A stretch of 49,925 nt of DNA. It comes from Parcubacteria group bacterium. GTDB lineage: Bacteria > Patescibacteriota > Minisyncoccia > 2-02-FULL-40-12. Numbering within the stretch: position 1 is the stretch's first letter; the number at the start of each line of letters is the position of its first letter. Location: NCBI GenBank assembly GCA_016186395.1, contig JACPLU010000007.1, positions 1 through 49,925 of the forward strand, read 5' to 3'. The notes beneath the pieces are model-generated. The model had not been told where the DNA came from and ran no database searches. It worked only from the letters and a program-made list of their open reading frames with translations. Shown here piece after piece: positions 1-49,925 of this stretch. Made by a program: the position numbers and the translations under genes.

Positions 1-959
1 TACTTTCTTCGTTTGGCCGACGAAGTCTTGCAGATTCGGTAACTTATCTTTCTGGAAATCCAATAACCCGAGGACTAGCCCAATATGGCTTAGGACTTTT
101 AATGGTTGTACAACGCGCCAGTGGCGGTAATACCACCTACTTTCTTGGTGAAGTTTCAATAACCGCCTGGCAAAAATACTTCCCGATTGTATATGCACTT
201 AAAGAACCTTTGGCATGGTGGATTTTGGTTATAACAGTTTTATTGTCTTTGACTCTAAAATTGAAAAAGTTCGACTTTCATTTAAGAGATGCTGAAAAGT
301 GGGTTAAAAATAATTTTGTAGCCTTCGCAATGCTTTTATGGATTGCCATTTATTGGATAACAAGTATCAAAAGCAATCTTAATATTGGAGTAAGGCATTT
401 ACTGCCGGTTTATTCTTTCACGATTATTCTTATTAGCGGCCAGATAGCGAACTTACATGAAAATTTAAAACTCAAAATACAAAATAGTGGACTAAAATTA
501 AAATATTTAACTTTTAATTTTTTATTTTTTATTTTGATATTTTCATATGTATTTGAAAATCTTCGCGTCTGGCCGTATTACTTAACTTATTTTAACCAAA
601 TAGCCGGCGGACCGTCCGGTGGGTATAGATATGTTGTTGATTCAAATCTAGACTGGGGCCAAGATTTAAAACGCCTATCAAAATGGATAGATAGAAAAAA
701 GATTGAAACAATACATCTTGATTATTTTGGCTGGTCTGATCCGGCATATTATCTTGGCAGTAAATTAACTTATTTACATGCCGGGCAATATAAAAGCGCA
801 GAAGATTTTCTGCGCCAAAACCCAAATGGAGGGTACCTCGCCGTGTCAGCAACCTTTTTTATGGGAAGTAAAGAAAATATTGCCGCAAGCTATGCTTGGC
901 TTGATAATTATAAACCCATAACTACTATTGGAAACTCAATTTTTGTTTGGAAGTTCTAG
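1..959 (+). CDS. ArnT/PMT-like lipid-carrier-dependent membrane glycosyltransferase, C-terminal part (5' end outside window)
   Basis: The frame of ORF 102..959 stays open back to nt 3, so the gene is cut by the window edge. It has several hydrophobic helices, then a soluble tail with DSNLDWGQDL...YFGW, as in GT39/GT83-type enzymes. Confidence 0.55.
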   Translation, partial: LSSFGRRSLADSVTYLSGNPITRGLAQYGLGLLMVVQRASGGNTTYFLGEVSITAWQKYFPIVYALKEPLAWWILVITVLLSLTLKLKKFDFHLRDAEKWVKNNFVAFAMLLWIAIYWITSIKSNLNIGVRHLLPVYSFTIILISGQIANLHENLKLKIQNSGLKLKYLTFNFLFFILIFSYVFENLRVWPYYLTYFNQIAGGPSGGYRYVVDSNLDWGQDLKRLSKWIDRKKIETIHLDYFGWSDPAYYLGSKLTYLHAGQYKSAEDFLRQNPNGGYLAVSATFFMGSKENIAASYAWLDNYKPITTIGNSIFVWKF

Positions 960-991
960 AAAGCCACTAGAATCTAGCCACTAGCGACTAG
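956..991. repeat. CTAG-rich cluster (5 CTAG in 36 bp) between convergent genes
   Basis: tCTAGaaagccaCTAGaatCTAGccaCTAGcgaCTAG read directly. A similar cluster lies at 7420-7466. Confidence 0.6.
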
Positions 992-1005
992 ATTTAAAAA
1001 TTCTC

Positions 1006-1830
1006 CTACTTATAATAAATTCGGTCTTGAACTCTTAAGTCAAAATACTCTATTTTTTTGTTTTGGTCAATTTTTCCAAGAACCGCATTCATGCCTAAAA
1101 TTTGTGTTTTAATATCTACCGTCCTATCTAGAAAAATAGACCAACCGGCTACAGTTTTAATCCAAAATTCTCCAACAGTACCCTTAGGAATCAAAAAATA
1201 GTCTATTTTAAGGTTATTAAAATTTTTCAATAACTCGTGCGCCTCCAAAATTTTAGTATACAAATCCGGATCTTCAATAACTGGTTTTCCTATTTTAATT
1301 TGTCCCAATTCGTCTTTTATTTCCCACAAGGCACCCTTAACTTCCGGGGCCGGCTCAAAAGCTAGTCTATCGCGATCAAAGTAATAACAAGAATTAGTAT
1401 TATCACAATATATGCCAAATGGTTTTCTTATAGAACCGCTTAAATTTAGCATCCCATTGCCAAATAAATTAATATGAGCATCGATATCCACCAATTTAGG
1501 TGAGTCGGTTTTTAAGGAGTTTTCTAGACTTGTTAAGGACCCACTAATTAACAAAGTTAAAACATTATCCCTTTTTTTAATAAATGGTAAAAATTCAGTA
1601 TTTAAAAAATTCTCTGCTTCTTTTTTTAAAATTGGCTCGATACTCGAATCACCTACAGAAACTTCAACCCCTTTTACTTCAAAAAAACCGGCAAAAAAGA
1701 AACAATATATAAAAGCTGTTAAGTAACCTAAAAATAAAATTAAAAACCATGGTATTCTACCCGTCTTTTTAGACTTTTTCTTCCAGTTGATATTTGCCTG
1801 AACTTTACGAGGAGGAGAGATTACCTTCAA
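1006..1830 (-). CDS. FtsQ/DivIB-like cell-division protein (N-terminal TM plus POTRA-like region)
   Basis: 274 aa with a basic N-terminus, one TM, then VKGVEVSV... and a beta-rich ectodomain. Apparent TTG start. Sits among cell-envelope genes. Confidence 0.4.
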   Translation of the reverse strand: MKVISPPRKVQANINWKKKSKKTGRIPWFLILFLGYLTAFIYCFFFAGFFEVKGVEVSVGDSSIEPILKKEAENFLNTEFLPFIKKRDNVLTLLISGSLTSLENSLKTDSPKLVDIDAHINLFGNGMLNLSGSIRKPFGIYCDNTNSCYYFDRDRLAFEPAPEVKGALWEIKDELGQIKIGKPVIEDPDLYTKILEAHELLKNFNNLKIDYFLIPKGTVGEFWIKTVAGWSIFLDRTVDIKTQILGMNAVLGKIDQNKKIEYFDLRVQDRIYYK

Positions 1831-1902
1831 AATACGATGCCAATATACGAATTGATACTAATGATACAAATATTATTAGTATAATTCGCATGCATTAGTA
1901 TA

Positions 1903-3156
1903 TTAGTATCGCGATTTTATTTCTTTTACTCCCATATACTTACGTAATATTTTTGGTATTACTACAGTTCCCTTTTTAGTTTGATAGTTCTCTAAAATGT
2001 TTATTAAAATTCTTGGGGTAGCAATGGCTGTGTTATTTAAAGAATGGGCGAACAATGTTTTACCATCTTTACTGCGGTATCTAATATTTAAACGCCTTGT
2101 CTGAAAATCATGGAAATAGGAAGAAGAATGAGTTTCTCTGAATCTGTTTTGAGACGGTACCCAAGTTTCAAGATCATATTTTTTAACTTGGCCAAGACCT
2201 AAATCACCGGCAGAATTAACAACCTTTCTATATGGCAATTTCAAAGCTTGCAAAATTTCTTCCGAATTTTTAGTCAGTTCTTCATGCCAACGAACCGATT
2301 CGTCATGATCATTTTTGCATAGTATGACTTGTTCCAACTTATAAAATTCATGAACTCTTAAAACACCTTTTGTATCTTTACCATATGAACCTGCTTCTGA
2401 CCTATAACAAGGAGAAAAAGCAATATATTTAAGTGGCAAATCTGTTTCTTTAAAAATTTCATCTGCATGATATCCCATAACTGAAACTTCAGAAGTGCCA
2501 ATTAAATACTGATCATCACCAAGAGTATAAATCTCGTCTTTTCCTTGGGGCAACCAACCAGTGCCAACAAAATTAAAACCCTTGGCTATTGTGGGAGCTA
2601 TCAACGGCTTAAAACCTTTTTTTGTTAAATAGTCTAAGGTAAACTGCAACAATGCAAAAGTGAGTTGAACTGCTTCATTTTTTAGAAAATACCCTCTAAA
2701 ACCAGAAACCTTCGCCCCCCGTTCAGAATCAACCAAGTCTAAATCATCCATTAAGGCTATATAATCTTTAGGTTGAAAATTGAATTTTGGAATTTTGCCC
2801 CATGTTTTAATTTCTTTGTTATCAATGTCTGTTTTACCATCAGGTACACTTGGATCTGGCACATTTGGAACTAAAAGCATCAGTTCGTTAAATTCTTTTT
2901 CCAAAACATTAAATTCTTCTTCCAAAACTTTAATTCTTTCCTTTAAGTTTTTAAGTTGCTCTAATTCTAATGGCGTTTTAGGACCATTTTTTGAACCCTT
3001 ATTTTGCTCGGCTCTCAAATTATCAGTTTGATTAATCAATTCTCTGCGTCTTTTATCCAGTTCCAACAAATGATCAATATTAATATCGACTCCCTTCTTG
3101 CGAGCCGCTTCTTTAACTAACTCCGAATTTTCGCGAATAAATTTGATATCTAACAT
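1903..3156 (-). CDS. serS: seryl-tRNA synthetase
   Basis: 417 aa with an N-terminal coiled-coil arm (MLDIKFIREN...) and a class II core (TSEV, RVHEF, GDLG, NNTAIATPR). Confidence 0.95.
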   Translation of the reverse strand: MLDIKFIRENSELVKEAARKKGVDINIDHLLELDKRRRELINQTDNLRAEQNKGSKNGPKTPLELEQLKNLKERIKVLEEEFNVLEKEFNELMLLVPNVPDPSVPDGKTDIDNKEIKTWGKIPKFNFQPKDYIALMDDLDLVDSERGAKVSGFRGYFLKNEAVQLTFALLQFTLDYLTKKGFKPLIAPTIAKGFNFVGTGWLPQGKDEIYTLGDDQYLIGTSEVSVMGYHADEIFKETDLPLKYIAFSPCYRSEAGSYGKDTKGVLRVHEFYKLEQVILCKNDHDESVRWHEELTKNSEEILQALKLPYRKVVNSAGDLGLGQVKKYDLETWVPSQNRFRETHSSSYFHDFQTRRLNIRYRSKDGKTLFAHSLNNTAIATPRILINILENYQTKKGTVVIPKILRKYMGVKEIKSRY

Positions 3157-3275
3157 ACCGCGATACTAATATACGAATGCGTGCGAATTATACGAATAAT
3201 ATAAGGTCGATTGAATCCATTAGTATCCTTAATATAAATTCATATAGTGGCATCGAATTAAGCATCTCTGAAAAT

Positions 3276-4736
3276 TTATTTTGGTCGCATTAACGGAAAC
3301 AATATCACTTCTCTTAATGCATGCGAATTTGTAAACAGAACAGTCAATCTATCTATTCCCATTCCAAAACCAACTGCTGGCGGCATACCATATTCAAGCG
3401 CTTCAATAAACTCTTCGTCATATGGATGAGCCTCTTGGTGGCCTTTCTTAATGAGTTTTTGTTGGACTTCAAAGCGTTCCTTTTGATCAATGGGATCATT
3501 TAATTCTGAAAAACAATTTGTCAGCTCCTGCCCACCAACAATTAATTGAACCCTCGCTACATAATCTGGACTATTTTCCAGCTTTTTAGCCAAAGGCGAT
3601 ATTTCTAGCGGGTGATTTGTAACAAAAGTTGGCTGGATTATGTTGGGTCGAGCAAGTTTTTTATATATTTCATCGGCAATATTTCCCTTGGTCATAGTTT
3701 TATCTATGGTTATTCCTAGGTCTTTAGCTTTTTTAGAAAGAATTTCTTCATCAACATCATCATAGTCAAGTCCTGAAGATTCTTTTAAAACTTCGTTGAA
3801 TGTTAATCTTTTATACGGTCCATGCAAATCTATTTCCCTTCCCTCATGCAAAATTTTTGTATTGCCAAAAATCTTCGCCGCCAAATTTTCCAACATTTGT
3901 TCGATAAACTCCATCACCCAATTATAATCTTTATAAGCAACGTAAAACTCAAGCATTGTGAATTCCGGATTATGATCATGATCCATGCCTTCGTTGCGAA
4001 AGTTTTTGGCAAATTCATAAACTCTTTCAAAGCCTCCAACCAACAATCTTTTTAAGAACAACTCCGGTGCAACCCTTAAGTAAACCTCTAAATCTAGCGC
4101 ATTCATATGACTTTTAAACGGTTTAGCCAATGCACCACCGGGAATTAACTGTAAAATTGGTGTTTCAACCTCCATAAAATCGTTTGAATCCAAAAAGCTT
4201 CTTAACCCTTTTATAACCGCTGTTCTGGTTTTAAATTTGTCTTTAACTTCGCTATTAAAAATTAAATCCAGATATCTTTTGCGATAGCGTTCTTCAACAT
4301 CTTGTAAACCATGCCATTTTTCGGGCAGAGGCATAATAGTTTTAGCAAGAAGTCTATATTTTTCAACTTCTAGAGTTTTTTCTTCTTTCTTTGTTTTAAA
4401 TAAAAATCCGTAAACTTCTAAAAAATCCCCAATATCAACTGTTTCCATAAAGAAATCGAATTCCCTTTCTCCTAAAACATCCTTTTTAAAATAAACCTGA
4501 ACTTTCTCACTCTCGTCTATTAAGTCTAAAAATACAGACCCACCGTGCTCACGTTTAGCCATAATTCGGCCAACTAAAACAATACGGCTTTTAGAATCGC
4601 TTAGATCATCAAAGTTATCCAGAACCTGATCAATCTTGTGAGAACGCCAAGACTTAGCCGGATAAGGATCAACTCCAGCCTTTTTCAATTTTTCTAATTT
4701 TTCTAACCGGGCTTTACGGATTTCTTCTAGAGCCAT
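3276..4736 (-). CDS. lysS: lysyl-tRNA synthetase, class II
   Basis: 486 aa with an OB anticodon-binding domain and class II motifs (FRNEG, GMGIDRL). Confidence 0.95.
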   Translation of the reverse strand: MALEEIRKARLEKLEKLKKAGVDPYPAKSWRSHKIDQVLDNFDDLSDSKSRIVLVGRIMAKREHGGSVFLDLIDESEKVQVYFKKDVLGEREFDFFMETVDIGDFLEVYGFLFKTKKEEKTLEVEKYRLLAKTIMPLPEKWHGLQDVEERYRKRYLDLIFNSEVKDKFKTRTAVIKGLRSFLDSNDFMEVETPILQLIPGGALAKPFKSHMNALDLEVYLRVAPELFLKRLLVGGFERVYEFAKNFRNEGMDHDHNPEFTMLEFYVAYKDYNWVMEFIEQMLENLAAKIFGNTKILHEGREIDLHGPYKRLTFNEVLKESSGLDYDDVDEEILSKKAKDLGITIDKTMTKGNIADEIYKKLARPNIIQPTFVTNHPLEISPLAKKLENSPDYVARVQLIVGGQELTNCFSELNDPIDQKERFEVQQKLIKKGHQEAHPYDEEFIEALEYGMPPAVGFGMGIDRLTVLFTNSHALREVILFPLMRPK

Positions 4737-4867
4737 ACATTCAATATAACAATTCTAAAAATGAAAGTCTAAGGTAAAAAGGCCCCGCCAGGGCTGGGGT
4801 TTGCAAAGAAAGAGAAAAAGTATTATTCACTAAATTAGATTATGGTCAAATTAACCAGAATGCTTAG

Positions 4868-5332
4868 TTATAATATCTCTAAAATCTTATAAACTATCTT
4901 GCCTTTTGGAGTCATAACCTCTACTTCTTCGTCTTTCACATGCCCCAAAAACGCTTTGCCTAAAGGAGATTCGTTAGAAACAAACCCTTTTGAAGGATCT
5001 GACTCTGACGAACCAACGATAGTAAACTGCTGATTGCCATGCTTAGAACTTACTTTGACAGTTGAACGTATTTCAACTAAAAAATGAGTATGATTCTTAG
5101 AATCTTCTTCAACAATCACAGCGTTTTTTAATGTTTCCTCTAACTCCTCAATCTTTCCTTCGTTAAAAGATTGAAGCATAATTGCTTCTTGGTATTCGGC
5201 ATTTTCGGATATATCTCCCAATTCTTTTGCATCTTGAATTTTTATTGCGATTTCAGCACGTAAATTCGTTTTTCTATATTCAAGCTCATCTCTTATTTTT
5301 TTTAATCCCTCTGAAGTAAAATATTGAACCAA
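4868..5332 (-). CDS. greA: transcription elongation factor GreA
   Basis: 154 aa with a coiled-coil N-terminus (GDISENAEY) and a C-terminal FKBP-like domain (SNESPLGKAFLG). Apparent TTG start. Confidence 0.9.
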   Translation of the reverse strand: MVQYFTSEGLKKIRDELEYRKTNLRAEIAIKIQDAKELGDISENAEYQEAIMLQSFNEGKIEELEETLKNAVIVEEDSKNHTHFLVEIRSTVKVSSKHGNQQFTIVGSSESDPSKGFVSNESPLGKAFLGHVKDEEVEVMTPKGKIVYKILEIL

Positions 5333-5417
5333 AATAATAATACTAATCTACAAATTCATACGAATGCTACGTATAGATACCATTTTACAAATATGGTTAT
5401 ACGAATAAGACTTCCCC

Positions 5418-5482
5418 ATTCGTATACACTATTCGTTAAGTGTATCTATTTTATTCGCATACACTATTTGTAAGTGTATCTA
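5418..5482. repeat. two tandem ~31-nt units, each an ATACACT/AGTGTAT hairpin, upstream of greA
   Basis: attcgtatacactattcgttaagtgtatcta (5418-5448) and attcgcatacactatttgtaagtgtatcta (5453-5482), with a 35-nt period. Confidence 0.7.
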
Positions 5483-5525
5483 ATTATTTGTTGTATTCGT
5501 ACGCCATTTGTTGATTCGTATTACA

Positions 5526-7394
5526 TTATTGTTTATAAAAATACCAATTTAAAACCTTTTTTACAACTTGAGCCGGAAAATTTTCTCCATGACCACCACG
5601 TTCAATAAGTATTGTAACCGCAATTTCCGGATTCTCATACGGAGCGAATACGGTTAGCCAAGCGTTGGTTGACTGACCCTTAACCACCTCGGCTGAACCA
5701 GTCTTGCCAGCAATCGGAATTGGAAAATCCTTAAGCCTCCACACAGTTCCTTCTGTTACTGCGGCACGCATTCCTTCTTTGATAATATCTAAATTATTTT
5801 TGTTAACATCCAATTTCCCCAATAATTTTGGCTCCTTAGTTTCTATAACTTCGCCGTCAGATGTTACAACTTTTTTCACAATGTGAGGCTGAAAAAGATC
5901 ACCACCATTTGCCATTGCAACAGTCATACTATTCAACCACAGTGGAGTTACTAACAAATCACCCTGTCCTATAGAAATATTATACGTATCACCGGTATAC
6001 CAGCCCTCGCCTTTTTTAGCCTGTTTCCAATCGGGTGTTGGAATAAAACTTTCAATCTCACCGGGTAAATCAATACCTAACTTTTTATCAGCCAACGCAA
6101 GTTTAAGATATTGTACTATTTTTCCAATCCCCAAACCAGATATGTCATAATAACCGCCCCCAATAGTGTAAAAGTAGACATCAACCGAATTTGCAATAGC
6201 TTTAATCATATCAACCAAACCATGAACTTTCCAATCCCTGAAGGTATAAGTAATACTTGGATCGTATTGATTTTTAACAGTAATGCCCCCGTTAGCCAGA
6301 ATTTTCTTTTTAGGATCAATAATTTTTTCTTCTAAAGCAGCCAGAGCAACCAGGAGTTTAATTGTAGAACCAGGAGAAAGTCTACCAGAAATAACCCGAT
6401 TAAACAAAGGTCTATCTTTATTCTGAAAAATATCTTTAAAGAAATCTGGATTTGATCCTGCAATAAAATCGTTGTTATCGTAACTGGGAAAACTGGCCAT
6501 AGCCAACACAGAACCGGTTCTTGGATCTTGAATTACTGCTGCAGCTTTTTTAAGACCCAATTGAGCAAGAGCGGAATTTAACTCGTTCCACAAAACTCGT
6601 TGAAGATCTAAATCTATAGAAGTGACCAAAAAGTTACCCTCTTGTGGCGGATTTGTAACCACTTTTGAAACATCGTCACGACTAAACCTTACTTCTCCTG
6701 ATTGACCGCGCAAAATCTTATCATAATGCTCTTCCAATCCGTCTCTGCCACGAAGCTCTCCAAAACCATACAAACTATCTTTAAGTAGCTCTTCTTTAGA
6801 AACCTCATTAACATAGCCCAAAATGTGAGAAGATACCTGTCCAGAGGGATATTTTCTTCTAGTGTTCTCAACCGCTATTAAGCCCGGTAAATCAAAACCA
6901 ATAATAGTTTCTTTAAGTTTTTGATCATTTGTTTCAAACAATAAAATTGGATTTTCTGATTTTGACTCAAGAACCAAAGAAGCTTTAGAATCGGTTAGTC
7001 CCAAAACTTTTAAAAAAACCTCTTCATAGCTTTTTCGATCTTTAATCCCAAAGTTTACTTGAGAAGGGAAAAAAATAATATCGTATACCACCTCATTCCC
7101 AGCAAGAACCTTACCAGCAGTATCAAAAATTAAACCCCTTGGTGCATTTAAAGAATACTGTCGATATTGATTCTCAAGAGCAAGAGCTTTAAAATAATTG
7201 CCTTTTATGATTTGGAGTTGAAAAAGTCTGGCTACAAAAAGTCCGAGAACGCCTAAAATAATAATGGAAACTATAAATAAGGAGTTGCCACTTAAAGACT
7301 TAGAAAGTTTGGCTTCGTAATTTGGATTGTAAAAAAGAACCTCTTCTGGCTCTAAATCTTCTTCTATACGAGAAGGAACAGAATATTTCTTCAA
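5526..7394 (-). CDS. mrdA: penicillin-binding protein 2 (class B transpeptidase)
   Basis: 622 aa with an N-terminal TM, a PBP dimerisation domain and a transpeptidase domain (STIK, KTGS). Lies next to mreB. Confidence 0.85.
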   Translation of the reverse strand: MKKYSVPSRIEEDLEPEEVLFYNPNYEAKLSKSLSGNSLFIVSIIILGVLGLFVARLFQLQIIKGNYFKALALENQYRQYSLNAPRGLIFDTAGKVLAGNEVVYDIIFFPSQVNFGIKDRKSYEEVFLKVLGLTDSKASLVLESKSENPILLFETNDQKLKETIIGFDLPGLIAVENTRRKYPSGQVSSHILGYVNEVSKEELLKDSLYGFGELRGRDGLEEHYDKILRGQSGEVRFSRDDVSKVVTNPPQEGNFLVTSIDLDLQRVLWNELNSALAQLGLKKAAAVIQDPRTGSVLAMASFPSYDNNDFIAGSNPDFFKDIFQNKDRPLFNRVISGRLSPGSTIKLLVALAALEEKIIDPKKKILANGGITVKNQYDPSITYTFRDWKVHGLVDMIKAIANSVDVYFYTIGGGYYDISGLGIGKIVQYLKLALADKKLGIDLPGEIESFIPTPDWKQAKKGEGWYTGDTYNISIGQGDLLVTPLWLNSMTVAMANGGDLFQPHIVKKVVTSDGEVIETKEPKLLGKLDVNKNNLDIIKEGMRAAVTEGTVWRLKDFPIPIAGKTGSAEVVKGQSTNAWLTVFAPYENPEIAVTILIERGGHGENFPAQVVKKVLNWYFYKQ

Positions 7395-7419
7395 ACGAAT
7401 AACGTTTAGTATTTAACCG

Positions 7420-7466
7420 CTAGTGATTTTACTGCTAGTTACTAGTGACTAGGTACTAATGGCTAG
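7420..7466. repeat. CTAG-rich cluster (5 CTAG in 47 bp) between mreB stop and PBP2 start
   Basis: cCTAGtg...tgCTAGttaCTAGtgaCTAGgtactaatggCTAG. It shares the ACTAG word with 956-991. Confidence 0.6.
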
Positions 7467-7467
7467 T

Positions 7468-8517
7468 TTAGAGAAACCCTTCTTTTTGTACTGAAACTAA
7501 AATCTCTTTTAACTTATCGACATCTTCCAAAACAATACCGCAACCGCGAACCACAGCAGTTAAAGGATCGTCTACAACCTTTATGGGTAATTTTGTTTCT
7601 TGACCTAAAAGTACATCTAAATTTCTTAAAAGACTTCCCCCTCCCGCAAGATAAATAGCTCGATTCATAAGATCAGCAACTAACTCTGGCGGTGTTTCTT
7701 CAATCGTGTTCTTCACTGCGCTTACTATCGCCCTCAAAGAACGCGCTATTGCTTTTCTTATATCATCGGAGGTTATAACAATCTCTTTTGGCAAACCAGA
7801 AACCATGTCTCTACCCCTAACGATAATTTCTAACTCCTCTTCCATTGGTCTTGCCGAACCAACGGCAAGTTTTATTTCTTCCGCTGTTCTATCTCCTATC
7901 AACATGTTAGACTCTTCTCTAACATATTGCACTATGTCTTGATTTAATTTATCTCCAGCAATACGAATACTGCGTGAAGCAACAATCCCACCAAGACTAA
8001 TCACCGCCACTTCAGTTGTACCACCGCCAATATCAACAATCACATTAGCTACTGCGTCATGTATGGGTAGCCTCGCTCCAATAGATGCCGCCATGGGTTC
8101 TTCTATTAAATAAACCTCTCTAGCTCCAGCATTATATACAGCATCCTCAACTGCTCTCTTTTCAACATCAGTCACGCCGGACGGAATACCCACTACAACA
8201 CGAGGCCTTGGAATAATTGTAAACGATTCTTTGTGAACTTTATCAATAAAAAACTTTATCATCTGTTCGGTCACTTCAAAATCTGAAATCACACCTGACA
8301 CTAAAGGCCTTGTAGCAATTATATGACCGGGTGTTCTTCCCACCATACGTTGAGCTTCTGTTCCTATCGCTAAAAGCTGACCGGTTTTCTTATTTATCGC
8401 AACCACTGAAGGTTCACGAATAATAATTCCCTTACCACGAACATAAACCAAAGTATTGGCCGTTCCAAGATCAATCCCTATATCTTTTGAGAAAGCTCCG
8501 AAAAGTTTATCAAGCAT
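7468..8517 (-). CDS. mreB: rod-shape protein MreB
   Basis: Actin-fold motifs (IGIDLGTANT, DIGGGTTE). The ORF track extends to a TTG at 8583, but the ATG at 8517 (MLDKLFGAFSKD...) fits the MreB N-terminus. Confidence 0.93.
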   Translation of the reverse strand: MLDKLFGAFSKDIGIDLGTANTLVYVRGKGIIIREPSVVAINKKTGQLLAIGTEAQRMVGRTPGHIIATRPLVSGVISDFEVTEQMIKFFIDKVHKESFTIIPRPRVVVGIPSGVTDVEKRAVEDAVYNAGAREVYLIEEPMAASIGARLPIHDAVANVIVDIGGGTTEVAVISLGGIVASRSIRIAGDKLNQDIVQYVREESNMLIGDRTAEEIKLAVGSARPMEEELEIIVRGRDMVSGLPKEIVITSDDIRKAIARSLRAIVSAVKNTIEETPPELVADLMNRAIYLAGGGSLLRNLDVLLGQETKLPIKVVDDPLTAVVRGCGIVLEDVDKLKEILVSVQKEGFL

Positions 8518-8733
8518 GCGAAATTTGTCTATGAAGCGTAGCCACGTCTTACGCGGCAAAGCTAAATAGATACAAATGAGCAAGAACTTATCTTAGCAAT
8601 CTATATTAAAAAAGCAACAAAAAAGGCCTTTAACAGGCTTAATGGTGAAGGGTTAAGTGTCTTTAAATGCACCGCTCCCCTCTAATCTTTGGTCCTCCAT
8701 ATCGAATGAAGAATCCAAAACTCATATATTTAA

Positions 8734-10008
8734 TTATAGCATACCTATAATATTTTGCAACCCCACTAACTCGTTCTTACTCTCCTGTCGTTTTTTTATC
8801 TCAACTGAATCGTATTTCAGAGTTTTTTCACTGACAACTAACCGCACGGGACAACCAATTAAGTCAGCGTCAGCAAATCTTTCCCCTGCTGTTTTATCAT
8901 GACGATCGTCATACAAAACCTCAATACCAGATGCTTGAAGATTAGTATAAAGTTTGTTACCCTCATCAAACTTATCGTCCAAAACTATTAACTGAACCCT
9001 AAATGGAGCAACTGATTCTGGCCAAATTATGCCTTTTTGATCATTATGCAGTTCCACAATTGTGGCCATCAATCTTCCAATCCCTATCCCATAAGAACCC
9101 ATCACAACCGGCTTCTTATTGCCAGCGTGATCGGTAAAATAAAGGTTAAATGCTTCGGCATACTTAGTGCCAAGTGGAAAAATATTTCCTACTTCTACAG
9201 ATTTTTTAAAAGTAACTGGCTCACCACATTTAGGACATGCGTCTCCTGCCTTAAGCCTATTAAGCTCTGAATTTTCTGCATATTCACACTTTAAACAAAT
9301 AGCAATAGTGTCTTCCCCAACATCTGACAAAACTTGAAATTCATGAGTGTCACTTAAAGTAAAATCCCCGCCAGCGGCTACAGTATAAATAGATTTCAAA
9401 TCGCATCGATTAAAAATTTTAAAATAGGCATCCTTAACTTTTTGATAATAATTTAAAAGATCTTCTTCCGATACATGAAAACTATAAAGATCTTTCATCA
9501 TAAATTCTCTTCCTCTTAAAAGCCCACTCTTCGCTCTAGGTTCATTTCTAAATTTGGTTTGTATCTGATATGTGGCAAACGGCAGATCTCTATACGAATT
9601 GATATATTTTGCAACAATGGCGGTTATAACTTCTTCATGAGTCCAACCCAATACAAAAGAATCTTGAAACTTAAAACTTGAATCTTGAACCTTAGAATTT
9701 AGCTCATTTTGTGAAACGACTTTAAATCCTATATCAACCTCCCAACGCCCCGAAGCCTCCATAAATTTCTTTTCAATCAAGGCGGGCATAAATACCTCCT
9801 GACCATCTATTTGGTTCATTTCTTTTTTAACAATGTTTATAATATTTTGAGCTACTCGCCAACCAAGAGGTAAAAATGAGTAAACTCCGGCAGAATTTTT
9901 AAATATAAAACCTCCTTGTTCAAGGAGTTTTGCATTTACTGCTACTTCATCTCTAGGCGGTTCTCGTAATGTTTTTGTAAAAAGTTTTGAAAGTTTCAAC
10001 CGATGCAA
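8734..10008 (-). CDS. proS: prolyl-tRNA synthetase, bacterial type without the INS editing domain
   Basis: 424 aa with (M)KLSKLFTKTLREPP and class II motifs. A CxxC...CxxC mini Zn ribbon sits where INS normally lies. The true start is possibly the TTG at 9999. Confidence 0.9.
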   Translation of the reverse strand: MHRLKLSKLFTKTLREPPRDEVAVNAKLLEQGGFIFKNSAGVYSFLPLGWRVAQNIINIVKKEMNQIDGQEVFMPALIEKKFMEASGRWEVDIGFKVVSQNELNSKVQDSSFKFQDSFVLGWTHEEVITAIVAKYINSYRDLPFATYQIQTKFRNEPRAKSGLLRGREFMMKDLYSFHVSEEDLLNYYQKVKDAYFKIFNRCDLKSIYTVAAGGDFTLSDTHEFQVLSDVGEDTIAICLKCEYAENSELNRLKAGDACPKCGEPVTFKKSVEVGNIFPLGTKYAEAFNLYFTDHAGNKKPVVMGSYGIGIGRLMATIVELHNDQKGIIWPESVAPFRVQLIVLDDKFDEGNKLYTNLQASGIEVLYDDRHDKTAGERFADADLIGCPVRLVVSEKTLKYDSVEIKKRQESKNELVGLQNIIGML

Positions 10009-10080
10009 ATATACGAATGAATACGAATTACACTAATAAAATTCGTATCATTAGTATAAATTAGTATATTAGTATCGCGT

Positions 10081-11166
10081 CTAAAAAAATCTACCTATAT
10101 CTCTAATAGTTACCAACACCATTAATCCTAACAAAAATATAAAGCCCGCCGCATTCACAAGCCCTTCTACTTTCTTATCAAGAGCCTTACGCCTTATTTT
10201 TTCTATGGCCAAGAAAAGTAGTCTCCCACCATCAAGAGCCGGAAAAGGAATTATGTTTAAAACTGCCAAGTTTATCGAAAGAATTGAAACAAACTGAATC
10301 AAATAATTAAAACCTAATCTACTTGCCTGTCCGGTAAATGTCGCGATGCCAATCGGTCCGGACACATCAGCCGCAACCTTTCCATGAACAAGAAGATTCC
10401 CAAAGAAAGAACCTAAACCATAAATAACATTCTCCGTCATAATAACCGCCCCGTAAGCCCCCCGCCAAATAGCCTCATACCAAGGATAGGAAACAACAAC
10501 AGTTTTCTTAATTGAAATTCCCGTCGCCCCTTCGCCAGGTGGAGGATTCAAACGAGGAGTAATGTGCTTTTCTAAAAATTCTGACTTTCCTCTTTGAATT
10601 GTAAGAATAATTTCCTGACCACGATTGGAATTAATAAAGTCCTGTATGTCTTTTGCCGAGGTTGGAACTACCGACGACTCCCTAAACTGAAGTTTTGTAA
10701 TTGAATCAAGAATTCTAAGATCAGCTTCTAAAGCCGGGGATTTAGCTGCAATCCCAACAATTTGGATTTTTGGATCACTAGCGTCAACTGGAATAGCACC
10801 ATCTTCGACAGCAATACGTAACCCTAGCCATCCCCCAATGCTCAACAACACTACCGCTAACAGAAAATTCATTAAAACCCCGGCAACCAAAACTTTTGCT
10901 CTTTGTGAAAAAGTTTTCGATGTAAAACTTTTAGGATCGTTTCTACTTTCGCCATCCTCACCATGAACCTTTACGAATCCTCCGAAAGGTATCAAATTTA
11001 ACGAATAGGTAGTTTCTTTATTTTTCCAGCTAAATAGTCGAGGAGGAAAACCAAATCCAAATTCATCAACCCGCATGCCTGCCCTTTTAGCAAAATAAAA
11101 ATGCCCGAACTCATGGACAAGCACCAGAACACTTAAAACAATAATAAAAATAATCGCAGTAAGCAT
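10081..11166 (-). CDS. rseP: RseP-like site-2 (M50) zinc metalloprotease with PDZ
   Basis: 361 aa with HEFGHF in TM1, a central PDZ-like segment and a C-terminal NxxPxxxLDGG motif (NIIPFPALDGG). Confidence 0.85.
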   Translation of the reverse strand: MLTAIIFIIVLSVLVLVHEFGHFYFAKRAGMRVDEFGFGFPPRLFSWKNKETTYSLNLIPFGGFVKVHGEDGESRNDPKSFTSKTFSQRAKVLVAGVLMNFLLAVVLLSIGGWLGLRIAVEDGAIPVDASDPKIQIVGIAAKSPALEADLRILDSITKLQFRESSVVPTSAKDIQDFINSNRGQEIILTIQRGKSEFLEKHITPRLNPPPGEGATGISIKKTVVVSYPWYEAIWRGAYGAVIMTENVIYGLGSFFGNLLVHGKVAADVSGPIGIATFTGQASRLGFNYLIQFVSILSINLAVLNIIPFPALDGGRLLFLAIEKIRRKALDKKVEGLVNAAGFIFLLGLMVLVTIRDIGRFF

Positions 11167-11186
11167 TAAATCACTAAGAACAGACT

Positions 11187-11316
11187 AAGTTGGCAATATC
11201 TTTGCAACAATGGGAGGCGAAGACTGCTTGGTTTCGCCAACGGCGAAAGTCTTCGCCGACCCTTAGCGAGATTACCGCAGGAGTAATCGAGCGTGTTGAA
11301 AAGATGTTGCCAACTT
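11187..11316. repeat. nested-hairpin intergenic element E1 (homologous to 14068-14190, in inverted orientation)
   Basis: Outer 22-bp imperfect inverted repeat, plus inner hairpins GGCGAAGACT/AGTCTTCGCC and GATTAC/GTAATC. Linker words are shared with E3. Confidence 0.7.
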
Positions 11317-11331
11317 AATAGAAATAATTAA

Positions 11332-11889
11332 CTAAACCTGCATCAGTTCCTTTTCTTTTGCATCTCTAATATCGTCAATCCTCTTATTAAAATCATCCAC
11401 TATTTTTTGCAAACTATCTTTAGCTTTGAACCTTTCATCTTCCCGAATCTCACCAATTTTTTCCATTTCCTGAACTTTATGCATAACTTCGTCTCTTATT
11501 CTTCTAACCTTAATCCTAGTCTCTTCAACTTTTTGATGCAAAAGTTTTGTAAATTCTTTGCGTCTTTCCTCTGTCAAAGAAGGAATAACAAGTCTTACCA
11601 CACTTCCATCAACTGAAGGATTCAAACCTAGTTCGCTGTTTTCAATCGCCTTTTCGATCGCTGGAAGAACGGTTTTATCCCACGGCTGAATTTGAATTGT
11701 CCTAGGTTCAGGGATACTCAAAGCCGCTAATTCTTTCAAAGACATCTCCGAATTATAAGCCTCAACCCTTAAGTTTTCTACCATAGATAAAGAAGCCCGG
11801 CCAGTACGAATACCGGATACTTCTTCCTTAAAATATTGAAAAACTTTTTCTAAATCTACTTTTCTTGAGTCAATAATATTTTGAAACAT
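11332..11889 (-). CDS. frr: ribosome recycling factor
   Basis: 185 aa with typical RRF sequence (RTGRASLSMVENLRVEAY..., VIPSLTEERRKE). Confidence 0.95.
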   Translation of the reverse strand: MFQNIIDSRKVDLEKVFQYFKEEVSGIRTGRASLSMVENLRVEAYNSEMSLKELAALSIPEPRTIQIQPWDKTVLPAIEKAIENSELGLNPSVDGSVVRLVIPSLTEERRKEFTKLLHQKVEETRIKVRRIRDEVMHKVQEMEKIGEIREDERFKAKDSLQKIVDDFNKRIDDIRDAKEKELMQV

Positions 11890-11899
11890 CCTTAATTAA

Positions 11900-12076
11900 A
11901 GGATTTACGCGTTTGGCCAAGTTTAAGGCAAAATCGAGTATTGAGCCAAGCCATAGTAGAACTATGGTGAGGATCAAACGGAGATTTTAACGAAAAAGTT
12001 GACCAAACCCTTGTGGCTTGAGCCGTACCAAATCCTGAATCCTTAAAATTTGGTACGACTCAAGCACGTAGATCCT
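11900..12076. repeat. nested-palindrome intergenic element E2
   Basis: AGGATTTACG/CGTAGATCCT outer pair, a ~25-bp second helix, hairpin CCATAGT-AGA-ACTATGG, and the 17-bp hairpin CTTGAGCCGTACCAAAT/ATTTGGTACGACTCAAG. Confidence 0.6.
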
Positions 12077-12088
12077 AAATTGATAATA

Positions 12089-12925
12089 CTATATCTTTAA
12101 CATCCAGGCATCAAGGGCAAAATGTGGATTTAAGTGAGGCTCTGACGCGATAAAATGTAACTGCAATAACGAACTTAAAGAATCAAAAGAAGTTTTTTTA
12201 TTCTCACTTAAAATAGATTCTCTTGATATCCAAAGCCAATTATAAAGTTTGTCTTTTAATATTTTTCTATCCACGCTAAGACTCTTGCTAGCATTAAATC
12301 TTTCTGACAATGAAGATTTAATTAGCTTTAGAAGTTCCCTTTTATTTTCCAAAAATAGCCTTGGGTCATTTATCAATTCTATTGCCCTAGAAAAAGAACC
12401 ATTAGCTAATCTTATAATCTCATCTATTTCAATACTAGTCGTTTTAAATTTACTAGTAATTATAAATTTCTTTAGCTCATCAGCTTTAATGGGTTTAAAT
12501 CTTAAGTTAATAGTTCTAGAAACTATTGTTGGTAAAAGCATTTCTGGCAAATCCGTTATTAAGATTATAAGACTTCGGCCTTGAGGCTCCTCCAAGACTT
12601 TCAAAAATGCATTAGACGCTTCTCTGGTAAGTTGATGCGCGTTATTTACGATAACTATTTTATATTTTCCCACTGGTGTTAAAGAAATAAATCTTTTAAC
12701 ACTGCGGATGGTATCAATGCCAATGTTTTCGTTATAAGGCTCAATAAATAAAACATCCGGATGAGCCTCGATATTTTCTGTATTTAATACTCTTGTGGCT
12801 ATTTCACGAGCTAACGTATGTTTCCCGACACCTTTTATACCAGAAAATAAATAAGCATGAGAAAGACTGTCAGCCTTAATGGCTTTTTCAAAAAAAAGAC
12901 TTATGTGCTTATTTCCGAGGATCAT
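12089..12925 (-). CDS. holB: DNA polymerase III delta-prime subunit
   Basis: 278 aa with an AAA+ clamp-loader fold (HAYLFSGIKGVGKHTLA, SRT sensor motif). Overlaps the murG stop by 4 nt. Confidence 0.8.
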   Translation of the reverse strand: MILGNKHISLFFEKAIKADSLSHAYLFSGIKGVGKHTLAREIATRVLNTENIEAHPDVLFIEPYNENIGIDTIRSVKRFISLTPVGKYKIVIVNNAHQLTREASNAFLKVLEEPQGRSLIILITDLPEMLLPTIVSRTINLRFKPIKADELKKFIITSKFKTTSIEIDEIIRLANGSFSRAIELINDPRLFLENKRELLKLIKSSLSERFNASKSLSVDRKILKDKLYNWLWISRESILSENKKTSFDSLSSLLQLHFIASEPHLNPHFALDAWMLKI

Positions 12926-14058
12926 GACTTTTGATTGGTGAAGTTTATCAAACTTGAAGCAATTTGAACGGCTGCATCTGGTTTTGAAAACTGAGTTAAT
13001 TTTTGTTTTATTTGATTTACAAAATCCGGTTCCATGATACGACTCAATTGATTAATAAAAATATGAGGAGTCAAATTTTCCTCTTCAAGAACGACGGCCC
13101 CAAATTTTTCTATTGCCTTTGCATTTTGAACTTGATCATGAGAAACACTTTCCGGAATTGGAATAACAATAACTGGTTTTCCCAATACCGCAACTTCAGC
13201 TAGAGTGTTTGCTCCAGCCCTTGTAATTATCACATCTGCCAAAGCATAAGAATCAGCCAAGTTTTGTAATTCCAAAAATGGAACAAATTTATAATTAGTA
13301 CTTATTTGAACTCCATAAGAATTTTTCCCCTCTTTGATGAGTTGAGTAGCTGTATTTTGTACATCACCAAAGTCCAACTCGCCCGTTTGATGAATAATTT
13401 GAAAATCTTGAGTAAGCGCCACCAAAGAATTTAAAATTAACTCATTAATTCTGCGAGCTCCTTGAGTACCGCCCAAAACCAAAATTGTCTTTTTGGTTTC
13501 TGAAAACCCAAAAGCACGAAGTGCGTTTTGTTTTAAACCCTTAAAAACTTCGTTTCTCATAGGATTGCCGACCAGAACTAATTTTTTAGAATTAAAAAAC
13601 TTGTCCAAGCCATCAAAGGCTACAAAGATATTTTTTGCAAGCTTAGCAATAACTTTATTAGCTAAGCCGGGATCGTAATCTGATTCATGAGTAAAAATTG
13701 GAATAAGATAAAAAAAACCAGCTAACGAAGGCGGAACGGAAACATAACCGCCCTTAGTAAAAATAACGTCGGGCATAAAAATTAAAATATGCCACAATGA
13801 TTGAATTCCCCCAAGAATAAATTTAAAAGTATCGGTAAAATTTAAAATACTGAAATAACGTCGCCATTTACCGGCAGATATTATTTTACTTCTAATATTT
13901 ATTTTTGCGAATTCATCTACCCATTTTTTATCGTCAGTTAAAACTAAAAATTCAATGCCTGAAGCACTTTGAGCAGATAATCTTTGTAATTCTTCGGCAA
14001 CAGCTACTAACGGATACACGTGCCCGCCAGTCCCGCCACCGACAAGTAGAATACGCAA
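12922..14058 (-). CDS. murG: UDP-GlcNAc:lipid I GlcNAc transferase MurG
   Basis: 378 aa with GGGTGGHVYP at the N-terminus and a GT28 C-terminal domain (TRAGANTLAE). Apparent TTG start. Confidence 0.9.
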   Translation of the reverse strand: MRILLVGGGTGGHVYPLVAVAEELQRLSAQSASGIEFLVLTDDKKWVDEFAKINIRSKIISAGKWRRYFSILNFTDTFKFILGGIQSLWHILIFMPDVIFTKGGYVSVPPSLAGFFYLIPIFTHESDYDPGLANKVIAKLAKNIFVAFDGLDKFFNSKKLVLVGNPMRNEVFKGLKQNALRAFGFSETKKTILVLGGTQGARRINELILNSLVALTQDFQIIHQTGELDFGDVQNTATQLIKEGKNSYGVQISTNYKFVPFLELQNLADSYALADVIITRAGANTLAEVAVLGKPVIVIPIPESVSHDQVQNAKAIEKFGAVVLEEENLTPHIFINQLSRIMEPDFVNQIKQKLTQFSKPDAAVQIASSLINFTNQKS

Positions 14059-14067
14059 AATGGTGTC

Positions 14068-14190
14068 GTGATATTAAGTTTTAAGACACGCTCAACTGCT
14101 CCAGCGGCAGTTTCGCTAAGAGCAATCTCAATTTTCCTATTCAGGAACCAAGCAAATTGAGATTGCTATTGTCTCAAAACCGAATATCAC
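14068..14190. repeat. nested-hairpin intergenic element E3 (homologous to E1)
   Basis: Same architecture as E1, with different helix sequences (AACTGC/GCAGTT; AGCAATCTCAATTT/AAATTGAGATTGCT) but the same linkers (ACACGCTC, TCGCTAAG, GAACCAAGC). Confidence 0.7.
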
Positions 14191-14199
14191 TCAATAGAT

Positions 14200-14493
14200 T
14201 TATAACGCCCCTTCGTCTCTTAATAATTGTAACTTCTTTTTAGTGCCTTTGGCAAAGCCGCCAATTTTTCCGTCAGAACGAATAACTCTGTGACAAGGTA
14301 TAGGGACTTGCCCTGCCCTTGTCTTGCTAAGGGCGGGATTTTTGTTAAGAGCATTACCAACCGCGCGGTAAGCCTGCGGTTGCCCAATTGCTTTTGCGAC
14401 TTGTTTATAAGTCATAGTTTTACCGCGTGAAATTTTAGCCACAACTGCGTATACTTTTTGTTGAAACTCTGTGATTTGTTTAAGTTTATTCAT
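14200..14493 (-). CDS. ogt: methylated-DNA--protein-cysteine methyltransferase (MGMT/Ogt DNA-binding domain)
   Basis: Contains the PCHRVI active-site motif. The ATG at 14493 follows AAGGA by 9 nt. The ORF track extends to a GTG at 14520. Confidence 0.85.
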   Translation of the reverse strand: MNKLKQITEFQQKVYAVVAKISRGKTMTYKQVAKAIGQPQAYRAVGNALNKNPALSKTRAGQVPIPCHRVIRSDGKIGGFAKGTKKKLQLLRDEGAL

Positions 14494-14503
14494 GTTTTGG
14501 GTT

Positions 14504-14535
14504 CCTTCTGCCCACGGCACTTCTAATTATTTTTA
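14504..14535. repeat. module-junction motif copy M0 (degenerate)
   Basis: ctgCCCACGGCACTTCTAATtatttttacc closely matches copy M3 (CCCATGATACTTCTAATattttattcc). Confidence 0.5.
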
Positions 14536-14542
14536 CCACGGG

Positions 14543-15199
14543 TCATGCGGATTGTCTTAGAATTTCTGCTGCTTTTCCTGGATTACCTCTACCTATCGGA
14601 AAATAACATGGCATTACCGGGATACCTAATCCAGAAACTGCTTCTGCAATTTTCTCCCATGAGCCATTCTGATAATCGGCTAGCCTTATACTCTTCCCTG
14701 TCAGTGTCTTATATACCAATCCGCCAAATGCTACGATTGCTTTCGGTTTCACCGTTTTAATTTCCTCCGCCAGTAATTTCAGCTGTTCTTTAATTATCGC
14801 CTTGGCAGGATAAGCACTGTGGTTATAACAACACTTCACGATATTCGTCAGAAATAATTTATTTCCAACCAATTCTCGCTTAATCTGTTCTGTATGGTTA
14901 TCGTTCCAATTTTTTCTTAACGGCAATCCGTAAGCAACTTTTTTATCAATCACACCGCCATCCGCCAATACTTTCCAGAATTGTCTTACACCTATAAACG
15001 GGAACCTATCTCCAAGATACCTTGAATCGGAACTTAAATTTCTGTATGTCGGATTTATCAGAATTAACATCAATTTCGGATTCATCGCACCATAACCATG
15101 AATATGCTGTAACTTGTTCCTTTCCGCTTTACAAAATTTGCATCTATCTACTTGTTGGTATAATTTTTGTAATTCCATGTTTCTCATGACCCATGACAC
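14543..15199 (-). CDS. uracil-DNA glycosylase superfamily protein (family 4/5-like)
   Basis: 218 aa with CKFC near the N-terminus, LILINP..., LTNIVKC and AFGG motifs. The start is uncertain (GTG 15199, ATG 15187 or ATG 15178). Confidence 0.75.
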   Translation of the reverse strand: MSWVMRNMELQKLYQQVDRCKFCKAERNKLQHIHGYGAMNPKLMLILINPTYRNLSSDSRYLGDRFPFIGVRQFWKVLADGGVIDKKVAYGLPLRKNWNDNHTEQIKRELVGNKLFLTNIVKCCYNHSAYPAKAIIKEQLKLLAEEIKTVKPKAIVAFGGLVYKTLTGKSIRLADYQNGSWEKIAEAVSGLGIPVMPCYFPIGRGNPGKAAEILRQSA

Positions 15200-15207
15200 T
15201 TTTGTGG
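15183..15207. repeat. module-junction motif copy M1
   Basis: CTCATGACCCATGACACTTTTGTGG, a tandem CATGACM heptamer followed by TTTTGT. Confidence 0.7.
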
Positions 15208-15211
15208 CTTA

Positions 15212-15240
15212 TTGACTAGTCTATGCGAATTTTATAGTAT
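15212..15240 (+). promoter_or_regulatory. sigma70-type promoter for the 15269 ORF
   Basis: TTGACT-N17-TAGTAT, followed by the AAGGAGG SD at 15255-15261. Confidence 0.55.
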
Positions 15241-15268
15241 ATCCACAGAGCATTAAGGAGGTACAATC

Positions 15269-15502
15269 ATGAATGCAAATCAGAAGTCAGAACTCCAACA
15301 GCTCCTTGAAAAAAACGCATACGGCACTGGATTATCTCCAGAAAAACAGAGTCGCGCTCATCAGCTCATTGCCAATCCTGACTTATCGGAAAAAAATTGC
15401 TGGGTCTGTGAAATATCACGTCCTGACGATACTCAAAAAGCTATTTTTGATACCGGACTTTGCCAAGGACACGCCCGCTATGCGTTAGTCACAAGGAAAT
15501 GA
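15269..15502 (+). CDS. hypothetical small protein (77 aa, CxxC...C..H)
   Basis: A strong SD (AAGGAGG) lies 7 nt upstream of the ATG and an intrinsic terminator follows directly. No family recognised. Confidence 0.6.
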   Translation: MNANQKSELQQLLEKNAYGTGLSPEKQSRAHQLIANPDLSEKNCWVCEISRPDDTQKAIFDTGLCQGHARYALVTRK

Positions 15503-15510
15503 TTGCTTCG

Positions 15511-15536
15511 GAGCCGCCATTGCGGCTCTTTTTCTT
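15511..15536 (+). terminator. intrinsic terminator
   Basis: GAGCCGC-CATT-GCGGCTC followed by TTTTTC. Confidence 0.8.
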
Positions 15537-15597
15537 TTCCCTACGCCCCATTACACCCAATACACTTCTCCCGGTAAAGAAATGCCGCATAAAATTA

Positions 15598-15626
15598 TTT
15601 ACAATCATTATTTGTCTTGATATTCT
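15598..15626 (+). promoter_or_regulatory. promoter P1 of the tRNA-like RNA
   Basis: TTTACA-N17-TATTCT. The predicted TSS (~15633) coincides with the first base of the 12-bp terminal helix. Confidence 0.5.
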
Positions 15627-15632
15627 GAATCT

Positions 15633-15710
15633 GCGGTGGGGGTGGCTTAGTTGCGGGATTCGGCTTACCATCCAGAGTCCTCGGGGTGCAAATCCCCGCA
15701 CCTCCACCGC
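15633..15710 (+). ncRNA. tRNA-like RNA resembling a tmRNA tRNA-like domain (acceptor helix, GGAUUCG box, T-arm, ACC end) with no anticodon arm or mRNA-like domain
   Basis: GCGGTGGGGGTG (15633-15644) pairs with CACCTCCACCGC (15699-15710). The T-arm is CGGGG-TGCAAAT-CCCCG (15682-15698). GGGATTCGGC resembles the tmRNA GGAUUCGAC box. Confidence 0.5.
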
Positions 15711-15734
15711 ATCAAAGGATATCCACATAACTTA

Positions 15735-15762
15735 TTGACAGAATTTTACATTTTGCTATACT
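15735..15762 (+). promoter_or_regulatory. promoter P2 (extended -10)
   Basis: TTGACA-N16-(TGc)TATACT. Near-duplicate of P3. Confidence 0.65.
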
Positions 15763-15768
15763 TAACGC

Positions 15769-15840
15769 AGATGGTAAGCCGAATCCGCTTCTAAGTTAGG
15801 ATTCCTGGAAAGCCGCAGAAATGCGGTTTTTTGGTTTTTT
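15769..15840 (+). ncRNA. ~70-nt small RNA; its 5' 28 nt are complementary to the internal loop of the tRNA-like RNA
   Basis: GATGGTAAGCCGAATCCGCTTCTAAGTT (15770-15797) is the imperfect complement of 15644-15672. Also has hairpin GAATCC/GGATTC and terminator CCGCA-GAAA-TGCGG plus a U-run (15811-15840). Confidence 0.55.
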
Positions 15841-15915
15841 AGTAACCAACCGCAGGCCTGCCGAAGCCTCGGCATAGGTGGGGATTTTCTTTATTTTAAG
15901 CCATTTTTTCAGCTA

Positions 15916-15943
15916 TTGACAAATTCTGTCAGTTTGCTATACT
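15916..15943 (+). promoter_or_regulatory. promoter P3 (extended -10)
   Basis: TTGACA-N16-(TGc)TATACT. The predicted TSS context cAGAT is the same as at P2. Confidence 0.65.
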
Positions 15944-15949
15944 TATTTC

Positions 15950-16165
15950 AGATTAGACCTTTAAACGGTGGGGTTGGCAGTGCCCCATAGGATCCGGATA
16001 AGCCGCGTGATGAAGCAACACGTGCCACGGGAGAAGTCTCGGGGTGGAAACAGGAGCTAGGAAGATCGTTTGGAGAATCTAGATGTACTCCAGGCGTGAA
16101 ACTTAGTCCTAACCCGAGAACTGCCAACATTTCATCCACCACTCTGTTGGTGGATTTTGCTTTTT
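15950..16165 (+). ncRNA. ~215-nt structured RNA of unknown class with its own promoter and terminator
   Basis: Helices GTTGGCAG (15973-80)/CTGCCAAC (16121-28), TCTCGGG (16037-43)/CCCGAGA (16113-19) and CGCGTG/CACGTG. Terminator ATCCACCA-CTCTGT-TGGTGGAT plus TTTTGCTTTTT (16134-16165). GC-rich in an AT-rich genome. Confidence 0.55.
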
Positions 16166-16175
16166 AGCGATACTA

Positions 16176-16194
16176 TCTCCCATGACACCTCTTA
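16176..16194. repeat. module-junction motif copy M2 (half motif)
   Basis: TCTCCCATGACACCTCTTA, the same TCTCCCATGACA core as M5. Lies directly after the terminator of the 215-nt RNA. Confidence 0.55.
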
Positions 16195-16288
16195 TACTAA
16201 CTGTCGCACAAGATGCATAATGCAGGGGATTGAGTTTAAATCGTATTCTGTGTATCCTATACATTAGTTATTTTCGTAGGAGGGTAAT

Positions 16289-16447
16289 ATGCCAGAAATA
16301 CTCGAGGGAATGAGATCAACATGTTGTAACGCACCTCTTTATATCGGCTATATGACTCCAATTGATACAGCACCGACTTTAGTATGCACCGCGTGCCATG
16401 AACGCGATAGAGAGGCAGAAAAGGAATACGACAAAACTCATATCTAA
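16289..16447 (+). CDS. hypothetical 52-aa Zn-ribbon-like protein (not in the ORF track, <60 aa)
   Basis: AGGAGGG SD 4 nt upstream of the ATG. Sequence MPEILEGMRSTCCNAPLYIGYMTPIDTAPTLVCTACHERDREAEKEYDKTHI. An intrinsic terminator follows. Confidence 0.55.
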   Translation: MPEILEGMRSTCCNAPLYIGYMTPIDTAPTLVCTACHERDREAEKEYDKTHI

Positions 16448-16455
16448 TCTTCCAA

Positions 16456-16477
16456 AAGCCTAAAACAGGCTTTTTTC
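16456..16477 (+). terminator. intrinsic terminator
   Basis: AAGCCT-AAAAC-AGGCTT followed by TTTT. Confidence 0.7.
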
Positions 16478-16480
16478 TTA

Positions 16481-16511
16481 TTCTCATAACCCATGATACT
16501 TCTAATATTTT
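16481..16511. repeat. module-junction motif copy M3
   Basis: TTCTCATAACCCATGATACTTCTAATATTTT, directly after the terminator of the 52-aa ORF. Confidence 0.65.
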
Positions 16512-16606
16512 ATTCCCGTCTATCAATAATTTTAACCTCAAGTAGATCCTACTTGAAACCAAATTATAAATACATGATCTGATATTCTAAGGTAAGACTT
16601 TGGGTA

Positions 16607-16684
16607 TTTGAAAACCGAACCTATTTTAACATCTTCAACATCTTCTCAAATGGCCACGCATTAATGACATGGTTTTTTTGTTTA
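16607..16684 (-). pseudogene. orphan copy of the polX 3' end (last ~20 codons, stop and ~15 nt downstream)
   Basis: About 90% identical to 18869-18942. Would encode KQKNHVINAWPFEKMLKMLK*, against polX ATKNHVINAWPLEKMLRMLK*. No upstream polX body. Confidence 0.8.
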
Positions 16685-16705
16685 AGTTTACTAACACTAA
16701 AATAC

Positions 16706-16918
16706 TTATCTAAAGTCTTTTTCATTTAAATTAGATTGGCGAAGAATAGACTTAAAAGTTCCAACTGGAATCTCTTTTTTATTTGCTGGGACTATAACTA
16801 TTAGTTTAATCCTGCCGGATTTATAAAATTTCATGTGACTTCCTTTTTGCGAAGTAAAAACAAAGCCCTTCTTTTTAAGGACTTTAATAATATAGTCGGA
16901 TGAATGAAGCTTAGACAC
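16706..16918 (-). CDS. hicA: HicA-family mRNA interferase toxin
   Basis: 70 aa with ...KKKGFVFTSQKGSHMKF...VPANKKEIPVGTFKSILRQ. The GTG start overlaps the hicB stop (GTGTCTAA). Confidence 0.85.
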   Translation of the reverse strand: MSKLHSSDYIIKVLKKKGFVFTSQKGSHMKFYKSGRIKLIVIVPANKKEIPVGTFKSILRQSNLNEKDFR

Positions 16919-17132
16919 GAGAATTAAAACTTAGTATTTGCGGTCTTTCAATTTTTGGAATAACTGGCTTTTTAGTATCCTCAAAATATAACTCTAGAGC
17001 TTCTTTTACGTTACTTACGGCCTCTTTTTGGCTTTTACCAAAGCTTGAAACATCAACATTCAAACATTGAGCAACAAAGTATTTACCCTCCTTCCAAACG
17101 ACTATTTTAAGATTTTGAATATATTTAAACAT
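16911..17132 (-). CDS. hicB: HicB-family antitoxin (UPF0150 fold only)
   Basis: 73 aa with ...VVWKEGKYFVAQCLNVDVSSFGKSQKEAVSNVKEALELYFED. Upstream of hicA and translationally coupled to it. Confidence 0.8.
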   Translation of the reverse strand: MFKYIQNLKIVVWKEGKYFVAQCLNVDVSSFGKSQKEAVSNVKEALELYFEDTKKPVIPKIERPQILSFNSRV

Positions 17133-17164
17133 ATACTTAAATTTACATCACTGAAATAAAAAAA

Positions 17165-17375
17165 TCAAACAACAACTGCCCGCAGAACCGTCTGATTTTA
17201 TAACTCTATGGCATCGTCGAGGACGAGGGCGAAGAGCCCACCTACGACGAACAGTTGTATACTGCCTAGGTTGAGGCGTTTCGAGCCATTGGCTCGTTCG
17301 CCTAACCAACTAAACTGCCTGTGCCCCGCATCGTGTTTGTGAAAGCAAACTCCGATGCGGGGCTCTTTTTTCTTT
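17165..17375 (+). ncRNA. GC-rich structured RNA with a strong plus-strand intrinsic terminator (5' end undefined)
   Basis: Helices ACAACTG (17172-78)/CAGTTGT (17252-58), CGTCG..GGGC-GAAGA-GCCC..CGACG and GGTTGAGGCG...CGCCTAACC. Terminator GCCCCGCATCG...CGATGCGGGGC plus TCTTTTTTC (17323-17375). Confidence 0.45.
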
Positions 17376-17384
17376 GCCAAAATC

Positions 17385-17410
17385 CATCCCCATGACCCAC
17401 ACCTTTGTTG
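17385..17410. repeat. module-junction motif copy M4
   Basis: CATCCCCATGACCCACACCTTTGTTG, directly after the terminator of the GC-rich RNA. Confidence 0.6.
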
Positions 17411-17440
17411 TTTATCCCATTTCATAAAATGTCATACTGA

Positions 17441-17800
17441 CTACACCTTCCTTTGTCTTTCTATAACTAACCCATCAAGCGCGTCTCTCATTTTTGTAAG
17501 TGACTTTCTAAAGTATTTTTCAAAAAATATAGCAGGGATATCAAATACTGCATAAAACAGCCACAATTCAGTACTTTTCACACCGTATTTCTTCATTAAC
17601 TTTTTCACCCCACCCGAAACGGTAAATTTCCCTACCCCTTCTTTAATAGCCAACGCAGTCGTATTCGGACAATTCTTTTCACCTTGCACAAACGGCCCTT
17701 TGCAGATATTTTCTGGAACCAACCTACCTTTCAACTCTCCCAGTTGTTGCTCGGAAAGATCGAATTTCCTGATTATCTTCTTGTATAATTGCTTAATCAT
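17441..17800 (-). CDS. hypothetical protein (119 aa)
   Basis: ATG start preceded by GGGAGA. No recognisable family. Confidence 0.5.
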   Translation of the reverse strand: MIKQLYKKIIRKFDLSEQQLGELKGRLVPENICKGPFVQGEKNCPNTTALAIKEGVGKFTVSGGVKKLMKKYGVKSTELWLFYAVFDIPAIFFEKYFRKSLTKMRDALDGLVIERQRKV

Positions 17801-17808
17801 ATATTATA

Positions 17809-17840
17809 TCTCCCATGACATCTTTACACTTTGTTGACTG
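17809..17840. repeat. module-junction motif copy M5
   Basis: TCTCCCATGACATCTTTACACTTTGTTGACTG. Confidence 0.65.
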
Positions 17841-17855
17841 TCACACACGATTTTA

Positions 17856-18341
17856 TCAATCTTTTACTAAAATCTTTACTCCTAAAATTTGGTTTAATTT
17901 TTCGGCTATCTTTCTACCTTCGTCGCTAAATAACCATGCAAATAATTTGACATTTTCAATGTGTGGGATAGCATCTACTGTTTCTTTAAACATTTCAATC
18001 ACCAACCCCCTCCTTCTATGTTCCGGTACCGTAAACGCGGCACAAAGATATAATGCTTCGTATCTATCTTGCGGTTTAGTCAGATCGAGTAATTCACATT
18101 CGTTAATTTCTCCTCTTAAAAACTTACCCATTAACTCTATTTGGGTCGGTAATACAACTACCCAACTGATCGGTTCTCCATTCTTTAATCTGTAAACGAC
18201 AGTTTTTGGATGCAACTCTTGCAGTTTATAGAATGACTCTCTCGTCATCGGCATCTGATTAGGATCGTCTGCTGTTCCAAAAAACCGTTCCGCGATATTT
18301 AACATTTTGTCTAACACTTTTTCATCCATATTTTTCTTCAT
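17856..18341 (-). CDS. GNAT-like acetyltransferase (weak assignment)
   Basis: 161 aa. ...FTVPEHRRRGLVIEMF resembles the acetyl-CoA-binding motif A (R/Q-x-x-G-x-G/A) and the size fits a GNAT fold. Confidence 0.35.
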   Translation of the reverse strand: MKKNMDEKVLDKMLNIAERFFGTADDPNQMPMTRESFYKLQELHPKTVVYRLKNGEPISWVVVLPTQIELMGKFLRGEINECELLDLTKPQDRYEALYLCAAFTVPEHRRRGLVIEMFKETVDAIPHIENVKLFAWLFSDEGRKIAEKLNQILGVKILVKD

Positions 18342-18360
18342 GACCTATGACACTTTTGTT
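18336..18360. repeat. module-junction motif copy M6
   Basis: CTTCATGACCTATGACACTTTTGTT, nearly identical to M1. Confidence 0.7.
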
Positions 18361-18462
18361 TTTTCAATAACTGCGTATATTTTTTGTTGGAAAGGTATAC
18401 TTTTCATTTTTTAAATATTAGTATTAATATCACAATAATAGAATAATTACAGAGGATTGAAA

Positions 18463-18792
18463 ATGAAGTTAGAAGAGTTCTTTAAAAATTTGGCCAAAAT
18501 AAAAGGAGAATATAACTGGTATATTACCCACGGTGAACTGATCAGAGCAAATAGAAAAACAAATAAATCAATAACCTATTGTCCAGTAACGGCAATGTAC
18601 CGGTCACTAAAAAATAAAACTCTTAATACTTATAGCATAGAAAAAGCGGGTACAAAGTTAGGACTTTCAATACGAGATCTGACTAAAATCCAAAATGCTT
18701 CAGATTTTGAAGGCCCAATTTCAGAAACCCGCAAGAGAATCCTTGAAATACTTAAACCTGAAAAAAGAAAAGATATACCTTCTTTACTTTAA
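18463..18792 (+). CDS. hypothetical protein (~109 aa)
   Basis: The ATG at 18463 lies 7 nt after AGAGGA. The ORF track starts at a TTG at 18457. No family recognised. Confidence 0.5.
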   Translation: MKLEEFFKNLAKIKGEYNWYITHGELIRANRKTNKSITYCPVTAMYRSLKNKTLNTYSIEKAGTKLGLSIRDLTKIQNASDFEGPISETRKRILEILKPEKRKDIPSLL

Positions 18793-18877
18793 TAACCCTA
18801 GCCCTTCGGCGATTCGACCACTTCGACAGGCTCAGGACAAGCAAGCTCACCGCAAGCTGCGCTCAAGGTTGAAATTT

Positions 18878-20710
18878 TTACTTTAACATCCTCAACATCT
18901 TCTCTAACGGCCACGCATTAATCACGTGGTTTTTTGTTGCCCAACCACGACGAGCTTGGGCTATACCATATTCCAACCAGCCAAAATGTGAAATATTATG
19001 AGCATCCGAATTTATGGCAAATTTTATTCCACCCATATCAACCGCTTTTCGAATATACTCATCTTTTAAATCTAACCGATCTGGACCAGCATTTATTTCC
19101 AAAACAGTTTTTGTAAGCTTTGCGGCTTTTAATATTTCGTCTATATCAAGTTTAATTGCTTCTCTGCGACCGATAATCCGTCCAGTTGGATGAAAAATGA
19201 TATCTACGTTTTGGTTTTCCATAGCACGAATTACTCTAGCGGTTTGTTCTTTTTCTGAAAGATTAAAATGAGAATGAACAGATGCACCAACAACATCTAA
19301 CTTTGCCAATACTTCATCTACGATATCTAATGAACCATCTTTTAAAATATTTACTTCCGCGCCTTTGAGAACGTGAAACTTGGAACCTACCCGCCCCGCT
19401 TCGCTTGGCGAGGCCGGGGAAACATGAAACTCCTTATTGATTTTATCTATTTCAGTCATTTGTTTAAGCAACTTCTTTTCGTCGCTTCCACCAGTCATGG
19501 CTAAAGATTTGGTATGATCTGTAATACAAATATATTCAAGACCGGCTTTCTTTGCAGCCTCGGCCATTTCTTTAATTGAATTTTCTCCGTCAGTCCAATT
19601 TGTTTGAGTTTGTAAATCCCCCTTTATTGAATTATAAGAAATAAGATCTGGCAGTTTTCTTTCTTGGCCAGCTTCAATTTCTCCATGATTTTTTCTAATT
19701 TCTGGCGGGGGATAACTCATACCAAGTGCCTCATAAATTTCTTCCTCTGTTTTCCCTGCAACTAATTTTTTGTCCTTATATAAACCGTACTCATTAAGCT
19801 TATAGCCTTTTTCCGCCCGAGGCGGATCCATCTTTGGCGGAGAATTTTTAATTTTGTATAACCCATACTCATTTAATGTATATCCCTTACTAAGAGCTAT
19901 CTCTCGCAATTTAATATTATGATATTTATCGCCGGTAAAATACTGCAATGCCGCACCGAATGATTCCGGCGGCAAAACCCGTAAATCCGCATCCATCCCA
20001 ATATCTAAACGAACGGTAGATTTTGTTTCACCTTTACCATATACCGCCATTACTTCTGGCATAGAAACAAAAAAGTCCATCACTTCTGATGGTTTTTTTG
20101 AAATGACAAGAATATCCAAGTCACCAATTGTTTCCTGCATTCGCCTTAATGACCCGGCAGGCATGACTTTTTCAACTCCAGGTACTTTTTCAAGTCTTTC
20201 TATAATCCTACGGGCAATCGGCAGTACTTCGCCAAGATTAAACCTCCCATGACTTTGTTTTAAAAAAGAAATGCTTTGTAATAGTTTTTGTTCTGTTTTT
20301 TCACCAAAACCCTCAATATCGCGAAGCTTATGACTGACAAGTGCTTTTTCTAATTGAGCGACCGTTTCGATATCTAACTTTTTATAAAGTTTTAAAATTT
20401 TCTTTGGGCCCAAACCTTCAATTTTACTTAAATTCTCTAAATCAACTGGAACTTCTTTTTTAAGTTTATCAAAATCTTCTACATGTCCGGTTTTAATATA
20501 TTCCTCAATTCGTTCAGAAATTCCCTTACCTACACCAGGAATTGCCTCAAGTCCTTTAATCCCCGATTTTTTATAAATCTCAACCACATCTTCACTTAAA
20601 GTTTCAATTGCATACGCTGCTTTTTCAAAAGCTCGAGGCTTAAAAGGAATTTCTTTCATATCCAAAAGAATAGCTACTTCATTTAATAATTTTGCTAATT
20701 TTTCATTCAT
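18878..20710 (-). CDS. polX: family X DNA polymerase with C-terminal PHP domain
   Basis: 610 aa with HhH motifs (GIGKG...), a Pol-beta-like nucleotidyltransferase core (GSLRR...GDLDIL) and PHP histidines (HTKS..., SVHSH, NSDAH). Confidence 0.9.
   Translation of the reverse strand: MNEKLAKLLNEVAILLDMKEIPFKPRAFEKAAYAIETLSEDVVEIYKKSGIKGLEAIPGVGKGISERIEEYIKTGHVEDFDKLKKEVPVDLENLSKIEGLGPKKILKLYKKLDIETVAQLEKALVSHKLRDIEGFGEKTEQKLLQSISFLKQSHGRFNLGEVLPIARRIIERLEKVPGVEKVMPAGSLRRMQETIGDLDILVISKKPSEVMDFFVSMPEVMAVYGKGETKSTVRLDIGMDADLRVLPPESFGAALQYFTGDKYHNIKLREIALSKGYTLNEYGLYKIKNSPPKMDPPRAEKGYKLNEYGLYKDKKLVAGKTEEEIYEALGMSYPPPEIRKNHGEIEAGQERKLPDLISYNSIKGDLQTQTNWTDGENSIKEMAEAAKKAGLEYICITDHTKSLAMTGGSDEKKLLKQMTEIDKINKEFHVSPASPSEAGRVGSKFHVLKGAEVNILKDGSLDIVDEVLAKLDVVGASVHSHFNLSEKEQTARVIRAMENQNVDIIFHPTGRIIGRREAIKLDIDEILKAAKLTKTVLEINAGPDRLDLKDEYIRKAVDMGGIKFAINSDAHNISHFGWLEYGIAQARRGWATKNHVINAWPLEKMLRMLK
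19371..19431. repeat. in-frame 51-nt GC-rich hairpin insert in polX flanked by a 10-nt direct repeat
   Basis: acgtgaaact ... acatgaaact flank CCCCGCTTCGC-TTG-GCGAGGCCGGGG. Encodes FHVSPASPSEAGRVGSKFHV. Confidence 0.65.
19775..19882. repeat. in-frame 48-nt insert in polX flanked by a 30-nt diverged duplication
   Basis: Y(K/T)LNEYGLYK is encoded twice (19775-19804 and 19853-19882) around a core containing TCCGCC-CGA-GGCGGA. Confidence 0.65.
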
Positions 20711-20740
20711 TAATTAGAAGATAACATTTATGCCCAAACT

Positions 20741-20762
20741 AAAAAAGAGCCAATAAAGGCTC
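20741..20762 (-). terminator. intrinsic terminator after the P-loop kinase-like gene
   Basis: Minus strand reads GAGCC-TTTATT-GGCTC followed by TTTTTT. Confidence 0.65.
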
Positions 20763-20797
20763 ATCAAAAATAAGTAAAAAATTTATTCTAGAGCTTG

Positions 20798-21430
20798 CTA
20801 AATTTTTTTGATTATAGTATCAACCCGTGAATGCAATTGTTCAATCGTCCCGTTGTTATCAATTGTGGCAAATAATGGAATCTTCGAAAAATCAACTGTT
20901 TTTTCAAACTCGGCACGATCCCATACGTTCTGAACCATCTTTTCTGCGGTATTCACCCGAATCTCTCCAGGCGTAGATATCCAATTTTCGTCCTCGTACT
21001 TTTTTCGCATCCGTTCTGCGGCGATTACCGAGTCTGTCATAACTCGAACATAAAATACTGGTACCGAAAACTGGCTGGCGACTGATTCAATATTTTGACG
21101 ATCTTTTTCATCTAAAGCATTTCCGTCAAGAACCACTCCATACCCTTGCTCAAACAGTTTCTGCATTGAAAAACGCAAGAGGATCCGTACGTTCTCACCC
21201 CATTCCAGTGTATTATCACGTAAAATGCTTCGGGCATCATTTGCGCTAACAAGTACCGATGCCATACCTTGAACAACTTTCAGCCTTTTTGCAATAGTTG
21301 TTCGTCCTGATCCAGGAATTCCAATCAAGGCAACCACAAATGGCTTATTTCCTTTCTCGTAAAATTGCGGAACTAAAAATCGTTCATAAAAACTTTGCGC
21401 AACATTTGTTAAAAATTTTTCTTTATCCAC
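20798..21430 (-). CDS. P-loop NTPase/kinase-like protein (AAA_33/zeta-toxin-like fold)
   Basis: 210 aa with Walker A GIPGSGRTT and Walker-B-like VVLDG. Apparent GTG start. Confidence 0.5.
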   Translation of the reverse strand: MDKEKFLTNVAQSFYERFLVPQFYEKGNKPFVVALIGIPGSGRTTIAKRLKVVQGMASVLVSANDARSILRDNTLEWGENVRILLRFSMQKLFEQGYGVVLDGNALDEKDRQNIESVASQFSVPVFYVRVMTDSVIAAERMRKKYEDENWISTPGEIRVNTAEKMVQNVWDRAEFEKTVDFSKIPLFATIDNNGTIEQLHSRVDTIIKKI

Positions 21431-21448
21431 GTTTGTAAAACCTCACCC

Positions 21449-21646
21449 CTAAACATGGCTTGTTTTATCAAGAAAATTCTTAAACACTTTCCCGCACCAA
21501 CGACAAAAAGAAAGCTTACCCTTTATAACAGACTCAACGGAATGGCCACTTTTTTTGCAAAGACTCTCGCGATAATAACGCTTGTCCTCACCTGAAAGAG
21601 GCACTATTTCTGGGATTTTTGCTTTTGTTCTAGGCTGATTTCTCAT
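21449..21646 (-). CDS. hypothetical small protein (65 aa, C..H...CxxC)
   Basis: ATG-initiated ORF with basic residues and a possible Zn knuckle (SFCRWCGKVF). Confidence 0.4.
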   Translation of the reverse strand: MRNQPRTKAKIPEIVPLSGEDKRYYRESLCKKSGHSVESVIKGKLSFCRWCGKVFKNFLDKTSHV

Positions 21647-21882
21647 GTCCTAAAACCATAGCATGTTTATTTAAATTGCACCATATGAATCTGTAAAATA
21701 ATTTTACCCCGCCTCTTTAATCAATAAAATATCTTCTTGAGAATACAAAGTATTTACGGCCACTGCGTCGAGCTAAGCTCGACTTCGTTTTAAGCAATTT
21801 AAATTACATTGAGTCCCGGAAAAAGAGACGGGGTAAGTTTTTGTGGCTACTCTCCGCCCTAGGGCGGATTGTAGACAAAATC

Positions 21883-22542
21883 TTACTTTAAATCATTTAT
21901 TTCAGAAAGAGATTGGAATCTTTCTTTGTGAATTCTGCGCATCTCTTTAAGGGTATGAGTACTTCGATAAATTGGCAAAAGAATAAAAGAGCCCGCAAGT
22001 CCCATAATACTTACGATTATAAACAATGTATTGAAACCAAAGTTCGTAGCAATAATTGAACCAATGTAAGCGCTTAATGCAGTTCCTGTACCAATAGCAA
22101 CATCCTCAACTGACCATTCATAACCAACTTTTCCCTTATCAATATGATTAGTAAAAAGAATCCTCCATCCTGGTACAGCCATAGAATTAACAAGACCATT
22201 TATTGCCTGAAGAATATAAATATGCCAGGGCTTTGATGAGGCTATAAAAAGCAAAGGAATAATTGATAAAAGAATAGAACCGATAAACATGAAGTAAAAT
22301 TCATCTCTTTCACCGTCAGTTCTATCCATATAACGGCTTAAAGGAACCGTGGTTAAAGCCCGCACGATCCAATAAGTAGTTGCGGCAAGACCGATAACTT
22401 CTAAATTTCCGCCTTGAATTTGTTTTGTGATGAATATCGCGAAAATAGGTGCAAAAAGACCAACCGCAAAAAGAATAATAAAATCGGACAAAATTAAAAC
22501 CCGAACAATTTTATTTATAGAAAGATTAATACTAATCCGCAT
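21883..22542 (-). CDS. half-size (6-TM) MFS-like membrane protein
   Basis: 219 aa with six predicted helices and an MFS motif-A-like loop (PLSRYMDRTDGERD) between TM2 and TM3. Confidence 0.5.
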   Translation of the reverse strand: MRISINLSINKIVRVLILSDFIILFAVGLFAPIFAIFITKQIQGGNLEVIGLAATTYWIVRALTTVPLSRYMDRTDGERDEFYFMFIGSILLSIIPLLFIASSKPWHIYILQAINGLVNSMAVPGWRILFTNHIDKGKVGYEWSVEDVAIGTGTALSAYIGSIIATNFGFNTLFIIVSIMGLAGSFILLPIYRSTHTLKEMRRIHKERFQSLSEINDLK

Positions 22543-22550
22543 TAGTTTTT

Positions 22551-22594
22551 AGTTTAACAAAACAAATACACCCGGGCAACTGCCCGGATGTATT
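22551..22594 (-). terminator. intrinsic terminator after the S8 protease gene
   Basis: Minus strand has an AATACAT-CCGGGC-AGTT-GCCCGG-GTGTATT stem followed by TGTTTTGTT. Confidence 0.6.
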
Positions 22595-22626
22595 AATTAT
22601 CAAAACCTTATACAAATAAAGAATGT

Positions 22627-23874
22627 TTAGGGTAACCTCGGGAATCCATAACCGCTACCATTATCTTCACCAACTCCAACATCATCAGTAATTCCACCAG
22701 CATCAGGCGTTACTTTTTCTATTACATCAAATACAAGACTTTTAAGATACGCCCGCGTAAGTGTAGCCGCAGTTGATGTTGAACCGGCTAACGGAGTTTG
22801 CCACAACTTAGCAGCAAGACCAGTTATATGAGGCGTAGCCATTGAGGTGCCGGATAAAACCATATAACCTCCGTTTTTCCAGGTTGATTCCACATTAACA
22901 CCAGGCGCAGCAAATTCCATATCTTTTTCTTCTATAATTTCGGCTGTAGTAGTGGAGTTAATGCCACGAGAACTCCAATCAGAAACTTTCAATAAATTAT
23001 CAACGGATCCCACTGATACAACTGATGCATTGGCTCCGGGATAATCAATACTTGAAGCATATGGCCCGTCATTACCGCCTGCCGCAACCACTAAAACACC
23101 CTTACCAACAGCATACGTGATTCCATTTCTAATAAACGAACTGTCAACGTCTGCTCCAAGACTCATGTTAACCACATTAGCTCCTTGATCCGCAGCGGTT
23201 TTTAAAGCAACCTGAATGTCGTCTGCCCAACAAGAACCGTCATTTCCACATACTTTATAGGCAAAAAGTTTTGCCTCTGGCGCGACACCATAAACTCCCA
23301 AGTGATCTGACCCGCCATCAGCCAAAATAGTACCTGAAACATGAGTGCCGTGACCATTCTTATCATCGCATTTGTCTTCTACAAAAGAAGACCGAGTGCT
23401 AAAGTCCTTACATTGAGCAATTCTACTTTTTAAATCAGGATGAGTTCTCAAAACACCCGTATCTAAAACTGCCACATTGATACCAGCTCCGCCTGAAGTT
23501 TGGGTCAAAAGTAAATTATTATAAACTGCCTCTATACCCCATGGCGTTTGATCGGTTGGAGTCAGCCGAGTTGTGGGTTTTCCAGCTACTTCCGGCTTTT
23601 TATTTACTTCCGTGGGAAGTATATGCAAAAGGTCAACTGGTTCAATCTCTAAACCAAAGATGCGGGCAAGACCAACTTGAAAATCACTTATGTCTGCCGT
23701 GAAGCCTCCTTCCTCTTCAAAGACATGCCTTGCTCCAAGCGCATTTTTCCAAAACCCGCTTGTTGATTTCACAAAATAACGCGGCCCACCGTCCTTTTCA
23801 GCCGCCCTTGAAAATTGAGTTGAAAAGATAAAAATAAGACTAAAAATTAGTATAAAAAGTATAGTTTTTTTCAT
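22627..23874 (-). CDS. secreted subtilisin-like (S8) serine protease
   Basis: Signal peptide (MKKTILFILIF...) and catalytic triad motifs DTGV, HGTHVSGT and SGTSMATPH. The ORF track extends to a TTG at 23886. Confidence 0.9.
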   Translation of the reverse strand: MKKTILFILIFSLIFIFSTQFSRAAEKDGGPRYFVKSTSGFWKNALGARHVFEEEGGFTADISDFQVGLARIFGLEIEPVDLLHILPTEVNKKPEVAGKPTTRLTPTDQTPWGIEAVYNNLLLTQTSGGAGINVAVLDTGVLRTHPDLKSRIAQCKDFSTRSSFVEDKCDDKNGHGTHVSGTILADGGSDHLGVYGVAPEAKLFAYKVCGNDGSCWADDIQVALKTAADQGANVVNMSLGADVDSSFIRNGITYAVGKGVLVVAAGGNDGPYASSIDYPGANASVVSVGSVDNLLKVSDWSSRGINSTTTAEIIEEKDMEFAAPGVNVESTWKNGGYMVLSGTSMATPHITGLAAKLWQTPLAGSTSTAATLTRAYLKSLVFDVIEKVTPDAGGITDDVGVGEDNGSGYGFPRLP

Positions 23875-23999
23875 TTTTTGAGCCAAAACTGTGCCTTTTA
23901 CAGCACTTATTTTAATCTAATTAAATTAACCTATTTATAATTCAAGCTATCAACTAAAAACGATAAAGTCAATCCTGACTATCCACACCCTGTTAACTA

Positions 24000-24680
24000 T
24001 TATTGGTCTTTATTGCTAAGTACCTGATCTAATTTTTCCTTAATAATTCCGTTAATTTCCCTTAATTTGGCATCCAATTTGATAAGCCTGATAAATTTAC
24101 TTTTCATAACTATTTTAAAGATTATAACTAAAGCCATAGCCCCTCCCAAAAATATTATAAAGTAAGTAAAGTTTTTTAAGAAAAGCCTTAAAGCTTCAAA
24201 ACTTTCACCAAAGAAATAACCAACAAAAACTGTAAGAAGGGTCCATCCTAGTGATCCGTAAAAATTGTATTTTGTAAACTGTTTTAAATTGTATTTTAAA
24301 GACCCGGCCATGATTAAAGCCGCTATCTGCAAAGAAAAGGTTAATTTAGTAATCATAATTGTTCTGCCACTATAACGATTAAAATAATCCGTGACTTTTT
24401 CTATAACATCGTGGCTTAACTTTTCCCTATGTCCCCACTTATCCAAGGACTTTGCCCCACCCCAAAAACCAACTGCATACCAAACGTAACCGTTCAAAGT
24501 ATGGCCTACTAACATTATTAAAAGAACCAACCAAAGATTAACTGCATTCAAAGAAGCCAAGAATCCACCAAAAACCATTGTATTAAGTCCCTCAATAAAA
24601 GAACCTAAAAACAAAAAAAGATACTTATACGAGATAAGCCATGGAAGATTAATCTGTAAAAAATGTAATATATTCTCCAA
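24000..24680 (-). CDS. DedA/SNARE-associated family membrane protein
   Basis: 226 aa, multi-TM, with typical DedA segments (...FIEGLNTMVFGG..., SGRTIMITKLTF...). Confidence 0.7.
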   Translation of the reverse strand: MENILHFLQINLPWLISYKYLFLFLGSFIEGLNTMVFGGFLASLNAVNLWLVLLIMLVGHTLNGYVWYAVGFWGGAKSLDKWGHREKLSHDVIEKVTDYFNRYSGRTIMITKLTFSLQIAALIMAGSLKYNLKQFTKYNFYGSLGWTLLTVFVGYFFGESFEALRLFLKNFTYFIIFLGGAMALVIIFKIVMKSKFIRLIKLDAKLREINGIIKEKLDQVLSNKDQ

Positions 24681-24705
24681 GTTAGACTCCAGAAATTAAT
24701 TTAAA

Positions 24706-25983
24706 CTAAATTGGAAGCGCTGTTTGATTTTCAAAACCATCTCTTTCATCTCCAACAAATATCTGAACTTTCCCGTATTCGCCGTCATAACCAGGTTCAA
24801 TGTTTAGCTTACCGTCTCTGACTCGCATGATAGCCTCTGTTATTTGACCTGTTGTAATTGACGCCAACTTTTCTTTTGTTGACTCAAAAAGAACCTGAAA
24901 TTCGTTACCTATATTTTTTATAAGCTTATCATATTCTTTCCACACCGCTTTTGAGGCTACGCCCAGGTCTAAAGCATCACCTATAATTTGATCCAGAGGA
25001 ACCATATTTTTGAAAGGAATTGCGTTACTGGGTTTCTCTCCTTGTGGCCTATCAGCCAATTCTTCAACTCTGGCCATCACACCTATTGTTAATGGTTTTG
25101 AGCAATGAGGACATAAAAAGTTAGTTTTCTTTGACTGGTCCGGATGAAACGACACTCCGCAGGCTCTGTGGCCGTCATAATGATATCTTCCTTCTTCAGG
25201 AAAATACTCAATAGTAGACAAAAACTTTTTAGGGTCTTTGTACCTTATCGCATCAAAAATACCTTTATAACTAAGCTCGGTATCAAAAATATTTGCCTCT
25301 CGTCCAATCCTAACTAAAGAATGAGAATCTGAATTAGAAATCAAAGCTATATTATCAAGCTGAGAAACCCGCCAATTCATAGCTGGATCCGACGATATTC
25401 CGGTTTCTATCGAATAAATATAGGGAGTTAACTCGTCAAAACACTCTTCAATGGTATCAAAACCGGATTTTGAACCAAAAATTGAAAACCAAGGAGTCCA
25501 AGCATGGGCTGGAATAAAAAGAACTTCAGGATTGACCGACAAAGCCATTTTCAAAAGTTCTTTAGAACCAACCCCTACAATAGGACGGCCGTCAGAAGCA
25601 AGATTGCCTCTTAAACCAAGAAGAATATTAAATTTTTCTACATCATCAACCGATGGAAAAAATATTAAATTGTGAATACGACGTACTTTACCTTTTTTAG
25701 AGTAGATACTAGAAACTTCCGCACTTAAAATAAAACGTACTTCTGGAACACCTTCAACAATAGCTGGAATTTGAAACTTTGGATTTAATTTATAAAGCCC
25801 GTTTTCTGCAGGAATTAACTTTGTCTTAATTTCCTTAAACCATTTTGGGTGGGTAAAATCTCCAGTTCCCAAAACCTGAATTCCTTTAATGCGTCCCCAC
25901 TTATCCAAATTCTCAAAAGTCATCTGCTTTGAAACTGCACGAGCATAAGGAGAATGAATATGAAAATCAGCAATAAAACGCAT
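24706..25983 (-). CDS. endonuclease Q (EndoQ)-like PHP-fold nuclease
   Basis: 425 aa. The N-terminus FIADFHIHSPYARAVSKQMTF...GTGDFTHPKW closely parallels archaeal EndoQ. Has an internal Zn finger (CPHCSKP) and C-terminal GYDGEYGKV. Confidence 0.8.
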   Translation of the reverse strand: MRFIADFHIHSPYARAVSKQMTFENLDKWGRIKGIQVLGTGDFTHPKWFKEIKTKLIPAENGLYKLNPKFQIPAIVEGVPEVRFILSAEVSSIYSKKGKVRRIHNLIFFPSVDDVEKFNILLGLRGNLASDGRPIVGVGSKELLKMALSVNPEVLFIPAHAWTPWFSIFGSKSGFDTIEECFDELTPYIYSIETGISSDPAMNWRVSQLDNIALISNSDSHSLVRIGREANIFDTELSYKGIFDAIRYKDPKKFLSTIEYFPEEGRYHYDGHRACGVSFHPDQSKKTNFLCPHCSKPLTIGVMARVEELADRPQGEKPSNAIPFKNMVPLDQIIGDALDLGVASKAVWKEYDKLIKNIGNEFQVLFESTKEKLASITTGQITEAIMRVRDGKLNIEPGYDGEYGKVQIFVGDERDGFENQTALPI

Positions 25984-26027
25984 AATACCAAGTATAATAA
26001 AAACCGTTTCTTTTGGAAACGGCTTGA

Positions 26028-27170
26028 CTATTCTGGAACTCTTAACACGAATAATCCACCTTTTTCATAGTCAGAATCAGAAATAAAAATATATCCGCGT
26101 TGTTCCTCCACATATACATCATTAACCCCACCAAATGGGTTACTTGTATTGCCGCTATTAGTAAAAAAATGAGCAACCTCATATGGAAAAAGTGGATTTT
26201 CAATATTTATGACGCGCAAACCGCCTGTATGCCATGCACAATAGGCCAAATTTCGCCTAATCAGAACCTTACTAAGAACAGCTTTATCATCAACTGTAGA
26301 AATTTTAAATTCTTTTACCAGTCTGGGATTATATATATCAAGCAAATCAAAAGTTAATAAATAACCGCCGATTGTTCTATCAACCACTAAAAAATATCTA
26401 TTGTCTTTCGTAAGCCAACCACTAAAAAGAAAAGCTTTAGGAACGTAAACTCTGGTTAGAAATTCTATTTTTTGAGGATCTTTAACATTAAGAATATCAA
26501 AGAACCCGCCTGATTTATAAAATACAAAACATATCTCACCTCTGGCAAAGCTTGAAGAAACACCTTCACCGTAAACACCAATTTCTTGAGGTCTTTCTGG
26601 ATCCGACAAATCCAATATTTTCATACCACCAAGACTAGAAGCGGAATCAACTCCAGATACATACATACGAGTTGCATCAGAGTCTATAAAGACACTCCGG
26701 GCAGTGGTGAAGTTTCTTTCATCAGAGAGAAAATTTCCCTCTTTGTCATAAAGGATTGATAAATCAAGTATTTGCATACCGTTAGGAAAATGGAAAAACT
26801 TTCCTTCGGTAACAACATATAAATAGGTGCGACCTGACTTTTGATCGAAATATGTTCCCATATCGCGCCACTGTGAATTCGGACCCGTAAGAAAAGCGAT
26901 CTCTTCACCACTTCCATTTTGGTTAGGTACGGTTGCTTTGATAATAGAAACTCCATTAAGAGTTCCCAAAAAAGCAAGAGAATCACCATTTATCTCAACC
27001 CCGGAGGAACTTAGATATGTAGTAAAAAATTCATCCCGAAAACGAAGAAAAAGTTCAAGCTCTTTTGACTCTTGAGTTTGTAAACTTCCAGCAGTTATCT
27101 TAGTCTGATAAAAAAAATGCATCCCAACTAACAAAAATATCAAAAAAATAAATGCCGATTTTGACTTCAT
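26028..27170 (-). CDS. secreted LVIVD-repeat beta-propeller protein
   Basis: Signal peptide from the ATG at 27170 (MKSKSAFIFLIF...; AGAGG SD). Repeated (I/L)LD(L/V)xDPxxPxE motifs. The ORF track extends to 27248. Confidence 0.6.
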   Translation of the reverse strand: MKSKSAFIFLIFLLVGMHFFYQTKITAGSLQTQESKELELFLRFRDEFFTTYLSSSGVEINGDSLAFLGTLNGVSIIKATVPNQNGSGEEIAFLTGPNSQWRDMGTYFDQKSGRTYLYVVTEGKFFHFPNGMQILDLSILYDKEGNFLSDERNFTTARSVFIDSDATRMYVSGVDSASSLGGMKILDLSDPERPQEIGVYGEGVSSSFARGEICFVFYKSGGFFDILNVKDPQKIEFLTRVYVPKAFLFSGWLTKDNRYFLVVDRTIGGYLLTFDLLDIYNPRLVKEFKISTVDDKAVLSKVLIRRNLAYCAWHTGGLRVINIENPLFPYEVAHFFTNSGNTSNPFGGVNDVYVEEQRGYIFISDSDYEKGGLFVLRVPE

Positions 27171-27258
27171 AATTAACCTCTTAAACTGTAAATGAACATT
27201 ATATAAGTTAACCCTAGTATTGTTTGTACTCAAGGTCAATCCCGTCAAAATAGGTAAA

Positions 27259-27283
27259 CAAAAAAAACCGCGAACAGCGGTTT
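27259..27283 (-). terminator. intrinsic terminator
   Basis: Minus strand reads AACCGC-TGTTC-GCGGTT followed by TTTTTTTG. Confidence 0.75.
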
Positions 27284-27307
27284 AAGTCTTTGTTAAAATC
27301 CGAAGAA

Positions 27308-27574
27308 CTAATTCAGATTAGGATCACCTCTTTCTTTCCTTAAGCTAGCGTCTGGAGGAATTATAGGAATATCACTTTCAGTGTAAAACGGCATACCGAA
27401 ATACGTTCTATTTTGTCTAAAACCTCTTTCTGACTCTTTAGCTCTATCTGCTCTCTTAATTTCATGCAAAAACATAAAGAATGTAAGAACTGCCAGTAAT
27501 AAAACGACCCCGCCTAGAAAAATTATAATGGTATAATCGGAACGAACTGTTAAAAATAAAATACCATACTCCAT
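27308..27574 (-). CDS. small single-TM membrane protein (88 aa)
   Basis: The ATG at 27574 lies 8 nt after AAGGAG. Sequence MEYGILFLTV...; the ORF track extends upstream to 27658. Confidence 0.55.
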   Translation of the reverse strand: MEYGILFLTVRSDYTIIIFLGGVVLLLAVLTFFMFLHEIKRADRAKESERGFRQNRTYFGMPFYTESDIPIIPPDASLRKERGDPNLN

Positions 27575-27789
27575 ATTTCTATCTCCTTTTAAATTTTTAA
27601 AGAATTCCTTCGTATCTGTAATAATGATAAATATAACTTTTTTGGTCAAAACCCTCACCTGATAATGAGCGTACTGATCGTGCCCAATCGGTAACTAAAT
27701 ACTAAGAATTATTAGCTTGACCTTATGTTTATGAGAGTAGAACCAAGTTATCACTGAATTACAAAAATGACAACAATTACAAAATCCCC

Positions 27790-28480
27790 CTAATCAGGAA
27801 TCTTACAAAACATCCATAGGTCATTCTTTCTAATGATAATGCCGTTGGGATGCGATGCCCATTCTCCAATTTCGCCCTCATAAACAACTTTTTGATTGTT
27901 CAAAATCAACAAATTGCCTTTTTGAACCACTACCCCTCTTGGATGAGAAAACCACGTATCAAATTCACCCTCATAAAGAACAAGCTTACCATTTAAAAGT
28001 ATTCGGTTTTCAAGTTCAATTATTACACCCTCTCTATGCCCATCCCATTCTTGCCAGGCACCGTCATAAAGAAATTTCTTACCATTAAGAAGAAGCTTGC
28101 CGTCTTTTTGTATTACGACACCTTCGGGATGCCCTCGCCAGTCGTCCCACTCTCCTTCATAAACTAAATCCCGGTTATTAATTAAAAACTTATTATTCCT
28201 TCTTATTACAAAGCCCTTTGGGTGGCCGAAACACATCGTACTCTCTCTCTCTCTTGTATACAAGGTCATTTCCGTTAATAAATACCGAGCCTTCACTTTC
28301 AATAATAACACCATCGGGATGCGTATCCCAAAAATCAACTTTTTTTTCTAATAAAAGCACAACTTCCTTATCCTTATATATTTTATAGTTTGCATAAGGA
28401 TTAACTTGCCTACTAGGTTTTTTAAGTAAAAAATTAGGGATAGTGTCTTTCGGCATATTATATTCATTATAGTTCAGCAA
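27790..28480 (-). pseudogene. six-unit ~29-30-aa repeat protein gene (W..HPxGVxI...LNG..LVYEGE) split by a frameshift in a (CT)7/(AG)7 tract
   Basis: ORFs 28193..28480 and 27790..28338 overlap in different frames and both carry the same repeat. +2 or -4 nt in the tract fuses them. Confidence 0.7.
28241..28254. repeat. dinucleotide microsatellite (CT)7 inside coding sequence
   Basis: ctctctctctctct read directly, located at the frame junction of the repeat-protein gene. Confidence 0.95.
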
Positions 28481-28665
28481 AAGTTAATATCAAAATATGT
28501 TTATTAAAATAAAATGGTACTTCAAAGCCCGACCTTGAAGATCGGGCTTTGAAGTGAAACGTCTTATCCTGCCGGCTGGATTTGAGAACGGAAAAGTTGG
28601 AACCGCCGAATTGGGACTTTTTTTCAAGGTAATCGATGGTTTTTCCGGAGGCAATTCAAATGGGG

Positions 28666-28738
28666 TCCGCCCCCTGAGAATCGAACTCAGAACCTTCTCC
28701 TTAAAAGGGAGCTGCTCTGCCAATTGAGCTAGGGGCGG
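28666..28738 (-). tRNA. tRNA-Lys (anticodon UUU)
   Basis: Cloverleaf CCGCCCC-TA-GCTC..GAGC-A-GCTCC-CTTTTAA-GGAGA-AGGTT-CTGAG-TTCGATT-CTCAG-GGGGCGG-A. CCA is not encoded. Unusual C1-G72 pair. Confidence 0.88.
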
Positions 28739-28872
28739 ATTTTAATAAAACAAAAAGGCTTATTCAGCCATTATAATAACAGAAAATGTTCATTTGTTAA
28801 AGTATCTGCAATTTTCTAAAAATTTCTATCCAAACTGGTTCAAGGCCAGAATTTTTCAATTCTCTTTAAAAT

Positions 28873-30156
28873 CTAGCTTTTGTAATGAATGTAATTAGAT
28901 ATTAAACTCATTACTTCCTTTTCTTTGGAACGAAGTTTATCTCTAAATTCACGCGTTACACATACGCGAACACATAAATATTTATCCAATTCTTTAGATA
29001 GTAGATTAAAATATTCTGGATCTTGCTTTTTTAACGAATAAATTTTTGGACCATCATAAAACCAAATATTTTGGGGTATGAACCTGTTTTTTTCGACAAT
29101 ATGACTAACAGCTACCATAGAAGTATCGACTCCTAAAATCTTAGCTATCTCAAATTCAAGATGTTCAAGGTCTTTTGGCCTGGAACGTATAAAAAACTTA
29201 TCAAAGAACAATTTATCTACCTCTTGAACTTGTATTGGCTTTCCGGCTCTCCTCTCAAGCCAACCATATCCTTTAGGACGCACTGAAAGACTTGTTTTAG
29301 GAAAATCTCTGACACCGTTTTCAAAAATAATCATACCTCTTTTTATTATAGGATTATCACAATGTCTTAGGGCAGATAATAAGTCTCCATCAGTCATATC
29401 CCAAAGTTCTGCTTCACTTATACCGCCAGATTCTTTTGAAGTATTCAGCAATTGATAAATGAGCTTTTGCATGAAACGTTGAATAATATACGCGCTTTTT
29501 TCAAGATGAACGTTGCGGTAAAAATATATATATGCTCGCTGAATCTCTATTGCGGCATCCAACGCTTTTAAATCAACCATCAACTTATTATTTTTAAATA
29601 TGAGATGATTAAAGACACTCTCAACACAACGCCTAATGTTTGGTCCAAATGCTATAGACTCTTGATCTCTAACTAAATAGTCGAGTTTCTCCATACCAAA
29701 GTTTTTATCGCTAACTATTAAATACTTTAGATCTTCGTGCCGCATATACTTTTTGATAATCCGAACATCGCCACCACAACGAACAATATCTGAAGTCATC
29801 ATATCAACCACTTTTAAACCATTATCTTTATGATTGGATTTGGTGACTGCTTCTATAACATGAGAAAACGGGCCATGGCCTATATCATGCAAAAGGGCGT
29901 ATAGACTAAGATTGATTGCGTCTTTATTTGTTAAAATACGAGCATGTACCATTCTGGCCGTAAACTCATGCGTTCGTTGATAGGCACCAATTGAATGCTG
30001 TCTACGGTCATGAGTTGCACCAGGGAAAACTAAAAAAGCGAAAGCAAGTTGTTTTTTTTCACTTAAACGACGAAAATATTTATTGTGCAAAATCGGTTCA
30101 ATTTTGCTTATATTAATTTGGCCGTCTCCTGGCCAAGGTATCCATCGATTTTTCAT
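28873..30156 (-). CDS. HD-domain phosphohydrolase (dNTP triphosphohydrolase/SAMHD1-like, COG1078-type)
   Basis: 427 aa with RRQHSIGAY...LLHDIGHGPFSH...DYLVRD metal-binding motifs. Confidence 0.75.
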   Translation of the reverse strand: MKNRWIPWPGDGQINISKIEPILHNKYFRRLSEKKQLAFAFLVFPGATHDRRQHSIGAYQRTHEFTARMVHARILTNKDAINLSLYALLHDIGHGPFSHVIEAVTKSNHKDNGLKVVDMMTSDIVRCGGDVRIIKKYMRHEDLKYLIVSDKNFGMEKLDYLVRDQESIAFGPNIRRCVESVFNHLIFKNNKLMVDLKALDAAIEIQRAYIYFYRNVHLEKSAYIIQRFMQKLIYQLLNTSKESGGISEAELWDMTDGDLLSALRHCDNPIIKRGMIIFENGVRDFPKTSLSVRPKGYGWLERRAGKPIQVQEVDKLFFDKFFIRSRPKDLEHLEFEIAKILGVDTSMVAVSHIVEKNRFIPQNIWFYDGPKIYSLKKQDPEYFNLLSKELDKYLCVRVCVTREFRDKLRSKEKEVMSLISNYIHYKS

Positions 30157-30196
30157 CTATATACAATTAACAACTAAACTCAATGAGTGCAATTGC

Positions 30197-31909
30197 CTAA
30201 GATGGTTTATCCTTATTTTTTGATAACGCCTTTTCTAAAACCTCACGCAAACTTTCAATATCGGGTTTTTTCATCTCTTCCTTTAAAGCCGCCTGGTTTA
30301 AATCTTTTTCTGGCCTGTCTTGATTTTCTTTTTTTATCCCGCCCTTAAGTTTAAGAGCGGGGTCAAGGGCGAGGTTTACTGTCTGCCCACCTTCGCTCAA
30401 GCTACGGTGGACAGGCCTTCCTTTAAAATCCACAGCTCCCTGTTTAAAAGCGGCTTCAAGACCTATTCCTGACTTCCTTTGTGGCATAACCGTCTTAGGT
30501 GCTCTATAAACATCGTTATCAAATCTTTTTTTAGGCTCGCTAGAAAAACCTTCTCGACCGCGAGAAAAATTATCCTGGCGATTTGAACGGCTTGATTCCG
30601 GCCTTCCATAACCTCTAGGCGAAGAATCTTCAATCGGTTCTGCCCAAAGATTTATTTCGGCTTCTATCTTTTCTCGTGAACCACCAAAATGTTCCCTTGA
30701 TGCTTTGACAATTGCCTCACGAAAAGAATTAACCTCACTTGACATAGGCGGTAAGGTGGCGGCCGAAAAAGCTTTTGAAGCAATGCCGTCAATCATTAAT
30801 TTAAGATAGATAGTCCATTTACCAAGATTTACAATATCCTGGATAGTAAATTCAGGAGCAAACTCTTTTTCTAGAGCTTCGGCGTCTTCAGCACCAACTC
30901 TAAAAGTAACAAGAGTTCCAACATTACCAAATACAGCATCTCTTACTTTCTCGTCCATCTGCATTATGTATTGGTGAGCCAATATAAGATTTAGTTTATA
31001 TTTCCTGGCTTCTGACAGAATCGAAGCAAACGATTCTGTTGCAAAGTTCTGGAATTCATCAACATAAAGATAAAAATCTTTTCGATCCGGTTCAAGAATA
31101 TCAACCCTGGACATCGCTGCAAGCTGTAGGCGGGTAACCATTAAAGCCCCAAGTAATCTTGAGGTATCCTCGCCGATTTTGCCTTTGGATAAATTGAGTA
31201 TGAGAATTTTACCCGAGTCCATAATTTCTCGCATGTTCAAAGCAGATTTTTCTTGACCAACGATATTTCTAATTAAGGTTGCGGAAGTAAATTGACCAAC
31301 CTTATTCTGAATAGCTGCGGTTGCTTCAGAAGCCAACCTATCTGTATATTTTGCAAACTCCTGAACCCAAAAAGCTTTAACTACCGGGTCCTGGACTTTT
31401 TCAACTACTTTTTTCCTATATTCTTTGTCCGCTAACATTCTGTTAATTCCCAAAAGAGTTGACCCAGGATATTCTAAAAGAGCCAAAATCGTATTGTTCA
31501 AAATATATTCCATTCTGGCTGACCAAACATCCACCCATATTTTTTTAAACACACCCATAACTCCTGCGGCTACCAAATGCCTATACTCCGGATTTACCTG
31601 TTCCATTATGTTAAAACCGATCGGATACGACACATCAGAAGGATCAAAATATATAACATCATTCACTCTTTCAGCAGGTATATAATCAAGCAACGAATCA
31701 GCGGTATCTCCATGAGGGTCAACAAAAGCTAAACCGTGTCCCATTTGAATATCTTGAATTGCCATATTTTTTAAAATTTCTGTTTTGCCCATTCCGGTTT
31801 TTCCTATTATATACATATGCCTTCTGCGATCATCCGGCTTAATACCAAAACGCACCCGTTTGTTACGGAAATTTGTCTCCCCAAAAAATACTATACTACT
31901 ATCGTTCAT
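30197..31909 (-). CDS. soluble VirD4/TraD/TraG-like (type IV coupling protein family) P-loop ATPase with a disordered C-terminal tail
   Basis: 570 aa with Walker A GKTGMGKT and Walker B LYVDEFQNF. No N-terminal TM segments. The last ~140 aa are low-complexity and charged. Confidence 0.7.
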   Translation of the reverse strand: MNDSSIVFFGETNFRNKRVRFGIKPDDRRRHMYIIGKTGMGKTEILKNMAIQDIQMGHGLAFVDPHGDTADSLLDYIPAERVNDVIYFDPSDVSYPIGFNIMEQVNPEYRHLVAAGVMGVFKKIWVDVWSARMEYILNNTILALLEYPGSTLLGINRMLADKEYRKKVVEKVQDPVVKAFWVQEFAKYTDRLASEATAAIQNKVGQFTSATLIRNIVGQEKSALNMREIMDSGKILILNLSKGKIGEDTSRLLGALMVTRLQLAAMSRVDILEPDRKDFYLYVDEFQNFATESFASILSEARKYKLNLILAHQYIMQMDEKVRDAVFGNVGTLVTFRVGAEDAEALEKEFAPEFTIQDIVNLGKWTIYLKLMIDGIASKAFSAATLPPMSSEVNSFREAIVKASREHFGGSREKIEAEINLWAEPIEDSSPRGYGRPESSRSNRQDNFSRGREGFSSEPKKRFDNDVYRAPKTVMPQRKSGIGLEAAFKQGAVDFKGRPVHRSLSEGGQTVNLALDPALKLKGGIKKENQDRPEKDLNQAALKEEMKKPDIESLREVLEKALSKNKDKPS

Positions 31910-31958
31910 AATTTTTTATGCCTTGAGTTTCATAATACATGATTTATGTTTCATGTTG

Positions 31959-33245
31959 TTACTCTGTCGGCAAAGTAATTGGCGGCATACCTTTTTTCGC
32001 TTCAATACGCGGTACCGACGGCGCTCGTACAGAAATAGTTGGCAAATGATAAATGGTTGCCAATTCTTCGGTATTAAACACGAAAGCCTTTTTAACCCAC
32101 TGACGTTTTATAAATTTATTAAATAAATTAACCTTGCGTTTGTAAAAAAGACTTTGAGAGAATAGCCCTTTTCCTGTAAAAGGAACCTTCGCAAAAAATC
32201 CTTTATCAGACGTAAAAGCTTTTGGATTAAGCCTGAATCCGTTTAAATTGGAGGAGGCAAATTGTTTGAAGGCTCCGATTAAAGCTCCCAAAAAACCGAG
32301 ATTAAAGACATCACGCCTGGCGATATACACCAAGCGGATACCTGAATCAAAACCAATCTTAGCGGTATTACGATCAATCGCTTTTATAATTTCCTGTTCT
32401 CCGTGTGAAAGATGAAGCATTGATTTAAGTTCAGCTTTTTCTTTCGGAGCATCAACCATATTACCCGGTATCAAAGAATCAATAAAATCAACCGTTTTAC
32501 CAAAAGCGTCACGCTCCAGAGGTTTTGTTCTCCCCATAATTTTGTCCACAATTGTTTTTCCTTCTTTTATCCATTTATCATCCGTTGTCGGACGGATAAG
32601 ATACTGCAACCAAACATTTTCCCCGGGTTTTAAAGAACCTAATGCTTCTGCCAATGCAGCCAAAGGATCAATTCTCTTTTCTTCTCCAATGCCGCCGGAC
32701 TCTTCAAATTCAGGATGGGTTCTAATCGGATAAGCATCTTCCTTGGTTAAAACCAATTCCCCTCCCCATAAATCGTATTCTTCGTTTGGCAAATCTTTCG
32801 GGAGGTCGTTAATAAAATCCGTAACTTCTGAAATCTCGGCATCAGAGTATTGAGCATAAACATGAGACTCAACTATATTTCTATACCTTGATGGCGTTCT
32901 AATATAAAAATTTATACCGCCGCCTTTGGCAACGGTTTCCAAGGCTAAGTAATCTTGATGAAATTTACCTCTAACCCACTTATCTTTCCATGCTTCTGGT
33001 AACCACAAACCGTGAAAACCGGAAAACATTTGTTCTGAAGCTTTCGGACTCTTCCTAATCTCTGGAGGAATTCTAATTTCTAAAGTAACCCATTCTAATG
33101 CAGCTTCATATTTTTCCTTAAGATATGTACCGTAAGCAAGTCTTGTTCCTAGAACTAAAACTACCGGCAGCCAAGTCCACCAAAACGAAGCTAACAATTT
33201 TAATGATATAAGATAAGAATCTAAAATAGAAAATTCCACCCCCAC
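31959..33245 (-). CDS. membrane-anchored protein of unknown function, paired with the VirD4-like ATPase
   Basis: 428 aa with an N-terminal TM hairpin followed by a large soluble domain. Lies 50 nt upstream of the ATPase on the same strand. Confidence 0.5.
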   Translation of the reverse strand: MGVEFSILDSYLISLKLLASFWWTWLPVVLVLGTRLAYGTYLKEKYEAALEWVTLEIRIPPEIRKSPKASEQMFSGFHGLWLPEAWKDKWVRGKFHQDYLALETVAKGGGINFYIRTPSRYRNIVESHVYAQYSDAEISEVTDFINDLPKDLPNEEYDLWGGELVLTKEDAYPIRTHPEFEESGGIGEEKRIDPLAALAEALGSLKPGENVWLQYLIRPTTDDKWIKEGKTIVDKIMGRTKPLERDAFGKTVDFIDSLIPGNMVDAPKEKAELKSMLHLSHGEQEIIKAIDRNTAKIGFDSGIRLVYIARRDVFNLGFLGALIGAFKQFASSNLNGFRLNPKAFTSDKGFFAKVPFTGKGLFSQSLFYKRKVNLFNKFIKRQWVKKAFVFNTEELATIYHLPTISVRAPSVPRIEAKKGMPPITLPTE

Positions 33246-33260
33246 ACCACAACAAGGATC

Positions 33261-33288
33261 AACTATAACTTTTTAAAAAGTTATAGTT
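33261..33288. promoter_or_regulatory. perfect 28-bp palindrome 16 nt upstream of the membrane-protein gene
   Basis: AACTATAACTTTTT|AAAAAGTTATAGTT read directly. Candidate operator or 5'-UTR hairpin. Confidence 0.5.
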
Positions 33289-33404
33289 TCTCGAGATTAT
33301 GGGATTATCTAGACATAAATTCTAAACAAAACGTAATTAAATTAATATATTACCGCCCCACAAAACCCTTGTTTGGTATGGGGGTCCGTCTTTTTATAAT
33401 TATA

Positions 33405-33440
33405 TCAGAAAAGAGCCCCGACCAGAAGGTCGGGGCTCTT
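33405..33440 (-). terminator. intrinsic terminator after the sigma-r4 domain gene
   Basis: 13-bp stem AAGAGCCCCGACC-TTCT-GGTCGGGGCTCTT followed by TTCTGAT. Confidence 0.75.
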
Positions 33441-33452
33441 GATATCAATAGT

Positions 33453-34508
33453 TTAAATCTCTTTAAGAAAGACCCTACCTTTTTCATCTTTTCTAAAAAG
33501 CTTAGAATCCTGGAGACTTAAAAGCACGGTATTTGGTTTAACAAATCTAGCTGAAGTAACAAAAGCAACAATTTTATCTTTAGGAGTCGGACCTTTCTTT
33601 TTAAGAAAGCCGGTCACTAAATCCTTTATTGTACCCGGCTCATAACCCCATTCGGCTAAAGCATAAAGACCTCTCCCAACTAAAACAAATCGATCGTCTT
33701 TTATTAACTCATTATGAACAGTCTGGGCGTTTGCTTTCTTACGATCAAAACTAGAAGTATTTATCAACTGGGCAATTTCATTAAAATGTTTTGGCTTATT
33801 TTCCCTTCGTAAAACTAAATATGCCTTATCTTTTACTCCCCGTGGAACTATATGCGGCCACGCTACCAATCCCCATTCACCAAATATATTTTTCCCGATA
33901 TGTTTACTCAAAGAAAGATAGGAAATTAAAATCTTAAGGTCATTAATACTCACATCTCTAATCGCTCTGGTAGTCGAGACTTCTAAAAGATTATCTTCTT
34001 TCACAGCTTCTTTGCTTCGTTTTAGAAAGGTTACAAATTGGGCAACAGCATTTCTGACTTTCTCTGAATAAGCTGGATCCTTAAAACTCCAGAAAGTGTT
34101 AAAATCATCATCTTCTATAAAACGACTAAATTGGTTACTCACGGCCATCATTAAAACTAAAGCTGCATTTTCAGCAGATGATTTTTCATTCCCCGAAAAA
34201 AGTGAAAACAGTTTGTCCTCTTTTAAGGCATTTCCGTATTCCTTTAAAAATTCTGTTGTTAATTGGACATATGGATTAAAATTAAATCTTCCAAAATTAC
34301 GACGCAAATCTCTTAAAGCCACCTCTTCAATTTGCCTTACCCTTTCACGAGTTATTTTATATCCCGAACCGATTGACTCTAAAGTCTCTTTTCTTCCATT
34401 TTTCAGGCCAAAACGACGAGAAATTACGTCTTGACTGCGTTTATTGAGTACGCCTATAAAATTAGTAACTTGACCCTTTAAATTTTGGGCTATTTGAAGA
34501 TCCGACAT
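33453..34508 (-). CDS. sigma-70 region 4-type HTH domain protein with a long C-terminal extension
   Basis: The N-terminus ...VISRRFGL..GRKETLESIGSGYKITRERVRQIEEVALRDLR is a classic region 4.2 HTH. The remaining ~270 aa are unassigned. Confidence 0.65.
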   Translation of the reverse strand: MSDLQIAQNLKGQVTNFIGVLNKRSQDVISRRFGLKNGRKETLESIGSGYKITRERVRQIEEVALRDLRRNFGRFNFNPYVQLTTEFLKEYGNALKEDKLFSLFSGNEKSSAENAALVLMMAVSNQFSRFIEDDDFNTFWSFKDPAYSEKVRNAVAQFVTFLKRSKEAVKEDNLLEVSTTRAIRDVSINDLKILISYLSLSKHIGKNIFGEWGLVAWPHIVPRGVKDKAYLVLRRENKPKHFNEIAQLINTSSFDRKKANAQTVHNELIKDDRFVLVGRGLYALAEWGYEPGTIKDLVTGFLKKKGPTPKDKIVAFVTSARFVKPNTVLLSLQDSKLFRKDEKGRVFLKEI

Positions 34509-34564
34509 GTTAGAATAATCTTACCAGATTTGACCCCAAGCCGTCAACCCCAGCTAATAGAGTC

Positions 34565-34593
34565 TATATAGCAATCCCCAAAACCCGTGTCAA
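34565..34593 (-). promoter_or_regulatory. sigma70-type promoter of the sigma-r4 domain gene
   Basis: Minus strand reads TTGACA-N17-(TGc)TATATA, about 50 nt upstream of the ATG. Confidence 0.55.
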
Positions 34594-34663
34594 GCCCCGT
34601 AGTAGAAATTCAACTTTTTACCCCCTTGCGCCTTTAGCGCATGTTGAATTTTCACTACGGGGC
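34594..34663. repeat. long (21-bp stem) hairpin abutting the -35 box, with an inner TGCGC/GCGCA hairpin
   Basis: GCCCCGTAGTAGAAATTCAAC ... GTTGAATTTTCACTACGGGGC. Confidence 0.6.
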
Positions 34664-34785
34664 AAGCCTACACACCATACATAAGGATTAATTTCTGCAA
34701 ATGACTGCGGTTCAATCTTATTTACCAAACAATACACTATCAATACACTATTTTTTAGACTTACTGAACAAAATAACCAAACAAA

Positions 34786-34815
34786 AAAAAGCCCTAAATT
34801 CAGAGCTTTTTTTTA
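34786..34815 (-). terminator. terminator after tRNA-Val (bidirectional shape)
   Basis: Minus strand reads AGCTCT-GAATT-TAGGGCT flanked by A8 and T8 runs. Confidence 0.6.
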
Positions 34816-34820
34816 TTTGA

Positions 34821-34892
34821 TGGGCCCAGTAGGAATCGAACCTACTACCTCGTCGATGTCAACGACGCGTTCTGCCAATGAACTATGAGCCC
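34821..34892 (-). tRNA. tRNA-Val (anticodon GAC)
   Basis: GGGCTCA-TA-GTTC..GAAC-G-CGTCG-TTGACAT-CGACG-AGGTA-GTAGG-TTCGATT-CCTAC-TGGGCCC-A. CCA is not encoded. Confidence 0.92.
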
Positions 34893-34927
34893 TTAAATTT
34901 TATATTCCAAATTTTAAGTTTCATGTT

Positions 34928-35815
34928 TCAAGTTTTAAGTTTACTCCACCACACAAGCAATGGAGAAGCAATAAAAATTGAAGAATAGGCTCCCAAAAAT
35001 ATACCTATTATTAAAGCCAGAGCAAAATATCGGATACTTTCCCCTCCAAAAAAGTAAATAGCGACCAACGAAAGCAAAGTCGTAAATGTGGTATTTAAAG
35101 ACCGAACCAAAGTTTGCATAACACTTTTATGAACTATTGCCGGAAATCCGTCTTTCAACCCCTCTTTTAAAACATTTTCTCTTACCCTGTCAAAAACTAC
35201 CACTGTATCTGAAACAGAAAAACCTAAAATAGTTAAGGCAGCAGCAACAAAGACTCCACCGATCTCAACCCCGTAATAATATCCTAGCAAGGCAAAAACT
35301 CCAAAAGGAATAAATAAATCATGGACTAGCGCTACAATAGCGGCCACACCCATGCTCCAAGGTGATAAAACTTTTGAAAGTTTCCTAAACACAAAGGCTA
35401 TATAAGAAAGAATGCCTATTAAAACCAAAATGATAGCAGTAATACTTTTACGCTTAAGCTCGTTACCAACAACAGGACCTACCGAATCAAATTTTTTCTC
35501 TTCAATCTGATTTTCAAAGTTTGTCTCCAACCTTCTCAAAATCAATTGGTGGTTCTCTTCACTTAACTCACCGGATCGAATAATTAATCCTTTATCACCA
35601 AGTGAACTAAGATTTAAATCTTTAATCGGAAACTGATCAGTCAAGACTTTTTGAATTTGAGCCATCTCGGGTCGGCCATCTTTAAATTCCAGCTCAATCA
35701 CACTACCGCCTTTAAAATCAACCCCAAATTTTAGTCCAAAAATAAAAACACAAACAATAGCTATCAGAGTCAGACCGATAGAAACAAAAAACATTATTTT
35801 ATAGACTGGATGCAC
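34928..35815 (-). CDS. secF: protein translocase subunit SecF
   Basis: 295 aa with a six-TM SecF pattern (FGVDFKGG..., ...DRVRE...). Apparent GTG start. Confidence 0.9.
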   Translation of the reverse strand: MHPVYKIMFFVSIGLTLIAIVCVFIFGLKFGVDFKGGSVIELEFKDGRPEMAQIQKVLTDQFPIKDLNLSSLGDKGLIIRSGELSEENHQLILRRLETNFENQIEEKKFDSVGPVVGNELKRKSITAIILVLIGILSYIAFVFRKLSKVLSPWSMGVAAIVALVHDLFIPFGVFALLGYYYGVEIGGVFVAAALTILGFSVSDTVVVFDRVRENVLKEGLKDGFPAIVHKSVMQTLVRSLNTTFTTLLSLVAIYFFGGESIRYFALALIIGIFLGAYSSIFIASPLLVWWSKLKT

Positions 35816-35920
35816 TAATATGATACCAATATACTAACGCATACTAATTATACTCATAAGATTCGTCGCGTCAGACGCGATTCGTATCATTAGTATCAAT
35901 TCGTATATTTGAATCGGTTA

Positions 35921-37282
35921 TTATCTAAACAACCACTTTACTTTTTCAAATTTTGACCCAGTAAACAAATTCAAAAACCCCCTTGTTATTACTATTGCCG
36001 TCAAAAGGCTTGTTAAAACACCTATTCCTAAAGTTAAGGCGAATCCTTTAACGATCGAAGTGGTAAAACTATACAAAAAGAAGGCTCCGATTAAAGCCGT
36101 AACATGACTGTCACGAACTGACAACCAAGCCCTACGAAACCCTTCATGCATAGCCGCATTTAAACCCTTGCCGAGCTTCAACTCTTCTTTCATACGAGCA
36201 AAAATCAAAATGTTGGCATCGACCGCCATACCCAAAGATAAAATAAACCCAGCGATACCTGCTAAAGTTAGAGTTACGGGTATTAACTTATAAAACGACA
36301 AAACGATCAGCACATAAATCAATAAAGCAATGACCGCAATAATCCCCGGTAATCTATAAAACAAAACCATAAAAATAGCGACAAAAATTAAACCGTACAC
36401 TCCTGCTTTTAGACTCTTGGCCAAAGATTCTGCACCCAATGATGCACCAATTGTCTGTTGTGAAATTAATTTTATTGGCACCGGTAAAGCTCCAGCATTT
36501 AGTCTTGTAACCAAAAGCTTAGTTTCATTAATAGTAAAGTTTCCATTAATAACAGCCCTACCGCTAGGGATTTCTTCTTGCACTACAGGAATACTTATAG
36601 GAATTCCGTCCAAATAGATTGCTACTCTTTTGCCAACATTTCTTTTGGTAATGTCGGCAAAAAGTTTGGCACCCTCATCGTTTAACTCAAGACTTACCTG
36701 AGACGATAGTCCTTGTTGATCAAAAGTCACTTCGGCTCTTTTAAGATGTTTACCGTTAAGACCTGTGGACTGAAACGGATCCTCGTCTAATCTTTGACCG
36801 TTTTGTTGTGCGTCTACAATTGCTTGAGCATCTATTTTTTCTTCTTTAAATTCCAAAAATGGCGTTTCTCCTATTTGTTGAATGGCCTGATTCACATCTT
36901 TAATCCCAGCAAGTTCAACTATCAACCTATCATCACCACTGATTTGAACCACAGGTTCGGCAACTCCAAAAAGATTAACTCTTCTTTCAATAACGTCCCT
37001 TACTCCCTGCATTGCTTCACCAATGTCACGTCCTTCAATCTGTTCTATGTCAGCTTGATAGACTAGGTGCGTGCCTCCGAGCAAATCGAGACCCAATCTA
37101 AAAGGACTTTCAAACATATAGGGTAGGTGGAGTTTTGTTTTGAAATTAAACCAATCTAGGCTTTTATTAACCCCCTGGGGATAAACAAACGCAAACAAAA
37201 ACAGCGATATCAAAACTGTAGTTAAGACAAAATAGAATCTTTTCACTGGGAAAATATTATCAGGATAAATAAAAAAAGGCAA
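35921..37282 (-). CDS. secD: protein translocase subunit SecD
   Basis: SecD periplasmic domain (LGLDLLGGTHLVY) and a C-terminal 6-TM bundle. The ORF-track start (TTG 37282) lies inside the upstream terminator, so the GTG at 37246 is more likely. Confidence 0.88.
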   Translation of the reverse strand: MPFFIYPDNIFPVKRFYFVLTTVLISLFLFAFVYPQGVNKSLDWFNFKTKLHLPYMFESPFRLGLDLLGGTHLVYQADIEQIEGRDIGEAMQGVRDVIERRVNLFGVAEPVVQISGDDRLIVELAGIKDVNQAIQQIGETPFLEFKEEKIDAQAIVDAQQNGQRLDEDPFQSTGLNGKHLKRAEVTFDQQGLSSQVSLELNDEGAKLFADITKRNVGKRVAIYLDGIPISIPVVQEEIPSGRAVINGNFTINETKLLVTRLNAGALPVPIKLISQQTIGASLGAESLAKSLKAGVYGLIFVAIFMVLFYRLPGIIAVIALLIYVLIVLSFYKLIPVTLTLAGIAGFILSLGMAVDANILIFARMKEELKLGKGLNAAMHEGFRRAWLSVRDSHVTALIGAFFLYSFTTSIVKGFALTLGIGVLTSLLTAIVITRGFLNLFTGSKFEKVKWLFR

Positions 37283-37296
37283 TTCGTCATTGCCTT
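37266..37296 (-). terminator. intrinsic terminator after the 37329..38789 gene
   Basis: Minus strand reads AAGGCAAT-GACGA-ATTGCCTT followed by TTTTTATTTAT. Confidence 0.8.
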
Positions 37297-37328
37297 ATTT
37301 AAGCGTCTAGAATTTAATCTATCCTATA

Positions 37329-38789
37329 TCATATATCATGGATCTCCTGCCAATGTTGATTTAGCTCCAGCCAATTTCTAAATTTTACTAAAAATTCTTG
37401 CGTTTCTGTTCGTAGCGGTTCCTTGGCCCAATCGCCAACTAAACCAATATTGATATGGGCAGATAAAGCTTTATTCGCCCACTTTGGCTTACCGTTATAT
37501 CGGGCCAAATCCTGTTCCATTCCATAGGAAGTATTCTCAATCCGATCAATAACTTGTCTTTGTATTTGCAATTTCGTTTTAGCCGAGGCTAAATCATTTT
37601 TAAGTTTAGCCAAAGATTTTTGGTTTCTTGTATTATTTAACTTGGCTTCCAATTGATTCATTTTATCTTGCAATTCTTCTGCCTTCTTTTTTAAAGGAGG
37701 GATGTACTCGGCTCTATTGTAGTCAATCAACAATGCCGTAGCCTTGGTAACATTAACATGATCTGCTGCGCCTGCAACAAAGTCTTTTATTAAGTCCGCG
37801 GTAGGATAACTTGACCTAATTCCTTTATATGTACCGCTAGTAAATTGATTTAGACCTTGAGCTTCAGCCGGACTTTTTGTAAATGAATAAGCTTTTTGTT
37901 TATTAGCGCCCAAAATAACATCAACCCTTTCAAAAATAGTTTTAGGATCAACTAATACTTCACCGAAGTCACTTTGTTCAATATGGGGAATAGCTATTAA
38001 TAATTCGGGTTTGATTGTGTCTGCCACTAATTTACCCGGATAAGCCCGTGACCGAACTCCTAGGTTTCTTAAATCATCTAAAGCTTTGCTAACCACCTCG
38101 TTTTTCTGATACGACCTTCCTGACTGAACCAAAAAGTCTCTATACAAGTCGGGACTATATGGAGAATAATATAAATCTTTCTCCGGAGTTCTGACTATTT
38201 GTTCAACTCTTTTTATCTTACCCCTGATTCTTTGCATAAGTTCCACTTTTTTATAAGTCGGGAAACGATTCTCAACCACAACATAGCCAGACGGTTTATA
38301 TGATTTATAAATATTGTTAAATCCATTTAAACGAGACCCGCTTAAACGCGGCATGACGCGTATATCAACCAACTCCTCTTGAAGTGACACTGGATCAATT
38401 AGCCTTGAATTAACAAAGTCTTCCATTTCCTGGTTAATTTTGGCAAATTGAATTTCACCAAGAAACCCACCTCTTCCATGATCAATAGTTTGATCATAAG
38501 CTAAAAGAGCTAAACCAATCTCCCGCATATTTAAAGCCGGGACTGTTTTATTTCTAGCCCAAGAAATGTCGTGAAGTTTTACCTCTTGATTGCCAATCTT
38601 CAAGTTCAACTTACTTAAACCTATGTCGGCCTCTTTGATAATTTCGTCCCAATCTTCCCAAGTTCGTATTCTTTCAGACTTTTGACTATCTGACCGTGAA
38701 ATAATTTCTATTACTGAAGCTGTATAAGAACTAATACAAAATCCTCCGAAAAGGAGGATCGCCCCAAAATAGACTCGCCAATACTTCAT
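37329..38789 (-). CDS. secreted/anchored hypothetical protein, possibly lytic-transglycosylase-related
   Basis: 486 aa with an N-terminal signal/TM. ...SPAEAQGLNQFTSGTY resembles the SLT motif (GLMQ...T). C-terminal coiled coil. Lies next to the class A PBP. Confidence 0.3.
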   Translation of the reverse strand: MKYWRVYFGAILLFGGFCISSYTASVIEIISRSDSQKSERIRTWEDWDEIIKEADIGLSKLNLKIGNQEVKLHDISWARNKTVPALNMREIGLALLAYDQTIDHGRGGFLGEIQFAKINQEMEDFVNSRLIDPVSLQEELVDIRVMPRLSGSRLNGFNNIYKSYKPSGYVVVENRFPTYKKVELMQRIRGKIKRVEQIVRTPEKDLYYSPYSPDLYRDFLVQSGRSYQKNEVVSKALDDLRNLGVRSRAYPGKLVADTIKPELLIAIPHIEQSDFGEVLVDPKTIFERVDVILGANKQKAYSFTKSPAEAQGLNQFTSGTYKGIRSSYPTADLIKDFVAGAADHVNVTKATALLIDYNRAEYIPPLKKKAEELQDKMNQLEAKLNNTRNQKSLAKLKNDLASAKTKLQIQRQVIDRIENTSYGMEQDLARYNGKPKWANKALSAHINIGLVGDWAKEPLRTETQEFLVKFRNWLELNQHWQEIHDI

Positions 38790-38834
38790 GTTATTATTCT
38801 CCTATATGTTTTTAATGTGTGCAACGTTATCCTG

Positions 38835-41081
38835 TCATTTTGACAAATCTTTGGCAAGAGTTTCCACGGCATCAGAGAACTGATTGACTATCCCGTTAGA
38901 ATATATACCTCGAACAATTTCAGCAAATATTGGAAGCGCTAACTTCCCACCAGTAGGTTGCGTAATCCAATCACTCATAGAATTAGGTTGATCGAAACCA
39001 ACCCAAACTACGATTGTATAAGATGGTGCCCTACCTTTTGATCCTGTAATTCCTCCAAACCAAGCATCTTTAAAATCATTAGTCGTTCCTGTTTTTCCAG
39101 CTACTGGAATATCAACCATCATATTGCCAGCTTTTACTACTAAATAATTTGGTGAATTTGAACGAGTTAAAGACGCGGCCGTTCCACGAAACGTTACATT
39201 TCTAAGCATTGCTACTAACGGTGTAATCTTTTCCGAAGAAACAACTTCATAACCTTTTATATCTTGTCTAAAATTATGCCTGCCTTTCTTGTCTGAAACG
39301 GATTCGACAAGATATGGACGAAATAACCGACCTTGATTAGCAAATACCGAATATACAGTTGCTATATCGATTGGGCGAACACTTACCGCTCCAATAGCAG
39401 TTGGCAGATACGGATCTAATACTATTTTATTCTCATATAAATTAACTGGATAAAGATTGATCCCAAGACGATACGCCATTTGAATAACAACTTCAATTCC
39501 TTTTCTTTTTTCCTCTCCAAGTGCATTCGCCGTATTGATAGCGGCAAGATTTCTTGAATTAACCAACGCATCAACCATTCTTATATTTCCCCAAAATGGC
39601 GGCCTTCCTTTAACCGGATAATTTTGGGGTCTCCACCACTTAATAACTCGTCCAGTCTTTTTGTCTCTCTTAGCCGGCATAACTATAGAACAATCGCAAA
39701 CCATGTCATAGGGAGTTTTGCCTCTTTCAAGTGCAGAAAGATAAACAATCGGCTTAAACAAAGACCCCAGCTGACGAAAAGCTTGTACGGTTCGATTAAA
39801 ATTTCCATTATGTAATGTATCCGCAAAATCATAGCCACCGACCATGGCACGAATTGCCCCTGGCCTATTACCAAGATGCATTGGATTTTTATTCTCTAAA
39901 ATAACTACTGCGCCCTGAAAAAACGCCCCATCATCCTTACCAGAATGTTTTACCCATTCTCGATTGTATAAATCAATTTGTTTTTTTAACGCTATTTCAA
40001 CAATCTTTTGAAGCCGCATATCAACTGTTGTATGAATATCTAAACCGCCATGCCACACATCTTTGAAACCCAGATTCAATTCGTTTTTGAGAATAGCTTT
40101 GGTATGTTCAATGGGATATTTAAGTGAAGAAAAAAATTCAGTCTGATTGCTTCTAGGCTTTGGCAATGACTCGTTACTGGCACGCTTAAACATTTCATCA
40201 TCAATAAAACCATTTTTAAGCATCTGGGTTAATACGTAGTGACGTCTTCCTAATGCCGCATTCGGATGATAGATAGGCGAATAATCAGACGGGTTTTTAA
40301 TTAATCCGGCAAGCAAAGCACAAGCGGCTATTACTTCCGGATCATCATAATCCCAAAGCTCATCAAGTCGGCGATGACAAAATTTCCACGCCGCACGCTC
40401 AACCCCATAACGACCATCTCCCTCGTAAGACAGGTTCGCATAAAGAGCAAACATATCTTCTCTTGGATAGTGTCTAAGCTGATAGACCATCCTAATCTCA
40501 TCAAATTTTCTCTGAAGTGACACATTAGCCCTGGAAAATCGGTACATTTTTTTTGCTTCACCCCACACTCTACGCACATTCTGGGCCTGAAGACCGCTTC
40601 CACCTGATTTAATTTGAGGACCACCGCTTAAACTACTTTTTTGATTGGTAATAAATGCGCGAACTATCGCTAAAGGATCAAATCCAATATTTCTACTAAA
40701 AAATCCAAAAAAGTTTTTATCTTCGGCCGCTAATATTGCCTCGCGTAACCGAGGTGGTATCTGATCATACGTAACTAGACGCCTATTCTCACCATCAAAA
40801 AAACCGTAAATAGGTTTTTGGTCAGCCGAGTAAACAAGACTCGTCTGTTTCGGAACAAATTCAGCCAACTCATCAGGTGAAGGCAGATCTCTGGGATATT
40901 GAAAATAGTCGAGAAACAATCCAAAGAGAATAACAAAAATTACAGAACCAAAAACAAAAAAGCGCTTCCAGAACCTCCTTCTTATCTCTTTTTTTGCAAG
41001 CTCAACTGTTTTATCAAGCCATTCTTTAGGAACATGCAATGTGCCATTGAGCCTTTTTTTGATTTTTCCATTTGAACCCAT
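38835..41081 (-). CDS. class A penicillin-binding protein (GT51 transglycosylase plus transpeptidase)
   Basis: 748 aa with an N-terminal TM, GT51 motifs (AILAAEDKNFF, RKFDE) and transpeptidase motifs (SLFKP, SRN, KTGTT). Confidence 0.88.
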   Translation of the reverse strand: MGSNGKIKKRLNGTLHVPKEWLDKTVELAKKEIRRRFWKRFFVFGSVIFVILFGLFLDYFQYPRDLPSPDELAEFVPKQTSLVYSADQKPIYGFFDGENRRLVTYDQIPPRLREAILAAEDKNFFGFFSRNIGFDPLAIVRAFITNQKSSLSGGPQIKSGGSGLQAQNVRRVWGEAKKMYRFSRANVSLQRKFDEIRMVYQLRHYPREDMFALYANLSYEGDGRYGVERAAWKFCHRRLDELWDYDDPEVIAACALLAGLIKNPSDYSPIYHPNAALGRRHYVLTQMLKNGFIDDEMFKRASNESLPKPRSNQTEFFSSLKYPIEHTKAILKNELNLGFKDVWHGGLDIHTTVDMRLQKIVEIALKKQIDLYNREWVKHSGKDDGAFFQGAVVILENKNPMHLGNRPGAIRAMVGGYDFADTLHNGNFNRTVQAFRQLGSLFKPIVYLSALERGKTPYDMVCDCSIVMPAKRDKKTGRVIKWWRPQNYPVKGRPPFWGNIRMVDALVNSRNLAAINTANALGEEKRKGIEVVIQMAYRLGINLYPVNLYENKIVLDPYLPTAIGAVSVRPIDIATVYSVFANQGRLFRPYLVESVSDKKGRHNFRQDIKGYEVVSSEKITPLVAMLRNVTFRGTAASLTRSNSPNYLVVKAGNMMVDIPVAGKTGTTNDFKDAWFGGITGSKGRAPSYTIVVWVGFDQPNSMSDWITQPTGGKLALPIFAEIVRGIYSNGIVNQFSDAVETLAKDLSK

Positions 41082-41275
41082 CGATTTATCCCCTTTTCAT
41101 TTTTTTTTGTAAAAGTACATATTCCGCAATACAGATATTATGGTAGTCTTTCCCTGAAAAAAATCAAACACTCAATTCGTTTCGATTAACACAGTTCCTT
41201 CCTCTTTTACGACATTGAATGTCGTAAGAACACAAACGAGACAGAGTAAATAATTTAAAACCCTAATTAAGGATA

Positions 41276-42766
41276 TTATTTATCTGGTTCATTAAGAGAT
41301 TCTTTGATTCTGACTTTGTGAGGCTTAAGCGTCGTTAACCATTCTTTAAGAGCATAGGTGGCCCGAACATCATCTTCGTTATATTGAATGAGTTTTTTTA
41401 ATAGTTTCTCATCTTTAGTCTTAAGCCACTCGTCATACCAAACAACTGACTCCGCACCGCCGGCATCTTCGCTTGTCCATTTAAAACCAATGTAGCCAGC
41501 CACATCTTTAAGACTATAAAAATACAACGGCAAAATAACGCTATCAGTTACTGTTCTATGAAGATCAAAAGCGTGATCATTGAATTTTTCAATTAACTCC
41601 CTTGGGCCGCCATATTTTCTAAAAAGCCGGTTCAAAACATGCTTTTCATAATAACCGTAATGATAAATTGCCGTATTTTCATCTAAATCCTCTACAAATT
41701 TTAAAAACTCTCCCCAAATCTTGGATTCTTCGAGTTTGTCGTGAGCAAGAAAATATTTATATTTTGGCGTTTCAGAACCGTTTTTAATCAACAGACCCAT
41801 TAAATAATCAATACTTTGAGTAGGATCGCTTTCTATGTCAAAATAGACCTCGTTTTCCACTTCAGGTAAACTAGTCTTACTTAAAACTATCATTTTATTT
41901 TCTTTCAAAGATTGAGCTTGATTATGAAAGCGCAACAATTTATCAACCGGCCAATCTCTTAGTGTTTCCTGTAAACGATTAAAATCTGTTTCTGCAAATT
42001 GGGCTACAGTTTTAATTCCTAATTCATAAAGCCTTTTTTGATCAGACTGACTTAGTCTATAAATTAGAGAGACGTCATTACAACCCTGGGTGTCGGCAAT
42101 ACAAATTGAATACCAAGGAGTTCGCTTGCAACCGCTTTTTAAAAATGGCGCCGGTTTTTCACCATTAAGTATTTTTTCAATCCCTTCAAGCGTCCAATTG
42201 AAATCTTGAACATAATCCTCAATTAAAAAAGACCTCGGTTCACCTTCAGCATTTAAAATATAAGCTTCATTTGGTCTAACACCTTGAATATTTTCTAAAA
42301 TAAGACTTGCAAAAACCAAAGGAAATTTGTACTCATCTTTCATCTCCGGATCATTTCTTATGTCATAGGCCACATAGTACCAATCGCCTAAAGTGCTTTT
42401 TATTCCTTTTTGACCAGATGACTTTAATTCACTAACAGGCCTTGCCTCCAAAAAATCTGGTGTGCCAACCCAGTGTTCGTGCATTAAAATAGGCCGATAA
42501 ATATTTTTTCCCTGCTTCATAAACTCAAGTGTCACTGCAAAAGCTTCATCTAAATCTTGCGACAACTGTTCTGGTATCTTTTCAAACTGTTTGTGAGCAA
42601 AAAGATTTTCCGAATCTCTCACTCTTGATTCCAACAAAAGCTTCATTATTGCAGGAACATGTTTGTGCTTTTGCTGATCCTCGTAAAGGTCATACCAAAT
42701 CCAATGAGGACATAAAAAAAACTTATAAAAATGATCGCTGGTAACTTTAGTCGTGGCGCTAGACAT
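41276..42766 (-). CDS. TM0106-family RecB-like putative nuclease fused to a DEDD/RNase H-like exonuclease domain
   Basis: 496 aa with an N-terminal PD-(D/E)xK/Cas4-like region containing Cys residues, and C-terminal YFDIESDP...YHYGYYEK...YNEDDV motifs. Confidence 0.7.
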   Translation of the reverse strand: MSSATTKVTSDHFYKFFLCPHWIWYDLYEDQQKHKHVPAIMKLLLESRVRDSENLFAHKQFEKIPEQLSQDLDEAFAVTLEFMKQGKNIYRPILMHEHWVGTPDFLEARPVSELKSSGQKGIKSTLGDWYYVAYDIRNDPEMKDEYKFPLVFASLILENIQGVRPNEAYILNAEGEPRSFLIEDYVQDFNWTLEGIEKILNGEKPAPFLKSGCKRTPWYSICIADTQGCNDVSLIYRLSQSDQKRLYELGIKTVAQFAETDFNRLQETLRDWPVDKLLRFHNQAQSLKENKMIVLSKTSLPEVENEVYFDIESDPTQSIDYLMGLLIKNGSETPKYKYFLAHDKLEESKIWGEFLKFVEDLDENTAIYHYGYYEKHVLNRLFRKYGGPRELIEKFNDHAFDLHRTVTDSVILPLYFYSLKDVAGYIGFKWTSEDAGGAESVVWYDEWLKTKDEKLLKKLIQYNEDDVRATYALKEWLTTLKPHKVRIKESLNEPDK

Positions 42767-42800
42767 GATATCTAGTATATCTGATTTCCATTTAAATCAA

Positions 42801-42830
42801 AACCCCGCCCTTGAGCTCAAGGGCGGGGTT
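42801..42830. terminator. perfect 30-bp GC-rich palindrome (bidirectional terminator shape)
   Basis: AACCCCGCCCTTGAG|CTCAAGGGCGGGGTT, just downstream of the 42848..43114 stop. Confidence 0.7.
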
Positions 42831-42847
42831 GTTAAATTGAGTATCAA

Positions 42848-43114
42848 CTATTGAACTGGCTCATTAAGAACTTTTTCTATATCAGCCAACTCCTTATCAA
42901 GATCATTTAAATCTGTACTATTCAAATCTTTTTCTATGTCAGCCACGGAATCAGAAGTTCCCTGATCCAAAATATTAATTTCTTGCTGACCTAAACTTGG
43001 AGTAGGTGTTGCTGTTGGTTCACCCAGTGGACTACTTGATCTTAGGAAGAACCACCATCCTAAAACTAAAATAACTAATATGATTACAACCCAGGTTGTT
43101 TTTGATCCTTTCAC
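42848..43114 (-). CDS. small N-terminally anchored acidic protein (88 aa)
   Basis: One TM, then a PT-rich linker and an acidic tail. Apparent GTG start. Confidence 0.45.
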   Translation of the reverse strand: MKGSKTTWVVIILVILVLGWWFFLRSSSPLGEPTATPTPSLGQQEINILDQGTSDSVADIEKDLNSTDLNDLDKELADIEKVLNEPVQ

Positions 43115-43181
43115 TTTTTACACAGAATCAAGAAATGAAATTATTGATTTTACTTCATAATTTTTCCTTCTTGATTCAATT

Positions 43182-43952
43182 CTAGGAAGCTGTAGGAGTC
43201 GGAGTTGCTGTATCACTTGGCGTTGAAGTAGGGGTTGGCGTTTCAGAAGAACTTGGTGTCGGAGTTGGAGTTCCAGACCCACTCGGGGTTGGAGTCGGAG
43301 TAGCTGTACTAGAAGGTGTTGGGGTAGGGCTTACTGAAGAAGTTGGACTTGCAGTAGGCGATGGCGATATGCCCGAAGCACCTTTTAATAATTTAATTGT
43401 ATCAACCAAAAGCCTATGGGCAGTCTTAATCTGTTTAACAATTTCCTTAACCAGTCCTCTTACTTCTTCAAAGTTTTTCTTGGGATTACTTGACTCAAGC
43501 AGATCGTCAACTTTTGTGTCACCCTCTTTTAGCATATCCTTTGCTTTTTGAATCGCAACTTTGGCTTGATCAAGCTTAGATTGGGCAGAAGCTACGTCTT
43601 TACCTAAATCTTTTAATTTATTTATCCTTGACTGGATTCTTTCAGCCATCTTATCTAAACGCCTTATCATAATTTCTAAACGATGTTTCATCTTAGTCCA
43701 AAAAGCTTTAATTCTTTCAGCTCTCTTTGTATCAACCCTAGCTTGAGCCTCTGCTCGTTTGCTTTCTTTAATTTCAGCCCTTTCTTCTTGCCTCTCTTGT
43801 TTATCAATCGGTGTCGGCTTTGGTGACCTAGTTGGCGTAGCAGAAGACGAACTAAATGGCTTACCTCTTTGGGCCAGAGAAACACCCGAAAGAACCAATA
43901 AAAAACCGCCTAAAACTAAGGTAGTAATCAGAATTGATGTTGATTTTTTCAT
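43182..43952 (-). CDS. secreted coiled-coil protein with a PT/S-rich C-terminus
   Basis: 256 aa with a signal peptide, a long K/E/R-rich helical region and an (S/T)P-rich tail. Confidence 0.5.
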   Translation of the reverse strand: MKKSTSILITTLVLGGFLLVLSGVSLAQRGKPFSSSSATPTRSPKPTPIDKQERQEERAEIKESKRAEAQARVDTKRAERIKAFWTKMKHRLEIMIRRLDKMAERIQSRINKLKDLGKDVASAQSKLDQAKVAIQKAKDMLKEGDTKVDDLLESSNPKKNFEEVRGLVKEIVKQIKTAHRLLVDTIKLLKGASGISPSPTASPTSSVSPTPTPSSTATPTPTPSGSGTPTPTPSSSETPTPTSTPSDTATPTPTAS

Positions 43953-44122
43953 AGTATTTAAAATCCTCGCATATTGGGTTTACCAAGTCAAGGAACGGTA
44001 TTAACAATCCCGTACTCCGAGGAATACCATAGGCGCTCGCCTTGCACAGCCTCGGCGAAGCAAGATAAGCCCGCCTAAGTTCTGTTTCGCAGAATTTTGG
44101 CGGGTAAATCCGTGGACTTCTG

Positions 44123-44599
44123 CTATTCCTTTGTGCTTTCGGATGTCTTTTCGGTTTGGGTACCGATGTTTATCGGCGCCACTTCAACTATTTTATTTTC
44201 AGCCGGTCTATAAAGAATGGCCTTTCTTAAATTAGTATAAATCAATACCTTATCTCCAATTTGCGCATTGATAAAAAATGGCTGCGATTTCAAGGCCTCT
44301 AGATCAGAGACGGTTGCTACTGTCGGCGTTTCTCCCTCCGGCAAAATAATTAATTTAGAAACAGAAGCTATTAACTTGAGTGTTTCTTCCTGGACGACAA
44401 TTTGAGAACTTTTTCTTAAGGCCGCGGCCTGATACCAAAAATAACCGGCTAATCCAACGGCTATAAAAACCACTGCAATTAAAATAAGGGGCGATAATTT
44501 TTTAATTTTTTCCACTACTGTTACCTCCTGATTCGCCGCCTCTTTCAAATCTTCTAATTGTTTTAGTTTTTCCGTTGTAATATTTTTATTGGGTTCCAT
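44123..44599 (-). CDS. single-TM hypothetical protein (158 aa)
   Basis: ATG start, one central TM and a beta-rich ectodomain. Confidence 0.45.
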   Translation of the reverse strand: MEPNKNITTEKLKQLEDLKEAANQEVTVVEKIKKLSPLILIAVVFIAVGLAGYFWYQAAALRKSSQIVVQEETLKLIASVSKLIILPEGETPTVATVSDLEALKSQPFFINAQIGDKVLIYTNLRKAILYRPAENKIVEVAPINIGTQTEKTSESTKE

Positions 44600-44655
44600 A
44601 AAACTATATTATACAACACTTACTTATTTATTTTCAACAATTTTTGCGAATAACT

Positions 44656-45288
44656 TTAATTAAAGAATTTGAGCGTTAGGAGCATGTTGTCAAAAACATC
44701 TACACTATTGCCTGGTACGTATTCTGCCAGTGGTTTCTCTTCCCAGTGAAAAATCAGAACATAATCAGCACCGTCTATTTTTACCTTGGGTCCGACGAAT
44801 ATTTTTACCTGGCCGGCACTATCTCCACCATAACTTCCATAATCAATCAGGTCATACCTTTTGAACTCTCTGCCATCTATCTGACCGGTGCTATCAGGAC
44901 TTCTTCTCTTACTGTTGTCTATTTGATATTGTAGCTCGGTCAGATGAAAAATTTCGGCCAAAACTAAATCAAAAAAAATCGGCGCTTTGACGGTAAACTG
45001 ATTATAAAATTGGATTTTGGCAGGGCTAAAATACTGGCTTTCGTTAAACCACCCCGCCGGATATTGGAACTTAAATTTGTCGCTGATATCGGCGCTCCCG
45101 TGGAAATTATCAAAAGTAAATGTCTTAAGCCCGTTACTTTCCTCTTCCTTATTATTAGTGGGCTGGGGTATAAAAACAGAAAGTTGACCGTTTTCAACCT
45201 GTTTTTTAACAAAAACAAAATAGCTCACTGCCACGGCAACTACCACAAATAAAATAACTGCGACTATTTTTCTTGAATTTTTACCCAT
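44656..45288 (-). CDS. N-terminally anchored hypothetical protein (210 aa)
   Basis: ATG start with signal-anchor VAVILFVVVAVAVSYFVFV. Confidence 0.45.
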   Translation of the reverse strand: MGKNSRKIVAVILFVVVAVAVSYFVFVKKQVENGQLSVFIPQPTNNKEEESNGLKTFTFDNFHGSADISDKFKFQYPAGWFNESQYFSPAKIQFYNQFTVKAPIFFDLVLAEIFHLTELQYQIDNSKRRSPDSTGQIDGREFKRYDLIDYGSYGGDSAGQVKIFVGPKVKIDGADYVLIFHWEEKPLAEYVPGNSVDVFDNMLLTLKFFN

Positions 45289-45319
45289 TTATACTCAAAA
45301 TTGTCGGATCTACCAAATG

Positions 45320-45937
45320 CTACTTCATATATTGTTCCGCCATGGAGATTAAAAATTTCTTGACCTCCTCCCAGTTTACCTGTTTAATCATTTCAGGCAT
45401 CGGCATTCTTTCTGCGTCTTCAAAGTAAGTAAGCGCCTTCAAAAGGTGGGTTATATTGTACTCAACCTTAAATTTTTTAGGCATCAGGTCTATCAGTGTT
45501 TCCAGAGAAAAATTATGCAACAGAAAGTACATATCAACAAAGTCCTTTTTACTCCCGCGGCTGGCGATCGCATCTAATTTCATGCAAGCGATATCTTTTT
45601 CGTCAGCTAAATATAAATTTTGATTGTACTTTTTTTTAGAAAAAAGTAACTTATAGGGGTAACAGAAAAAGCTTACCTCAACGTTGTCCAACTGGCCATG
45701 GAATGTGTCTTCGGATTGACTGATAATCTTCAACTTCCCTGCCGAACTTAACTTACGACGAAATTCCTCCGTAAATTTAAATTCCTGACCAAACCAATCA
45801 AGATCAACGGAAAAACGATGTCCAAAATAAAGCGCCAGAGCGGTGCCACCGGCTAAATAAACGTTTTTGGTAAGAATGGCATCTCCTAACGATTCAAAAA
45901 CGCGCTTGGTATTTGAGGTAAGTGCTTCCGTGTGCAT
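45320..45937 (-). CDS. nucleotidyltransferase AbiEii/AbiGii-family toxin (DUF1814-like)
   Basis: 205 aa with ...VYLAGGTALALYFGHRFSVDLDWF...KLDAIASRGSKKDFVDMYFL, characteristic of AbiEii toxins. Confidence 0.8.
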   Translation of the reverse strand: MHTEALTSNTKRVFESLGDAILTKNVYLAGGTALALYFGHRFSVDLDWFGQEFKFTEEFRRKLSSAGKLKIISQSEDTFHGQLDNVEVSFFCYPYKLLFSKKKYNQNLYLADEKDIACMKLDAIASRGSKKDFVDMYFLLHNFSLETLIDLMPKKFKVEYNITHLLKALTYFEDAERMPMPEMIKQVNWEEVKKFLISMAEQYMK

Positions 45938-46203
45938 GATAAAGATTTTGGGGGTAATTTAAGAATCAGCTCCCAGAAATTTACACTTCTCTGAGATTCA
46001 AAAGGGTGTTCTTGGGCCGTTTTTCTAATTTTCTCCAATCCGTAAATTTTTTTTATCGCTTCCCATTCATCCAAATCACCGAAATCCAAAACCCGGCCAA
46101 TAATAAATTCGGCGTTCTTTTCAATGTCAAGTTTTTCGGAATTTACATCCCAAAACAAAGAATCCCTAAAACGGCCGATTTTTATACTCATTTTGTCTCT
46201 CAT
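45886..46203 (-). CDS. cognate small upstream partner (putative antitoxin) of the AbiEii-like toxin
   Basis: 105 aa with ...LFWDVNSEKLDIEKNAEFIIGRVLDFGDLDEWEAIKKIYG.... Overlaps the toxin ORF by 52 nt in another frame. Confidence 0.55.
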   Translation of the reverse strand: MRDKMSIKIGRFRDSLFWDVNSEKLDIEKNAEFIIGRVLDFGDLDEWEAIKKIYGLEKIRKTAQEHPFESQRSVNFWELILKLPPKSLSCTRKHLPQIPSAFLNR

Positions 46204-46281
46204 ATACTCTAAAGTATATCAAAAATCTCATCAAATTTCAACAAAAGATAAATCGGGATATCTTGTTTTACCTGACGAGAT

Positions 46282-47259
46282 TTATCTGAACTTGACCAAC
46301 CCGCGAATTTTAACATTTCCTCTTATTACATGGCCGGCAGGAATATAGGTGATGACGATAAGGCCTGGGCCACCGTCTGCAAAAGGGCTGGCTTGTACCT
46401 CTCCACCACCACCACCACCACCATATGAGCCACCAGCGCCACCCGCAACGCCATTAGTGCCGCCTTCTCCACCACCACCAGAACCGTGAGTGCTATCCCA
46501 CTCACTTCCATTTCCACCATTAACACCATTAGTAGTGCCGGTGGAGCCACCGATGCCACCATAACCGGCATCTCCTGAACCGCCGGCGCCAGTACTAGTT
46601 CCAGCTACACCAACTCCTCCATCTCCCCATGGTCCACCAGCGCCTCCTCCTCCTCCTCCTGCATCAGCAGTACCATCATCTCCAGCTCCACCATCTCCAC
46701 CATTAGTTTTTTTTGTCCCAACACCATTAGAAGCCAAACCACCGGCCCCATTAGTAATAGCGTTGCCAGCGCTTAGCTTTCCACCCTCGGCTTTAACACA
46801 GAGCGCGCTATCTGTGCAAAGGGCGAAGCTTGCCGCGTTAAACCAAGTGTTGCCTCCGCTGGTCCCACTAGCGTTATTGGTTTCTCCACCTGCGCCAGCA
46901 GCTCCAACGCTGAAATTATCGGTGGAGTTTAATACAGTGCCACGAGTGAGTGGAATATTTACGCTTCTTGAATACGCACCACCTCCTGCTCCGCCAGTTC
47001 CTTCGTTACTGCCGTCTCCGGCTCCGCCTCCGCCACCAATCACCTCAACCATGTTAGCTTGATTGTTCCAATCATTGGGAACGGTCCAAGTTGTGTCTGC
47101 GGTTGTAAGAAAGACGACCTTTCTAAATGCCGCTTCCGCTTCGGGGATTTCATAAATCCCGCCAGAAAAAGGAAAAACAAAAGTAACCACTAAAATAAAT
47201 GCAATAATATTTTTGGGATTAATAATATTCCGCATGGTCTTTTTAGAAAATTCTAACAT
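46282..47259 (-). CDS. secreted glycine-rich protein
   Basis: 325 aa with a signal-anchor, TWTVPNDW...VEVIGGGGGAG and long GGxG tracts, ending GGPGLIVITY. The ATG lies 1 nt after the stop of the giant gene. Much more GC-rich than the flanks. Confidence 0.65.
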   Translation of the reverse strand: MLEFSKKTMRNIINPKNIIAFILVVTFVFPFSGGIYEIPEAEAAFRKVVFLTTADTTWTVPNDWNNQANMVEVIGGGGGAGDGSNEGTGGAGGGAYSRSVNIPLTRGTVLNSTDNFSVGAAGAGGETNNASGTSGGNTWFNAASFALCTDSALCVKAEGGKLSAGNAITNGAGGLASNGVGTKKTNGGDGGAGDDGTADAGGGGGGAGGPWGDGGVGVAGTSTGAGGSGDAGYGGIGGSTGTTNGVNGGNGSEWDSTHGSGGGGEGGTNGVAGGAGGSYGGGGGGGEVQASPFADGGPGLIVITYIPAGHVIRGNVKIRGLVKFR

Positions 47260-47260
47260 A

Positions 47261-49925
47261 TTATGGCGTCAAACTTACAGAAGACGTTACCGAGGGCGGC
47301 CCTTGGAAAATTTCTGTTGCTGAAGTTTCGCTTGGCGTAGGCGTGGGCGTGGGCGTGGGCGTGGGCGTTAATTCAGAGGTTGAAGTTAGAGTTTCAACTA
47401 ACGCGGGACTGGGTTCCGGAGTTGGACTAAATGATTCACTTGGACTGGATGGCGTAGGCGTTAATTCAGAGGTTGAAGTTAGAGTTTCAACTAATGTGGG
47501 ACTGGGTTCCGGAGTTGGACTAAATGATTCACTTGGACTGGATAATGGTGTTGGTGTTGGTGTTGGTGTTGGTGAAACAATCGGCGAGAATACTGTCTTT
47601 GCATTTTTAATCGCTAAAGCAATCCAACTAAATTGTACGTCAAAAGGTGCTGGCTTGTTAAGCTTAACGGTAAATCCTTTTGTGTTTTTATTTGAAACAA
47701 TATAGCGAATATCACTATCAAACAGTAATTGCTCATCGGCTTCACTTGCTGAAGCAGTATTTAATGACAAGGTTAAATTAACAACCGGCTGATTAAGGTA
47801 TTCATTTTCAAAAGATACACTGGCACGAGTTGACCCCTCTGTTACTACAATAAACCCACCAGTATCAGTATTGAAGTACGGTCGGCCGAAGAATTCGACA
47901 TCACTGTTGAACAACACCAATCCCCCTTCCGATCCAATACTATCAACCGTCAGTCCACCATTAAATATCGCTGACCCTTCAACACTCAAGCCGGCCCCAA
48001 GAGCCAAATTATCTTCAGGATTAAAGGATGTACTAGCAAAAGTATTTAATTGATCGCCAATCAATGATAATTGATTTCTAAACTCGGCACTTTCGCTGGA
48101 CAAAACCAGTAATTGACTATTTATAACACTTAGAATTGGACTTTCTAGGTTATCGACAGTTATTTTAAACGCCTTTAATTCATTAAATGAAGCGGGACCA
48201 ATAAACTGGCTCTCTCCTTCAACCACCAATCCACCCATAGATCTTAATGTGCCCAAAATAGTAGCCTGATCTAGCTTGATTGAATCCTTTGGCGTTGAGA
48301 GACTTTCTATTTGACCAGAAAGAAGAGATATTTTATTGGTAATCAAATCTAAGCCAGAGATTGTATCGGCATTAATTTTATTCGCCTTAATCTCACCAGT
48401 AAAGAGTGCGTTACCGTCACTGTCAAATGATGCGACTATACCGTTTTCGGAATTATTAATTGTAAATAGGCCGTCAGAAGAAAGATTCACAGATAGTCTA
48501 TCACTAGACAACGAGTTTATAGAATCAGTAAATAAATCTTTGGTATAAATTTTAGGCGAGATGATTTCAATACCTGCTGCTACACGATCAGCTAAGATTT
48601 CTGACAGACTGCCTGTTGCGGCTTGCTGATTAAATTGAGATATAAGAACTTCAGCAAAACCCCTGCTTCCTGGTACAACTGAATCTAAACCGTCTACTAC
48701 ACTTTCTAAACTTTGGCCATTATAGAATCCGACGTTAACAAAAGTAACAACAGAGCCAATTTTTGTCCCCGAGGACGGCCCTTGATTTGGTTGGTATGAT
48801 TCCATCGCTTGCCCAACTACATATCCGGATTTAATTGCCTTCATAGCCACCCCCGGAATTGATGAAGTCGTTAAGAAATCCCCTATCTCTATTGGCCCGT
48901 TTTCGTTTGAAACCTTCAATGGCACCCTTCCGGCAAGAGCAATTGGAACGTAACCATCTTTCTGAACATCAAAATCTCCGCTTAAAACCCTATCGCCATC
49001 CAAAAGAATACCCGGCTTCGTTGAAACAATTCCAATAAGACGCCCTCCTTTAATTGCCTTAACTACATGTATTGGATTTGATCCGTCTGCTGTTACAATA
49101 TCTCCTGCCTCAAGTGTAGCATCATTAGTTGGATAACTTTCTGCCAAGTCAACACATTTACCGGCATGCGGACTTGCTGAACAATCAGTTAGAGTAGAGC
49201 GAGCAGTAAGATACCCTCTGATTGCAAAACTTCCGGCATTACTCATTGAAGCTAAAGTGTTGCTTAGTGAATCAGTAACCCACAAAGCTGCATGGGGAAT
49301 TTGAACCGAAGATGACGCTATAACAGAAATAGTTAGTGCGCTCGTTGCACCCGCTAACGTTTGATTAGTCGCAGTAATGTCTATGCCAGGATTTTTTGAG
49401 GCCGAAGCAGTTGTATCAACTACAAATATATCATCGCTGTATCCACCCGTACCGTCACCGACAACAAATGCTCTTGCCGCATTAACATCAAAAGTGAAAG
49501 GCCTTGAAACAGAAGCACCACCAGTATTAAGAAAAGTAAAAAATGGTGTACCATTATCTGAAAAAACAATGTCGTCAGTCGTAGTTAAGTTAAAGGTTAA
49601 AGAAGAAGAAGCAGTAATAGTTGTATCCTGATCCACGGTCATGGCTTGGACAAACTCATCAAAATCTAATGAGTTTGAGGCGGTAGAACCTCCATCATCA
49701 TCCGTACAAGAAAAGGTTCCGGTCTCACTTGACCAGTTCAAGGCTTTGTTCCCGGCTCCGGCATCACAATCAGTTAAGGAGGCGCCATAAAATGCATTCC
49801 CGGCAGTTAAACCCTTGGTAACTGTTAAGGACCCGCTAAAGGAAGAAGAGCCAACCCCGGAAACAGTTAAGTTACCTGTTCTGCTAAGAGTTAAATAGTT
49901 AGTGCCGGAAGCAGAAGCAATACTA
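47261..49925 (-). CDS. giant surface protein, C-terminal 888 codons (5' end outside window)
   Basis: The frame of ORF 47261..49741 stays open to nt 49925. S/T/G/N-rich beta-type sequence, with a C-terminal PT-rich tandem repeat. Confidence 0.7.
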   Translation of the reverse strand, partial: SIASASGTNYLTLSRTGNLTVSGVGSSSFSGSLTVTKGLTAGNAFYGASLTDCDAGAGNKALNWSSETGTFSCTDDDGGSTASNSLDFDEFVQAMTVDQDTTITASSSLTFNLTTTDDIVFSDNGTPFFTFLNTGGASVSRPFTFDVNAARAFVVGDGTGGYSDDIFVVDTTASASKNPGIDITATNQTLAGATSALTISVIASSSVQIPHAALWVTDSLSNTLASMSNAGSFAIRGYLTARSTLTDCSASPHAGKCVDLAESYPTNDATLEAGDIVTADGSNPIHVVKAIKGGRLIGIVSTKPGILLDGDRVLSGDFDVQKDGYVPIALAGRVPLKVSNENGPIEIGDFLTTSSIPGVAMKAIKSGYVVGQAMESYQPNQGPSSGTKIGSVVTFVNVGFYNGQSLESVVDGLDSVVPGSRGFAEVLISQFNQQAATGSLSEILADRVAAGIEIISPKIYTKDLFTDSINSLSSDRLSVNLSSDGLFTINNSENGIVASFDSDGNALFTGEIKANKINADTISGLDLITNKISLLSGQIESLSTPKDSIKLDQATILGTLRSMGGLVVEGESQFIGPASFNELKAFKITVDNLESPILSVINSQLLVLSSESAEFRNQLSLIGDQLNTFASTSFNPEDNLALGAGLSVEGSAIFNGGLTVDSIGSEGGLVLFNSDVEFFGRPYFNTDTGGFIVVTEGSTRASVSFENEYLNQPVVNLTLSLNTASASEADEQLLFDSDIRYIVSNKNTKGFTVKLNKPAPFDVQFSWIALAIKNAKTVFSPIVSPTPTPTPTPLSSPSESFSPTPEPSPTLVETLTSTSELTPTPSSPSESFSPTPEPSPALVETLTSTSELTPTPTPTPTPTPSETSATEIFQGPPSVTSSVSLTP
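47334..47573. repeat. coding tandem repeats: (GGCGTR)6, 2 x 93 nt, (GGTGTT)4
   Basis: Hexamers at 47334-47369 and 47547-47570 encode (TP)n. The 93-nt units start at 47364 and 47457 and encode SPSESFSPTPEPSP(T/A)LVETLTSTSELTPTP. Confidence 0.9.

Follow-up and report, generated by a model that had tools for sequence, protein, structure and literature searches.

Two structured elements between genes of the window

The window, by which we mean the whole 49,925-nt stretch of Parcubacteria DNA that was analyzed, carries two short structured elements in intergenic positions. E1 lies between an rseP-like gene and frr, while E3 begins 7 nt past the stop of an MGMT-like gene and is followed, some 7-9 nt further on, by the start of murG (Table 1). 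An earlier reading of the letters alone (the sequence-only reading) had described both as nested hairpins with common linkers and different helices, and our alignment and folds agree with this at both places: when the reverse complement of E1 is aligned to E3, the linkers are common and every helix is different. Both elements fold well below their dinucleotide shuffles, E1 at -66.8 kcal/mol on the plus strand (z -9.2) and E3 at -53.7 kcal/mol on the minus strand (z -7.3). The unit measures about 125-173 nt and consists of an outer inverted repeat of 20-24 bp enclosing a three-way junction. Across copies, the unpaired motifs GCUUGGU and CGCUGGA, the junction UUA/AU and three tandem G.A motifs are near-invariant, and the helices vary in sequence yet pair; even the 2-bp GC/GC helix of E1 covaries to AU/UA in another copy (C3:123944). 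On the strand that appears functional, the conserved motifs read ACAAU, GCUUGGU, CUUAGCGA, CGCNGGA and GAGCGUGU, and in one subfamily a G-N-R-A tetranucleotide stands directly 5' of the stem. No consistent, conserved open reading frame was found within the element; antisense frames are merely more often free of stops.

Table 1. Positions of E1, E3, their structural parts and their flanking genes in the window
Feature	Position	Strand	Remarks
E1, complete family member	11185-11319 (by helix ends)	family (better-folding) strand = window plus	covariance-model match, 129.1 bits, E 1.4e-28
E1 flanking genes	rseP-like 10081-11166; frr 11332-11889	E1 family strand antisense to both	Pfam
E1 outer helix, 5' arm, CTAAGTTGGCAATATCTTTGCAACA	11185-11209	+	partner 11293-11319
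E1 outer helix, 3' arm	11293-11319	+	partner 11185-11209
E1 P3 stem	11212-11262	+	11212-11225 pairs with 11248-11262; surrounds bulge and P4
E1 bulge GCTTGGT, 7 nt	11226-11232	+	inside P3; near-invariant in the family
E1 P4 apical hairpin	11233-11247	+	inside P3
E1 junction region	11263-11292	+	UUA, 2-bp GC/GC helix, tandem G.A/A.G pairs, P2 hairpin
E1 P2 hairpin	11270-11288	+	conserved loop CGCAGGA at 11276-11282
E3, complete family member	14068-14190	family strand = window minus	covariance-model match, 110.7 bits, E 4.4e-24
E3 flanking genes	MGMT-like 14200-14520; murG start 14058	E3 family strand sense to both	Pfam
E3 outer helix, 5' arm, GTGATATTCGGTTTTGAGACA (minus-strand reading)	14170-14190	-	partner 14068-14089
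E3 outer helix, 3' arm	14068-14089	-	partner 14170-14190
E3 P3 stem	14122-14166	-	14154-14166 pairs with 14122-14134; surrounds bulge and P4
E3 bulge GCTTGGT	14147-14153	-	inside P3
E3 P4 hairpin	14135-14146	-	inside P3
E3 junction region	14090-14121	-	CUUA, GC/GC plus tandem G.A pairs, P2 hairpin
E3 P2 hairpin	14094-14112	-	loop CGCTGGA at 14100-14106

Distribution of the family and covariation of its helices

Copies were sought with a regular expression and with a covariance model in this 689-kb genome and in 41 relatives. The covariance-model search, which the sequence-only reading had proposed, recovered 13 copies here (E1, E3 and 11 more), and the related genomes yielded more than 100, with matches scattered across Patescibacteria. 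Copies were present in 19 of the 41 relatives and absent from the other 22, and their number ranged from 0 to 35 per genome, the maximum being the near-identical set of G018, a genome whose genus has no other representative in the collection. With over 100 copies and E-values down to 1e-30, chance similarity or the local duplication of one hairpin is refuted as an explanation, and the 11 further copies in this genome by themselves exclude a family of only two. A pattern search of genome contigs, for which the pattern was too strict, gave nine matches, six of them passing the model, all from Patescibacteria or MAGs labelled 'Saccharibacteria'. Among viral contigs, 47 sequences matched a degenerate pattern and none passed the covariance model. 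Only two tRNAs in the window reached the Rfam gathering score, and the elements themselves matched no Rfam family at E-values up to 10, the best match being symR with E = 1. Full-text searches of the literature turned up no account of elements like these in CPR bacteria, and they are absent from a recent preprint on intergenic families; the family is apparently undescribed.

Pairing is maintained throughout these copies. In an alignment of 46 of them, standard pairs occupied 90.6% of the cells, compared with 51.5% in column shuffles, so the case of additional copies that fail to pair is excluded; when partners were slid by 1-3 columns, pairing dropped to 35-45%. Compensatory change on both sides was seen in 46 of the 47 pairs. 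A mutual-information scan of 93 copies, in which the 36 highest-ranking pairs were those of the model helices, recovered every helix, and apart from a possible 2-bp extension of P3 it detected no tertiary pairs. Covariation across about 100 copies thus bears out the selected single-strand fold that the sequence-only reading had proposed. That reading had also favored the strand corresponding to E1-plus and E3-minus. G-U pairs exceed A-C there by about 2.6 to 1 (95:36 and 85:33 in two alignments), which argues that the fold of this strand is the preserved one, and the first six copies that we folded were all more stable on it. The choice of strand was therefore correct, although the linkers had been written out on its complement.

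The arms behave differently from the core motifs. Copies have the arm sequence in common when they belong to the same recent subfamily but not otherwise, and the outermost 4-8 bp are peculiar to the individual copy. Arms pair over 13.6 bp with their own partner versus 7.4 bp when swapped between copies. P4 contains perfect loopless palindromes at the hairpin tip, and P2 contains palindromic expansions built of the local loop sequence. At orthologous sites, moreover, arm and core evolve fast and in concert between flanks that retain 80-90% identity. Part of the covariation signal may therefore come from palindrome correction at the DNA level and not from selection alone. Taken to its limit, this would make the element a DNA palindrome with no selected fold, in which template switching from arm to arm during replication preserves complementarity and mimics covariation and no recognition factor is needed, the copies spreading through template switching or through recombination; such a reading is also in keeping with the lack of target-site duplications and of a dedicated enzyme described below. 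We consider it unlikely, as it leaves unexplained both why G-U is 2.6 times as frequent as A-C on one strand and why asymmetric unpaired motifs (GCUUGGU, CGCUGGA, UUA) are near-invariant across classes, and as the G.A pairs are never 'corrected' to Watson-Crick pairs.

Insertion sites and the search for a mobilizing enzyme

Several observations point to movement of the element. The holB-frr-rseP junctions measure 0-13 nt or overlap in relatives, versus 165 nt with E1 here, and in genus g9 one genome is filled (151 nt) at a site where another has an 11-nt spacer; such comparisons were made between genera, or between species at ~80% DNA identity, and at individual sites deletion instead of insertion may apply. 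Four genomes of three genera share copies that are ~90% identical, arms included, at non-orthologous sites with unrelated flanks. Three copies lie in frame within genes, those for MnmA, a UvrD-like helicase and a GT4 glycosyltransferase, each encoding an insert of 44-52 aa, which in MnmA has 44 residues. We also found composite copies nested one inside another, a chimeric copy with unmatched arms, an orthologous copy whose orientation relative to its flanks is opposite in two species, and core-less bare hairpins at orthologous sites. These results show that copies multiply within genomes, appear at new sites, occupy the gaps of closely packed genes as well as gene interiors where the frame remains open, nest, recombine, may stand in reversed orientation at a given site and may decay to a bare hairpin. 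The mobile or recombining, MITE/REP-like nature suggested by the sequence-only reading is thereby upheld, on the grounds of the patchy copy number, the presence of E1 in an otherwise gap-free junction, the near-identical copies at non-orthologous sites and the three in-frame inserts.

Between co-directional genes, antisense copies outnumber sense copies 32 to 13, and 28 copies occupy convergent junctions versus 9 at divergent ones, both counts being based on crude open-frame calls. No promoter or terminator was predicted within E1 or E3. These positions bear on the idea that the copies form a multigene family of structured small RNAs serving the host, each of them selected, as protein-binding scaffolds or guide-like RNAs freed by RNase III from the 20-bp stem, whose length is about that of RNase III substrates. 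Near-invariant loops and junction with covarying helices are what is classically expected of a functional RNA, and the G-U enrichment on one strand and the tandem G.A motifs at three places fit as well; indeed, the strong conservation of the unpaired motifs, seen in dozens of resident copies, may mean that the host is served by each one. Nevertheless, we regard a small-RNA family as improbable: close relatives differ in copy number from 0 to 35, with none in 22 of the 41 genomes, the positions are non-orthologous, the copies are mostly antisense to the surrounding transcription and, in E1 and E3, lack a predicted promoter, some are translated within coding sequences and others have decayed to bare hairpins. 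The loss of all copies without a compensating change in sister genomes, which would speak against such RNAs, has already largely been seen.

That two species carry the same copy in opposite orientation at an orthologous site could also suggest an inverton, that is, a promoter or terminator switch whose 20-bp inverted repeats are flipped by a recombinase so that the neighbors are regulated. Inversion has been reported for Correia elements (PMC10969869), and the P4 loops of the genus-g9 subfamily contain GTATAAT. This motif, however, is limited to some subfamilies, neither E1 nor E3 has a predicted promoter, copies in frame within genes cannot be switches, and there is as a rule a single Xer-like tyrosine recombinase per genome irrespective of copy number, all of which makes the inverton very unlikely.

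We then considered what might move the element. Among 92 copies, direct repeats at the helix ends were no commoner than in a swapped-flank control, which gives no sign of target-site duplication, and the search for a flank consensus or a defined terminus revealed only a weak A/G preference. Every covariance-model match in the 41 genomes was a short unit of full length; copies that were split or halved did not occur, nor did a parent IS or a long copy. The genes between neighboring copies are unrelated to one another (FtsQ-like, small unknown ORFs). A search of the 41 genomes with the tyrosine recombinase profile (PF00589) found no dedicated integrase beyond a single Xer-like recombinase: 33 genomes have exactly one Xer-like match of ~310 aa and two have none, and even G018, with its 35 copies, has a single such gene. 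Reverse transcriptases, probably of the DGR type, occur in 36 of the 41 genomes and for this reason cannot discriminate as a partner.

The sequence-only reading had pointed to a RAYT/IS200-type partner. An element of the REP/BIME kind or derived from IS200/IS605 (PATE) and mobilized by a Y1 enzyme (RAYT/TnpA), or else the guide RNA of a TnpB or IscB protein, would be consistent with the strand-specific hairpin fold, with the lack of target duplications and of a conserved terminal sequence, and with the similar GCU(U)GG motif in both hairpins, as for paired left- and right-end hairpins; moreover, this genome has Y1-like ORFs. However, the presence of Y1 (PF01797) does not track the element across relatives, and we rejected it as a partner: it is absent from G018 and from G001, G004, G005 and G006, and present in nine genomes that lack the element. 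TnpB (PF07282) gave no match above the cut-off in any of the 41 genomes, and there were no Rfam matches to HEARO or IS605. This origin is largely refuted. Transposition itself we infer, because our searches yielded neither a mobilizing enzyme nor a target-site duplication or defined terminus.

A selfish palindromic element and its relation to known systems

All things considered, we propose, with a probability of roughly 0.65, that E1 and E3 belong to a family of non-autonomous, selfish palindromic DNA elements of Patescibacteria, structured relatives of MITEs and of the Rickettsia palindromic elements. The part that matters would be the fold of one strand, on which the near-invariant unpaired motifs would form a putative recognition surface for a trans-acting factor; the helix sequences would drift because helices need only pair. 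As for the acting form, we somewhat favor folded single-stranded DNA over RNA, since most copies are antisense to host transcription, lack a detectable promoter and have loops with replication errors of the hairpin type. The factor may be a host enzyme or an unrecognized protein, because no Y1, TnpB or extra integrase fits. The private outermost few base pairs were probably acquired at insertion, whether the element entered the apex of an existing hairpin or the target flank was copied in inverted form. In a resident copy transcribed in the sense direction, the 20-bp helix would act as a strong RNA hairpin, which would account for the favored antisense and convergent positions.

More tentatively, the element may represent an undescribed mode of moving DNA, a possibility that we hold to be doubtful: a parasite acting as ssDNA, specified by structure, either transposase-less or driven by a host enzyme, whose core is read by some factor and whose outer stem is built by hairpin-apex insertion or backward copying of the flank. 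Such a mode would explain the private outer pairs, the lack of target duplications, the nesting and the occurrence of the same stem with different interiors, and, if true, could be the shared mechanism of many families of palindromic inserts in Patescibacteria.

Genomes of Patescibacteria are among the smallest and most tightly packed of bacteria, and still the element takes up to ~0.6% of one relative (35 copies, ~800 kb). By separating translationally coupled genes and lengthening conserved enzymes by 44-52 residues, the element influences operon architecture and the evolution of proteins across a huge, uncultured lineage. Its strong covariation would make RNA-discovery pipelines call it a functional RNA; it offers a useful test case for telling selected RNA folds from DNA processes that maintain palindromes. 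The combination of conserved single-strand motifs with no known transposase points to a structure-specific enzyme or a host pathway; if the enzyme or pathway were found, it would add a novel mechanism of mobility and might serve as a tool. Two contigs of one relative end near the expected position of a copy, so copies may break metagenome assemblies.

Among known systems, the integron attC sites and the forked hairpin of CTX-phage attP are recombined as folded ssDNA and conserve their structure and a few unpaired bases while their stems vary, a pattern of conservation that we also find here. However, attC requires the integron integrase and CTX-phage attP acts at the single dif site, and the present copies are dispersed in both orientations and show neither cassette arrays nor an R-box consensus, nor is there an additional integrase. 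The HEARO and omega RNAs are likewise multi-copy, dispersed, structured and covarying, and are part of a mobile element, but they have Rfam models and a neighboring gene for IscB or TnpB, whereas here TnpB is absent and nothing matches Rfam. Classical MITEs resemble the element in being small (<~300 bp), non-coding, multi-copy and mostly located between genes, with a long hairpin; they differ in sharing the sequence of their terminal inverted repeats, while the 20-24 bp arms described here have theirs in common within recent subfamilies but not across subfamilies, and in making target-site duplications and deriving from an IS, neither of which we found. Correia/NEMIS, ERIC, RUP and BOX, which are of this kind, are small, non-coding, multi-copy long hairpins that can nest, that in the case of Correia can invert, and that can serve as RNase III substrates in mRNA (PMC10969869). 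The REPs, which PMC3733652 describes as 20-40 bp long with a GTAG or CGTC tag, belong with their RAYT (REPtron), and together with IS200/IS605 ends and PATEs, to the strand-specific hairpins thought to act as ssDNA without target duplications, and in this they are like our element; unlike in REP/RAYT, the Y1 enzyme does not co-occur with it. Finally, the Rickettsia palindromic elements are palindromes of ~100-150 bp situated between genes and, in frame and translated, within housekeeping genes (PMC10969869). They share with the family described here a reduced genome, sites between genes together with in-frame translated inserts, and no identified transposase in either. The likeness drawn here concerns these features, and the element of Patescibacteria, from a different phylum, is set apart by its three-way junction with invariant motifs, its covarying helices and its strong G-U signature on one strand.

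The E1/E3 family and its fold

Within the host genome of the window (689 kb, 37% G+C, 11 contigs), E1 and E3 each fill a spacer between consecutive minus-strand housekeeping genes, E3 in sense and E1 in antisense orientation to its neighbors. The folds of both are far more stable than those of shuffled sequences (z of about −7 to −9), and E3 can be aligned with the reverse complement of E1, with the linkers kept and all helices different. A promoter and terminator scan predicted neither a sigma-70-type promoter nor an intrinsic terminator inside them. Relaxed pattern searches identified four additional copies in the host genome, the helices again differing in each, and the covariance model called for by the sequence-only reading was built from a six-sequence alignment (consensus of 47 pairs, double changes in 41 of them). 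With it we were able to find 13 strong copies in the host genome, which confirms the earlier description of two elements with shared linkers and differing helices, and between 0 and 35 copies per genome in the same order, where 19 of 41 genomes were matched. In a thin sample of the wider phylum 13 of 401 genomes from several classes matched, a lower bound given the strict filters, and further matches came from GTDB-genome MAGs labelled Saccharibacteria or Patescibacteria. Pattern matches in viral contigs were all false. Rfam searches of the window and the elements returned no family match for E1 or E3, and full-text literature searches no account of comparable elements from CPR bacteria. The structured palindromic mobile elements to which E1 and E3 belong form a large and apparently undescribed family, of which the two are ordinary representatives.

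Read 5′ to 3′ on the family strand, the one on which each copy folds better, the unit begins with an outer helix of 20–24 bp; its inner section is semi-conserved (CUUUUGAG.../...CGAAAAG), often with a tandem G.A/A.G. Its 5′ arm is followed by a first junction, AU, and by P3, a stem of 10–14 bp that carries a 7-nt bulge (GCUUGGU) and, at its apex, the hairpin P4, where a tandem G.A is often present too. After P3, a second junction, (C)UUA, leads to a 2-bp helix, a tandem G.A and P2 (6–7 bp, loop CGCUGGA), and the unit ends with a single G and the outer-helix 3′ arm. Over 46 copies, 90.6% of cells were paired, as compared with 51.5% in shuffled controls and 35–45% when partners were slid, and double changes were found in 46 of the 47 pairs. 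Mutual information over 93 copies ranked model pairs in all of the top 36 places (36/36). The covariation-type support first claimed from two copies therefore holds in both analyses. The most conserved positions of the element are the unpaired motifs.

Table. Positions of the elements and of associated features (G, genomes of the same order; C, contigs; L, loci).
Feature	Location	Detail
E1	window 11185-11319, family strand plus	M50 peptidase (RseP-like) gene / frr
E3	window 14068-14190, family strand minus	MGMT-like gene / murG
E2	window 11890-12088	~199 nt, holB-frr junction
E2 paralog	host C11:3201-3322	79% identity over 124 nt
In-gene copy, MnmA	host genome	between ATGHY and NKDQSYFL motifs
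In-gene copy, UvrD-like helicase	G010, L105	
In-gene copy, GT4 glycosyltransferase	G031 and G019	
Solo hairpin L186	G019:C56 ~1968-2081	
Solo hairpin L193	G013:C35	GT4 linker
Solo hairpin L196	G013:C6	helicase
Y1-matching ORFs	host C10:22062-22343; C6:11790-12035	
Reverse-transcriptase genes	host C5:22852-23463; C3:30661-31290; C2:33597-34202	
ACACTCTTTCTCTTTCTTCGCAAACCCCAGCGTGGTTTGCTCAGGGGTTGAGCCCTTCGCTC repeat	host C3 ~148005, 156909, 180638; C5 ~54243; C9 ~4541	
glyA/SHMT-like ORF	G018, L019 1685-2914	tandem in-frame repeat, APSASSGQ x3

Strand preference and hairpin-type changes

The family strand gave the more stable fold in all six copies tested first, and G-U pairs exceeded A-C mismatches by 95:36 in one alignment and by 85:33 in another, largely independent one, in agreement with the earlier hint that the functional strands are E1 plus and E3 minus. 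We read this excess as wobble-pair tolerance in a folded single strand. As most copies have their family strand in antisense orientation to host genes, a mutation bias linked to transcription or replication would be expected to act, if at all, in the opposite direction. Using crude gene calls, copies with co-directional flanks were antisense in 32 cases and sense in 13 (raw table, a few loci counted twice), or about 31:12 without duplicates (roughly p = 0.006, hand count and normal approximation), and 28 copies lay at convergent versus nine at divergent junctions. We infer that sense copies, from which a more stable 20-bp hairpin would enter the mRNA, are selected against more often.

Part of the helix covariation may nevertheless be mechanical, because template switching keeps arms complementary without selection. 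In the 35-copy genome (G018), about 26 copies have a nearly identical core, while the P4 tip and the outermost 4–8 bp of the stem are particular to each copy. Many P4 tips are perfect loopless palindromes with centers GGCGCGCC, GCATGC or GAGCTC. The inserts seen in the P2 loop expand the loop's own sequence palindromically. In the UvrD-like helicase, a shared stem (CTGGCGG.TGTTGCTTCTTTGG...) encloses the family core in L105 and a different large hairpin in L197 (G031:C28). Loopless tips, loop expansions and the differing interiors of one stem, like the states of orthologous sites described below, all fit template switching at extruded hairpins, a process that cannot account for the G-U excess or for asymmetric loops that stay invariant.

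Orthologous sites in genus g9, with flanking genes roughly 70–90% identical, differ in content: some hold the complete element, some a strongly diverged version and some a "solo hairpin" that lacks the core. The solo hairpins (70–110 nt, stems of 11–25 bp) lie exactly where sister species hold full elements, and may be either core deletions or landing pads.

Insertion into junctions and genes

The gene order holB-frr-rseP is conserved, and its junctions overlap or span 0–13 nt in relatives; in the host genome they measure 199 nt (holB-frr, filled by E2, a different nested-palindrome element with one paralog) and 165 nt (frr-rseP, E1). Similarly, at a site in genus g9 a 151-nt copy in G010 corresponds to an 11-nt spacer in G013, all such filled/empty comparisons being between species rather than strains. 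Across four genomes in three genera, seven copies share about 90% identity over their full length, arms included, in unrelated flanks. Housekeeping proteins of the family containing these genomes match their counterparts in the window's genome at only about 45–60% identity. Copies also occur within one another: in G018 the shell of one subfamily encloses another subfamily at six or more sites. One copy combines arms of two subtypes, and an orthologous copy (87% identity) has opposite orientations to the flanking sequence in G010 and G019. Within conserved genes, three copies are read through in frame and contribute 44–52 additional residues. The family strand is antisense to the gene in all three; it has conserved stop codons, and open frames are found more often in the antisense direction.

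Patchy copy number, gap-free junctions in relatives, near-identical non-orthologous copies and in-frame inserts all suggest that the family behaves as mobile or selfish DNA. Together with the covariation, this supports the sequence-only interpretation of a selected fold on a mobile or recombining element.

Several further features were observed. Contigs C34 and C37 of G019 stop short on either side of the site of the G010 helicase-borne copy; an element copy may have caused this assembly break. The motif AAAGCCCGCAGGGTATAGC, perhaps a small hairpin repeat or else a promoter-like box, recurs 20–60 nt 5′ of f1-subfamily copies L022, L030, L038 and L039 and is reversed at L023. A pattern search in the host genome revealed another repeat family, ACACTCTTTCTCTTTCTTCGCAAACCCCAGCGTGGTTTGCTCAGGGGTTGAGCCCTTCGCTC..., a variable hairpin, then ...AAACCATGC.

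Candidate enzymes and known systems

No target-site duplication or conserved terminal sequence was found at the copies, and arms pair over 13.6 bp with their own partner versus 7.4 bp when swapped between copies. Only one filled/empty pair is clean; in its filled allele the element is flanked by GTTAAAAC and, at the opposite end, by GTTTTAAG, against a single GTTTTAA in the empty allele, a single AT-rich case loosely compatible with inverted flank copying or short-palindrome targeting. The RAYT/IS200-type partner suggested earlier was not borne out by co-occurrence: Y1-matching ORFs (IS200/RAYT-like, ~220–245 aa) occur in the host and in 19 of the 41 related genomes with no correlation with the element, and G018 has none. 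Their role may lie with other palindrome families of the same genomes. TnpB was absent across the 41 genomes, and genes between neighboring copies were unrelated to each other. Reverse-transcriptase genes (PF00078, ~330–400 aa, 1–4 per genome), probably diversity-generating retroelements, are present in 36 of 41 genomes and were found next to none of the examined copies; being nearly universal, they are uninformative as partners. A Xer-like tyrosine recombinase occurs exactly once in 33 of 41 genomes, G018 among them, two or three times in six, and in two not at all. Across these 41 genomes, the tests of Y1/RAYT, TnpB, reverse transcriptases and tyrosine recombinases recognized no mobilizing enzyme. 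What makes the family interesting is that three things coincide: a very strongly conserved fold, copies translated within genes, and the lack of a recognizable mobilizing enzyme.

By the criteria of each, the family is not a REP/RAYT, omega-RNA or attC system. Its closest analogs are bacterial MITEs such as Correia, which show hairpin transcripts, nesting, inversion and RNase III cleavage (PMC10969869), and the Rickettsia palindromic elements, which are inserted in frame and whose transposase is not known (PMC10969869). Unlike MITEs, the family has neither target duplication nor a parent IS, while it resembles the Rickettsia elements in both in-frame insertion and the absence of a known transposase.

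Follow-up and report, generated by a model that had tools for sequence, protein, structure and literature searches.

Motif copies in a small-gene islet of a Parcubacteria group bacterium are probably decayed 3' ends of secA

The short motif that recurs in an islet of small genes in this Parcubacteria group bacterium is probably, as judged from sequence comparison, a set of decayed last codons and stop codon of secA, i.e. the end of the SEC-C zinc finger with which SecA terminates. Its minus-strand reading is AAG TGT CAT GGG TCA TGA, which translates to K-C-H-G-S-stop. The motif is best taken as the scar left, and possibly also the site used, when DNA is inserted by a single crossover at the tail of a conserved gene. 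The original prediction had described the motif as a tandem CATGACM heptamer and proposed, as one of its possible roles, a cassette junction; the junction idea is partly supported, but the sequence itself had gone unrecognised as the tail of secA, and the heptamer arises from the succession of codons CAT-GGG-TCA-TGA. In M3 and M6 (Table 1) there is just one heptamer because both read C-H-G-R.

The identification came from a genome scan using CATGACCCATGACACTT as the query, which returned 33 matches, 11 of them in genomes of the ultra-small CPR bacteria. In L148, L160, L163, L165 and L171 the reverse complement of the match ends an ORF reading …GRNDPCPCGSGKK(Y/F)KKCHG(S/A)-stop, and the ORF that ends in this way is a full-length SecA in L163 (895 aa) and in L171 (856 aa). 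The scan of species-representative genomes gave a single exact match per CPR genome, and the copies did not show the terminal inverted repeats or palindromic units and the many dispersed copies per genome that characterise REP/MITE-type dispersed repeats.

We searched the window, i.e. the whole stretch of 49,925 nucleotides that was analysed, for the core CCCATGACAC with at most one mismatch and found seven matches, all on the plus strand and all within 15190-18353, compared with 1.13 expected on both strands; none of 100 shuffled sequences reached seven. The 15-mer CATGACCCATGACAC with at most three mismatches gave four matches compared with 0.46 expected. That the core looks highly conserved is in part a circular result, since the copies were retrieved using the core as query. 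All seven positions in the original prediction hold a copy on the plus strand, the one at 14504 being degenerate (CCCACGGCAC, two core mismatches) and owing its credibility solely to orthologous relics, which lie downstream of UDG in other genomes. The count of seven was nevertheless incomplete, as it missed an eighth core copy at 15547 (CCCATTACAC), right behind the terminator of the 77-aa ORF, and a repeat unit without the core at 15835-15905, behind a small-RNA terminator. The copies cluster within 4 kb, and no minus-strand copy was found in the window. The statement that copies are confined to 14.5-18.4 kb also stood: the other 45 kb contain none (core, at most one mismatch), and the sole core-like match outside the islet, CCCATGAC at 20246 within polX, has two mismatches over the 10-mer and is compatible with chance. 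That a copy edges every module, however, goes too far. The tRNA-like RNA (about 15638-15712) has none, nor does the upstream (right) edge of hicBA, where the GC-rich RNA stands between hicBA and M5; on the other side of hicBA lies the duplicated polX tail.

Table 1. Features of the islet and of the neighbouring polX 3' end
Feature	Position	Strand	Description
Cassette payloads	14200..18792		ogt, UDG, 77-aa ORF, two small RNAs, 215-nt RNA, 52-aa ORF, hicA, hicB, GC-rich RNA, 119-aa gene, GNAT-like gene, 111-aa gene
M1	14504..14545	minus	Decayed relic between UDG and ogt; K-C-R-G-Q
UDG start	15178
M2	15183..15240	minus	'Type I' relic unit; P-Q-K-C-H-G-S-stop, then GAAAC, then UDG ATG
M2b	15540..15556	minus	C-N-G-A-stop; core match with 1 mismatch; behind 77-aa ORF terminator
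Core-less unit	15835..15905	minus	'Type II' relic unit, …AACCAACCGCAGG…GGATTTTCTTTATTTTAAGCC; 23-nt GC-rich insertion
M3	16170..16205	minus	Relic, Y-K-R-C-H-G-R-stop, read directly; behind 215-nt RNA terminator
M4	16481..16516	minus	Relic, K-Y-H-G-L-stop; behind 52-aa ORF terminator
polX 3'-end duplicate	16622..16678	minus	57 nt; 19 codons and stop; 89% identical to real tail; repeat family D2
M5	17385..17412	minus	Relic with 3-nt deletion; behind plus-strand terminator of GC-rich RNA
M6	17806..17860	minus	'Type I' relic unit; R-C-H-G-R
M7	18336..18372	minus	K-Q-K-C-H-R-S-stop; G codon GGG mutated to AGG; directly upstream of GNAT-like gene
ogt' fragment	18373..18405	minus	Start codon and first codons of second ogt allele, truncated where M7 begins
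Real polX 3' end	18879..18935	minus

The strongest comparisons involve the copies next to the GNAT-like gene and UDG, whose close homologues stand just downstream of secA in CPR relatives. The GNAT-like homologue lies 8 nt past secA in the Wolfebacteria genome L175 and just past secA in L173, and the L175 junction DNA aligns base by base with M7 and with the beginning of the window's GNAT-like gene. M7 is collinear both with this true secA-tail-to-GNAT junction and with a relic-to-GNAT junction in L184. In five other genomes, additional genes are located between the true secA tail and a decayed copy of it. The orders found include secA, DUF4304, relic (G-Y-K-R-C-H-E-L-stop) and GNAT-like gene in L184; secA, DUF6624, relic and UDG in L181; secA, about 100 nt, relic and UDG in L182; secA, six genes, relic and UDG in L180; and secA, NUDIX, relic and next gene in L171. 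In the Azambacteria genome L163, secA is followed by five genes, a duplicate of the secA 3' end (290 nt, 99% identity), an opposite-strand module and an older relic. Comparison with related genomes, which had been suggested as a check, thus finds inserted DNA bounded by tail copies in L163, L171, L180, L181, L182 and L184, all of which have an intact secA at the end of the array. UDG is flanked on both sides by relic tails in L180, L181 and L182; those upstream are orthologous to M2, whose junction also resembles the secA-to-NUDIX junction of L171, and those downstream (K-F-K-R-C-H-G-Q-stop in L182) are orthologous to M1.

The assignment of M3, M4, M5, M6 and M2b is based on the core, a short second box and similarity chains via units of other genomes; an HMM of true secA tails with the core excluded gave no significant match to the relic flanks. 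M6 matches a unit in L134 with 85% identity over 48 nt, 17362-17413 (M5) is 80% identical over 55 nt to a relic with its flank in L163, and M4 matches the region of the true secA tail in Saccharibacteria L148 with 85% identity over 40 nt. The flank 'ccctacgc' of M2b matches A-stop-type relics in L161, L163 and L171, and 15509-15555 is 81% identical to L161. The core-less unit, just upstream of the 215-nt RNA promoter, matches core-bearing units in L133, L163, L148 and L157, with 15881-15944 being 90.6% identical to L157. Within the islet, M4 and M1 share a longer repeat (family D13) and repeat family D7 pairs M3 with M6. The CPR contigs L155, L134, L133, L161, L157 and L148 contain arrays that are likewise built up of terminator, relic, promoter and small ORF, and the earlier observation that the motif sits right behind the terminators of plus-strand units is borne out at M5, M4 and M3.

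For the minus-strand genes the motif represents the stop region of a lost upstream secA and not a start-codon element. A common ribosome-binding or translation-initiation region for these genes seems highly improbable to us. It would account for the GGGAGA 8 nt upstream of the ATG of the 119-aa gene, which is derived from relic M6, and for the in-frame ATGs within M2 and M7, where gene callers often start UDG homologues (214-aa calls). However, M2b, M3, M4, M5 and the core-less unit have no minus-strand gene behind them, and the GNAT-like and UDG homologues start at a downstream ATG, GTG or TTG. The ATG inside the motif is probably not the true start of either gene, and the GNAT-like gene probably begins at 18329. 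A purine-rich Shine-Dalgarno sequence 5-10 nt before the start was found only for the 119-aa gene, and most genes of this genome lack such sites; the plus-strand ORFs have strong AGGAGG sites, and most core genes look leaderless.

A second role that had been put forward is that of an operator or upstream promoter element of a shared transcription regulator, with the small modules as its regulon and the core at about -57 to -48 of sigma70-type plus-strand promoters. Its best evidence is the arrangement CCCATGACAC-N12-TTGACT, which recurs with the same 22-nt spacing at M2 and M6 of the window and in units of L134, L155, L161 and L171; exact core-to-TTGACT spacing of type I units in six genomes could reflect function rather than descent. 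At M2 the promoter scan found TTGACT-N17-TAGTAT on the plus strand, facing the 77-aa ORF. In addition, several of the flanking genes are DNA-repair genes, and a perfectly palindromic form, GTGTCATG-N3-CATGACAC, as is typical of the sites of dimeric proteins, occurs in phage-like contigs. This palindromic form of the 17-22-mer was seen in marine phage-like contigs (L135, five copies) and in IMG/VR contigs (L007, L101), in none of which was a link to secA demonstrable; in relatives, terminal inverted cores of 10-14 bp are present in only some units. Among the window copies, however, the fixed spacing is confined to M2 and M6, and M1, M2b, M4, M5 and M7 have no such promoter behind them. In L181 the same unit lies inside a gene 3' end, where there is nothing to drive, the motif is absent from relatives that share the core genes, and no candidate regulator co-occurs with it. 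Moreover, M7, M2 and M1 are collinear with secA stop regions, so that common descent explains both the sequence and the 22-nt spacing to the -35 box. We consequently regard the operator role as quite unlikely.

With secA tails as the preferred origin, the arrays can be arranged into a sequence of events. Insertion right behind the secA stop appears to have recurred in CPR bacteria, new DNA seeming to enter there via a single crossover at the conserved tail sequence. One copy of the tail would be kept on secA, and the second would come to lie beyond the insert and decay there; repeated events would generate an array of tail, cassette, relic, cassette and relic, in which the relics all share one orientation and the cargo is free to take either. 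The islet would be such an array, now detached from secA. As in att scars at gene 3' ends, the repeat is homologous to the 3' end of its target, but no secA, SEC-C ORF or trace of a secA body was found in the window, and the L155 and L157 arrays do not adjoin secA; detachment or secondary insertion sites must accordingly be assumed. For polX, both the intact target and the tail duplicate are present in the window: they bound a 2.2-kb stretch (16679-18878) that holds M5, M6 and M7 and seems to have entered at the polX 3' end in the same way as the inserts at secA. Some relics may since have been co-opted, e.g. as the Shine-Dalgarno-like sequence of the 119-aa gene or, where they carry an antisense sigma70-like promoter, for expression of plus-strand modules.

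A DNA-level role of the motif, as originally predicted, is supported in the sense of a junction, since in relatives the tail duplicates part inserted genes from former neighbours of secA. A nearby recombinase was looked for and none was found, either among the 30 window ORFs that were scanned against Pfam (the window has about 19 more of 100 aa or longer) or among the nine ORFs flanking the L155 and L161 arrays. An active role in recombination is for this reason something that we infer, as we do the single-crossover mechanism, its site-specific or homology-driven nature and its present-day activity. The missing recombinase would also fit the copies being inert pseudogene debris, with no preferred site and no present function of the core. 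They would stem from sporadic tandem duplications or illegitimate insertions that persisted for the sole reason that secA, an essential gene, was left with a complete tail. Around UDG the orthologous relics have decayed about as fast as the DNA beside them, and the window copies have no special DNA secondary structure, folding no better than shuffled sequences (z = -0.8, -1.8 and +0.4 for window units), both of which are compatible with such debris. Nevertheless, we consider it unlikely. In at least five independent genomes no more than a few bases separate the insert from the secA stop and a duplicate of the tail lies on its far side, homology of the units between genomes begins within about 5-9 nt of the core, and up to eight relics in 4 kb would be hard to obtain without site preference.

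The payloads were defined from ORFs, Pfam matches and a promoter/terminator scan, and comprise repair genes, a GNAT-like gene, a HicAB toxin-antitoxin pair, small zinc-ribbon-like ORFs and small RNAs. The GNAT-like and UDG homologues reach 70-82% identity, whereas the best outside match of MurG is at about 50%, and GNAT-like homologues are present in other phyla. These similarities, together with the AGGAGG sites of the plus-strand ORFs in a genome whose core genes mostly look leaderless, indicate that the cargo is horizontally mobile. The ogt' fragment is 82% identical over 34 nt to the ogt codons at 14433-14466 (repeat family D8).

A more far-reaching reading, which we offer tentatively, is that of integron-like cassette capture in CPR bacteria with the SEC-C coding sequence as attachment site, where cassettes bearing a tail-like site would circularise and be exchanged across CPR classes. 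If so, single-gene cargo (defence, toxin-antitoxin, immunity-like and repair genes, small ORFs and small RNAs) would be inserted right behind the secA stop and, in second place, at the tails of further genes, e.g. polX, by a recombinase encoded elsewhere or by host recombination. Integron arrays consist of small, mostly single-gene cassettes, and attC clusters without an integrase exist. The islet resembles them in its small single-gene cassettes, in a recurring site at or over the end of the cassette ORF, in sites of one orientation with cargo of varying orientation, and in cargo rich in toxin-antitoxin, acetyltransferase, immunity-like and unknown small genes. It differs in that many cassettes have their own promoter and terminator and in that the site derives from the tail of a protein-coding gene; the window units lack the imperfect palindrome of attC with inverse core sites at both ends, and no IntI with adjacent attI and Pc promoter, nor any tyrosine recombinase, was found among the 30 scanned window ORFs.

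In T4-type phages, promoter-early stem-loops (PeSL) are promoter-plus-hairpin units that flank shuffled gene modules. The relics are similar regulatory repeats at module boundaries, which could both drive expression and provide homology for shuffling, but they are gene-tail relics on a bacterial chromosome and only some carry a promoter. Mobile modules that exploit XerCD/dif carry copies of a short recombination site of the host at their boundaries, with the recombinase encoded elsewhere; similar use of a distant recombinase would explain an islet without an integrase, although the motif does not have the dif-like architecture of two arms around a 6-bp spacer.

The closest parallel is with islands and prophages at the 3' ends of tRNA, tmRNA or protein genes, which are bounded by direct repeats of the target, sometimes in tandem arrays, as with SGI1 at the trmE 3' end (PMC8409611, PMC2297512). 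In common with these, the islet has foreign DNA edged by duplicates of a conserved gene's 3' end, repeats of one orientation, arrays that grow by successive insertions at the same gene end, and a target that is intact in relatives. In contrast to them, the inserts are tiny (one to few genes), the duplicates are between about 25 nt and 290 nt long, the window array is detached from its target and no integrase was found. The target is also different, i.e. the SEC-C codons of secA, which were not found as an insertion target in the literature searched.

In the window, which has a G+C content of 37% and nearly all of its genes on the minus strand, the core CCCATGACAC was matched seven times with at most one mismatch; the expectation was 1.13, and seven matches were reached in none of 100 shuffles. 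All of these matches are on the plus strand and within 15190-18353, in agreement with the original prediction that the motif has no copy outside 14.5-18.4 kb. The seven copies that it listed are all present on this strand, although the one at 14504 (M1) is weak (CCCACGGCAC). The list was incomplete: it lacked an eighth copy at 15547 (M2b), 3' of the terminator of the 77-aa ORF, and a core-less copy of a longer repeat unit. It was further claimed that a copy marks the edge of every module whatever the gene orientation. When the minus strand is read from high to low coordinates a copy does precede most modules, but two modules, the tRNA-like RNA and hicBA, each lack one.

Islet order along the minus strand (1-16, high to low coordinates), with motif copies M1-M7 and M2b (position of start; strand and peptide of the reading as a secA ending) and, below, further features of the window
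No.	Feature	Position	Strand	Peptide
1	polX			
2	GC-rich stretch, 75 nt			
3	111-aa gene		opposite	
4	5' fragment of second ogt allele	18373-18405	minus	
5	M7, then GNAT-like gene	18336	minus	K-Q-K-C-H-R-S-stop
6	M6, then 119-aa gene	17806	minus	R-C-H-G-R
7	M5, then GC-rich RNA (opposite strand)	17385		
8	hicB, hicA			
9	57-nt duplicate of polX 3' end	16622-16678		
10	M4, then 52-aa ORF (opposite strand)	16481	minus	K-Y-H-G-L-stop
11	M3, then 215-nt RNA (opposite strand)	16170	minus	Y-K-R-C-H-G-R-stop
12	Core-less unit, then two small RNAs (opposite strand)	15835-15905		
13	M2b, then 77-aa ORF (opposite strand)	15540	minus	C-N-G-A-stop
14	M2, then UDG	15183	minus	P-Q-K-C-H-G-S-stop
15	M1, then ogt	14504	minus	K-C-R-G-Q
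16	murG			
	polX copy of the 57-nt repeat	18879-18935		
	44-nt duplication inside polX	19767-19810 / 19845-19888		
	GC-rich RNA	17165-17372	plus	
	215-nt RNA unit	15914-16166	plus	
	Small RNA after tRNA-like element	15768-15840		
	Promoter similar to that of 215-nt RNA	15733-15772		
	tRNA-like element	15638-15712		
	TraG/VirD4-like coupling ATPase ORF	30197-31909		
	AAA_33/zeta-toxin-type kinase	20798-21430		
	Start codons of leaderless-looking genes	1830, 3156, 5332, 10008, 35815	minus	

A metagenome scan with a 22-mer led to two groundwater contigs (L133 and L134) with the same order of terminator, motif and promoter, and CATGACCCATGACACTT was matched 33 times in species-representative genomes, 11 times in those of CPR bacteria (Saccharibacteria, Harrison-, Azam-, Lipton-, Sungii-, Zambryski- and Gottesmanbacteria). 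In five of these 11 the reverse complement ends an ORF reading …GRNDPCPCGSGKK(Y/F)KKCHG(S/A)-stop, which is the SEC-C zinc finger of the SecA C-terminus; in L163 (Azambacteria) and L171 this ORF is full-length SecA. Because these matches end SecA ORFs, we read the motif on the minus strand as AAG TGT CAT GGG TCA TGA, i.e. K-C-H-G-S-stop, which by its sequence is the tail of secA. Every window copy with a tabulated peptide translates directly as a point-mutated version of this ending, and what had been described as a tandem heptamer consists of no more than the codons CAT-GGG and then TCA-TGA. The repeat is therefore homologous to the target gene, as in the scars of integration at gene 3' ends.

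The same arrangement was found downstream of secA in relatives. In L173 and L175 (the latter from Wolfebacteria) a GNAT-like homologue directly follows secA, and the L175 junction (…AAATATAAAAAGTGCCACGGGTCATGAGAAACAATATGAATGAC…) matches M7 and the start of the window GNAT-like gene base for base. In L184, DUF4304 and then a relic tail reading G-Y-K-R-C-H-E-L-stop lie between secA and the GNAT-like gene. The UDG homologues of L182, L181 and L180 are all downstream of murB-hpf-secA, separated from the true secA tail by zero, one (DUF6624) and six genes respectively, and in all three a relic tail directly precedes UDG; M2 and M1 are orthologous to the relic tails that flank UDG on both sides in these loci (alignment A2). 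L171 has the order secA, NUDIX, relic, next gene. In L163 secA and five genes are followed by a 290-nt duplicate of the secA 3' end (99% identical), beyond which lie an opposite-strand small-ORF module and an older, more decayed relic. The intact target gene is thus present at the array end in relatives and absent in the window, where tblastn with seven SecA proteins detected no secA and no remnant of the secA body beyond the short relics.

Homologues of the GNAT-like protein are 70-82% identical, other phyla included, and those of UDG reach 70-80%, whereas MurG is at best ~50% identical outside its own strain (best matches in Yanofskybacteria-like Patescibacteria), which indicates that the cargo genes have moved horizontally. 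The closest relatives by core genes (L126-L130, MurG ~50%) keep ogt-murG-holB-frr and lack the motif. Exact-protein look-ups returned only same-strain fragments, and a first scan of species genomes with MurG peptide patterns gave no matches. The inserts after secA in L184, L181, L180, L171 and L163 include DUF4304, DUF6624, AbiEii, NUDIX and HAD-type enzymes, with a Fic gene nearby; several are of defence or accessory type, and this cargo resembles that of the window islet (HicAB, GNAT-like gene). No cassette was found to be common to the window and other arrays, except for a weak hicB match in L171.

A second gene in the window carries the same signature. The left copy of the 57-nt direct repeat (89% identical) duplicates the final 19 codons of polX together with the stop (K-N-H-V-I-N-A-W-P-F-E-K-M-L-K-M-L-K-stop), and the pair bounds 2.2 kb of foreign-looking DNA containing M5, M6 and M7, suggesting that DNA was inserted at the 3' end of polX. 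Since the window has neither secA nor a remnant of its body, either the array became detached from secA or cassettes also enter other tails, such as that of polX. Of a second ogt allele only an orphan 5' end is present (M-K-S-I-P-F-Q-Q-K-I-Y-A-V…); its identity with the intact ogt (14433-14466) is 82% across 34 nt, and it is truncated where M7 begins. The interior of polX also has a 44-nt duplication of 70% identity, giving the repeated peptide KGY(T/K)LNEYGLYK in the PolX thumb region.

The recurring order is the true tail, an inserted gene 4-13 nt past its stop, a displaced tail copy and the formerly adjacent gene. This order would be produced by a single crossover between a circular DNA carrying a tail-like sequence and the chromosomal tail, either site-specific or by Campbell-type homologous recombination, and after several such events the relics of the resulting array would all point the same way. 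The ORF of a cassette often ends within the next relic unit (the NUDIX gene of L171 and DUF6624 of L181), and the window GNAT-like gene ends beside M6. The cassette or recombination junction of the original prediction is partly supported: where the motif comes from, that it is collinear with secA junctions and that duplicated tails flank the inserts are shown, but the mechanism and any present-day activity are inferred; we consider the origin-and-junction reading likely and any specific recombination mechanism less so. A nearby recombinase, which had been suggested, was found neither among 30 window ORFs scanned against Pfam nor beside two other arrays (9 flanking ORFs in L155 and L161). The coupling ATPase (TrwB_AAD_bind, TraG-D_C) and the zeta-toxin-type kinase of the window lie among housekeeping genes and are not recombinases. 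An attC-like or hairpin structure was also considered and rejected, the window copies being unstructured on folding.

Many relics are part of a longer unit, 60-110 nt in size. Units of type I consist of core-N12-TTGACT-N17-(-10 box) on the plus strand with an exact 22-nt spacing (M2, M6 and units in L134, L155, L161, L171 and L181), and in several cases lie upstream of a Shine-Dalgarno site and a small ORF. Type II units (core…AATAACCAACCGCAGGGATTTTCTTTATTTTAAGCC) occur in L133, L163 and the Saccharibacteria loci L148 and L157; the window copy is core-less and together with its adjoining promoter is 90.6% identical over 64 nt to L157, where another small RNA is under the control of this promoter. 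Units with a promoter may represent relics that were co-opted and travel with cassettes. The original prediction also offered the operator of a shared regulator as a role for the core, but this is disfavoured because most window copies have no promoter and the L181 unit sits within the 3' end of a gene; to annotate the motif as a regulatory site would first require a direct test. Reversed, the units look like decayed …N-P-C-G…K-C-H-G tails. Derivation of their flanks from secA is only suggestive, because the relic flanks gave no significant match to an HMM built from true secA tails minus the core. Conservation along the units, profiled position by position, was not counted as evidence, the copies having been selected by their core.

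The original prediction placed the motif at or over the start codon of minus-strand genes. Homologues of the GNAT-like gene start at the equivalent of 18329 (M-D-E-K-V-L-D-K-M-L) and those of UDG at the equivalent of 15178, and the ATG and GTG codons inside the motif (18329-18341 and 15178-15199) are probably not the real starts. Gene callers often stretch UDG homologues into the relic, giving 214-aa calls. Most core genes have no Shine-Dalgarno site; their start codon is preceded at 7-9 nt by a TATAAT-like box, and they therefore look leaderless; several of them share an upstream ATTCGTATATT(A/G)GTATC-like motif. The plus-strand ORFs of the islet, by contrast, have strong AGGAGG sites.

The islet also encodes several putative small RNAs. 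The tRNA-like element has a 12-bp acceptor-like stem and a T-arm (GGGGTGCAAATCCCC) but no ARAGORN call. After it comes a small RNA with its own promoter; the 5' end of this RNA (15770-15786) is a perfect 17-nt complement of the interior of the tRNA-like element (15656-15672), so that the two could be an antisense pair. The 215-nt RNA has a near-consensus promoter (TTGACA-16-TATACT), which duplicates the neighbouring one at 78% identity, a terminator, and a predicted fold only weakly better than shuffles (z = -1.6). The GC-rich RNA (~208 nt) has a strong terminator and a fold far more stable than shuffles (z = -6.3), and is conserved in L163 at its 3' flank only. Neither RNA matched an Rfam family; across the islet no family reached the gathering threshold, with chance-level matches only at E up to 5, and tRNA/tmRNA searches found none.

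A palindromic form of the motif, GTGTCATGGGTCATGACAC, has five copies within 2.7 kb (1-2692) of a marine phage-like contig (L135), four of them upstream of a start codon and three of these within 15-25 nt. Contigs L131 and L132 carry this form too, as do L007 and L101 from IMG/VR. No link to secA could be shown in L135, L007 or L101. A 232-aa protein of L135 resembles early genes of Roseobacter phage CRP-5 and Pelagibacter phage Greip, both of which lack the motif. A phage-polymerase promoter (the motif read as …GTGTCATGGGAGA), considered after L135, was dropped because the CPR copies follow terminators and precede ordinary sigma70-like promoters on the other strand. Scans of viral contigs for CPR-type units gave no match, short motif scans of them gave chance single matches, and viral 17-mer matches fall inside a phage coding sequence reading …CKERKCHGSC….

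CPR (Patescibacteria) genomes are tiny, and the route by which they acquire genes is little known. Should the secA tail prove to be a general insertion point, recently acquired genes could be located in thousands of CPR assemblies by a simple marker, namely their place after secA or the presence of K-C-H-G-stop relics. Such an insertion point would further account for islets that vary between strains, and would indicate a route of recombination that may need no integrase linked to it. Literature searches found nothing relevant on the motif itself and no description of secA as an insertion target, the closest known kinds being islands at gene 3' ends and integron cassette arrays. Unlike the former, the window array has no integrase that we could find and no intact target gene, but it shares with them direct-repeat scars and, apparently, tandem accretion, the repeat being homologous to its secA target. 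The window copies do not show the fold of integron attC sites, but attC abuts the cassette ORFs, as the relic units often do here.

What the first reader, a model, noticed from the sequence alone, without database searches (positions are those of the whole stretch)
15598..16165. Three consecutive promoter-to-terminator non-coding transcription units in an accessory islet
Within 570 bp there are three sigma70-type promoters: TTTACA-N17-TATTCT, then two near-duplicate TTGACA-N16-TGcTATACT boxes with identical cAGAT start contexts. Each is followed by GC-rich, helix-rich sequence in a roughly 35% GC background. Units 2 and 3 end in clean intrinsic terminators. Only compositionally implausible ORFs (15489..15728, 15948..16142) cross the region. 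I recognise no standard housekeeping RNA (RNase P, SRP, 6S, canonical tmRNA) in any unit. A dense, self-contained ncRNA locus next to hicAB and other accessory genes could be an RNA-based system such as regulation, decoy or addiction.
Basis: partly seen in the sequence, partly recalled or inferred. Interest (0 to 1): 0.8.

Follow-up and report, generated by a model that had tools for sequence, protein, structure and literature searches.

The report
Mini-tmRNA with its own antisense RNA
Units 1 and 2 form a pair conserved across CPR (ultra-small) bacteria: a tag-less, tRNA-like-domain-only copy of the ribosome-rescue RNA tmRNA, plus a neighbouring small RNA that co-evolves to stay complementary to it, an arrangement I found described nowhere; unit 3 is an orphan RNA of unknown function.

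Summary
The promoters, terminators and lack of Rfam hits are real, but the locus is not three equivalent units.

**Unit 1 (15633-15710)** is a tmRNA tRNA-like domain (TLD) with no mRNA-like domain. It has a 7-bp acceptor stem with G3·U70, then A-C-C, and a T-arm. Both acceptor strands and the T-arm are identical to those of bona fide permuted tmRNAs. It has no terminator.

**Unit 2 (15769-15840)** is a ~65-nt sRNA. Its first ~28 nt are antisense to Unit 1's D-loop analogue, P2 5' strand and P2 loop.

Exact-pattern scans recovered 25 distinct Unit1+Unit2 modules in CPR genomes and metagenomes. In every one, Unit 2 matches its own Unit 1:
- 94.7% of cells are paired, and 17 of 21 pairs show double-sided changes.
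- G·U outnumbers A·C 41 to 6.
- Cognate duplexes average -42.7 kcal/mol against -21.7 for non-cognate.
- The antisense promoter is as strong or stronger in all 25 (stronger in 22).

Best reading, which is inferred: a TLD-only tmRNA mimic that competes with trans-translation and is held in check by a dedicated antisense RNA, resembling an RNA-RNA toxin-antitoxin.

**Unit 3 (15950-16165)** has no homologue anywhere searched and no significant fold. It may be a remodelled Unit 1 copy.

The parts
15598..15626 (+). P1, a weak sigma70-type promoter of Unit 1 (TTTACA-N17-TATTCT). The predicted start is G15633.
   Evidence: 9/12 matches. A -10-like hexamer lies 6-7 nt upstream of the GCGGU leader in most of 25 loci, with a mean of 7.9/12 hexamer matches and never an exact TTGACA.
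15633..15710 (+). Unit 1, a CDS-less mini-tmRNA consisting of the tRNA-like domain only.
- 5-bp leader/trailer extension: 15633-15637 with 15706-15710.
- Acceptor stem: 15638-15644 with 15699-15705, with G3·U70. A-C-C follows at 15706-15708.
- 2-bp mini D-stem with its loop: 15645-15654.
- P2 hairpin: 15655-15681.
- T-arm: 15682-15698 (CGGGG-UGCAAAU-CCCCG).
   Evidence: - Fold is -44.6 kcal/mol, z = -4.4.
- The 3' 26 nt and the 5' GGGGGUG are identical to ARAGORN-called permuted tmRNAs.
- CM R1 scores 96 bits here and 83-100 bits in 24 other CPR loci.
- All 9 P2 pairs covary.
- It is not called by ARAGORN or Rfam.
15645..15672 (+). The target segment of Unit 1 bound by Unit 2: the D-loop analogue, the P2 5' strand and the P2 loop.
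   Evidence: (I1).
15719..15727 (+). ATATCCACA, a DnaA-box-like motif (consensus TTATCCACA) between the end of Unit 1 and the -35 of P2.
   Evidence: The same motif sits at the same offset (9-11 nt after CCACC) in 10 of 25 modules, with 4 looser copies. It is not enriched in the window overall. Its function was not tested.
15735..15762 (+). P2, the near-consensus promoter of Unit 2 (TTGACA-N16-TGcTATACT). The predicted start is A15769 or G15770.
   Evidence: 11/12 matches plus TG. TTGACA is exact in 21 of 25 loci, with a mean of 10.6/12 matches. P2 is stronger than P1 in 22 of 25 loci and never weaker.
15769..15840 (+). Unit 2, the cognate antisense sRNA.
- Antisense segment: 15770-15796. The first ~11 nt are a free 5' tail against the P2 loop.
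- Its own hairpin: 15781-15804, whose loop is antisense to the D-loop analogue.
- A-rich linker.
- Intrinsic terminator: 15805-15840.
   Evidence: - 17/17 perfect match, extended to ~28 nt; duplex -42.6 kcal/mol.
- Covariation across 25 loci.
- Architecture is conserved, with no conserved ORF; 16 of 25 have no ATG..stop ORF at all.
- Terminator.
15916..15943 (+). P3, the promoter of Unit 3 and a 78% copy of the P2 region.
   Evidence: 11/12 matches plus TG; D1.
15950..16165 (+). Unit 3, an orphan ~215-nt transcript with a terminator at 16134-16165. Its first ~90 nt resemble a Unit 1 (leader, acceptor 5' strand, D-loop region, T-stem 5' half), but the T-arm and acceptor 3' strand are not intact. 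It is not part of the conserved module.
   Evidence: - Fold z = -1.6.
- Local alignment to Unit 1 sequences scores 40, against 24.2 +/- 3.2 for shuffles.
- Not hit by the Unit 1 CM.
- No homologue found.
- Duplex with Unit 1 is no better than shuffles.

Best explanation
**Shown**
- Unit 1 is a tmRNA reduced to its tRNA-like domain. It keeps the alanine-type acceptor stem with G3·U70, A73-C-C, the T-arm and a reduced D-loop. A short capped P2 hairpin stands where the mRNA-like domain would be. There is no tag reading frame.
- Unit 2, transcribed ~60 nt downstream on the same strand from a much stronger promoter, is a ~65-nt sRNA. Its 5' ~28 nt are complementary to Unit 1 from just after the acceptor stem through the D-loop analogue, the P2 5' strand and the P2 loop.
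- Free Unit 2 exposes an unpaired 5' tail complementary to the P2 loop. It also presents the anti-D-loop sequence in its own hairpin loop. These are two nucleation sites, as in classical antisense RNAs.
- The pair is an autonomous module found in several CPR lineages. The variable pairing segment co-varies between the two genes and differs between modules, including two modules in one genome.

**Inferred**
- Folded Unit 1 acts as a tmRNA mimic. It would bind SmpB, and possibly AlaRS, EF-Tu and stalled ribosomes, but cannot supply a message. It therefore competes with or short-circuits trans-translation, as engineered TLD-only RNAs do in E. coli.
- Unit 2 neutralises it by invading P2 and the D-loop to form a ~28-bp duplex. 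That duplex destroys the tRNA-like elbow and SmpB site and is a likely RNase III substrate.
- Two features keep antisense in excess: the strong P2, and obligatory read-through of P1 transcripts into Unit 2. If Unit 2 synthesis stops, the stable tRNA-like RNA is freed.
- This is the logic of an RNA-toxin/RNA-antitoxin (type VIII-like) module, or an addiction/abortive module.

Unit 3 is a lineage-specific, probably Unit 1-derived transcript and is not part of the module.
For: **TLD identity**
- The 26 nt GGGGTGCAAATCCCCGCACCTCCACC are identical to the acceptor pieces of 8 IMG/VR contigs, 6 of which ARAGORN calls permuted tmRNA.
- Their coding piece starts with the same GGGGGUG.
- Fold z = -4.4. 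All 9 P2 pairs covary.

**No message**
- No tag ORF in Units 1-3 (read). ARAGORN is negative. tmRNA_permuted scores 15 bits against a gathering score of 47.

**Antisense pairing**
- 17/17 match. Per-locus duplexes are -35 to -50 kcal/mol in 25 of 25 CPR modules.
- 94.7% of cells are paired, against 78.5% for shuffles and 27-39% for slid controls. 17 of 21 pairs show double-sided changes, in 108 compensatory cells.
- G·U versus A·C is 41 to 6, so the pairing is between + strand RNAs, not a DNA repeat.
- Cognate duplexes average -42.7 +/- 4.3 kcal/mol, non-cognate -21.7 +/- 7.4. The cognate partner is best in 20 of 25. The two L018 modules are orthogonal.

**Stoichiometry**
- P2 is stronger than P1 in 22 of 25 loci and never weaker.
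- There is no terminator after Unit 1. The read-through transcript is bistable.

**Autonomy and accessory character**
- Only the module is shared between loci. Close relatives exchange the variable cassette.

**Literature**
- TLD-only RNAs strongly inhibit tmRNA, perhaps by titrating SmpB, and phage DS6A encodes one (PMC4131195; PMC11915505).
- Patescibacteria normally have a standard tmRNA: 5252 in 6765 genomes. Unit 1 is therefore an extra gene.
- Two-RNA type VIII toxin-antitoxin systems exist (PMC10532202).
Against: - There are no expression, processing, charging, SmpB-binding or toxicity data.
- Presence of canonical ssrA and smpB in these same genomes was not verified. No smpB lies in the window or fetched loci, and only fragments of each genome were available.
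- The invariance of the acceptor stem, G3·U70 and T-arm across loci is imposed by my search patterns. It is not independent evidence.
- In the primary transcript the 3' A-C-C is base-paired to a conserved 5-nt leader: U-1 in 25/25, G-3 in 25/25, with covarying outer pairs. Alanylation therefore needs prior processing and may never happen.
- Most genomic contexts are housekeeping rather than mobile or defence, which fits a regulatory role as well as a selfish one.
- The sequences are phylogenetically related, so the shuffle statistics overstate independence.
Confidence: 0.5

Rival explanations
1. A benign regulatory pair. Unit 1 is a useful housekeeping RNA, either a tag-less ribosome-rescue RNA (as proposed for CDS-less organellar tmRNAs) or an alanine-accepting tRNA-like donor for a non-ribosomal reaction. 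Unit 2 simply tunes how much of it is active. There is no toxicity or addiction.
For: - The anatomy and covariation are the same as for the best explanation.
- Contexts are mostly housekeeping, and two loci lie beside class-I release factor genes.
- CDS-less tmRNAs in mitochondria and plastids are thought to help with non-stop mRNAs (PMC11915505).
- The UGC T-loop is shared with real tmRNAs.
Against: - A dedicated, near-perfect 28-nt antisense RNA with a near-consensus promoter is more than tuning usually needs.
- So are orthogonal specificities within one genome and cassette swapping between close relatives.
- Only 9 of 185,579 species representatives match the exact pattern. This weakly suggests a patchy, accessory distribution, but the pattern is strict.
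Confidence: 0.25
2. The roles are reversed. Unit 2 is the effector sRNA acting on some other target, and Unit 1 is a stable tRNA-like sponge or decoy that buffers it.
For: - The extended complementarity is symmetrical by nature.
- A tRNA-like fold would make a long-lived sponge.
Against: - Apart from its terminator and an A-rich linker, the Unit 2 sequence is fully dictated by its own Unit 1 and varies from module to module. No constant seed is left for a third target.
- The constant, constrained parts are in Unit 1: acceptor, T-arm and D-loop.
Confidence: 0.08
3. A new split tmRNA. Unit 1 is the acceptor part, and Unit 2 (or Unit 3) docks by base pairing and provides the tag message.
For: - The weak Rfam tmRNA_permuted hit joins the Unit 1 T-arm to the Unit 3 5' end (15 bits).
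- Unit 2 pairs where P2 would extend toward a message.
Against: - There is no conserved ORF or stop codon in Unit 2; 16 of 25 have no ORF.
- The pairing covers the D-loop analogue and so would disrupt the TLD.
- Unit 3 is not conserved.
- Patescibacteria carry standard tmRNAs.
- ARAGORN, which finds permuted forms, is negative.
Confidence: 0.03
4. A DNA-level feature or decay product. The inverted repeat could be a recombination or inversion site, or an integration scar at a tmRNA-like gene. The units could be pseudogene debris with chance promoters.
For: - tmRNA genes are frequent integration sites (PMC9580842).
- An accessory islet lies nearby.
- Logan assemblies break inside the locus.
Against: - The repeat tolerates G·U but not A·C (41 to 6), which is a signature of RNA on one strand.
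- Promoters, terminator and both folds are conserved in 25 loci from several CPR lineages.
- No second copy of the Unit 1 3' end exists in the window.
- The islet is bounded by a duplicated polX 3' end, not by Unit 1 sequence.
Confidence: 0.02

Closest known systems
CDS-less ('TLD-only') tmRNA genes. Examples are mycobacteriophage DS6A, the ~65-bp genes of Mallomonadaceae plastids, jakobid/oomycete mitochondrial tmRNA, and the 'Standard, no CDS' class that includes 3 instances in Patescibacteria (9FT-COMBO-53-11 sp001772805). Sources: Hudson et al. 2014, PMC4131195; Nawrocki, Petrov & Williams 2025, PMC11915505.
   Same: A one-piece tmRNA tRNA-like domain of ~70 nt without a tag reading frame. 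Unit 1 may well belong to the same class as the three Patescibacteria sequences those authors flagged as 'may lack tag reading frames'.
   Different: Neither of the two papers I read describes an antisense partner for those forms. Here a cognate antisense sRNA gene is always adjacent and co-varies. Unit 1 also carries a conserved 5-bp extension of the acceptor stem. I could not compare sequences with their database.
Engineered TLD-only tmRNA fragments that inhibit trans-translation in E. coli (Mao et al. 2009, as cited in PMC4131195).
   Same: The same kind of molecule. It provides the only experimental basis for expecting Unit 1 to antagonise tmRNA, perhaps by titrating SmpB, whether or not it is chargeable.
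   Different: Those are artificial constructs in E. coli. Nothing was tested for the CPR RNA.
Type VIII toxin-antitoxin systems, in which toxin and antitoxin are both RNAs (SdsR/RyeA, CreT/CreA; the examples are from my own knowledge, the type definition from PMC10532202).
   Same: - A two-gene, all-RNA module.
- Neutralisation by an RNA antitoxin.
- The antitoxin promoter is stronger than the toxin promoter.
- Orthogonal specificities occur.
- CreT also acts on the translation apparatus, by sequestering a tRNA.
   Different: - Toxicity here is unproven.
- The putative toxin is a tmRNA mimic.
- The genes are tandem and non-overlapping, unlike SdsR/RyeA, which overlap. The complementarity must therefore be kept by co-evolution.
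- No Cas proteins are involved, unlike CreA.
Classical antisense-RNA control pairs with loop/tail nucleation (CopA/CopT, RNAI/RNAII, Sok/hok; from my own knowledge).
   Same: The antisense RNA has a structured body and exposed complementary loop and tail. Its target site sits in a hairpin loop. An extended duplex is the end state.
   Different: Those are cis-encoded on opposite strands and target an mRNA or a primer. Here the antisense RNA is trans-encoded in tandem and its target is a tRNA-like non-coding RNA.
Two-piece tmRNA from circularly permuted ssrA genes (alpha- and beta-proteobacteria, cyanobacteria).
   Same: The T-arm and both acceptor strands are identical to alpha-type examples. 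Two RNAs are held together by base pairing.
   Different: Unit 1 contains both acceptor strands in normal order. There is no coding piece, no tag and no pseudoknots. The pairing partner covers the D-loop region instead of completing P2.

Membership tests
tmRNA (ssrA) | A 7-bp acceptor stem with a G3·U70 alanine identity pair, discriminator A and a 3' CCA. | tested here: met
   GGGGGUG pairs with CACCUCC, with G·U at pair 3, followed by A-C-C (15638-15644, 15699-15708). The terminal A is not encoded in the window (ACCG), though it is encoded in 7 of 25 homologues. Both strands are identical to real tmRNAs.
tmRNA (ssrA) | A T-arm (5-bp stem, 7-nt loop) contiguous with the acceptor 3' strand, no anticodon arm, and a reduced D-loop. 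| tested here: met
   The T-arm is CGGGG-UGCAAAU-CCCCG (15682-15698), identical to ARAGORN-called tmRNAs. There is a 2-bp mini D-stem that covaries (CG 19, UA 6). No anticodon arm is present, and the Rfam tRNA model gives no hit.
tmRNA (ssrA) | An mRNA-like domain: resume codon, tag reading frame ending in a stop, pseudoknots. | tested here: not met
   P2 is capped by an 8-11-nt loop. There is no tag ORF in Units 1-3. ARAGORN is negative. Rfam tmRNA models score below threshold (15 bits against 47).
tmRNA (ssrA) | Works with SmpB, is charged by AlaRS, and its 5' end is made by RNase P. | not testable with these tools
   No smpB lies in the window or fetched loci. U at -1, favoured by bacterial RNase P (my own knowledge), is invariant in 25/25. 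However, it is paired to A73 in a conserved stem extension.
CDS-less / TLD-only tmRNA forms | A one-piece gene of ~65-80 nt containing both TLD halves and nothing that can be translated. | tested here: met
   Unit 1 is 78 nt. CM R1 recovers 25 CPR copies at 83-100 bits and 7 'type B' copies at 54-61 bits.
Permuted two-piece tmRNA | An acceptor piece (P2 3' strand, T-arm, acceptor 3' strand) lies upstream of a coding piece that starts with the acceptor 5' strand and carries the tag. | tested here: not met
   Unit 1 has its own 5' strand. Units 2 and 3 have no tag. The tmRNA_permuted CM gives 15 bits. ARAGORN detects the permuted form in L004-L010 but not here.
Type VIII (RNA-RNA) toxin-antitoxin | The antitoxin RNA specifically recognises or neutralises its cognate toxin RNA. 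| tested here: met
   Recognition is met at the level of predicted pairing and covariation. Neutralisation itself was not tested.
Type VIII (RNA-RNA) toxin-antitoxin | The toxin RNA arrests growth when the antitoxin is absent; the antitoxin is labile and made in excess. | not testable with these tools
   Support is indirect only. P2 is stronger than P1 in 22 of 25 loci. The tRNA-like fold is very stable. TLD-only RNAs inhibit tmRNA in E. coli.
Bacterial Y-RNA-like (YrlA) tRNA-like RNAs | A tRNA-like module on a long Ro/Rsr-binding stem, encoded next to rsr/rtcB. | tested here: not met
   There is no Rfam hit to Y-RNA-like families. No rsr/rtcB-type neighbour recurs among the loci.

The most novel reading that the evidence does not exclude
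CPR bacteria carry a previously unrecognised class of all-RNA toxin-antitoxin (or abortive-defence) modules.
- The toxin is a tmRNA tRNA-like-domain mimic that shuts down ribosome rescue.
- The antitoxin is a tandem-encoded antisense RNA.
- A ~28-nt hypervariable 'specificity cassette' co-evolves in both genes and is exchanged between strains. This gives orthogonal modules within one cell.
- A related antisense-less TLD-only gene travels with IS1/IS1595-type elements in other bacteria.
Probability: 0.35. Interest if true: 0.9.

Novelty: new variant of a known kind. Interest (0 to 1): 0.8.

Why it matters
**What is new**
- tmRNA is one of the best-studied bacterial RNAs. Natural tag-less, TLD-only copies have so far been curiosities in organelles, one phage and a few flagged MAG sequences.
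- Here such a copy is a recurrent gene in several CPR lineages, always coupled to a dedicated antisense RNA.
- That coupling implies the TLD-only RNA is active enough to need control. It gives the first natural setting in which to ask what a message-less tmRNA does.

**If it antagonises trans-translation**
- It would be an endogenous RNA inhibitor of ribosome rescue with an RNA antidote.
- It would be a new toxin type for RNA-RNA toxin-antitoxin systems.
- It would be a ready-made orthogonal sense/antisense toolkit, with 25 natural specificities.

**Other consequences**
- It is a rare example of long, near-perfect trans complementarity maintained purely by co-evolution.
- ARAGORN and Rfam miss both genes, so the module is invisible in current CPR annotations.

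Tried and rejected
- **Known RNA families.** Rfam found only two tRNAs in the window at gathering score. In the region at E<=10 it gave only sub-threshold noise: rnk leader driven by the terminator, mascRNA 20.6 bits, tmRNA_permuted 15 bits. I compared Unit 3 by eye with RNase P, SRP, 6S and riboswitch motifs, found no convincing match, and dropped it.
- **tRNA or tmRNA finders.** ARAGORN calls nothing at Unit 1 in the window or in 31 loci.
- **Phage origin.** There was no blastn hit in 50,697 phage records. The Unit 1 pattern and two Unit 3 patterns gave nothing in IMG/VR.
- **Unit 3 homologues.** All of these were empty: nhmmer/blastn against all fetched loci and the rest of the window, a two-anchor pattern in JGI metagenomes, a search with its longest ORF against 5.8 billion proteins, and the Unit 1 CM.
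- **Unit 3 as partner of Unit 1 or Unit 2.** Duplex energies are no better than shuffles.
- **Tag ORF in Unit 2.** None is conserved.
- **Conserved protein partner next to the module.** All-against-all clustering of neighbours found none. It found only spurious ORFs over Unit 1 and clade-specific neighbours.
- **att-site scar.** There is no second copy of the Unit 1 3' end in the window.
- **DnaA-box clustering in the window.** Not enriched.
- **Literature.** Searches on tmRNA with CPR, Patescibacteria or Saccharibacteria, on tmRNA-like antisense or antitoxin, and on Saccharibacteria small RNAs found no description of this module. The library is incomplete.
Full report
**1. Checking the observation**

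The sequence contains the features described.
- P1 is TTTACA-N17-TATTCT at 15598-15626.
- P2 (15735-15762) and P3 (15916-15943) are TTGACA-N16-TATACT boxes preceded by TG. They are the two best promoter matches in a 3-kb scan.
- P2 and P3 are a 78% direct repeat over 40 nt, including the cAGAT start.
- Intrinsic terminators follow Unit 2 (stem 15805-15834 plus T-run) and Unit 3 (stem 16134-16155 plus T-run). Nothing terminator-like follows Unit 1.
- Only short ORFs cross the region.
- Rfam at gathering score finds just two tRNAs elsewhere in the window, and ARAGORN finds no tmRNA.
- At E<=10 the region gives only sub-threshold hits. Two were informative: a tRNA-like family (mascRNA, 20.6 bits) on 15638-15705, and tmRNA_permuted (15 bits against a gathering score of 47) starting at the same T-arm.

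Folding beats dinucleotide shuffles for Unit 1 (-44.6 kcal/mol, z = -4.4, 0 of 200) and Unit 2 (z = -2.9, 3 of 200). It does not for the spacer (z = -0.15) or Unit 3 (z = -1.6, 12 of 200). Local GC is 45-48% in 200-nt windows, against 30-44% around it.

**2. What Unit 1 is**

Unit 1 folds into four elements:
- A 12-bp closing stem. Its inner 7 bp are GGGGGUG/CACCUCC with a G·U at the third pair, followed by A-C-C.
- A 2-bp mini D-stem.
- A 9-bp hairpin, here called P2.
- A T-arm, CGGGG-UGCAAAU-CCCCG, directly abutting the acceptor 3' strand.

A 20-nt probe from the T-arm and acceptor hit 8 IMG/VR contigs. The identity there extends over 26 nt (GGGGTGCAAATCCCCGCACCTCCACC). ARAGORN of the 8 circularly permuted tmRNA, with tags of the form ANDNFA..LAA. 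The coding piece of one of them starts with the same GGGGGTG. Unit 1 therefore has both halves of a genuine tmRNA tRNA-like domain (TLD) in normal order. A capped hairpin stands where the mRNA-like domain should be, and there is no tag frame.

**3. The antisense partner**

The repeat finder reported a perfect 17-nt inverted repeat between the Unit 1 P2 5' strand and loop (15656-15672) and the first bases of Unit 2 (15770-15786). With a 1-nt bulge and a 2x2 internal loop, the pairing continues through the D-loop analogue. It covers Unit 1 nt 8-36, counting from G+1.

**4. Relatives**

An exact-pattern scan of one genome per GTDB species used GGGGGTG-N30-60-GGTGCAAATCCCCGCACCTCCACC. It found 10 copies on 9 contigs, all labelled CPR: Saccharibacteria x4, Uhrbacteria x2, Doudnabacteria, Yanofskybacteria with two copies, and one unnamed complete 0.9-Mb chromosome. 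A slightly looser pattern found 27 JGI metagenome contigs. After removing duplicates there are two groups.
- **25 distinct CPR-type modules.** In every one, Unit 1 is followed after ~40-65 nt by a TTGACA...TAnnnT promoter and a 52-70-nt sRNA with a terminator. The 5' ~28 nt of that sRNA are complementary to that locus's own Unit 1, at -35 to -50 kcal/mol.
- **A second group, 'type B'.** Seven GC-rich contigs have the TLD but no antisense partner (-20 to -28 kcal/mol, background level).

Nothing in these loci is called by ARAGORN or Rfam at the module. A covariance model built from 22 Unit 1 sequences gives 96 bits in the window, 83-100 bits for the CPR type and 54-61 bits for type B. It finds only one copy in the window.

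**5. Covariation**

The analysis used an alignment of Unit 1 plus the first 36 nt of Unit 2 (A1, 25 sequences).

Intermolecular helices:
- 94.7% of cells are paired, against 78.5 +/- 1.0% when partners are shuffled among sequences and 27-39% when the partner is slid by 1-3 columns.
- 17 of 21 pairs show changes on both sides, in 108 compensatory cells.

Unit 1's own fold is supported as well:
- All 9 P2 pairs have double-sided changes.
- The mini D-stem pair covaries (CG 19, UA 6).
- The two outer pairs of the leader/trailer extension covary.

So both the folded TLD and the Unit 1:Unit 2 duplex are under selection, as alternative states.

Non-Watson-Crick cells in the intermolecular helices are overwhelmingly G·U (41) rather than A·C (6). 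With two problem columns removed the split is 21 to 5, binomial p = 0.0025, though cells are not phylogenetically independent. That asymmetry is expected for pairing between + strand RNAs. It is not expected for a DNA inverted repeat or for minus-strand transcripts.

Specificity is high:
- Cognate duplexes average -42.7 +/- 4.3 kcal/mol and non-cognate -21.7 +/- 7.4.
- The cognate partner is best for 20 of 25 Unit 1 sequences. The exceptions are near-identical alleles.
- The two modules that sit 1.1 kb apart in L018 cross-pair poorly (-23 and -28.5, against -38.5 and -39.8).

**6. Anatomy of Unit 2 and of expression**

Free Unit 2 is predicted to have four parts, and this architecture recurs in the homologues:
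- An unpaired ~11-nt 5' tail, antisense to the P2 loop.
- A hairpin whose stem mimics the Unit 1 P2 stem and whose loop is the anti-D-loop sequence.
- An A-rich linker.
- The terminator.

There is no conserved ORF; 16 of 25 have no ATG..stop frame.

P2 is near-consensus everywhere (mean 10.6 of 12 hexamer matches, exact TTGACA in 21 of 25). P1 is weak (mean 7.9, never an exact -35). P2 is stronger than P1 in 22 of 25 loci and never weaker.

The -10 of P1 places the start at the first base of the 5-nt leader. No locus has a terminator between Unit 1 and P2, so P1 transcripts should continue through Unit 2. The 209-nt read-through RNA is predicted to be bistable. Its MFE structure keeps the TLD, and its centroid forms the Unit 1 x Unit 2 duplex.

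**7. Context**

- Apart from the module itself (about 15611-15845), the window shares DNA only with L038.
- L038 has the window's upstream flank but a different variable segment in Unit 1, with a matching Unit 2. L040 has the window's variable segment in different flanks. The variable cassette is therefore exchanged among close relatives.
- Logan assemblies from two runs break at exactly 15701 and 15914. This fits a repeated or polymorphic stretch.
- Neighbouring genes differ from locus to locus and are mostly housekeeping: rpoC, ftsW, secA, ileS, secDF, purD, and release factor in two loci. No protein family is consistently adjacent and no smpB is nearby.
- The hicAB islet is therefore coincidental. 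It is bounded by a duplicated polX 3' end.

**8. What is known**

Nawrocki, Petrov and Williams 2025 (PMC11915505):
- They report standard tmRNAs in Patescibacteria at the usual MAG rate (5252 in 6765 genomes), plus 3 'Standard, no CDS' instances.
- They mention CDS-less forms in mitochondria, two plastids, phage DS6A and 'two bacterial groups [that] may lack tag reading frames', one of them 9FT-COMBO-53-11 sp001772805.

Hudson et al. 2014 (PMC4131195):
- They note that DS6A encodes little more than the TLD.
- They note that a similar molecule, chargeable or not, strongly inhibits tmRNA, perhaps by titrating SmpB (citing Mao et al. 2009).

Two-RNA toxin-antitoxin systems (type VIII) are recognised (PMC10532202). 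I found no paper describing an antisense partner of a TLD-only tmRNA, but the library is incomplete.

**9. Mechanism**

Shown:
- A TLD-only tmRNA paralogue and a co-evolving antisense sRNA form an autonomous module.
- Both the TLD fold and the intermolecular duplex are selected.
- The antisense promoter is as strong or stronger in all 25 loci (stronger in 22).

Inferred:
- Folded Unit 1 mimics tmRNA for SmpB, and perhaps for AlaRS, EF-Tu and stalled ribosomes. Because it cannot provide a message, it competes with trans-translation.
- Unit 2 nucleates on the P2 loop and D-loop and zips up ~28 bp. This erases the elbow and SmpB site and creates an RNase III-type substrate.
- Excess antisense keeps the mimic silent. 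Loss of Unit 2 synthesis would release a stable tRNA-like RNA.

I put this toxin-antitoxin-like reading at about 0.5. A benign 'tuned tag-less rescue or alanine-donor RNA' reading gets about 0.25. The sponge, split-tmRNA and DNA-level readings are well below that.

Open points:
- The conserved pairing of the leader with the 3' A-C-C (U-1 and G-3 invariant, and not constrained by my patterns) means charging requires processing and may not occur.
- The constancy of the acceptor and T-arm among homologues is imposed by the search patterns.
- Canonical ssrA and smpB in the same genomes were not verified.

**10. Unit 3**

- It has a near-consensus promoter (a copy of P2) and a good terminator, but no significant fold.
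- It has no homologue in IMG/VR, in JGI metagenomes, in 36 fetched loci, or via its longest ORF.
- Its pairing with Unit 1 or Unit 2 is no better than chance, and the Unit 1 CM does not hit it.
- It is absent at the equivalent place in L020 and L038.
- Its first ~90 nt align locally to Unit 1 sequences better than shuffles do (score 40, against 24.2 +/- 3.2 with a maximum of 35). The aligned parts are the leader plus acceptor 5' strand, AGUGC, GGAUCCG, and GUCU-CGGGGUGgAAA. It lacks an intact T-arm, G3·U70 and an acceptor 3' strand.
- Most likely it is a lineage-specific, remodelled duplicate of a Unit 1 driven by a duplicated P2. Its function is unknown and my confidence is low.

**11. Verdict**

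The specific content is different and more interesting: a tag-less mini-tmRNA with a dedicated, co-evolving antisense RNA, conserved across CPR lineages and invisible to standard annotation. I rate it a new variant of known kinds (CDS-less tmRNA; RNA-RNA antagonist pairs), with interest 0.8.

Noticed in passing
L025 2014-2084, L027, L029, L035, L037, L042, L043 (metagenome contigs): A second group of TLD-only tmRNA-like genes ('type B', CM R1 54-61 bits) lies in GC-rich contigs that do not look like CPR. They have no antisense partner. In all 6 loci with enough flank, they sit within 500 nt of an IS1/IS1595-type DDE transposase gene. In L025 a 27-nt, 96% inverted repeat (1463-1489 / 4739-4765) brackets the mini-TLD and the transposase gene, as if the RNA gene rides inside an IS-like element.
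   Followed up: partly
window 15719-15727; same offset in L013, L015, L020, L023, L024, L036, L039, L040, L047: A DnaA-box-like motif (TTATCCACA / TATCCACA) sits 9-11 nt after the end of Unit 1 and just upstream of the Unit 2 -35 in 10 of 25 modules, with 4 looser copies. Such motifs are not enriched in the window as a whole. It could tie antisense transcription to DnaA status, or it could be an RNA-level element of the Unit 1 trailer.
   Followed up: partly
window 15633-15637 with 15706-15710, and all 25 homologues: The 5 nt upstream of G+1 pair with A73-C-C plus two trailer bases, extending the acceptor stem to 12 bp. U-1 and G-3 are invariant and the outer pairs covary. The predicted transcription start is the first base of this extension.
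   Followed up: partly
window 15701 and 15914: Logan assemblies of two sequencing runs (SRR12113430, SRR12113420) are 100% identical to the window but end and start exactly at these two positions. The stretch carrying the Unit 1 3' end, Unit 2 and the spacer is missing. This suggests repeats or strain polymorphism there.
   Followed up: partly
window 16621-16725 (-) and 18878-20710 (-): A 34-aa ORF repeats the C-terminal ~20 residues of the PolX-like gene. The hicA / hicB-like / GNAT segment between them (16621-18878) looks like an insertion with a duplicated target at the polX 3' end.
   Followed up: no
window 17170-17370 (+): Another GC-rich (52% in a 200-nt window) intergenic stretch lies between the hicB-like gene and the 119-aa gene. 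It ends in a strong terminator hairpin (about 17323-17369) and has no Rfam match. It is a possible further small RNA.
   Followed up: partly
L018 4072-4148 (+) and 5249-5325 (-): One Yanofskybacteria contig carries two complete modules in opposite orientation, 1.1 kb apart, with different and mutually orthogonal pairing segments.
   Followed up: yes
L013 4272-5156 and L019 5409-6356: In two loci the module lies next to a class-I peptide chain release factor gene (PCRF + RF-1 domains). The L019 copy shows the CUU UGA C frameshift site typical of prfB (read by eye).
   Followed up: partly
L030 (Unit 2 region, about 60-230 nt after Unit 1): Unit 2 of this module carries a ~100-nt insertion inside its hairpin loop, between the anti-D-loop sequence and the 3' strand of the hairpin.
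   Followed up: no
L030, L036, L039 (neighbouring gene): Three related modules lie beside a ~400-aa protein with an N-terminal Zn-ribbon and a PD-(D/E)XK nuclease domain.
   Followed up: no
L013 963-1281 (-): There is a group I intron hit (54.6 bits) about 4.5 kb from the module in a Saccharibacteria contig.
   Followed up: no

Follow-up and report, generated by a model that had tools for sequence, protein, structure and literature searches.

A candidate two-RNA module in Patescibacteria: a tmRNA-type tRNA-like domain encoded beside an antisense RNA

Results

Two predicted small RNA genes lie side by side on one strand

The locus lies on the + strand of a 49.9-kb window (the whole stretch of DNA that was analysed, which is an entire contig, with a GC content of ~37%). 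A ~72-nt RNA gene, E1, consists of a 12-bp terminal helix, a single inner hairpin and a T-arm, and a second small RNA gene, E2, begins 60 nt downstream of it. The original prediction described the first gene and overlooked the second; this adjacent antisense RNA gene is the distinctive feature of the locus. The features are as follows.

15598–15626, + strand: weak promoter-like site of E1, TTTACA-17-TATTCT with a TG extension (9 of 12 positions)
15633–15710, + strand: E1 precursor-level element, a tRNA-like domain (TLD) plus a 5-bp leader/trailer helix, GCGGU/ACCGC
15638–15708, + strand: predicted mature mini-tmRNA, TLD only, in keeping with the fold and the Rfam tmRNA alignment, with ends predicted from tRNA/tmRNA processing rules
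15638–15644, + strand: E1 acceptor, 5′ strand
15645–15654, + strand: E1 linker of 10 nt, the D-loop equivalent
15655–15661 with 15675–15681, + strand: E1 inner helix of 7 bp, GGGAUUC/GAGUCCU
15662–15674, + strand: 13-nt loop of the E1 inner hairpin
15682–15698, + strand: E1 T-arm, with T-loop UGCAAAU at 15687–15693
15699–15705, + strand: E1 acceptor, 3′ strand; G3:U70 corresponds to 15640:15702
15706 and 15707–15708, + strand: A73 and CC of E1
15719–15727, + strand: spacer block ATATCCACA (TTATCCACA in the other two loci), a DnaA-box consensus, from the alignment
15735–15762, + strand: E2 promoter, TTGACA-16-TATACT with an extended TG (11 of 12 positions)
15769–15842, + strand: E2 antisense small RNA, predicted to start at A15769, conserved in loci L056 and L045
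15770–15798, + strand: core antisense region of E2, pairing with E1 15643–15672
15781–15786 with 15799–15804, + strand: internal hairpin of E2, GAAUCC with GGAUUC
15805–15834, + strand: terminator stem of E2, followed by a U-tract

E1 resembles a tmRNA tRNA-like domain without an mRNA-like domain

The sequence elements by which E1 was first recognized are all in place, namely the 12-bp terminal helix GCGGTGGGGGTG/CACCTCCACCGC with its one G-U pair (reported by an inverted-repeat search as 13 nt at 92%), the T-arm CGGGG-TGCAAAT-CCCCG, and the 3′ end CACCTCC-A-CC. Read from G15638, the acceptor comprises 7 bp (GGGGGUG/CACCUCC) with G3:U70, followed by A73 and CC, as in tmRNA; the final A of CCA is not encoded, the sequence being CCG with G where A76 is expected, and the ACC end pairs with the leader. 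As in tmRNA, a T-arm of 5 bp and a 7-nt loop (CGGGG-UGCAAAU-CCCCG) stacks on this acceptor. The predicted fold has a minimum free energy (MFE) of −42.9 kcal/mol (z = −4.21), and none of 200 shuffled sequences folds as well.

Rfam model RF00023 aligns full length to 15638–15709, from model position 1 to 374 with the 308-position mRNA-like domain deleted, at 16.4 bits (E = 2e-5 on a short stretch), far below the gathering score of 47. This end-to-end alignment, together with G3:U70, A73 and CC, bears out the proposal that E1 is tmRNA-TLD-like and lacks an mRNA-like domain. At the gathering threshold Rfam gave no tRNA or tmRNA match on E1, ARAGORN made no tRNA or tmRNA call, and RF02544 (mt-tmRNA) did not appear for E1 in output that hides same-clan overlapping matches. 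In place of the cloverleaf expected of a tRNA (RF00005/ARAGORN), with its D-arm and 7-nt-loop anticodon arm, E1 has a single inner hairpin. The resume codon, tag ORF and stop codon of an mRNA-like domain are missing, the helix strands being separated by no more than a 13-nt loop. The absence of a tag ORF inside E1 was predicted correctly, and pseudoknots PK1–PK4 have no room at 72 nt. E1 thus has the closed TLD of 65–85 nt, with a short inner hairpin and no mRNA-like domain, that is typical of TLD-only tmRNAs; it has neither their canonical unpaired D-loop box nor their encoded CCA. Its architecture corresponds to the SmpB-binding TLD construct of PDB 2CZJ, which joins the 5′ 25 nt and the 3′ 34 nt through a loop (PMC3985003).

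The 37 nt between acceptor and T-arm had been judged unable to form D and anticodon arms. They indeed form no cloverleaf, but they are not unstructured: a 10-nt linker is followed by a 7-bp hairpin with a loop of 13 nt (or 8 nt). A related claim, that the 5′ side carries something close to the tmRNA D-loop box, holds for the letters and fails for the structure. The string GGGATTCGGC is present; because the 7-bp inner hairpin forms, GGAUUC is the 5′ strand of a helix rather than an unpaired box. Where tmRNAs have a conserved unpaired GGAUUCGAC that contacts the T-loop and SmpB, E1 has GGAUUCG paired in the inner helix. The RF00023 alignment places the D-loop on GCUUAGUUGC, not on GGAUUC, and this linker is not conserved (GCUUAGUUGC here, ACGCAGUGUU in L045). 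With the linker variable and the canonical GGAUUCGA box base-paired rather than free, SmpB binding is questionable.

The G at T-loop position 55, which had been remarked on as unusual, is real and also occurs in L057, a bona fide permuted tmRNA (101 bits). L057 pairs its acceptor as E1 does (GGGGGUG/CACCUCC-A-CC), and both carry the T-arm 15-mer GGGGTGCAAATCCCC, with one difference at the outer T-stem base. The permuted two-piece tmRNA model RF04321 matches only the T-arm and 3′ strand of E1 (15–19.6 bits against 47), and the coding piece that it calls for, with a 5′ acceptor strand and tag ORF, is absent. We considered and rejected a link through L057 to a CPR tmRNA lineage, as L057 looks viral (0 of 10 proteins match NCBIfam).

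The −10 element of the promoter-like site ends 6 nt upstream of the first G of GCGGU. In the alignment, a T-A-N-N-N-T hexamer stands at an equal distance from GCGG in L056 and L045, which is weak evidence for an E1 promoter. A small toxic peptide encoded across E1 was rejected, since there is no RBS and substitutions are not codon-patterned; six-frame peptides over E1 searched against a 5.8-billion-protein collection revealed no spurious ORFs.

The start of E2 is complementary to the 5′ half of E1

The E2 promoter is also called in L056 (11 of 12 positions) and L045 (10 of 12), and the E2 terminator in all three loci. In each, the antisense stretch starts at the predicted +1 or +2 of E2; beyond this stretch E2 is poorly conserved. 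The first ~35 nt of E2 are antisense to almost the entire 5′ half of E1, including a perfect 17-nt match between E2 15770–15786 and E1 15656–15672 (two perfect inverted matches of 17 nt were found, against 0.11 expected). The full duplex spans 31–33 bp with an energy of −48 to −52 kcal/mol in each of the three genomes, and cognate pairs beat cross pairs (−36.5 and −41.9). Pairing is better than in any of 200 shuffles (z = −4.1), and the heteroduplex is favoured by 5.6–11.6 kcal/mol over separate folding of E1 and E2. Both the 5′ end of E2 and the loop of E1 are unpaired in their own MFE folds. Extended, conserved complementarity and a free end facing a loop for nucleation, as seen in antisense pairs, are therefore both found in E1/E2.

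The pattern of substitution in these three genomes follows RNA pairing. The 12-bp terminal helix shows no change among the three homologs, and the inner helix carries one double compensatory change. Within the E1:E2 duplex there are two double compensatory and two one-sided changes, and 98.6% of cells are paired in the E1:E2 register compared with 23–43% in slid registers. Of the non-Watson-Crick sites, five distinct positions have G.U and none has A.C, the pattern to be expected if the + strand RNAs pair. As the homologs number just three, and two of these are almost identical, the duplex covariation does not reach significance when compared with shuffles (60 of 500).

The conserved 9-mer of the spacer lies ~7 nt upstream of the E2 −35 element. 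DnaA-box-like 9-mers occur at chance frequency across the window, without enrichment, so only the conservation of the spacer block is notable; nor does GC skew indicate an origin in the window. Because no terminator separates E1 from E2, read-through transcripts could fold differently (the centroid structure shows long-range pairing).

The two-gene module recurs in unrelated contexts

The ~210-bp pair recurs in two other metagenomic contigs, L056 and L045 (the latter in the JAUYBE01 assembly). Homology among the three loci ends at the 5′ end of E1 and at the E2 terminator, and their flanking genes are unrelated. A neighbouring 77-aa protein has eight homologs; in the contigs of these relatives the module is absent beside the gene, and a convergent gene lies within ~100 nt instead, so that synteny yielded no further homologs of the module. 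BLASTN of the module against phage and plasmid collections gave no match, and neither did a viral scan with an E1-specific T-loop pattern. No phage genes were found near E1, whose contig is cellular CPR, and no recombinase gene near the module. A small GNAT-fold gene lies 2 kb from E1, and a Logan contig breaks at 15701, not coincident with a repeat arm. The L045 module is flanked by repeated fragments of the 3′ end of a gene and lies ~2.5 kb from dnaA-dnaN. Many 3′ fragments of tRNA-Ala and tmRNA came up in a genome scan. Neither smpB nor a standard ssrA (by ARAGORN or Rfam) was found in the 49.9-kb window.

Farther downstream, an RNA termed E3 was examined as a candidate mRNA-like domain, as was E2; both were rejected, as there is no conserved frame or stop and E3 is absent from the other loci. 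E3 and E1 show a pairing z of −1.6 and a similarity score of 22 against a shuffle maximum of 24. We likewise rejected E3 as a degenerate tmRNA because it lacks acceptor pairing with G3:U70, its 'UCCACCA' being part of a terminator stem.

TLD-only RNAs are more widespread than jakobid mitochondria

The statement that stand-alone TLDs are known just from jakobids proved too narrow, both in the literature and among viral contigs. CDS-less tmRNAs, in which a TLD of ~65–70 nt is left, occur in jakobid and oomycete mitochondria and in Mallomonadaceae plastids (PMC11915505, PMC3985003), and stand-alone TLDs are listed for plastids, mycobacteriophage DS6A, possibly Nasuia, and three Patescibacteria genomes (PMC11915505, PMC4131195). 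These last, described as 'Standard NoCDS' tmRNA in 9FT-COMBO-53-11 sp001772805, may lack the tag reading frame. We found about a dozen more TLD-only genes on IMG/VR viral contigs, often inside phage tRNA arrays (the L059 family, L062, L065, L068 and L075 are examples). ARAGORN made no call on these viral mini-TLDs, and no antisense partner was found for them, the longest antisense match being ≤9 nt. An independent second mini-TLD was found in a Gracilibacteria genome; it has a terminator of its own and matches tmRNA at 32 bits. Its 151-aa neighbour was considered as a possible SmpB and rejected, having no Pfam match.

Discussion

We judge the chances to be roughly even that E1 is a stand-alone tmRNA-type TLD which, with E2 as its dedicated trans-acting antisense RNA, makes up a ~210-bp module of two RNA genes in a few Patescibacteria. 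By analogy, E1 is probably an SmpB/AlaRS decoy or a tag-less rescuer that E2 would switch off. In this proposal E1 would be transcribed from its own weak promoter and cut by RNase P at G15638, which lies 12 bp away from the T-loop when counted along the coaxially stacked acceptor and T stems; its 3′ trailer would be trimmed, its CCA completed, and AlaRS would charge it by way of G3:U70 and A73. Having no template, E1 cannot tag proteins. A 2025 tmRNA database finds standard tmRNA to be near-universal in Patescibacteria (5252 in 6765 genomes), so E1 is probably an extra gene. Its most likely part would be that of a competitor or decoy for the tmRNA partners SmpB, AlaRS and EF-Tu, with tag-less rescue less likely. 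A TLD on its own is a strong inhibitor of tmRNA, 'perhaps by titrating SmpB' (PMC4131195), and competition for tmRNA partners has been shown for engineered TLDs and a decoy role proposed for the TLD of phage DS6A.

E2, for its part, would be made from its near-consensus promoter, and its unstructured 5′ end would nucleate on the 13-nt hairpin loop of E1. Zipping would then extend over ~32 bp through the inner helix and linker into the acceptor 5′ strand, unfolding the TLD and leaving a long duplex as a possible RNase III substrate. With the TLD unfolded and the duplex cleavable, E2 would thus be an off-switch of antitoxin-like logic.

A stronger form of this idea, possible though on balance rather unlikely, is that the module is an all-RNA toxin-antitoxin or abortive-infection device. 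E1 would then be a stable alanine-accepting decoy that blocks trans-translation by sequestering SmpB, AlaRS or EF-Tu, and the trigger would be that labile E2 is no longer made, for example upon module loss or phage-induced transcription shut-off; the DnaA-box-like site may couple E2 synthesis to replication status. The folding energy of E1 (−43 kcal/mol) and the difference in promoter strength between E1 and E2 are the only, indirect hints at a stable toxic RNA and a labile neutralising one. Such a device would be a protein-free addiction or defence module directed at ribosome rescue, and the first cellular use of a TLD-decoy principle otherwise seen in phages.

Other explanations account for part of what lies at the locus. 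E1 could be the sole cellular tmRNA, ssrA having been reduced to the TLD in a small Patescibacteria clade as in jakobid mitochondria; it would then give alanine to stalled chains untagged, with release by another factor and E2 tuning its level. CDS-less tmRNAs do exist in mitochondria and plastids, the three 'Standard NoCDS' genomes and the independent Gracilibacteria mini-TLD are close at hand, and the window holds no standard ssrA. However, the window is only a fraction of a genome in a phylum where standard tmRNA is near-universal. For an essential housekeeping RNA one would expect neither three unrelated locations nor absence from relatives, neither a weak promoter nor a D-loop equivalent that varies, and least of all a strong antisense RNA dedicated to taking its fold apart; we think this explanation unlikely. 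The roles might also be reversed, with E2 acting on the 5′ half of the host's standard tmRNA or on another target and E1, a stable TLD copy, serving as its sponge. tRNA-derived RNAs are known to act as sponges of sRNAs, the promoter of E2 is the stronger of the two (11 matching positions out of 12, against 9 for E1), and the region with which E2 pairs (acceptor, D-loop and P2 region) would be common to any related tmRNA. Yet E1 keeps features that a sponge could dispense with, namely the acceptor with G3:U70 and A73, the T-arm and the compensated inner helix, and E2 is poorly conserved beyond the antisense stretch, which makes such a reversal quite unlikely. We are very doubtful that E1 is a non-ribosomal alanine carrier, charged by AlaRS and serving an aminoacyl-tRNA-dependent transferase of Fem/MurM-type peptidoglycan bridging or Ala-phosphatidylglycerol synthesis. 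Its G3:U70 and A73 identity without an anticodon arm would suit that role, as would the GNAT-fold gene 2 kb away. The unusual G55 T-loop and variable D-loop equivalent are reminiscent of non-proteinogenic tRNAs that avoid the ribosome; but none of the three loci has a Fem or MprF homolog linked to the module, and the antisense partner is left unexplained.

The remaining readings are less likely still. To a non-functional relic, whether a decayed ssrA fragment with an inverted partial duplication or the scar of an element integrated into ssrA, we give very little credence. tRNA and tmRNA genes are common integration sites, many of their 3′ fragments turned up in the genome scan, and gene 3′-end fragments flank the L045 module; but integration scars are direct repeats of the 3′ part rather than inverted copies of the 5′ half, and all three unrelated contexts hold a complete module, in which promoter, terminator and closed TLD are kept and compensatory changes are seen. 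That G.U sites outnumber A.C sites by 5:0 further argues for selection on RNA pairing. The same bias counts against reading the locus at the DNA level, as an imperfect inverted repeat that would serve as an invertible switch or a replication/partition site, since divergence of the arms preserves RNA pairing and not DNA pairing. A 17-bp perfect inverted repeat does flank a 97-bp segment holding the E2 promoter and the conserved DnaA-box-like 9-mer, and the L045 module is near dnaA-dnaN; but recombinase genes are lacking in the vicinity, the GC skew of the window gives no sign of an origin, the Logan contig break is not at a repeat arm, and we find this explanation barely credible. Least credible is that E1 is one piece of a split tmRNA, as had been suggested, with E2 or E3 supplying the mRNA-like domain in trans. 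A weak RF04321 match (15 bits) joins the E1 T-arm and 3′ strand to the 5′ end of E3, which carries GCC GCG UGA UGA (Ala-Ala-stop-stop) after GGAUAA, and 2-aa tags are known. But all matches fall far below threshold, neither E2 nor E3 holds a conserved tag ORF, no reading frame or stop codon is common to the three sequences of E2, E3 is missing from the other two loci and has no significant pairing or similarity with E1, and E2, pairing to the D-loop equivalent and acceptor strand, would dismantle the TLD.

On the preferred reading, a TLD with its own antisense RNA, tag-less tmRNA fragments gain a wider setting than that of curiosities of organelles and one phage, as they have so far been treated. 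Mini-TLD genes occur on about a dozen IMG/VR viral contigs and in CPR bacteria, and in one family the TLD appears to be joined by an antisense RNA of its own, the pairing of which covaries with it. Phages and organelles were already known to have tag-less mini-tmRNAs; of an antisense partner we found no report in the literature. Should the pair work as proposed, it would be a naturally occurring inhibitor or variant of trans-translation that can be switched, in a pathway under study as an antibiotic target, and a rare protein-free two-RNA regulatory module in minimal-genome organisms. With two RNAs of ~70 nt each, it is a simple and testable system.

Among known systems, TLD-only RNAs of the phage DS6A type are like E1 in being closed, 65–82 nt long, with a 7-bp acceptor, G3:U70, A73, an inner hairpin replacing the mRNA-like domain, and a T-arm; the acceptor of the L059 family is identical (GGGGGUG/CACCUCC). 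In the phage forms the UGGAUUCGA D-loop box is unpaired, the T-loop reads UUCRAUU and CCA is encoded (...CCACCA), whereas E1 has a variable linker, a buried GGAUUC, G55, CCG, a 5-bp leader/trailer helix and the E2 partner. Organellar CDS-less tmRNAs (RF02544) have likewise lost the mRNA-like domain and pseudoknots, but these are housekeeping RNAs with imported SmpB and no antisense regulator described, while E1 is bacterial, probably supernumerary, and behaves as a portable module. The 'Standard NoCDS' tmRNAs share the phylum and the possible lack of a tag frame; compared by description only, they differ in GC content (~53% implied by the name, against ~37% in the window), and no partner RNA is mentioned for them. 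The permuted two-piece tmRNA (RF04321, for example L057) has essentially the same T-arm and acceptor, with the acceptor end preceding a second RNA segment, but in E1 both acceptor strands are contiguous in a closed TLD, there is no tag ORF, and the downstream RNA is antisense, not coding.

As a pair, E1 and E2 recall antisense control systems such as IS10 RNA-IN/RNA-OUT, R1 CopA/CopT and the type I toxin-antitoxin pair hok/sok, and also the RNA-RNA (type VIII) toxin-antitoxin pairs CreT/CreA and SdsR/RyeA. As predicted for E1 and E2, a free 5′ end nucleates on a hairpin loop and pairing extends to ~30–35 bp; a strong promoter drives the regulator, the target has much structure and is presumably stable, and the locus is compact and portable. 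E1 and E2 differ in lying side by side on one strand, without antisense overlap, and in that the target is tRNA-like and not an mRNA. CreT sets the precedent of an RNA toxin whose target is the translation apparatus.

E1 resembles the tRNA-like domain of tmRNA

E1 is a predicted tmRNA-type tRNA-like domain (TLD) lacking an mRNA-like domain (MLD). It lies in this part of the window:

Features of the window
15269-15502 (+): gene for a 77-aa protein
15633-15710 (+): E1, GCGGTGGGGGTGGCTTAGTTGCGGGATTCGGCTTACCATCCAGAGTCCTCGGGGTGCAAATCCCCGCACCTCCACCGC
15719-15727: DnaA-box-like block (L056, ~563-571; L045, ~6945-6953)
~15769-15842 (+): E2, small antisense RNA gene
15916-16474: E3 unit with ORF; promoter TTGACA-16-TATACT, paralogous to that of E2
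16706-17132 (-): HicA toxin gene (Pfam, 62 bits) and overlapping HicB-like antitoxin gene, 1 kb downstream of the RNA cluster

In structure prediction, E1 shows a TLD-type fold: a 12-bp terminal helix, a 7-bp inner helix (GGGAUUC/GAGUCCU) with a 13-nt loop, and a T-arm (CGGGG-UGCAAAU-CCCCG), with a minimum free energy (MFE) of -42.9 kcal/mol (z = -4.21; as good in 0/200 shuffles). If E1 starts at G15638, its acceptor is GGGGGUG/CACCUCC, containing G3:U70, and A73 and CC come next; the remaining outer 5 bp (GCGGU/ACCGC) become a leader/trailer helix, and CCA is not encoded. G3:U70 and A73 form the alanine identity set common to tRNA-Ala and tmRNA. In a short-stretch search, the Rfam family with the best E-value was RF00023 (tmRNA), whose positions 1-374 align with 15638-15709 with 308 MLD positions deleted; the score of 16.4 bits (E = 2e-5 in this short search space) is far under the gathering score of 47. 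Over the window, ARAGORN, which the original prediction had proposed as a check, and Rfam at gathering threshold returned tRNA-Lys and tRNA-Val alone, both away from E1, which ARAGORN did not call as a tmRNA. The window contains no smpB.

The sequence observations first reported for E1 were all confirmed, apart from the role assigned to a "D-loop box". The GGAUUC in question is present, but is base-paired in the inner helix of both the fold and the alignment. Because RF00023 places the D-loop on GCUUAGUUGC, the equivalent of which varies among loci, and GGGAUUC in a P2-like helix strand, the box is better read as a paired segment.

E2 is an antisense partner of E1

The original prediction missed E2. 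A near-consensus promoter 60 nt downstream of E1 (15735-15762; TTGACA-16-TATACT, extended TG, 11/12 positions) and an intrinsic terminator (15805-15834) with a U-run bound this ~70-nt RNA. Its first 17 nt (15770-15786) are the perfect complement of E1 15656-15672; two 17-mer matches were found in the window, versus 0.11 expected. The predicted E1:E2 duplex comprises 31-33 bp at about -50 kcal/mol (z = -4.1; as good in 0/200 shuffles) and covers the loop, inner-helix 5' strand, linker and end of the acceptor 5' strand of E1. This conserved, covarying complementarity (~32 bp) is mutually exclusive with the E1 fold, and the heteroduplex beats the two separate folds by 5.6-11.6 kcal/mol. The E2 5' end and the E1 loop are unpaired in their own MFE folds, in these models the loop-to-free-end geometry with which antisense RNAs classically nucleate.

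A (T/A)TATCCACA block of DnaA-box consensus lies ~7 nt upstream of the E2 -35 in all three modules described below; such 9-mers occur at chance frequency across the window, and one module (L045) lies ~2.5 kb from dnaA-dnaN. Logan contigs of the source sample (SRR12113430) stop at ~15701, in the E1 acceptor 3' strand, and restart at ~15914, at the E3 promoter; those assemblies thus lack the E2 region, a hint of strain-level heterogeneity inside the module.

E1 and E2 move as a pair

A pattern fixing GGATTCG, a T-loop and TCCACC and leaving stems free was run over 185,579 species-representative genomes. Of the 43 loci recovered, nearly all belonged to tRNA-Ala(CGC), as genes or fragments, or to the 3' ends of ordinary tmRNAs; one, L045 (an unclassified MAG), was a true homolog, and L056 came from a metagenome scan. 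In both, E1 and E2 are arranged as in the window, with the E2 promoter (10-11/12 positions, with TG) and terminator formally called. Homology among the three loci runs from the first base of E1 to the E2 terminator (~210 bp), and the flanks are unrelated: UDG, the 77-aa gene and HicAB in the window, DUF6922 and a 23S-IVS protein in L056, and yidC-jag and a LamG-domain gene in L045. As predicted genes, E1 and E2 are shown to be adjacent, separately promoted and portable as a pair.

Matches to ProRS (63-68% identical) place the host, a Patescibacteria bacterium, near Yanofskybacteria / Paceibacterota. Relatives that share the adjoining 77-aa gene lack the RNA cluster; within ~100 nt of that gene they have a convergent one. 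The cluster is therefore an insertion specific to this lineage. The window shows neither phage nor defence genes around the module. In L045, three diverged copies of the LamG-domain gene 3' end (6684-6729, 6777-6844, 7128-7194; ...RIYNRALSAAEI...) bracket E1-E2, which suggests repeated recombination or insertion at the gene end. The 77-aa protein, which has a CxxC...CxxH motif, and its 8 homologs (55-87% identity) form a small family that Pfam does not match; the gene always stands alone on the + strand, its neighbours convergent or divergent and its context variable, and in one relative (L006) a HicAB pair lies directly upstream of the homolog.

The terminal helix and T-stem of E1 are identical in the three homologs and therefore uninformative for covariation, whereas in the inner helix position 23:49 has a double change (G.U to U-A) and one further change is single. 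In the linker, L045 differs from the other two loci (GCUUAGUUGC versus ACGCAGUGUU) and E2 is altered in step. Two compensatory changes in the duplex are double (U-A to G-C, U-A to C-G), and two further changes are one-sided; 98.6% of its cells are paired, versus 23-43% with the register slid, and cognate pairs exceed cross pairs in stability by 7-15 kcal/mol. With three loci and a shuffle control that is not significant (60/500), this covariation is suggestive, not conclusive.

E3 comprises a ~180-nt structured RNA, a terminator (16134-16155) and, downstream, a 52-aa Cys-rich ORF (16289-16447) that has an RBS and a terminator of its own. E3 has no Rfam match and could be either a further sRNA or a leader that regulates in cis.

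TLD-only elements occur elsewhere

The original prediction knew stand-alone TLDs only from jakobid mitochondria, a view now outdated: CDS-less tmRNAs are on record from mitochondria and two plastids (~65 bp), mycobacteriophage DS6A has a tmRNA hardly beyond a TLD, and Nasuia is a possible case (PMC11915505; PMC4131195). In Patescibacteria, "Standard NoCDS" covers one species (3 entries among 6,765 genomes), and 5,252 of the 6,765 have a standard tmRNA (PMC11915505).

Our scans found further examples:

Other tmRNA and TLD loci
L057 1361-1541; L058 797-~980: permuted two-piece tmRNA genes, Rfam 101 bits
L046 4537-4607 (-): mini-TLD, Gracilibacteria MAG JBAYNL010000017.1
L059, L061, L063, L066, L071-L073 (one family); L062, L065, L068, L075: viral mini-TLDs, IMG/VR contigs

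L057 and L058, from metagenomes, are genuine tmRNA genes (RF04321, 101 bits; alpha_tmRNA, 67 bits) with tags ending ...VALAA*, and ARAGORN called neither. Their T-arm, including the G55 T-loop, and acceptor are as in E1, so these features are compatible with a working TLD. The L057 contig is probably viral (0/10 proteins match NCBIfam; PHROGs matches are limited to unknown function).

Viral contigs yielded at least 12 mini-TLDs of 65-82 nt, many within phage tRNA arrays and none called by ARAGORN. Those from IMG/VR share G3:U70, a UGGAUUCGA box, one hairpin, a T-arm and CCA, and appear to be a recurrent, under-annotated, DS6A-like phage gene class. Bacterial contigs carry mini-TLDs as well. 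L046, from another CPR (Patescibacteria) lineage and independent of E1, aligns to RF00023 over its full length (32 bits) with 23 nt in place of the MLD and has its own terminator; no SmpB or antisense partner lies in its vicinity, and ~100 nt downstream its inner hairpin is repeated in part as a direct copy (GGAATCGTCACCC). L037 (Achromobacter MAG) and L051 (Bacteroidales MAG, beside tRNA-Tyr/Lys/Glu) have closed TLD-only elements of ~80 nt, possibly in prophages. In two Actinomycetota loci (L015 5554-5895, 89-nt spacing; L050 149-605, similar), an intact tRNA-Ala(CGC) has its 3' two-thirds copied two or three times in tandem behind it; these copies resemble stacked integration-site scars. Because no antisense match >9 nt lies near the viral or bacterial mini-TLDs, the antisense partner marks the E1 family; our literature search found no description of one for a TLD-only RNA.

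Proposed function and alternatives

The feature is real as read from sequence: in CPR bacteria, a TLD-only tmRNA-like RNA is accompanied by a dedicated antisense RNA. The descriptive claims are well supported. By established tRNA and tmRNA biology, RNase P would cut at G15638, 12 bp from the T-loop, the 3' end would be trimmed and CCA completed, and AlaRS would charge E1 via G3:U70 and A73. The template-less TLD could then compete for SmpB, AlaRS and EF-Tu. There is precedent: an isolated TLD is a strong tmRNA inhibitor, with SmpB titration offered as a possible cause (PMC4131195), and the crystallised SmpB-TLD construct has the architecture of E1 (PMC3985003). We propose that E2 would nucleate on the E1 loop and unzip the TLD, leaving a duplex open to RNase III, with E1 as effector and E2 as off-switch. 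We give even chances to the general form of this proposal, a TLD RNA regulated by E2; that the pair is an all-RNA toxin-antitoxin or defence module is doubtful.

E1 more probably serves as an additional decoy than as the host's only ssrA, given that a standard tmRNA is near-universal in Patescibacteria, and its being a sole, reduced tmRNA is improbable. Reversed roles, with E2 as effector and E1 its sponge, are less probable still, and a non-ribosomal alanine carrier is quite unlikely. A relic or integration scar is marginally less credible again. Were the region a DNA-level inverted repeat, neutral decay would produce G.U and A.C sites equally, but non-Watson-Crick duplex sites are G.U or U.G at 5 distinct positions and A.C at 0 (roughly P = 0.03), a bias that pairing of + strand transcripts would predict; we consider this explanation very improbable. 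A split tmRNA, an idea raised in the original prediction and taken here with E2 or E3 as coding piece, is the least plausible: E2 has no conserved frame and its pairing takes the TLD apart, and E3, missing from L045 and L056, neither pairs significantly with E1 or E2 nor significantly resembles them. For the favoured reading, a TLD RNA under the control of E2, the logic would be similar to that of antisense-controlled and RNA-RNA toxin-antitoxin systems.
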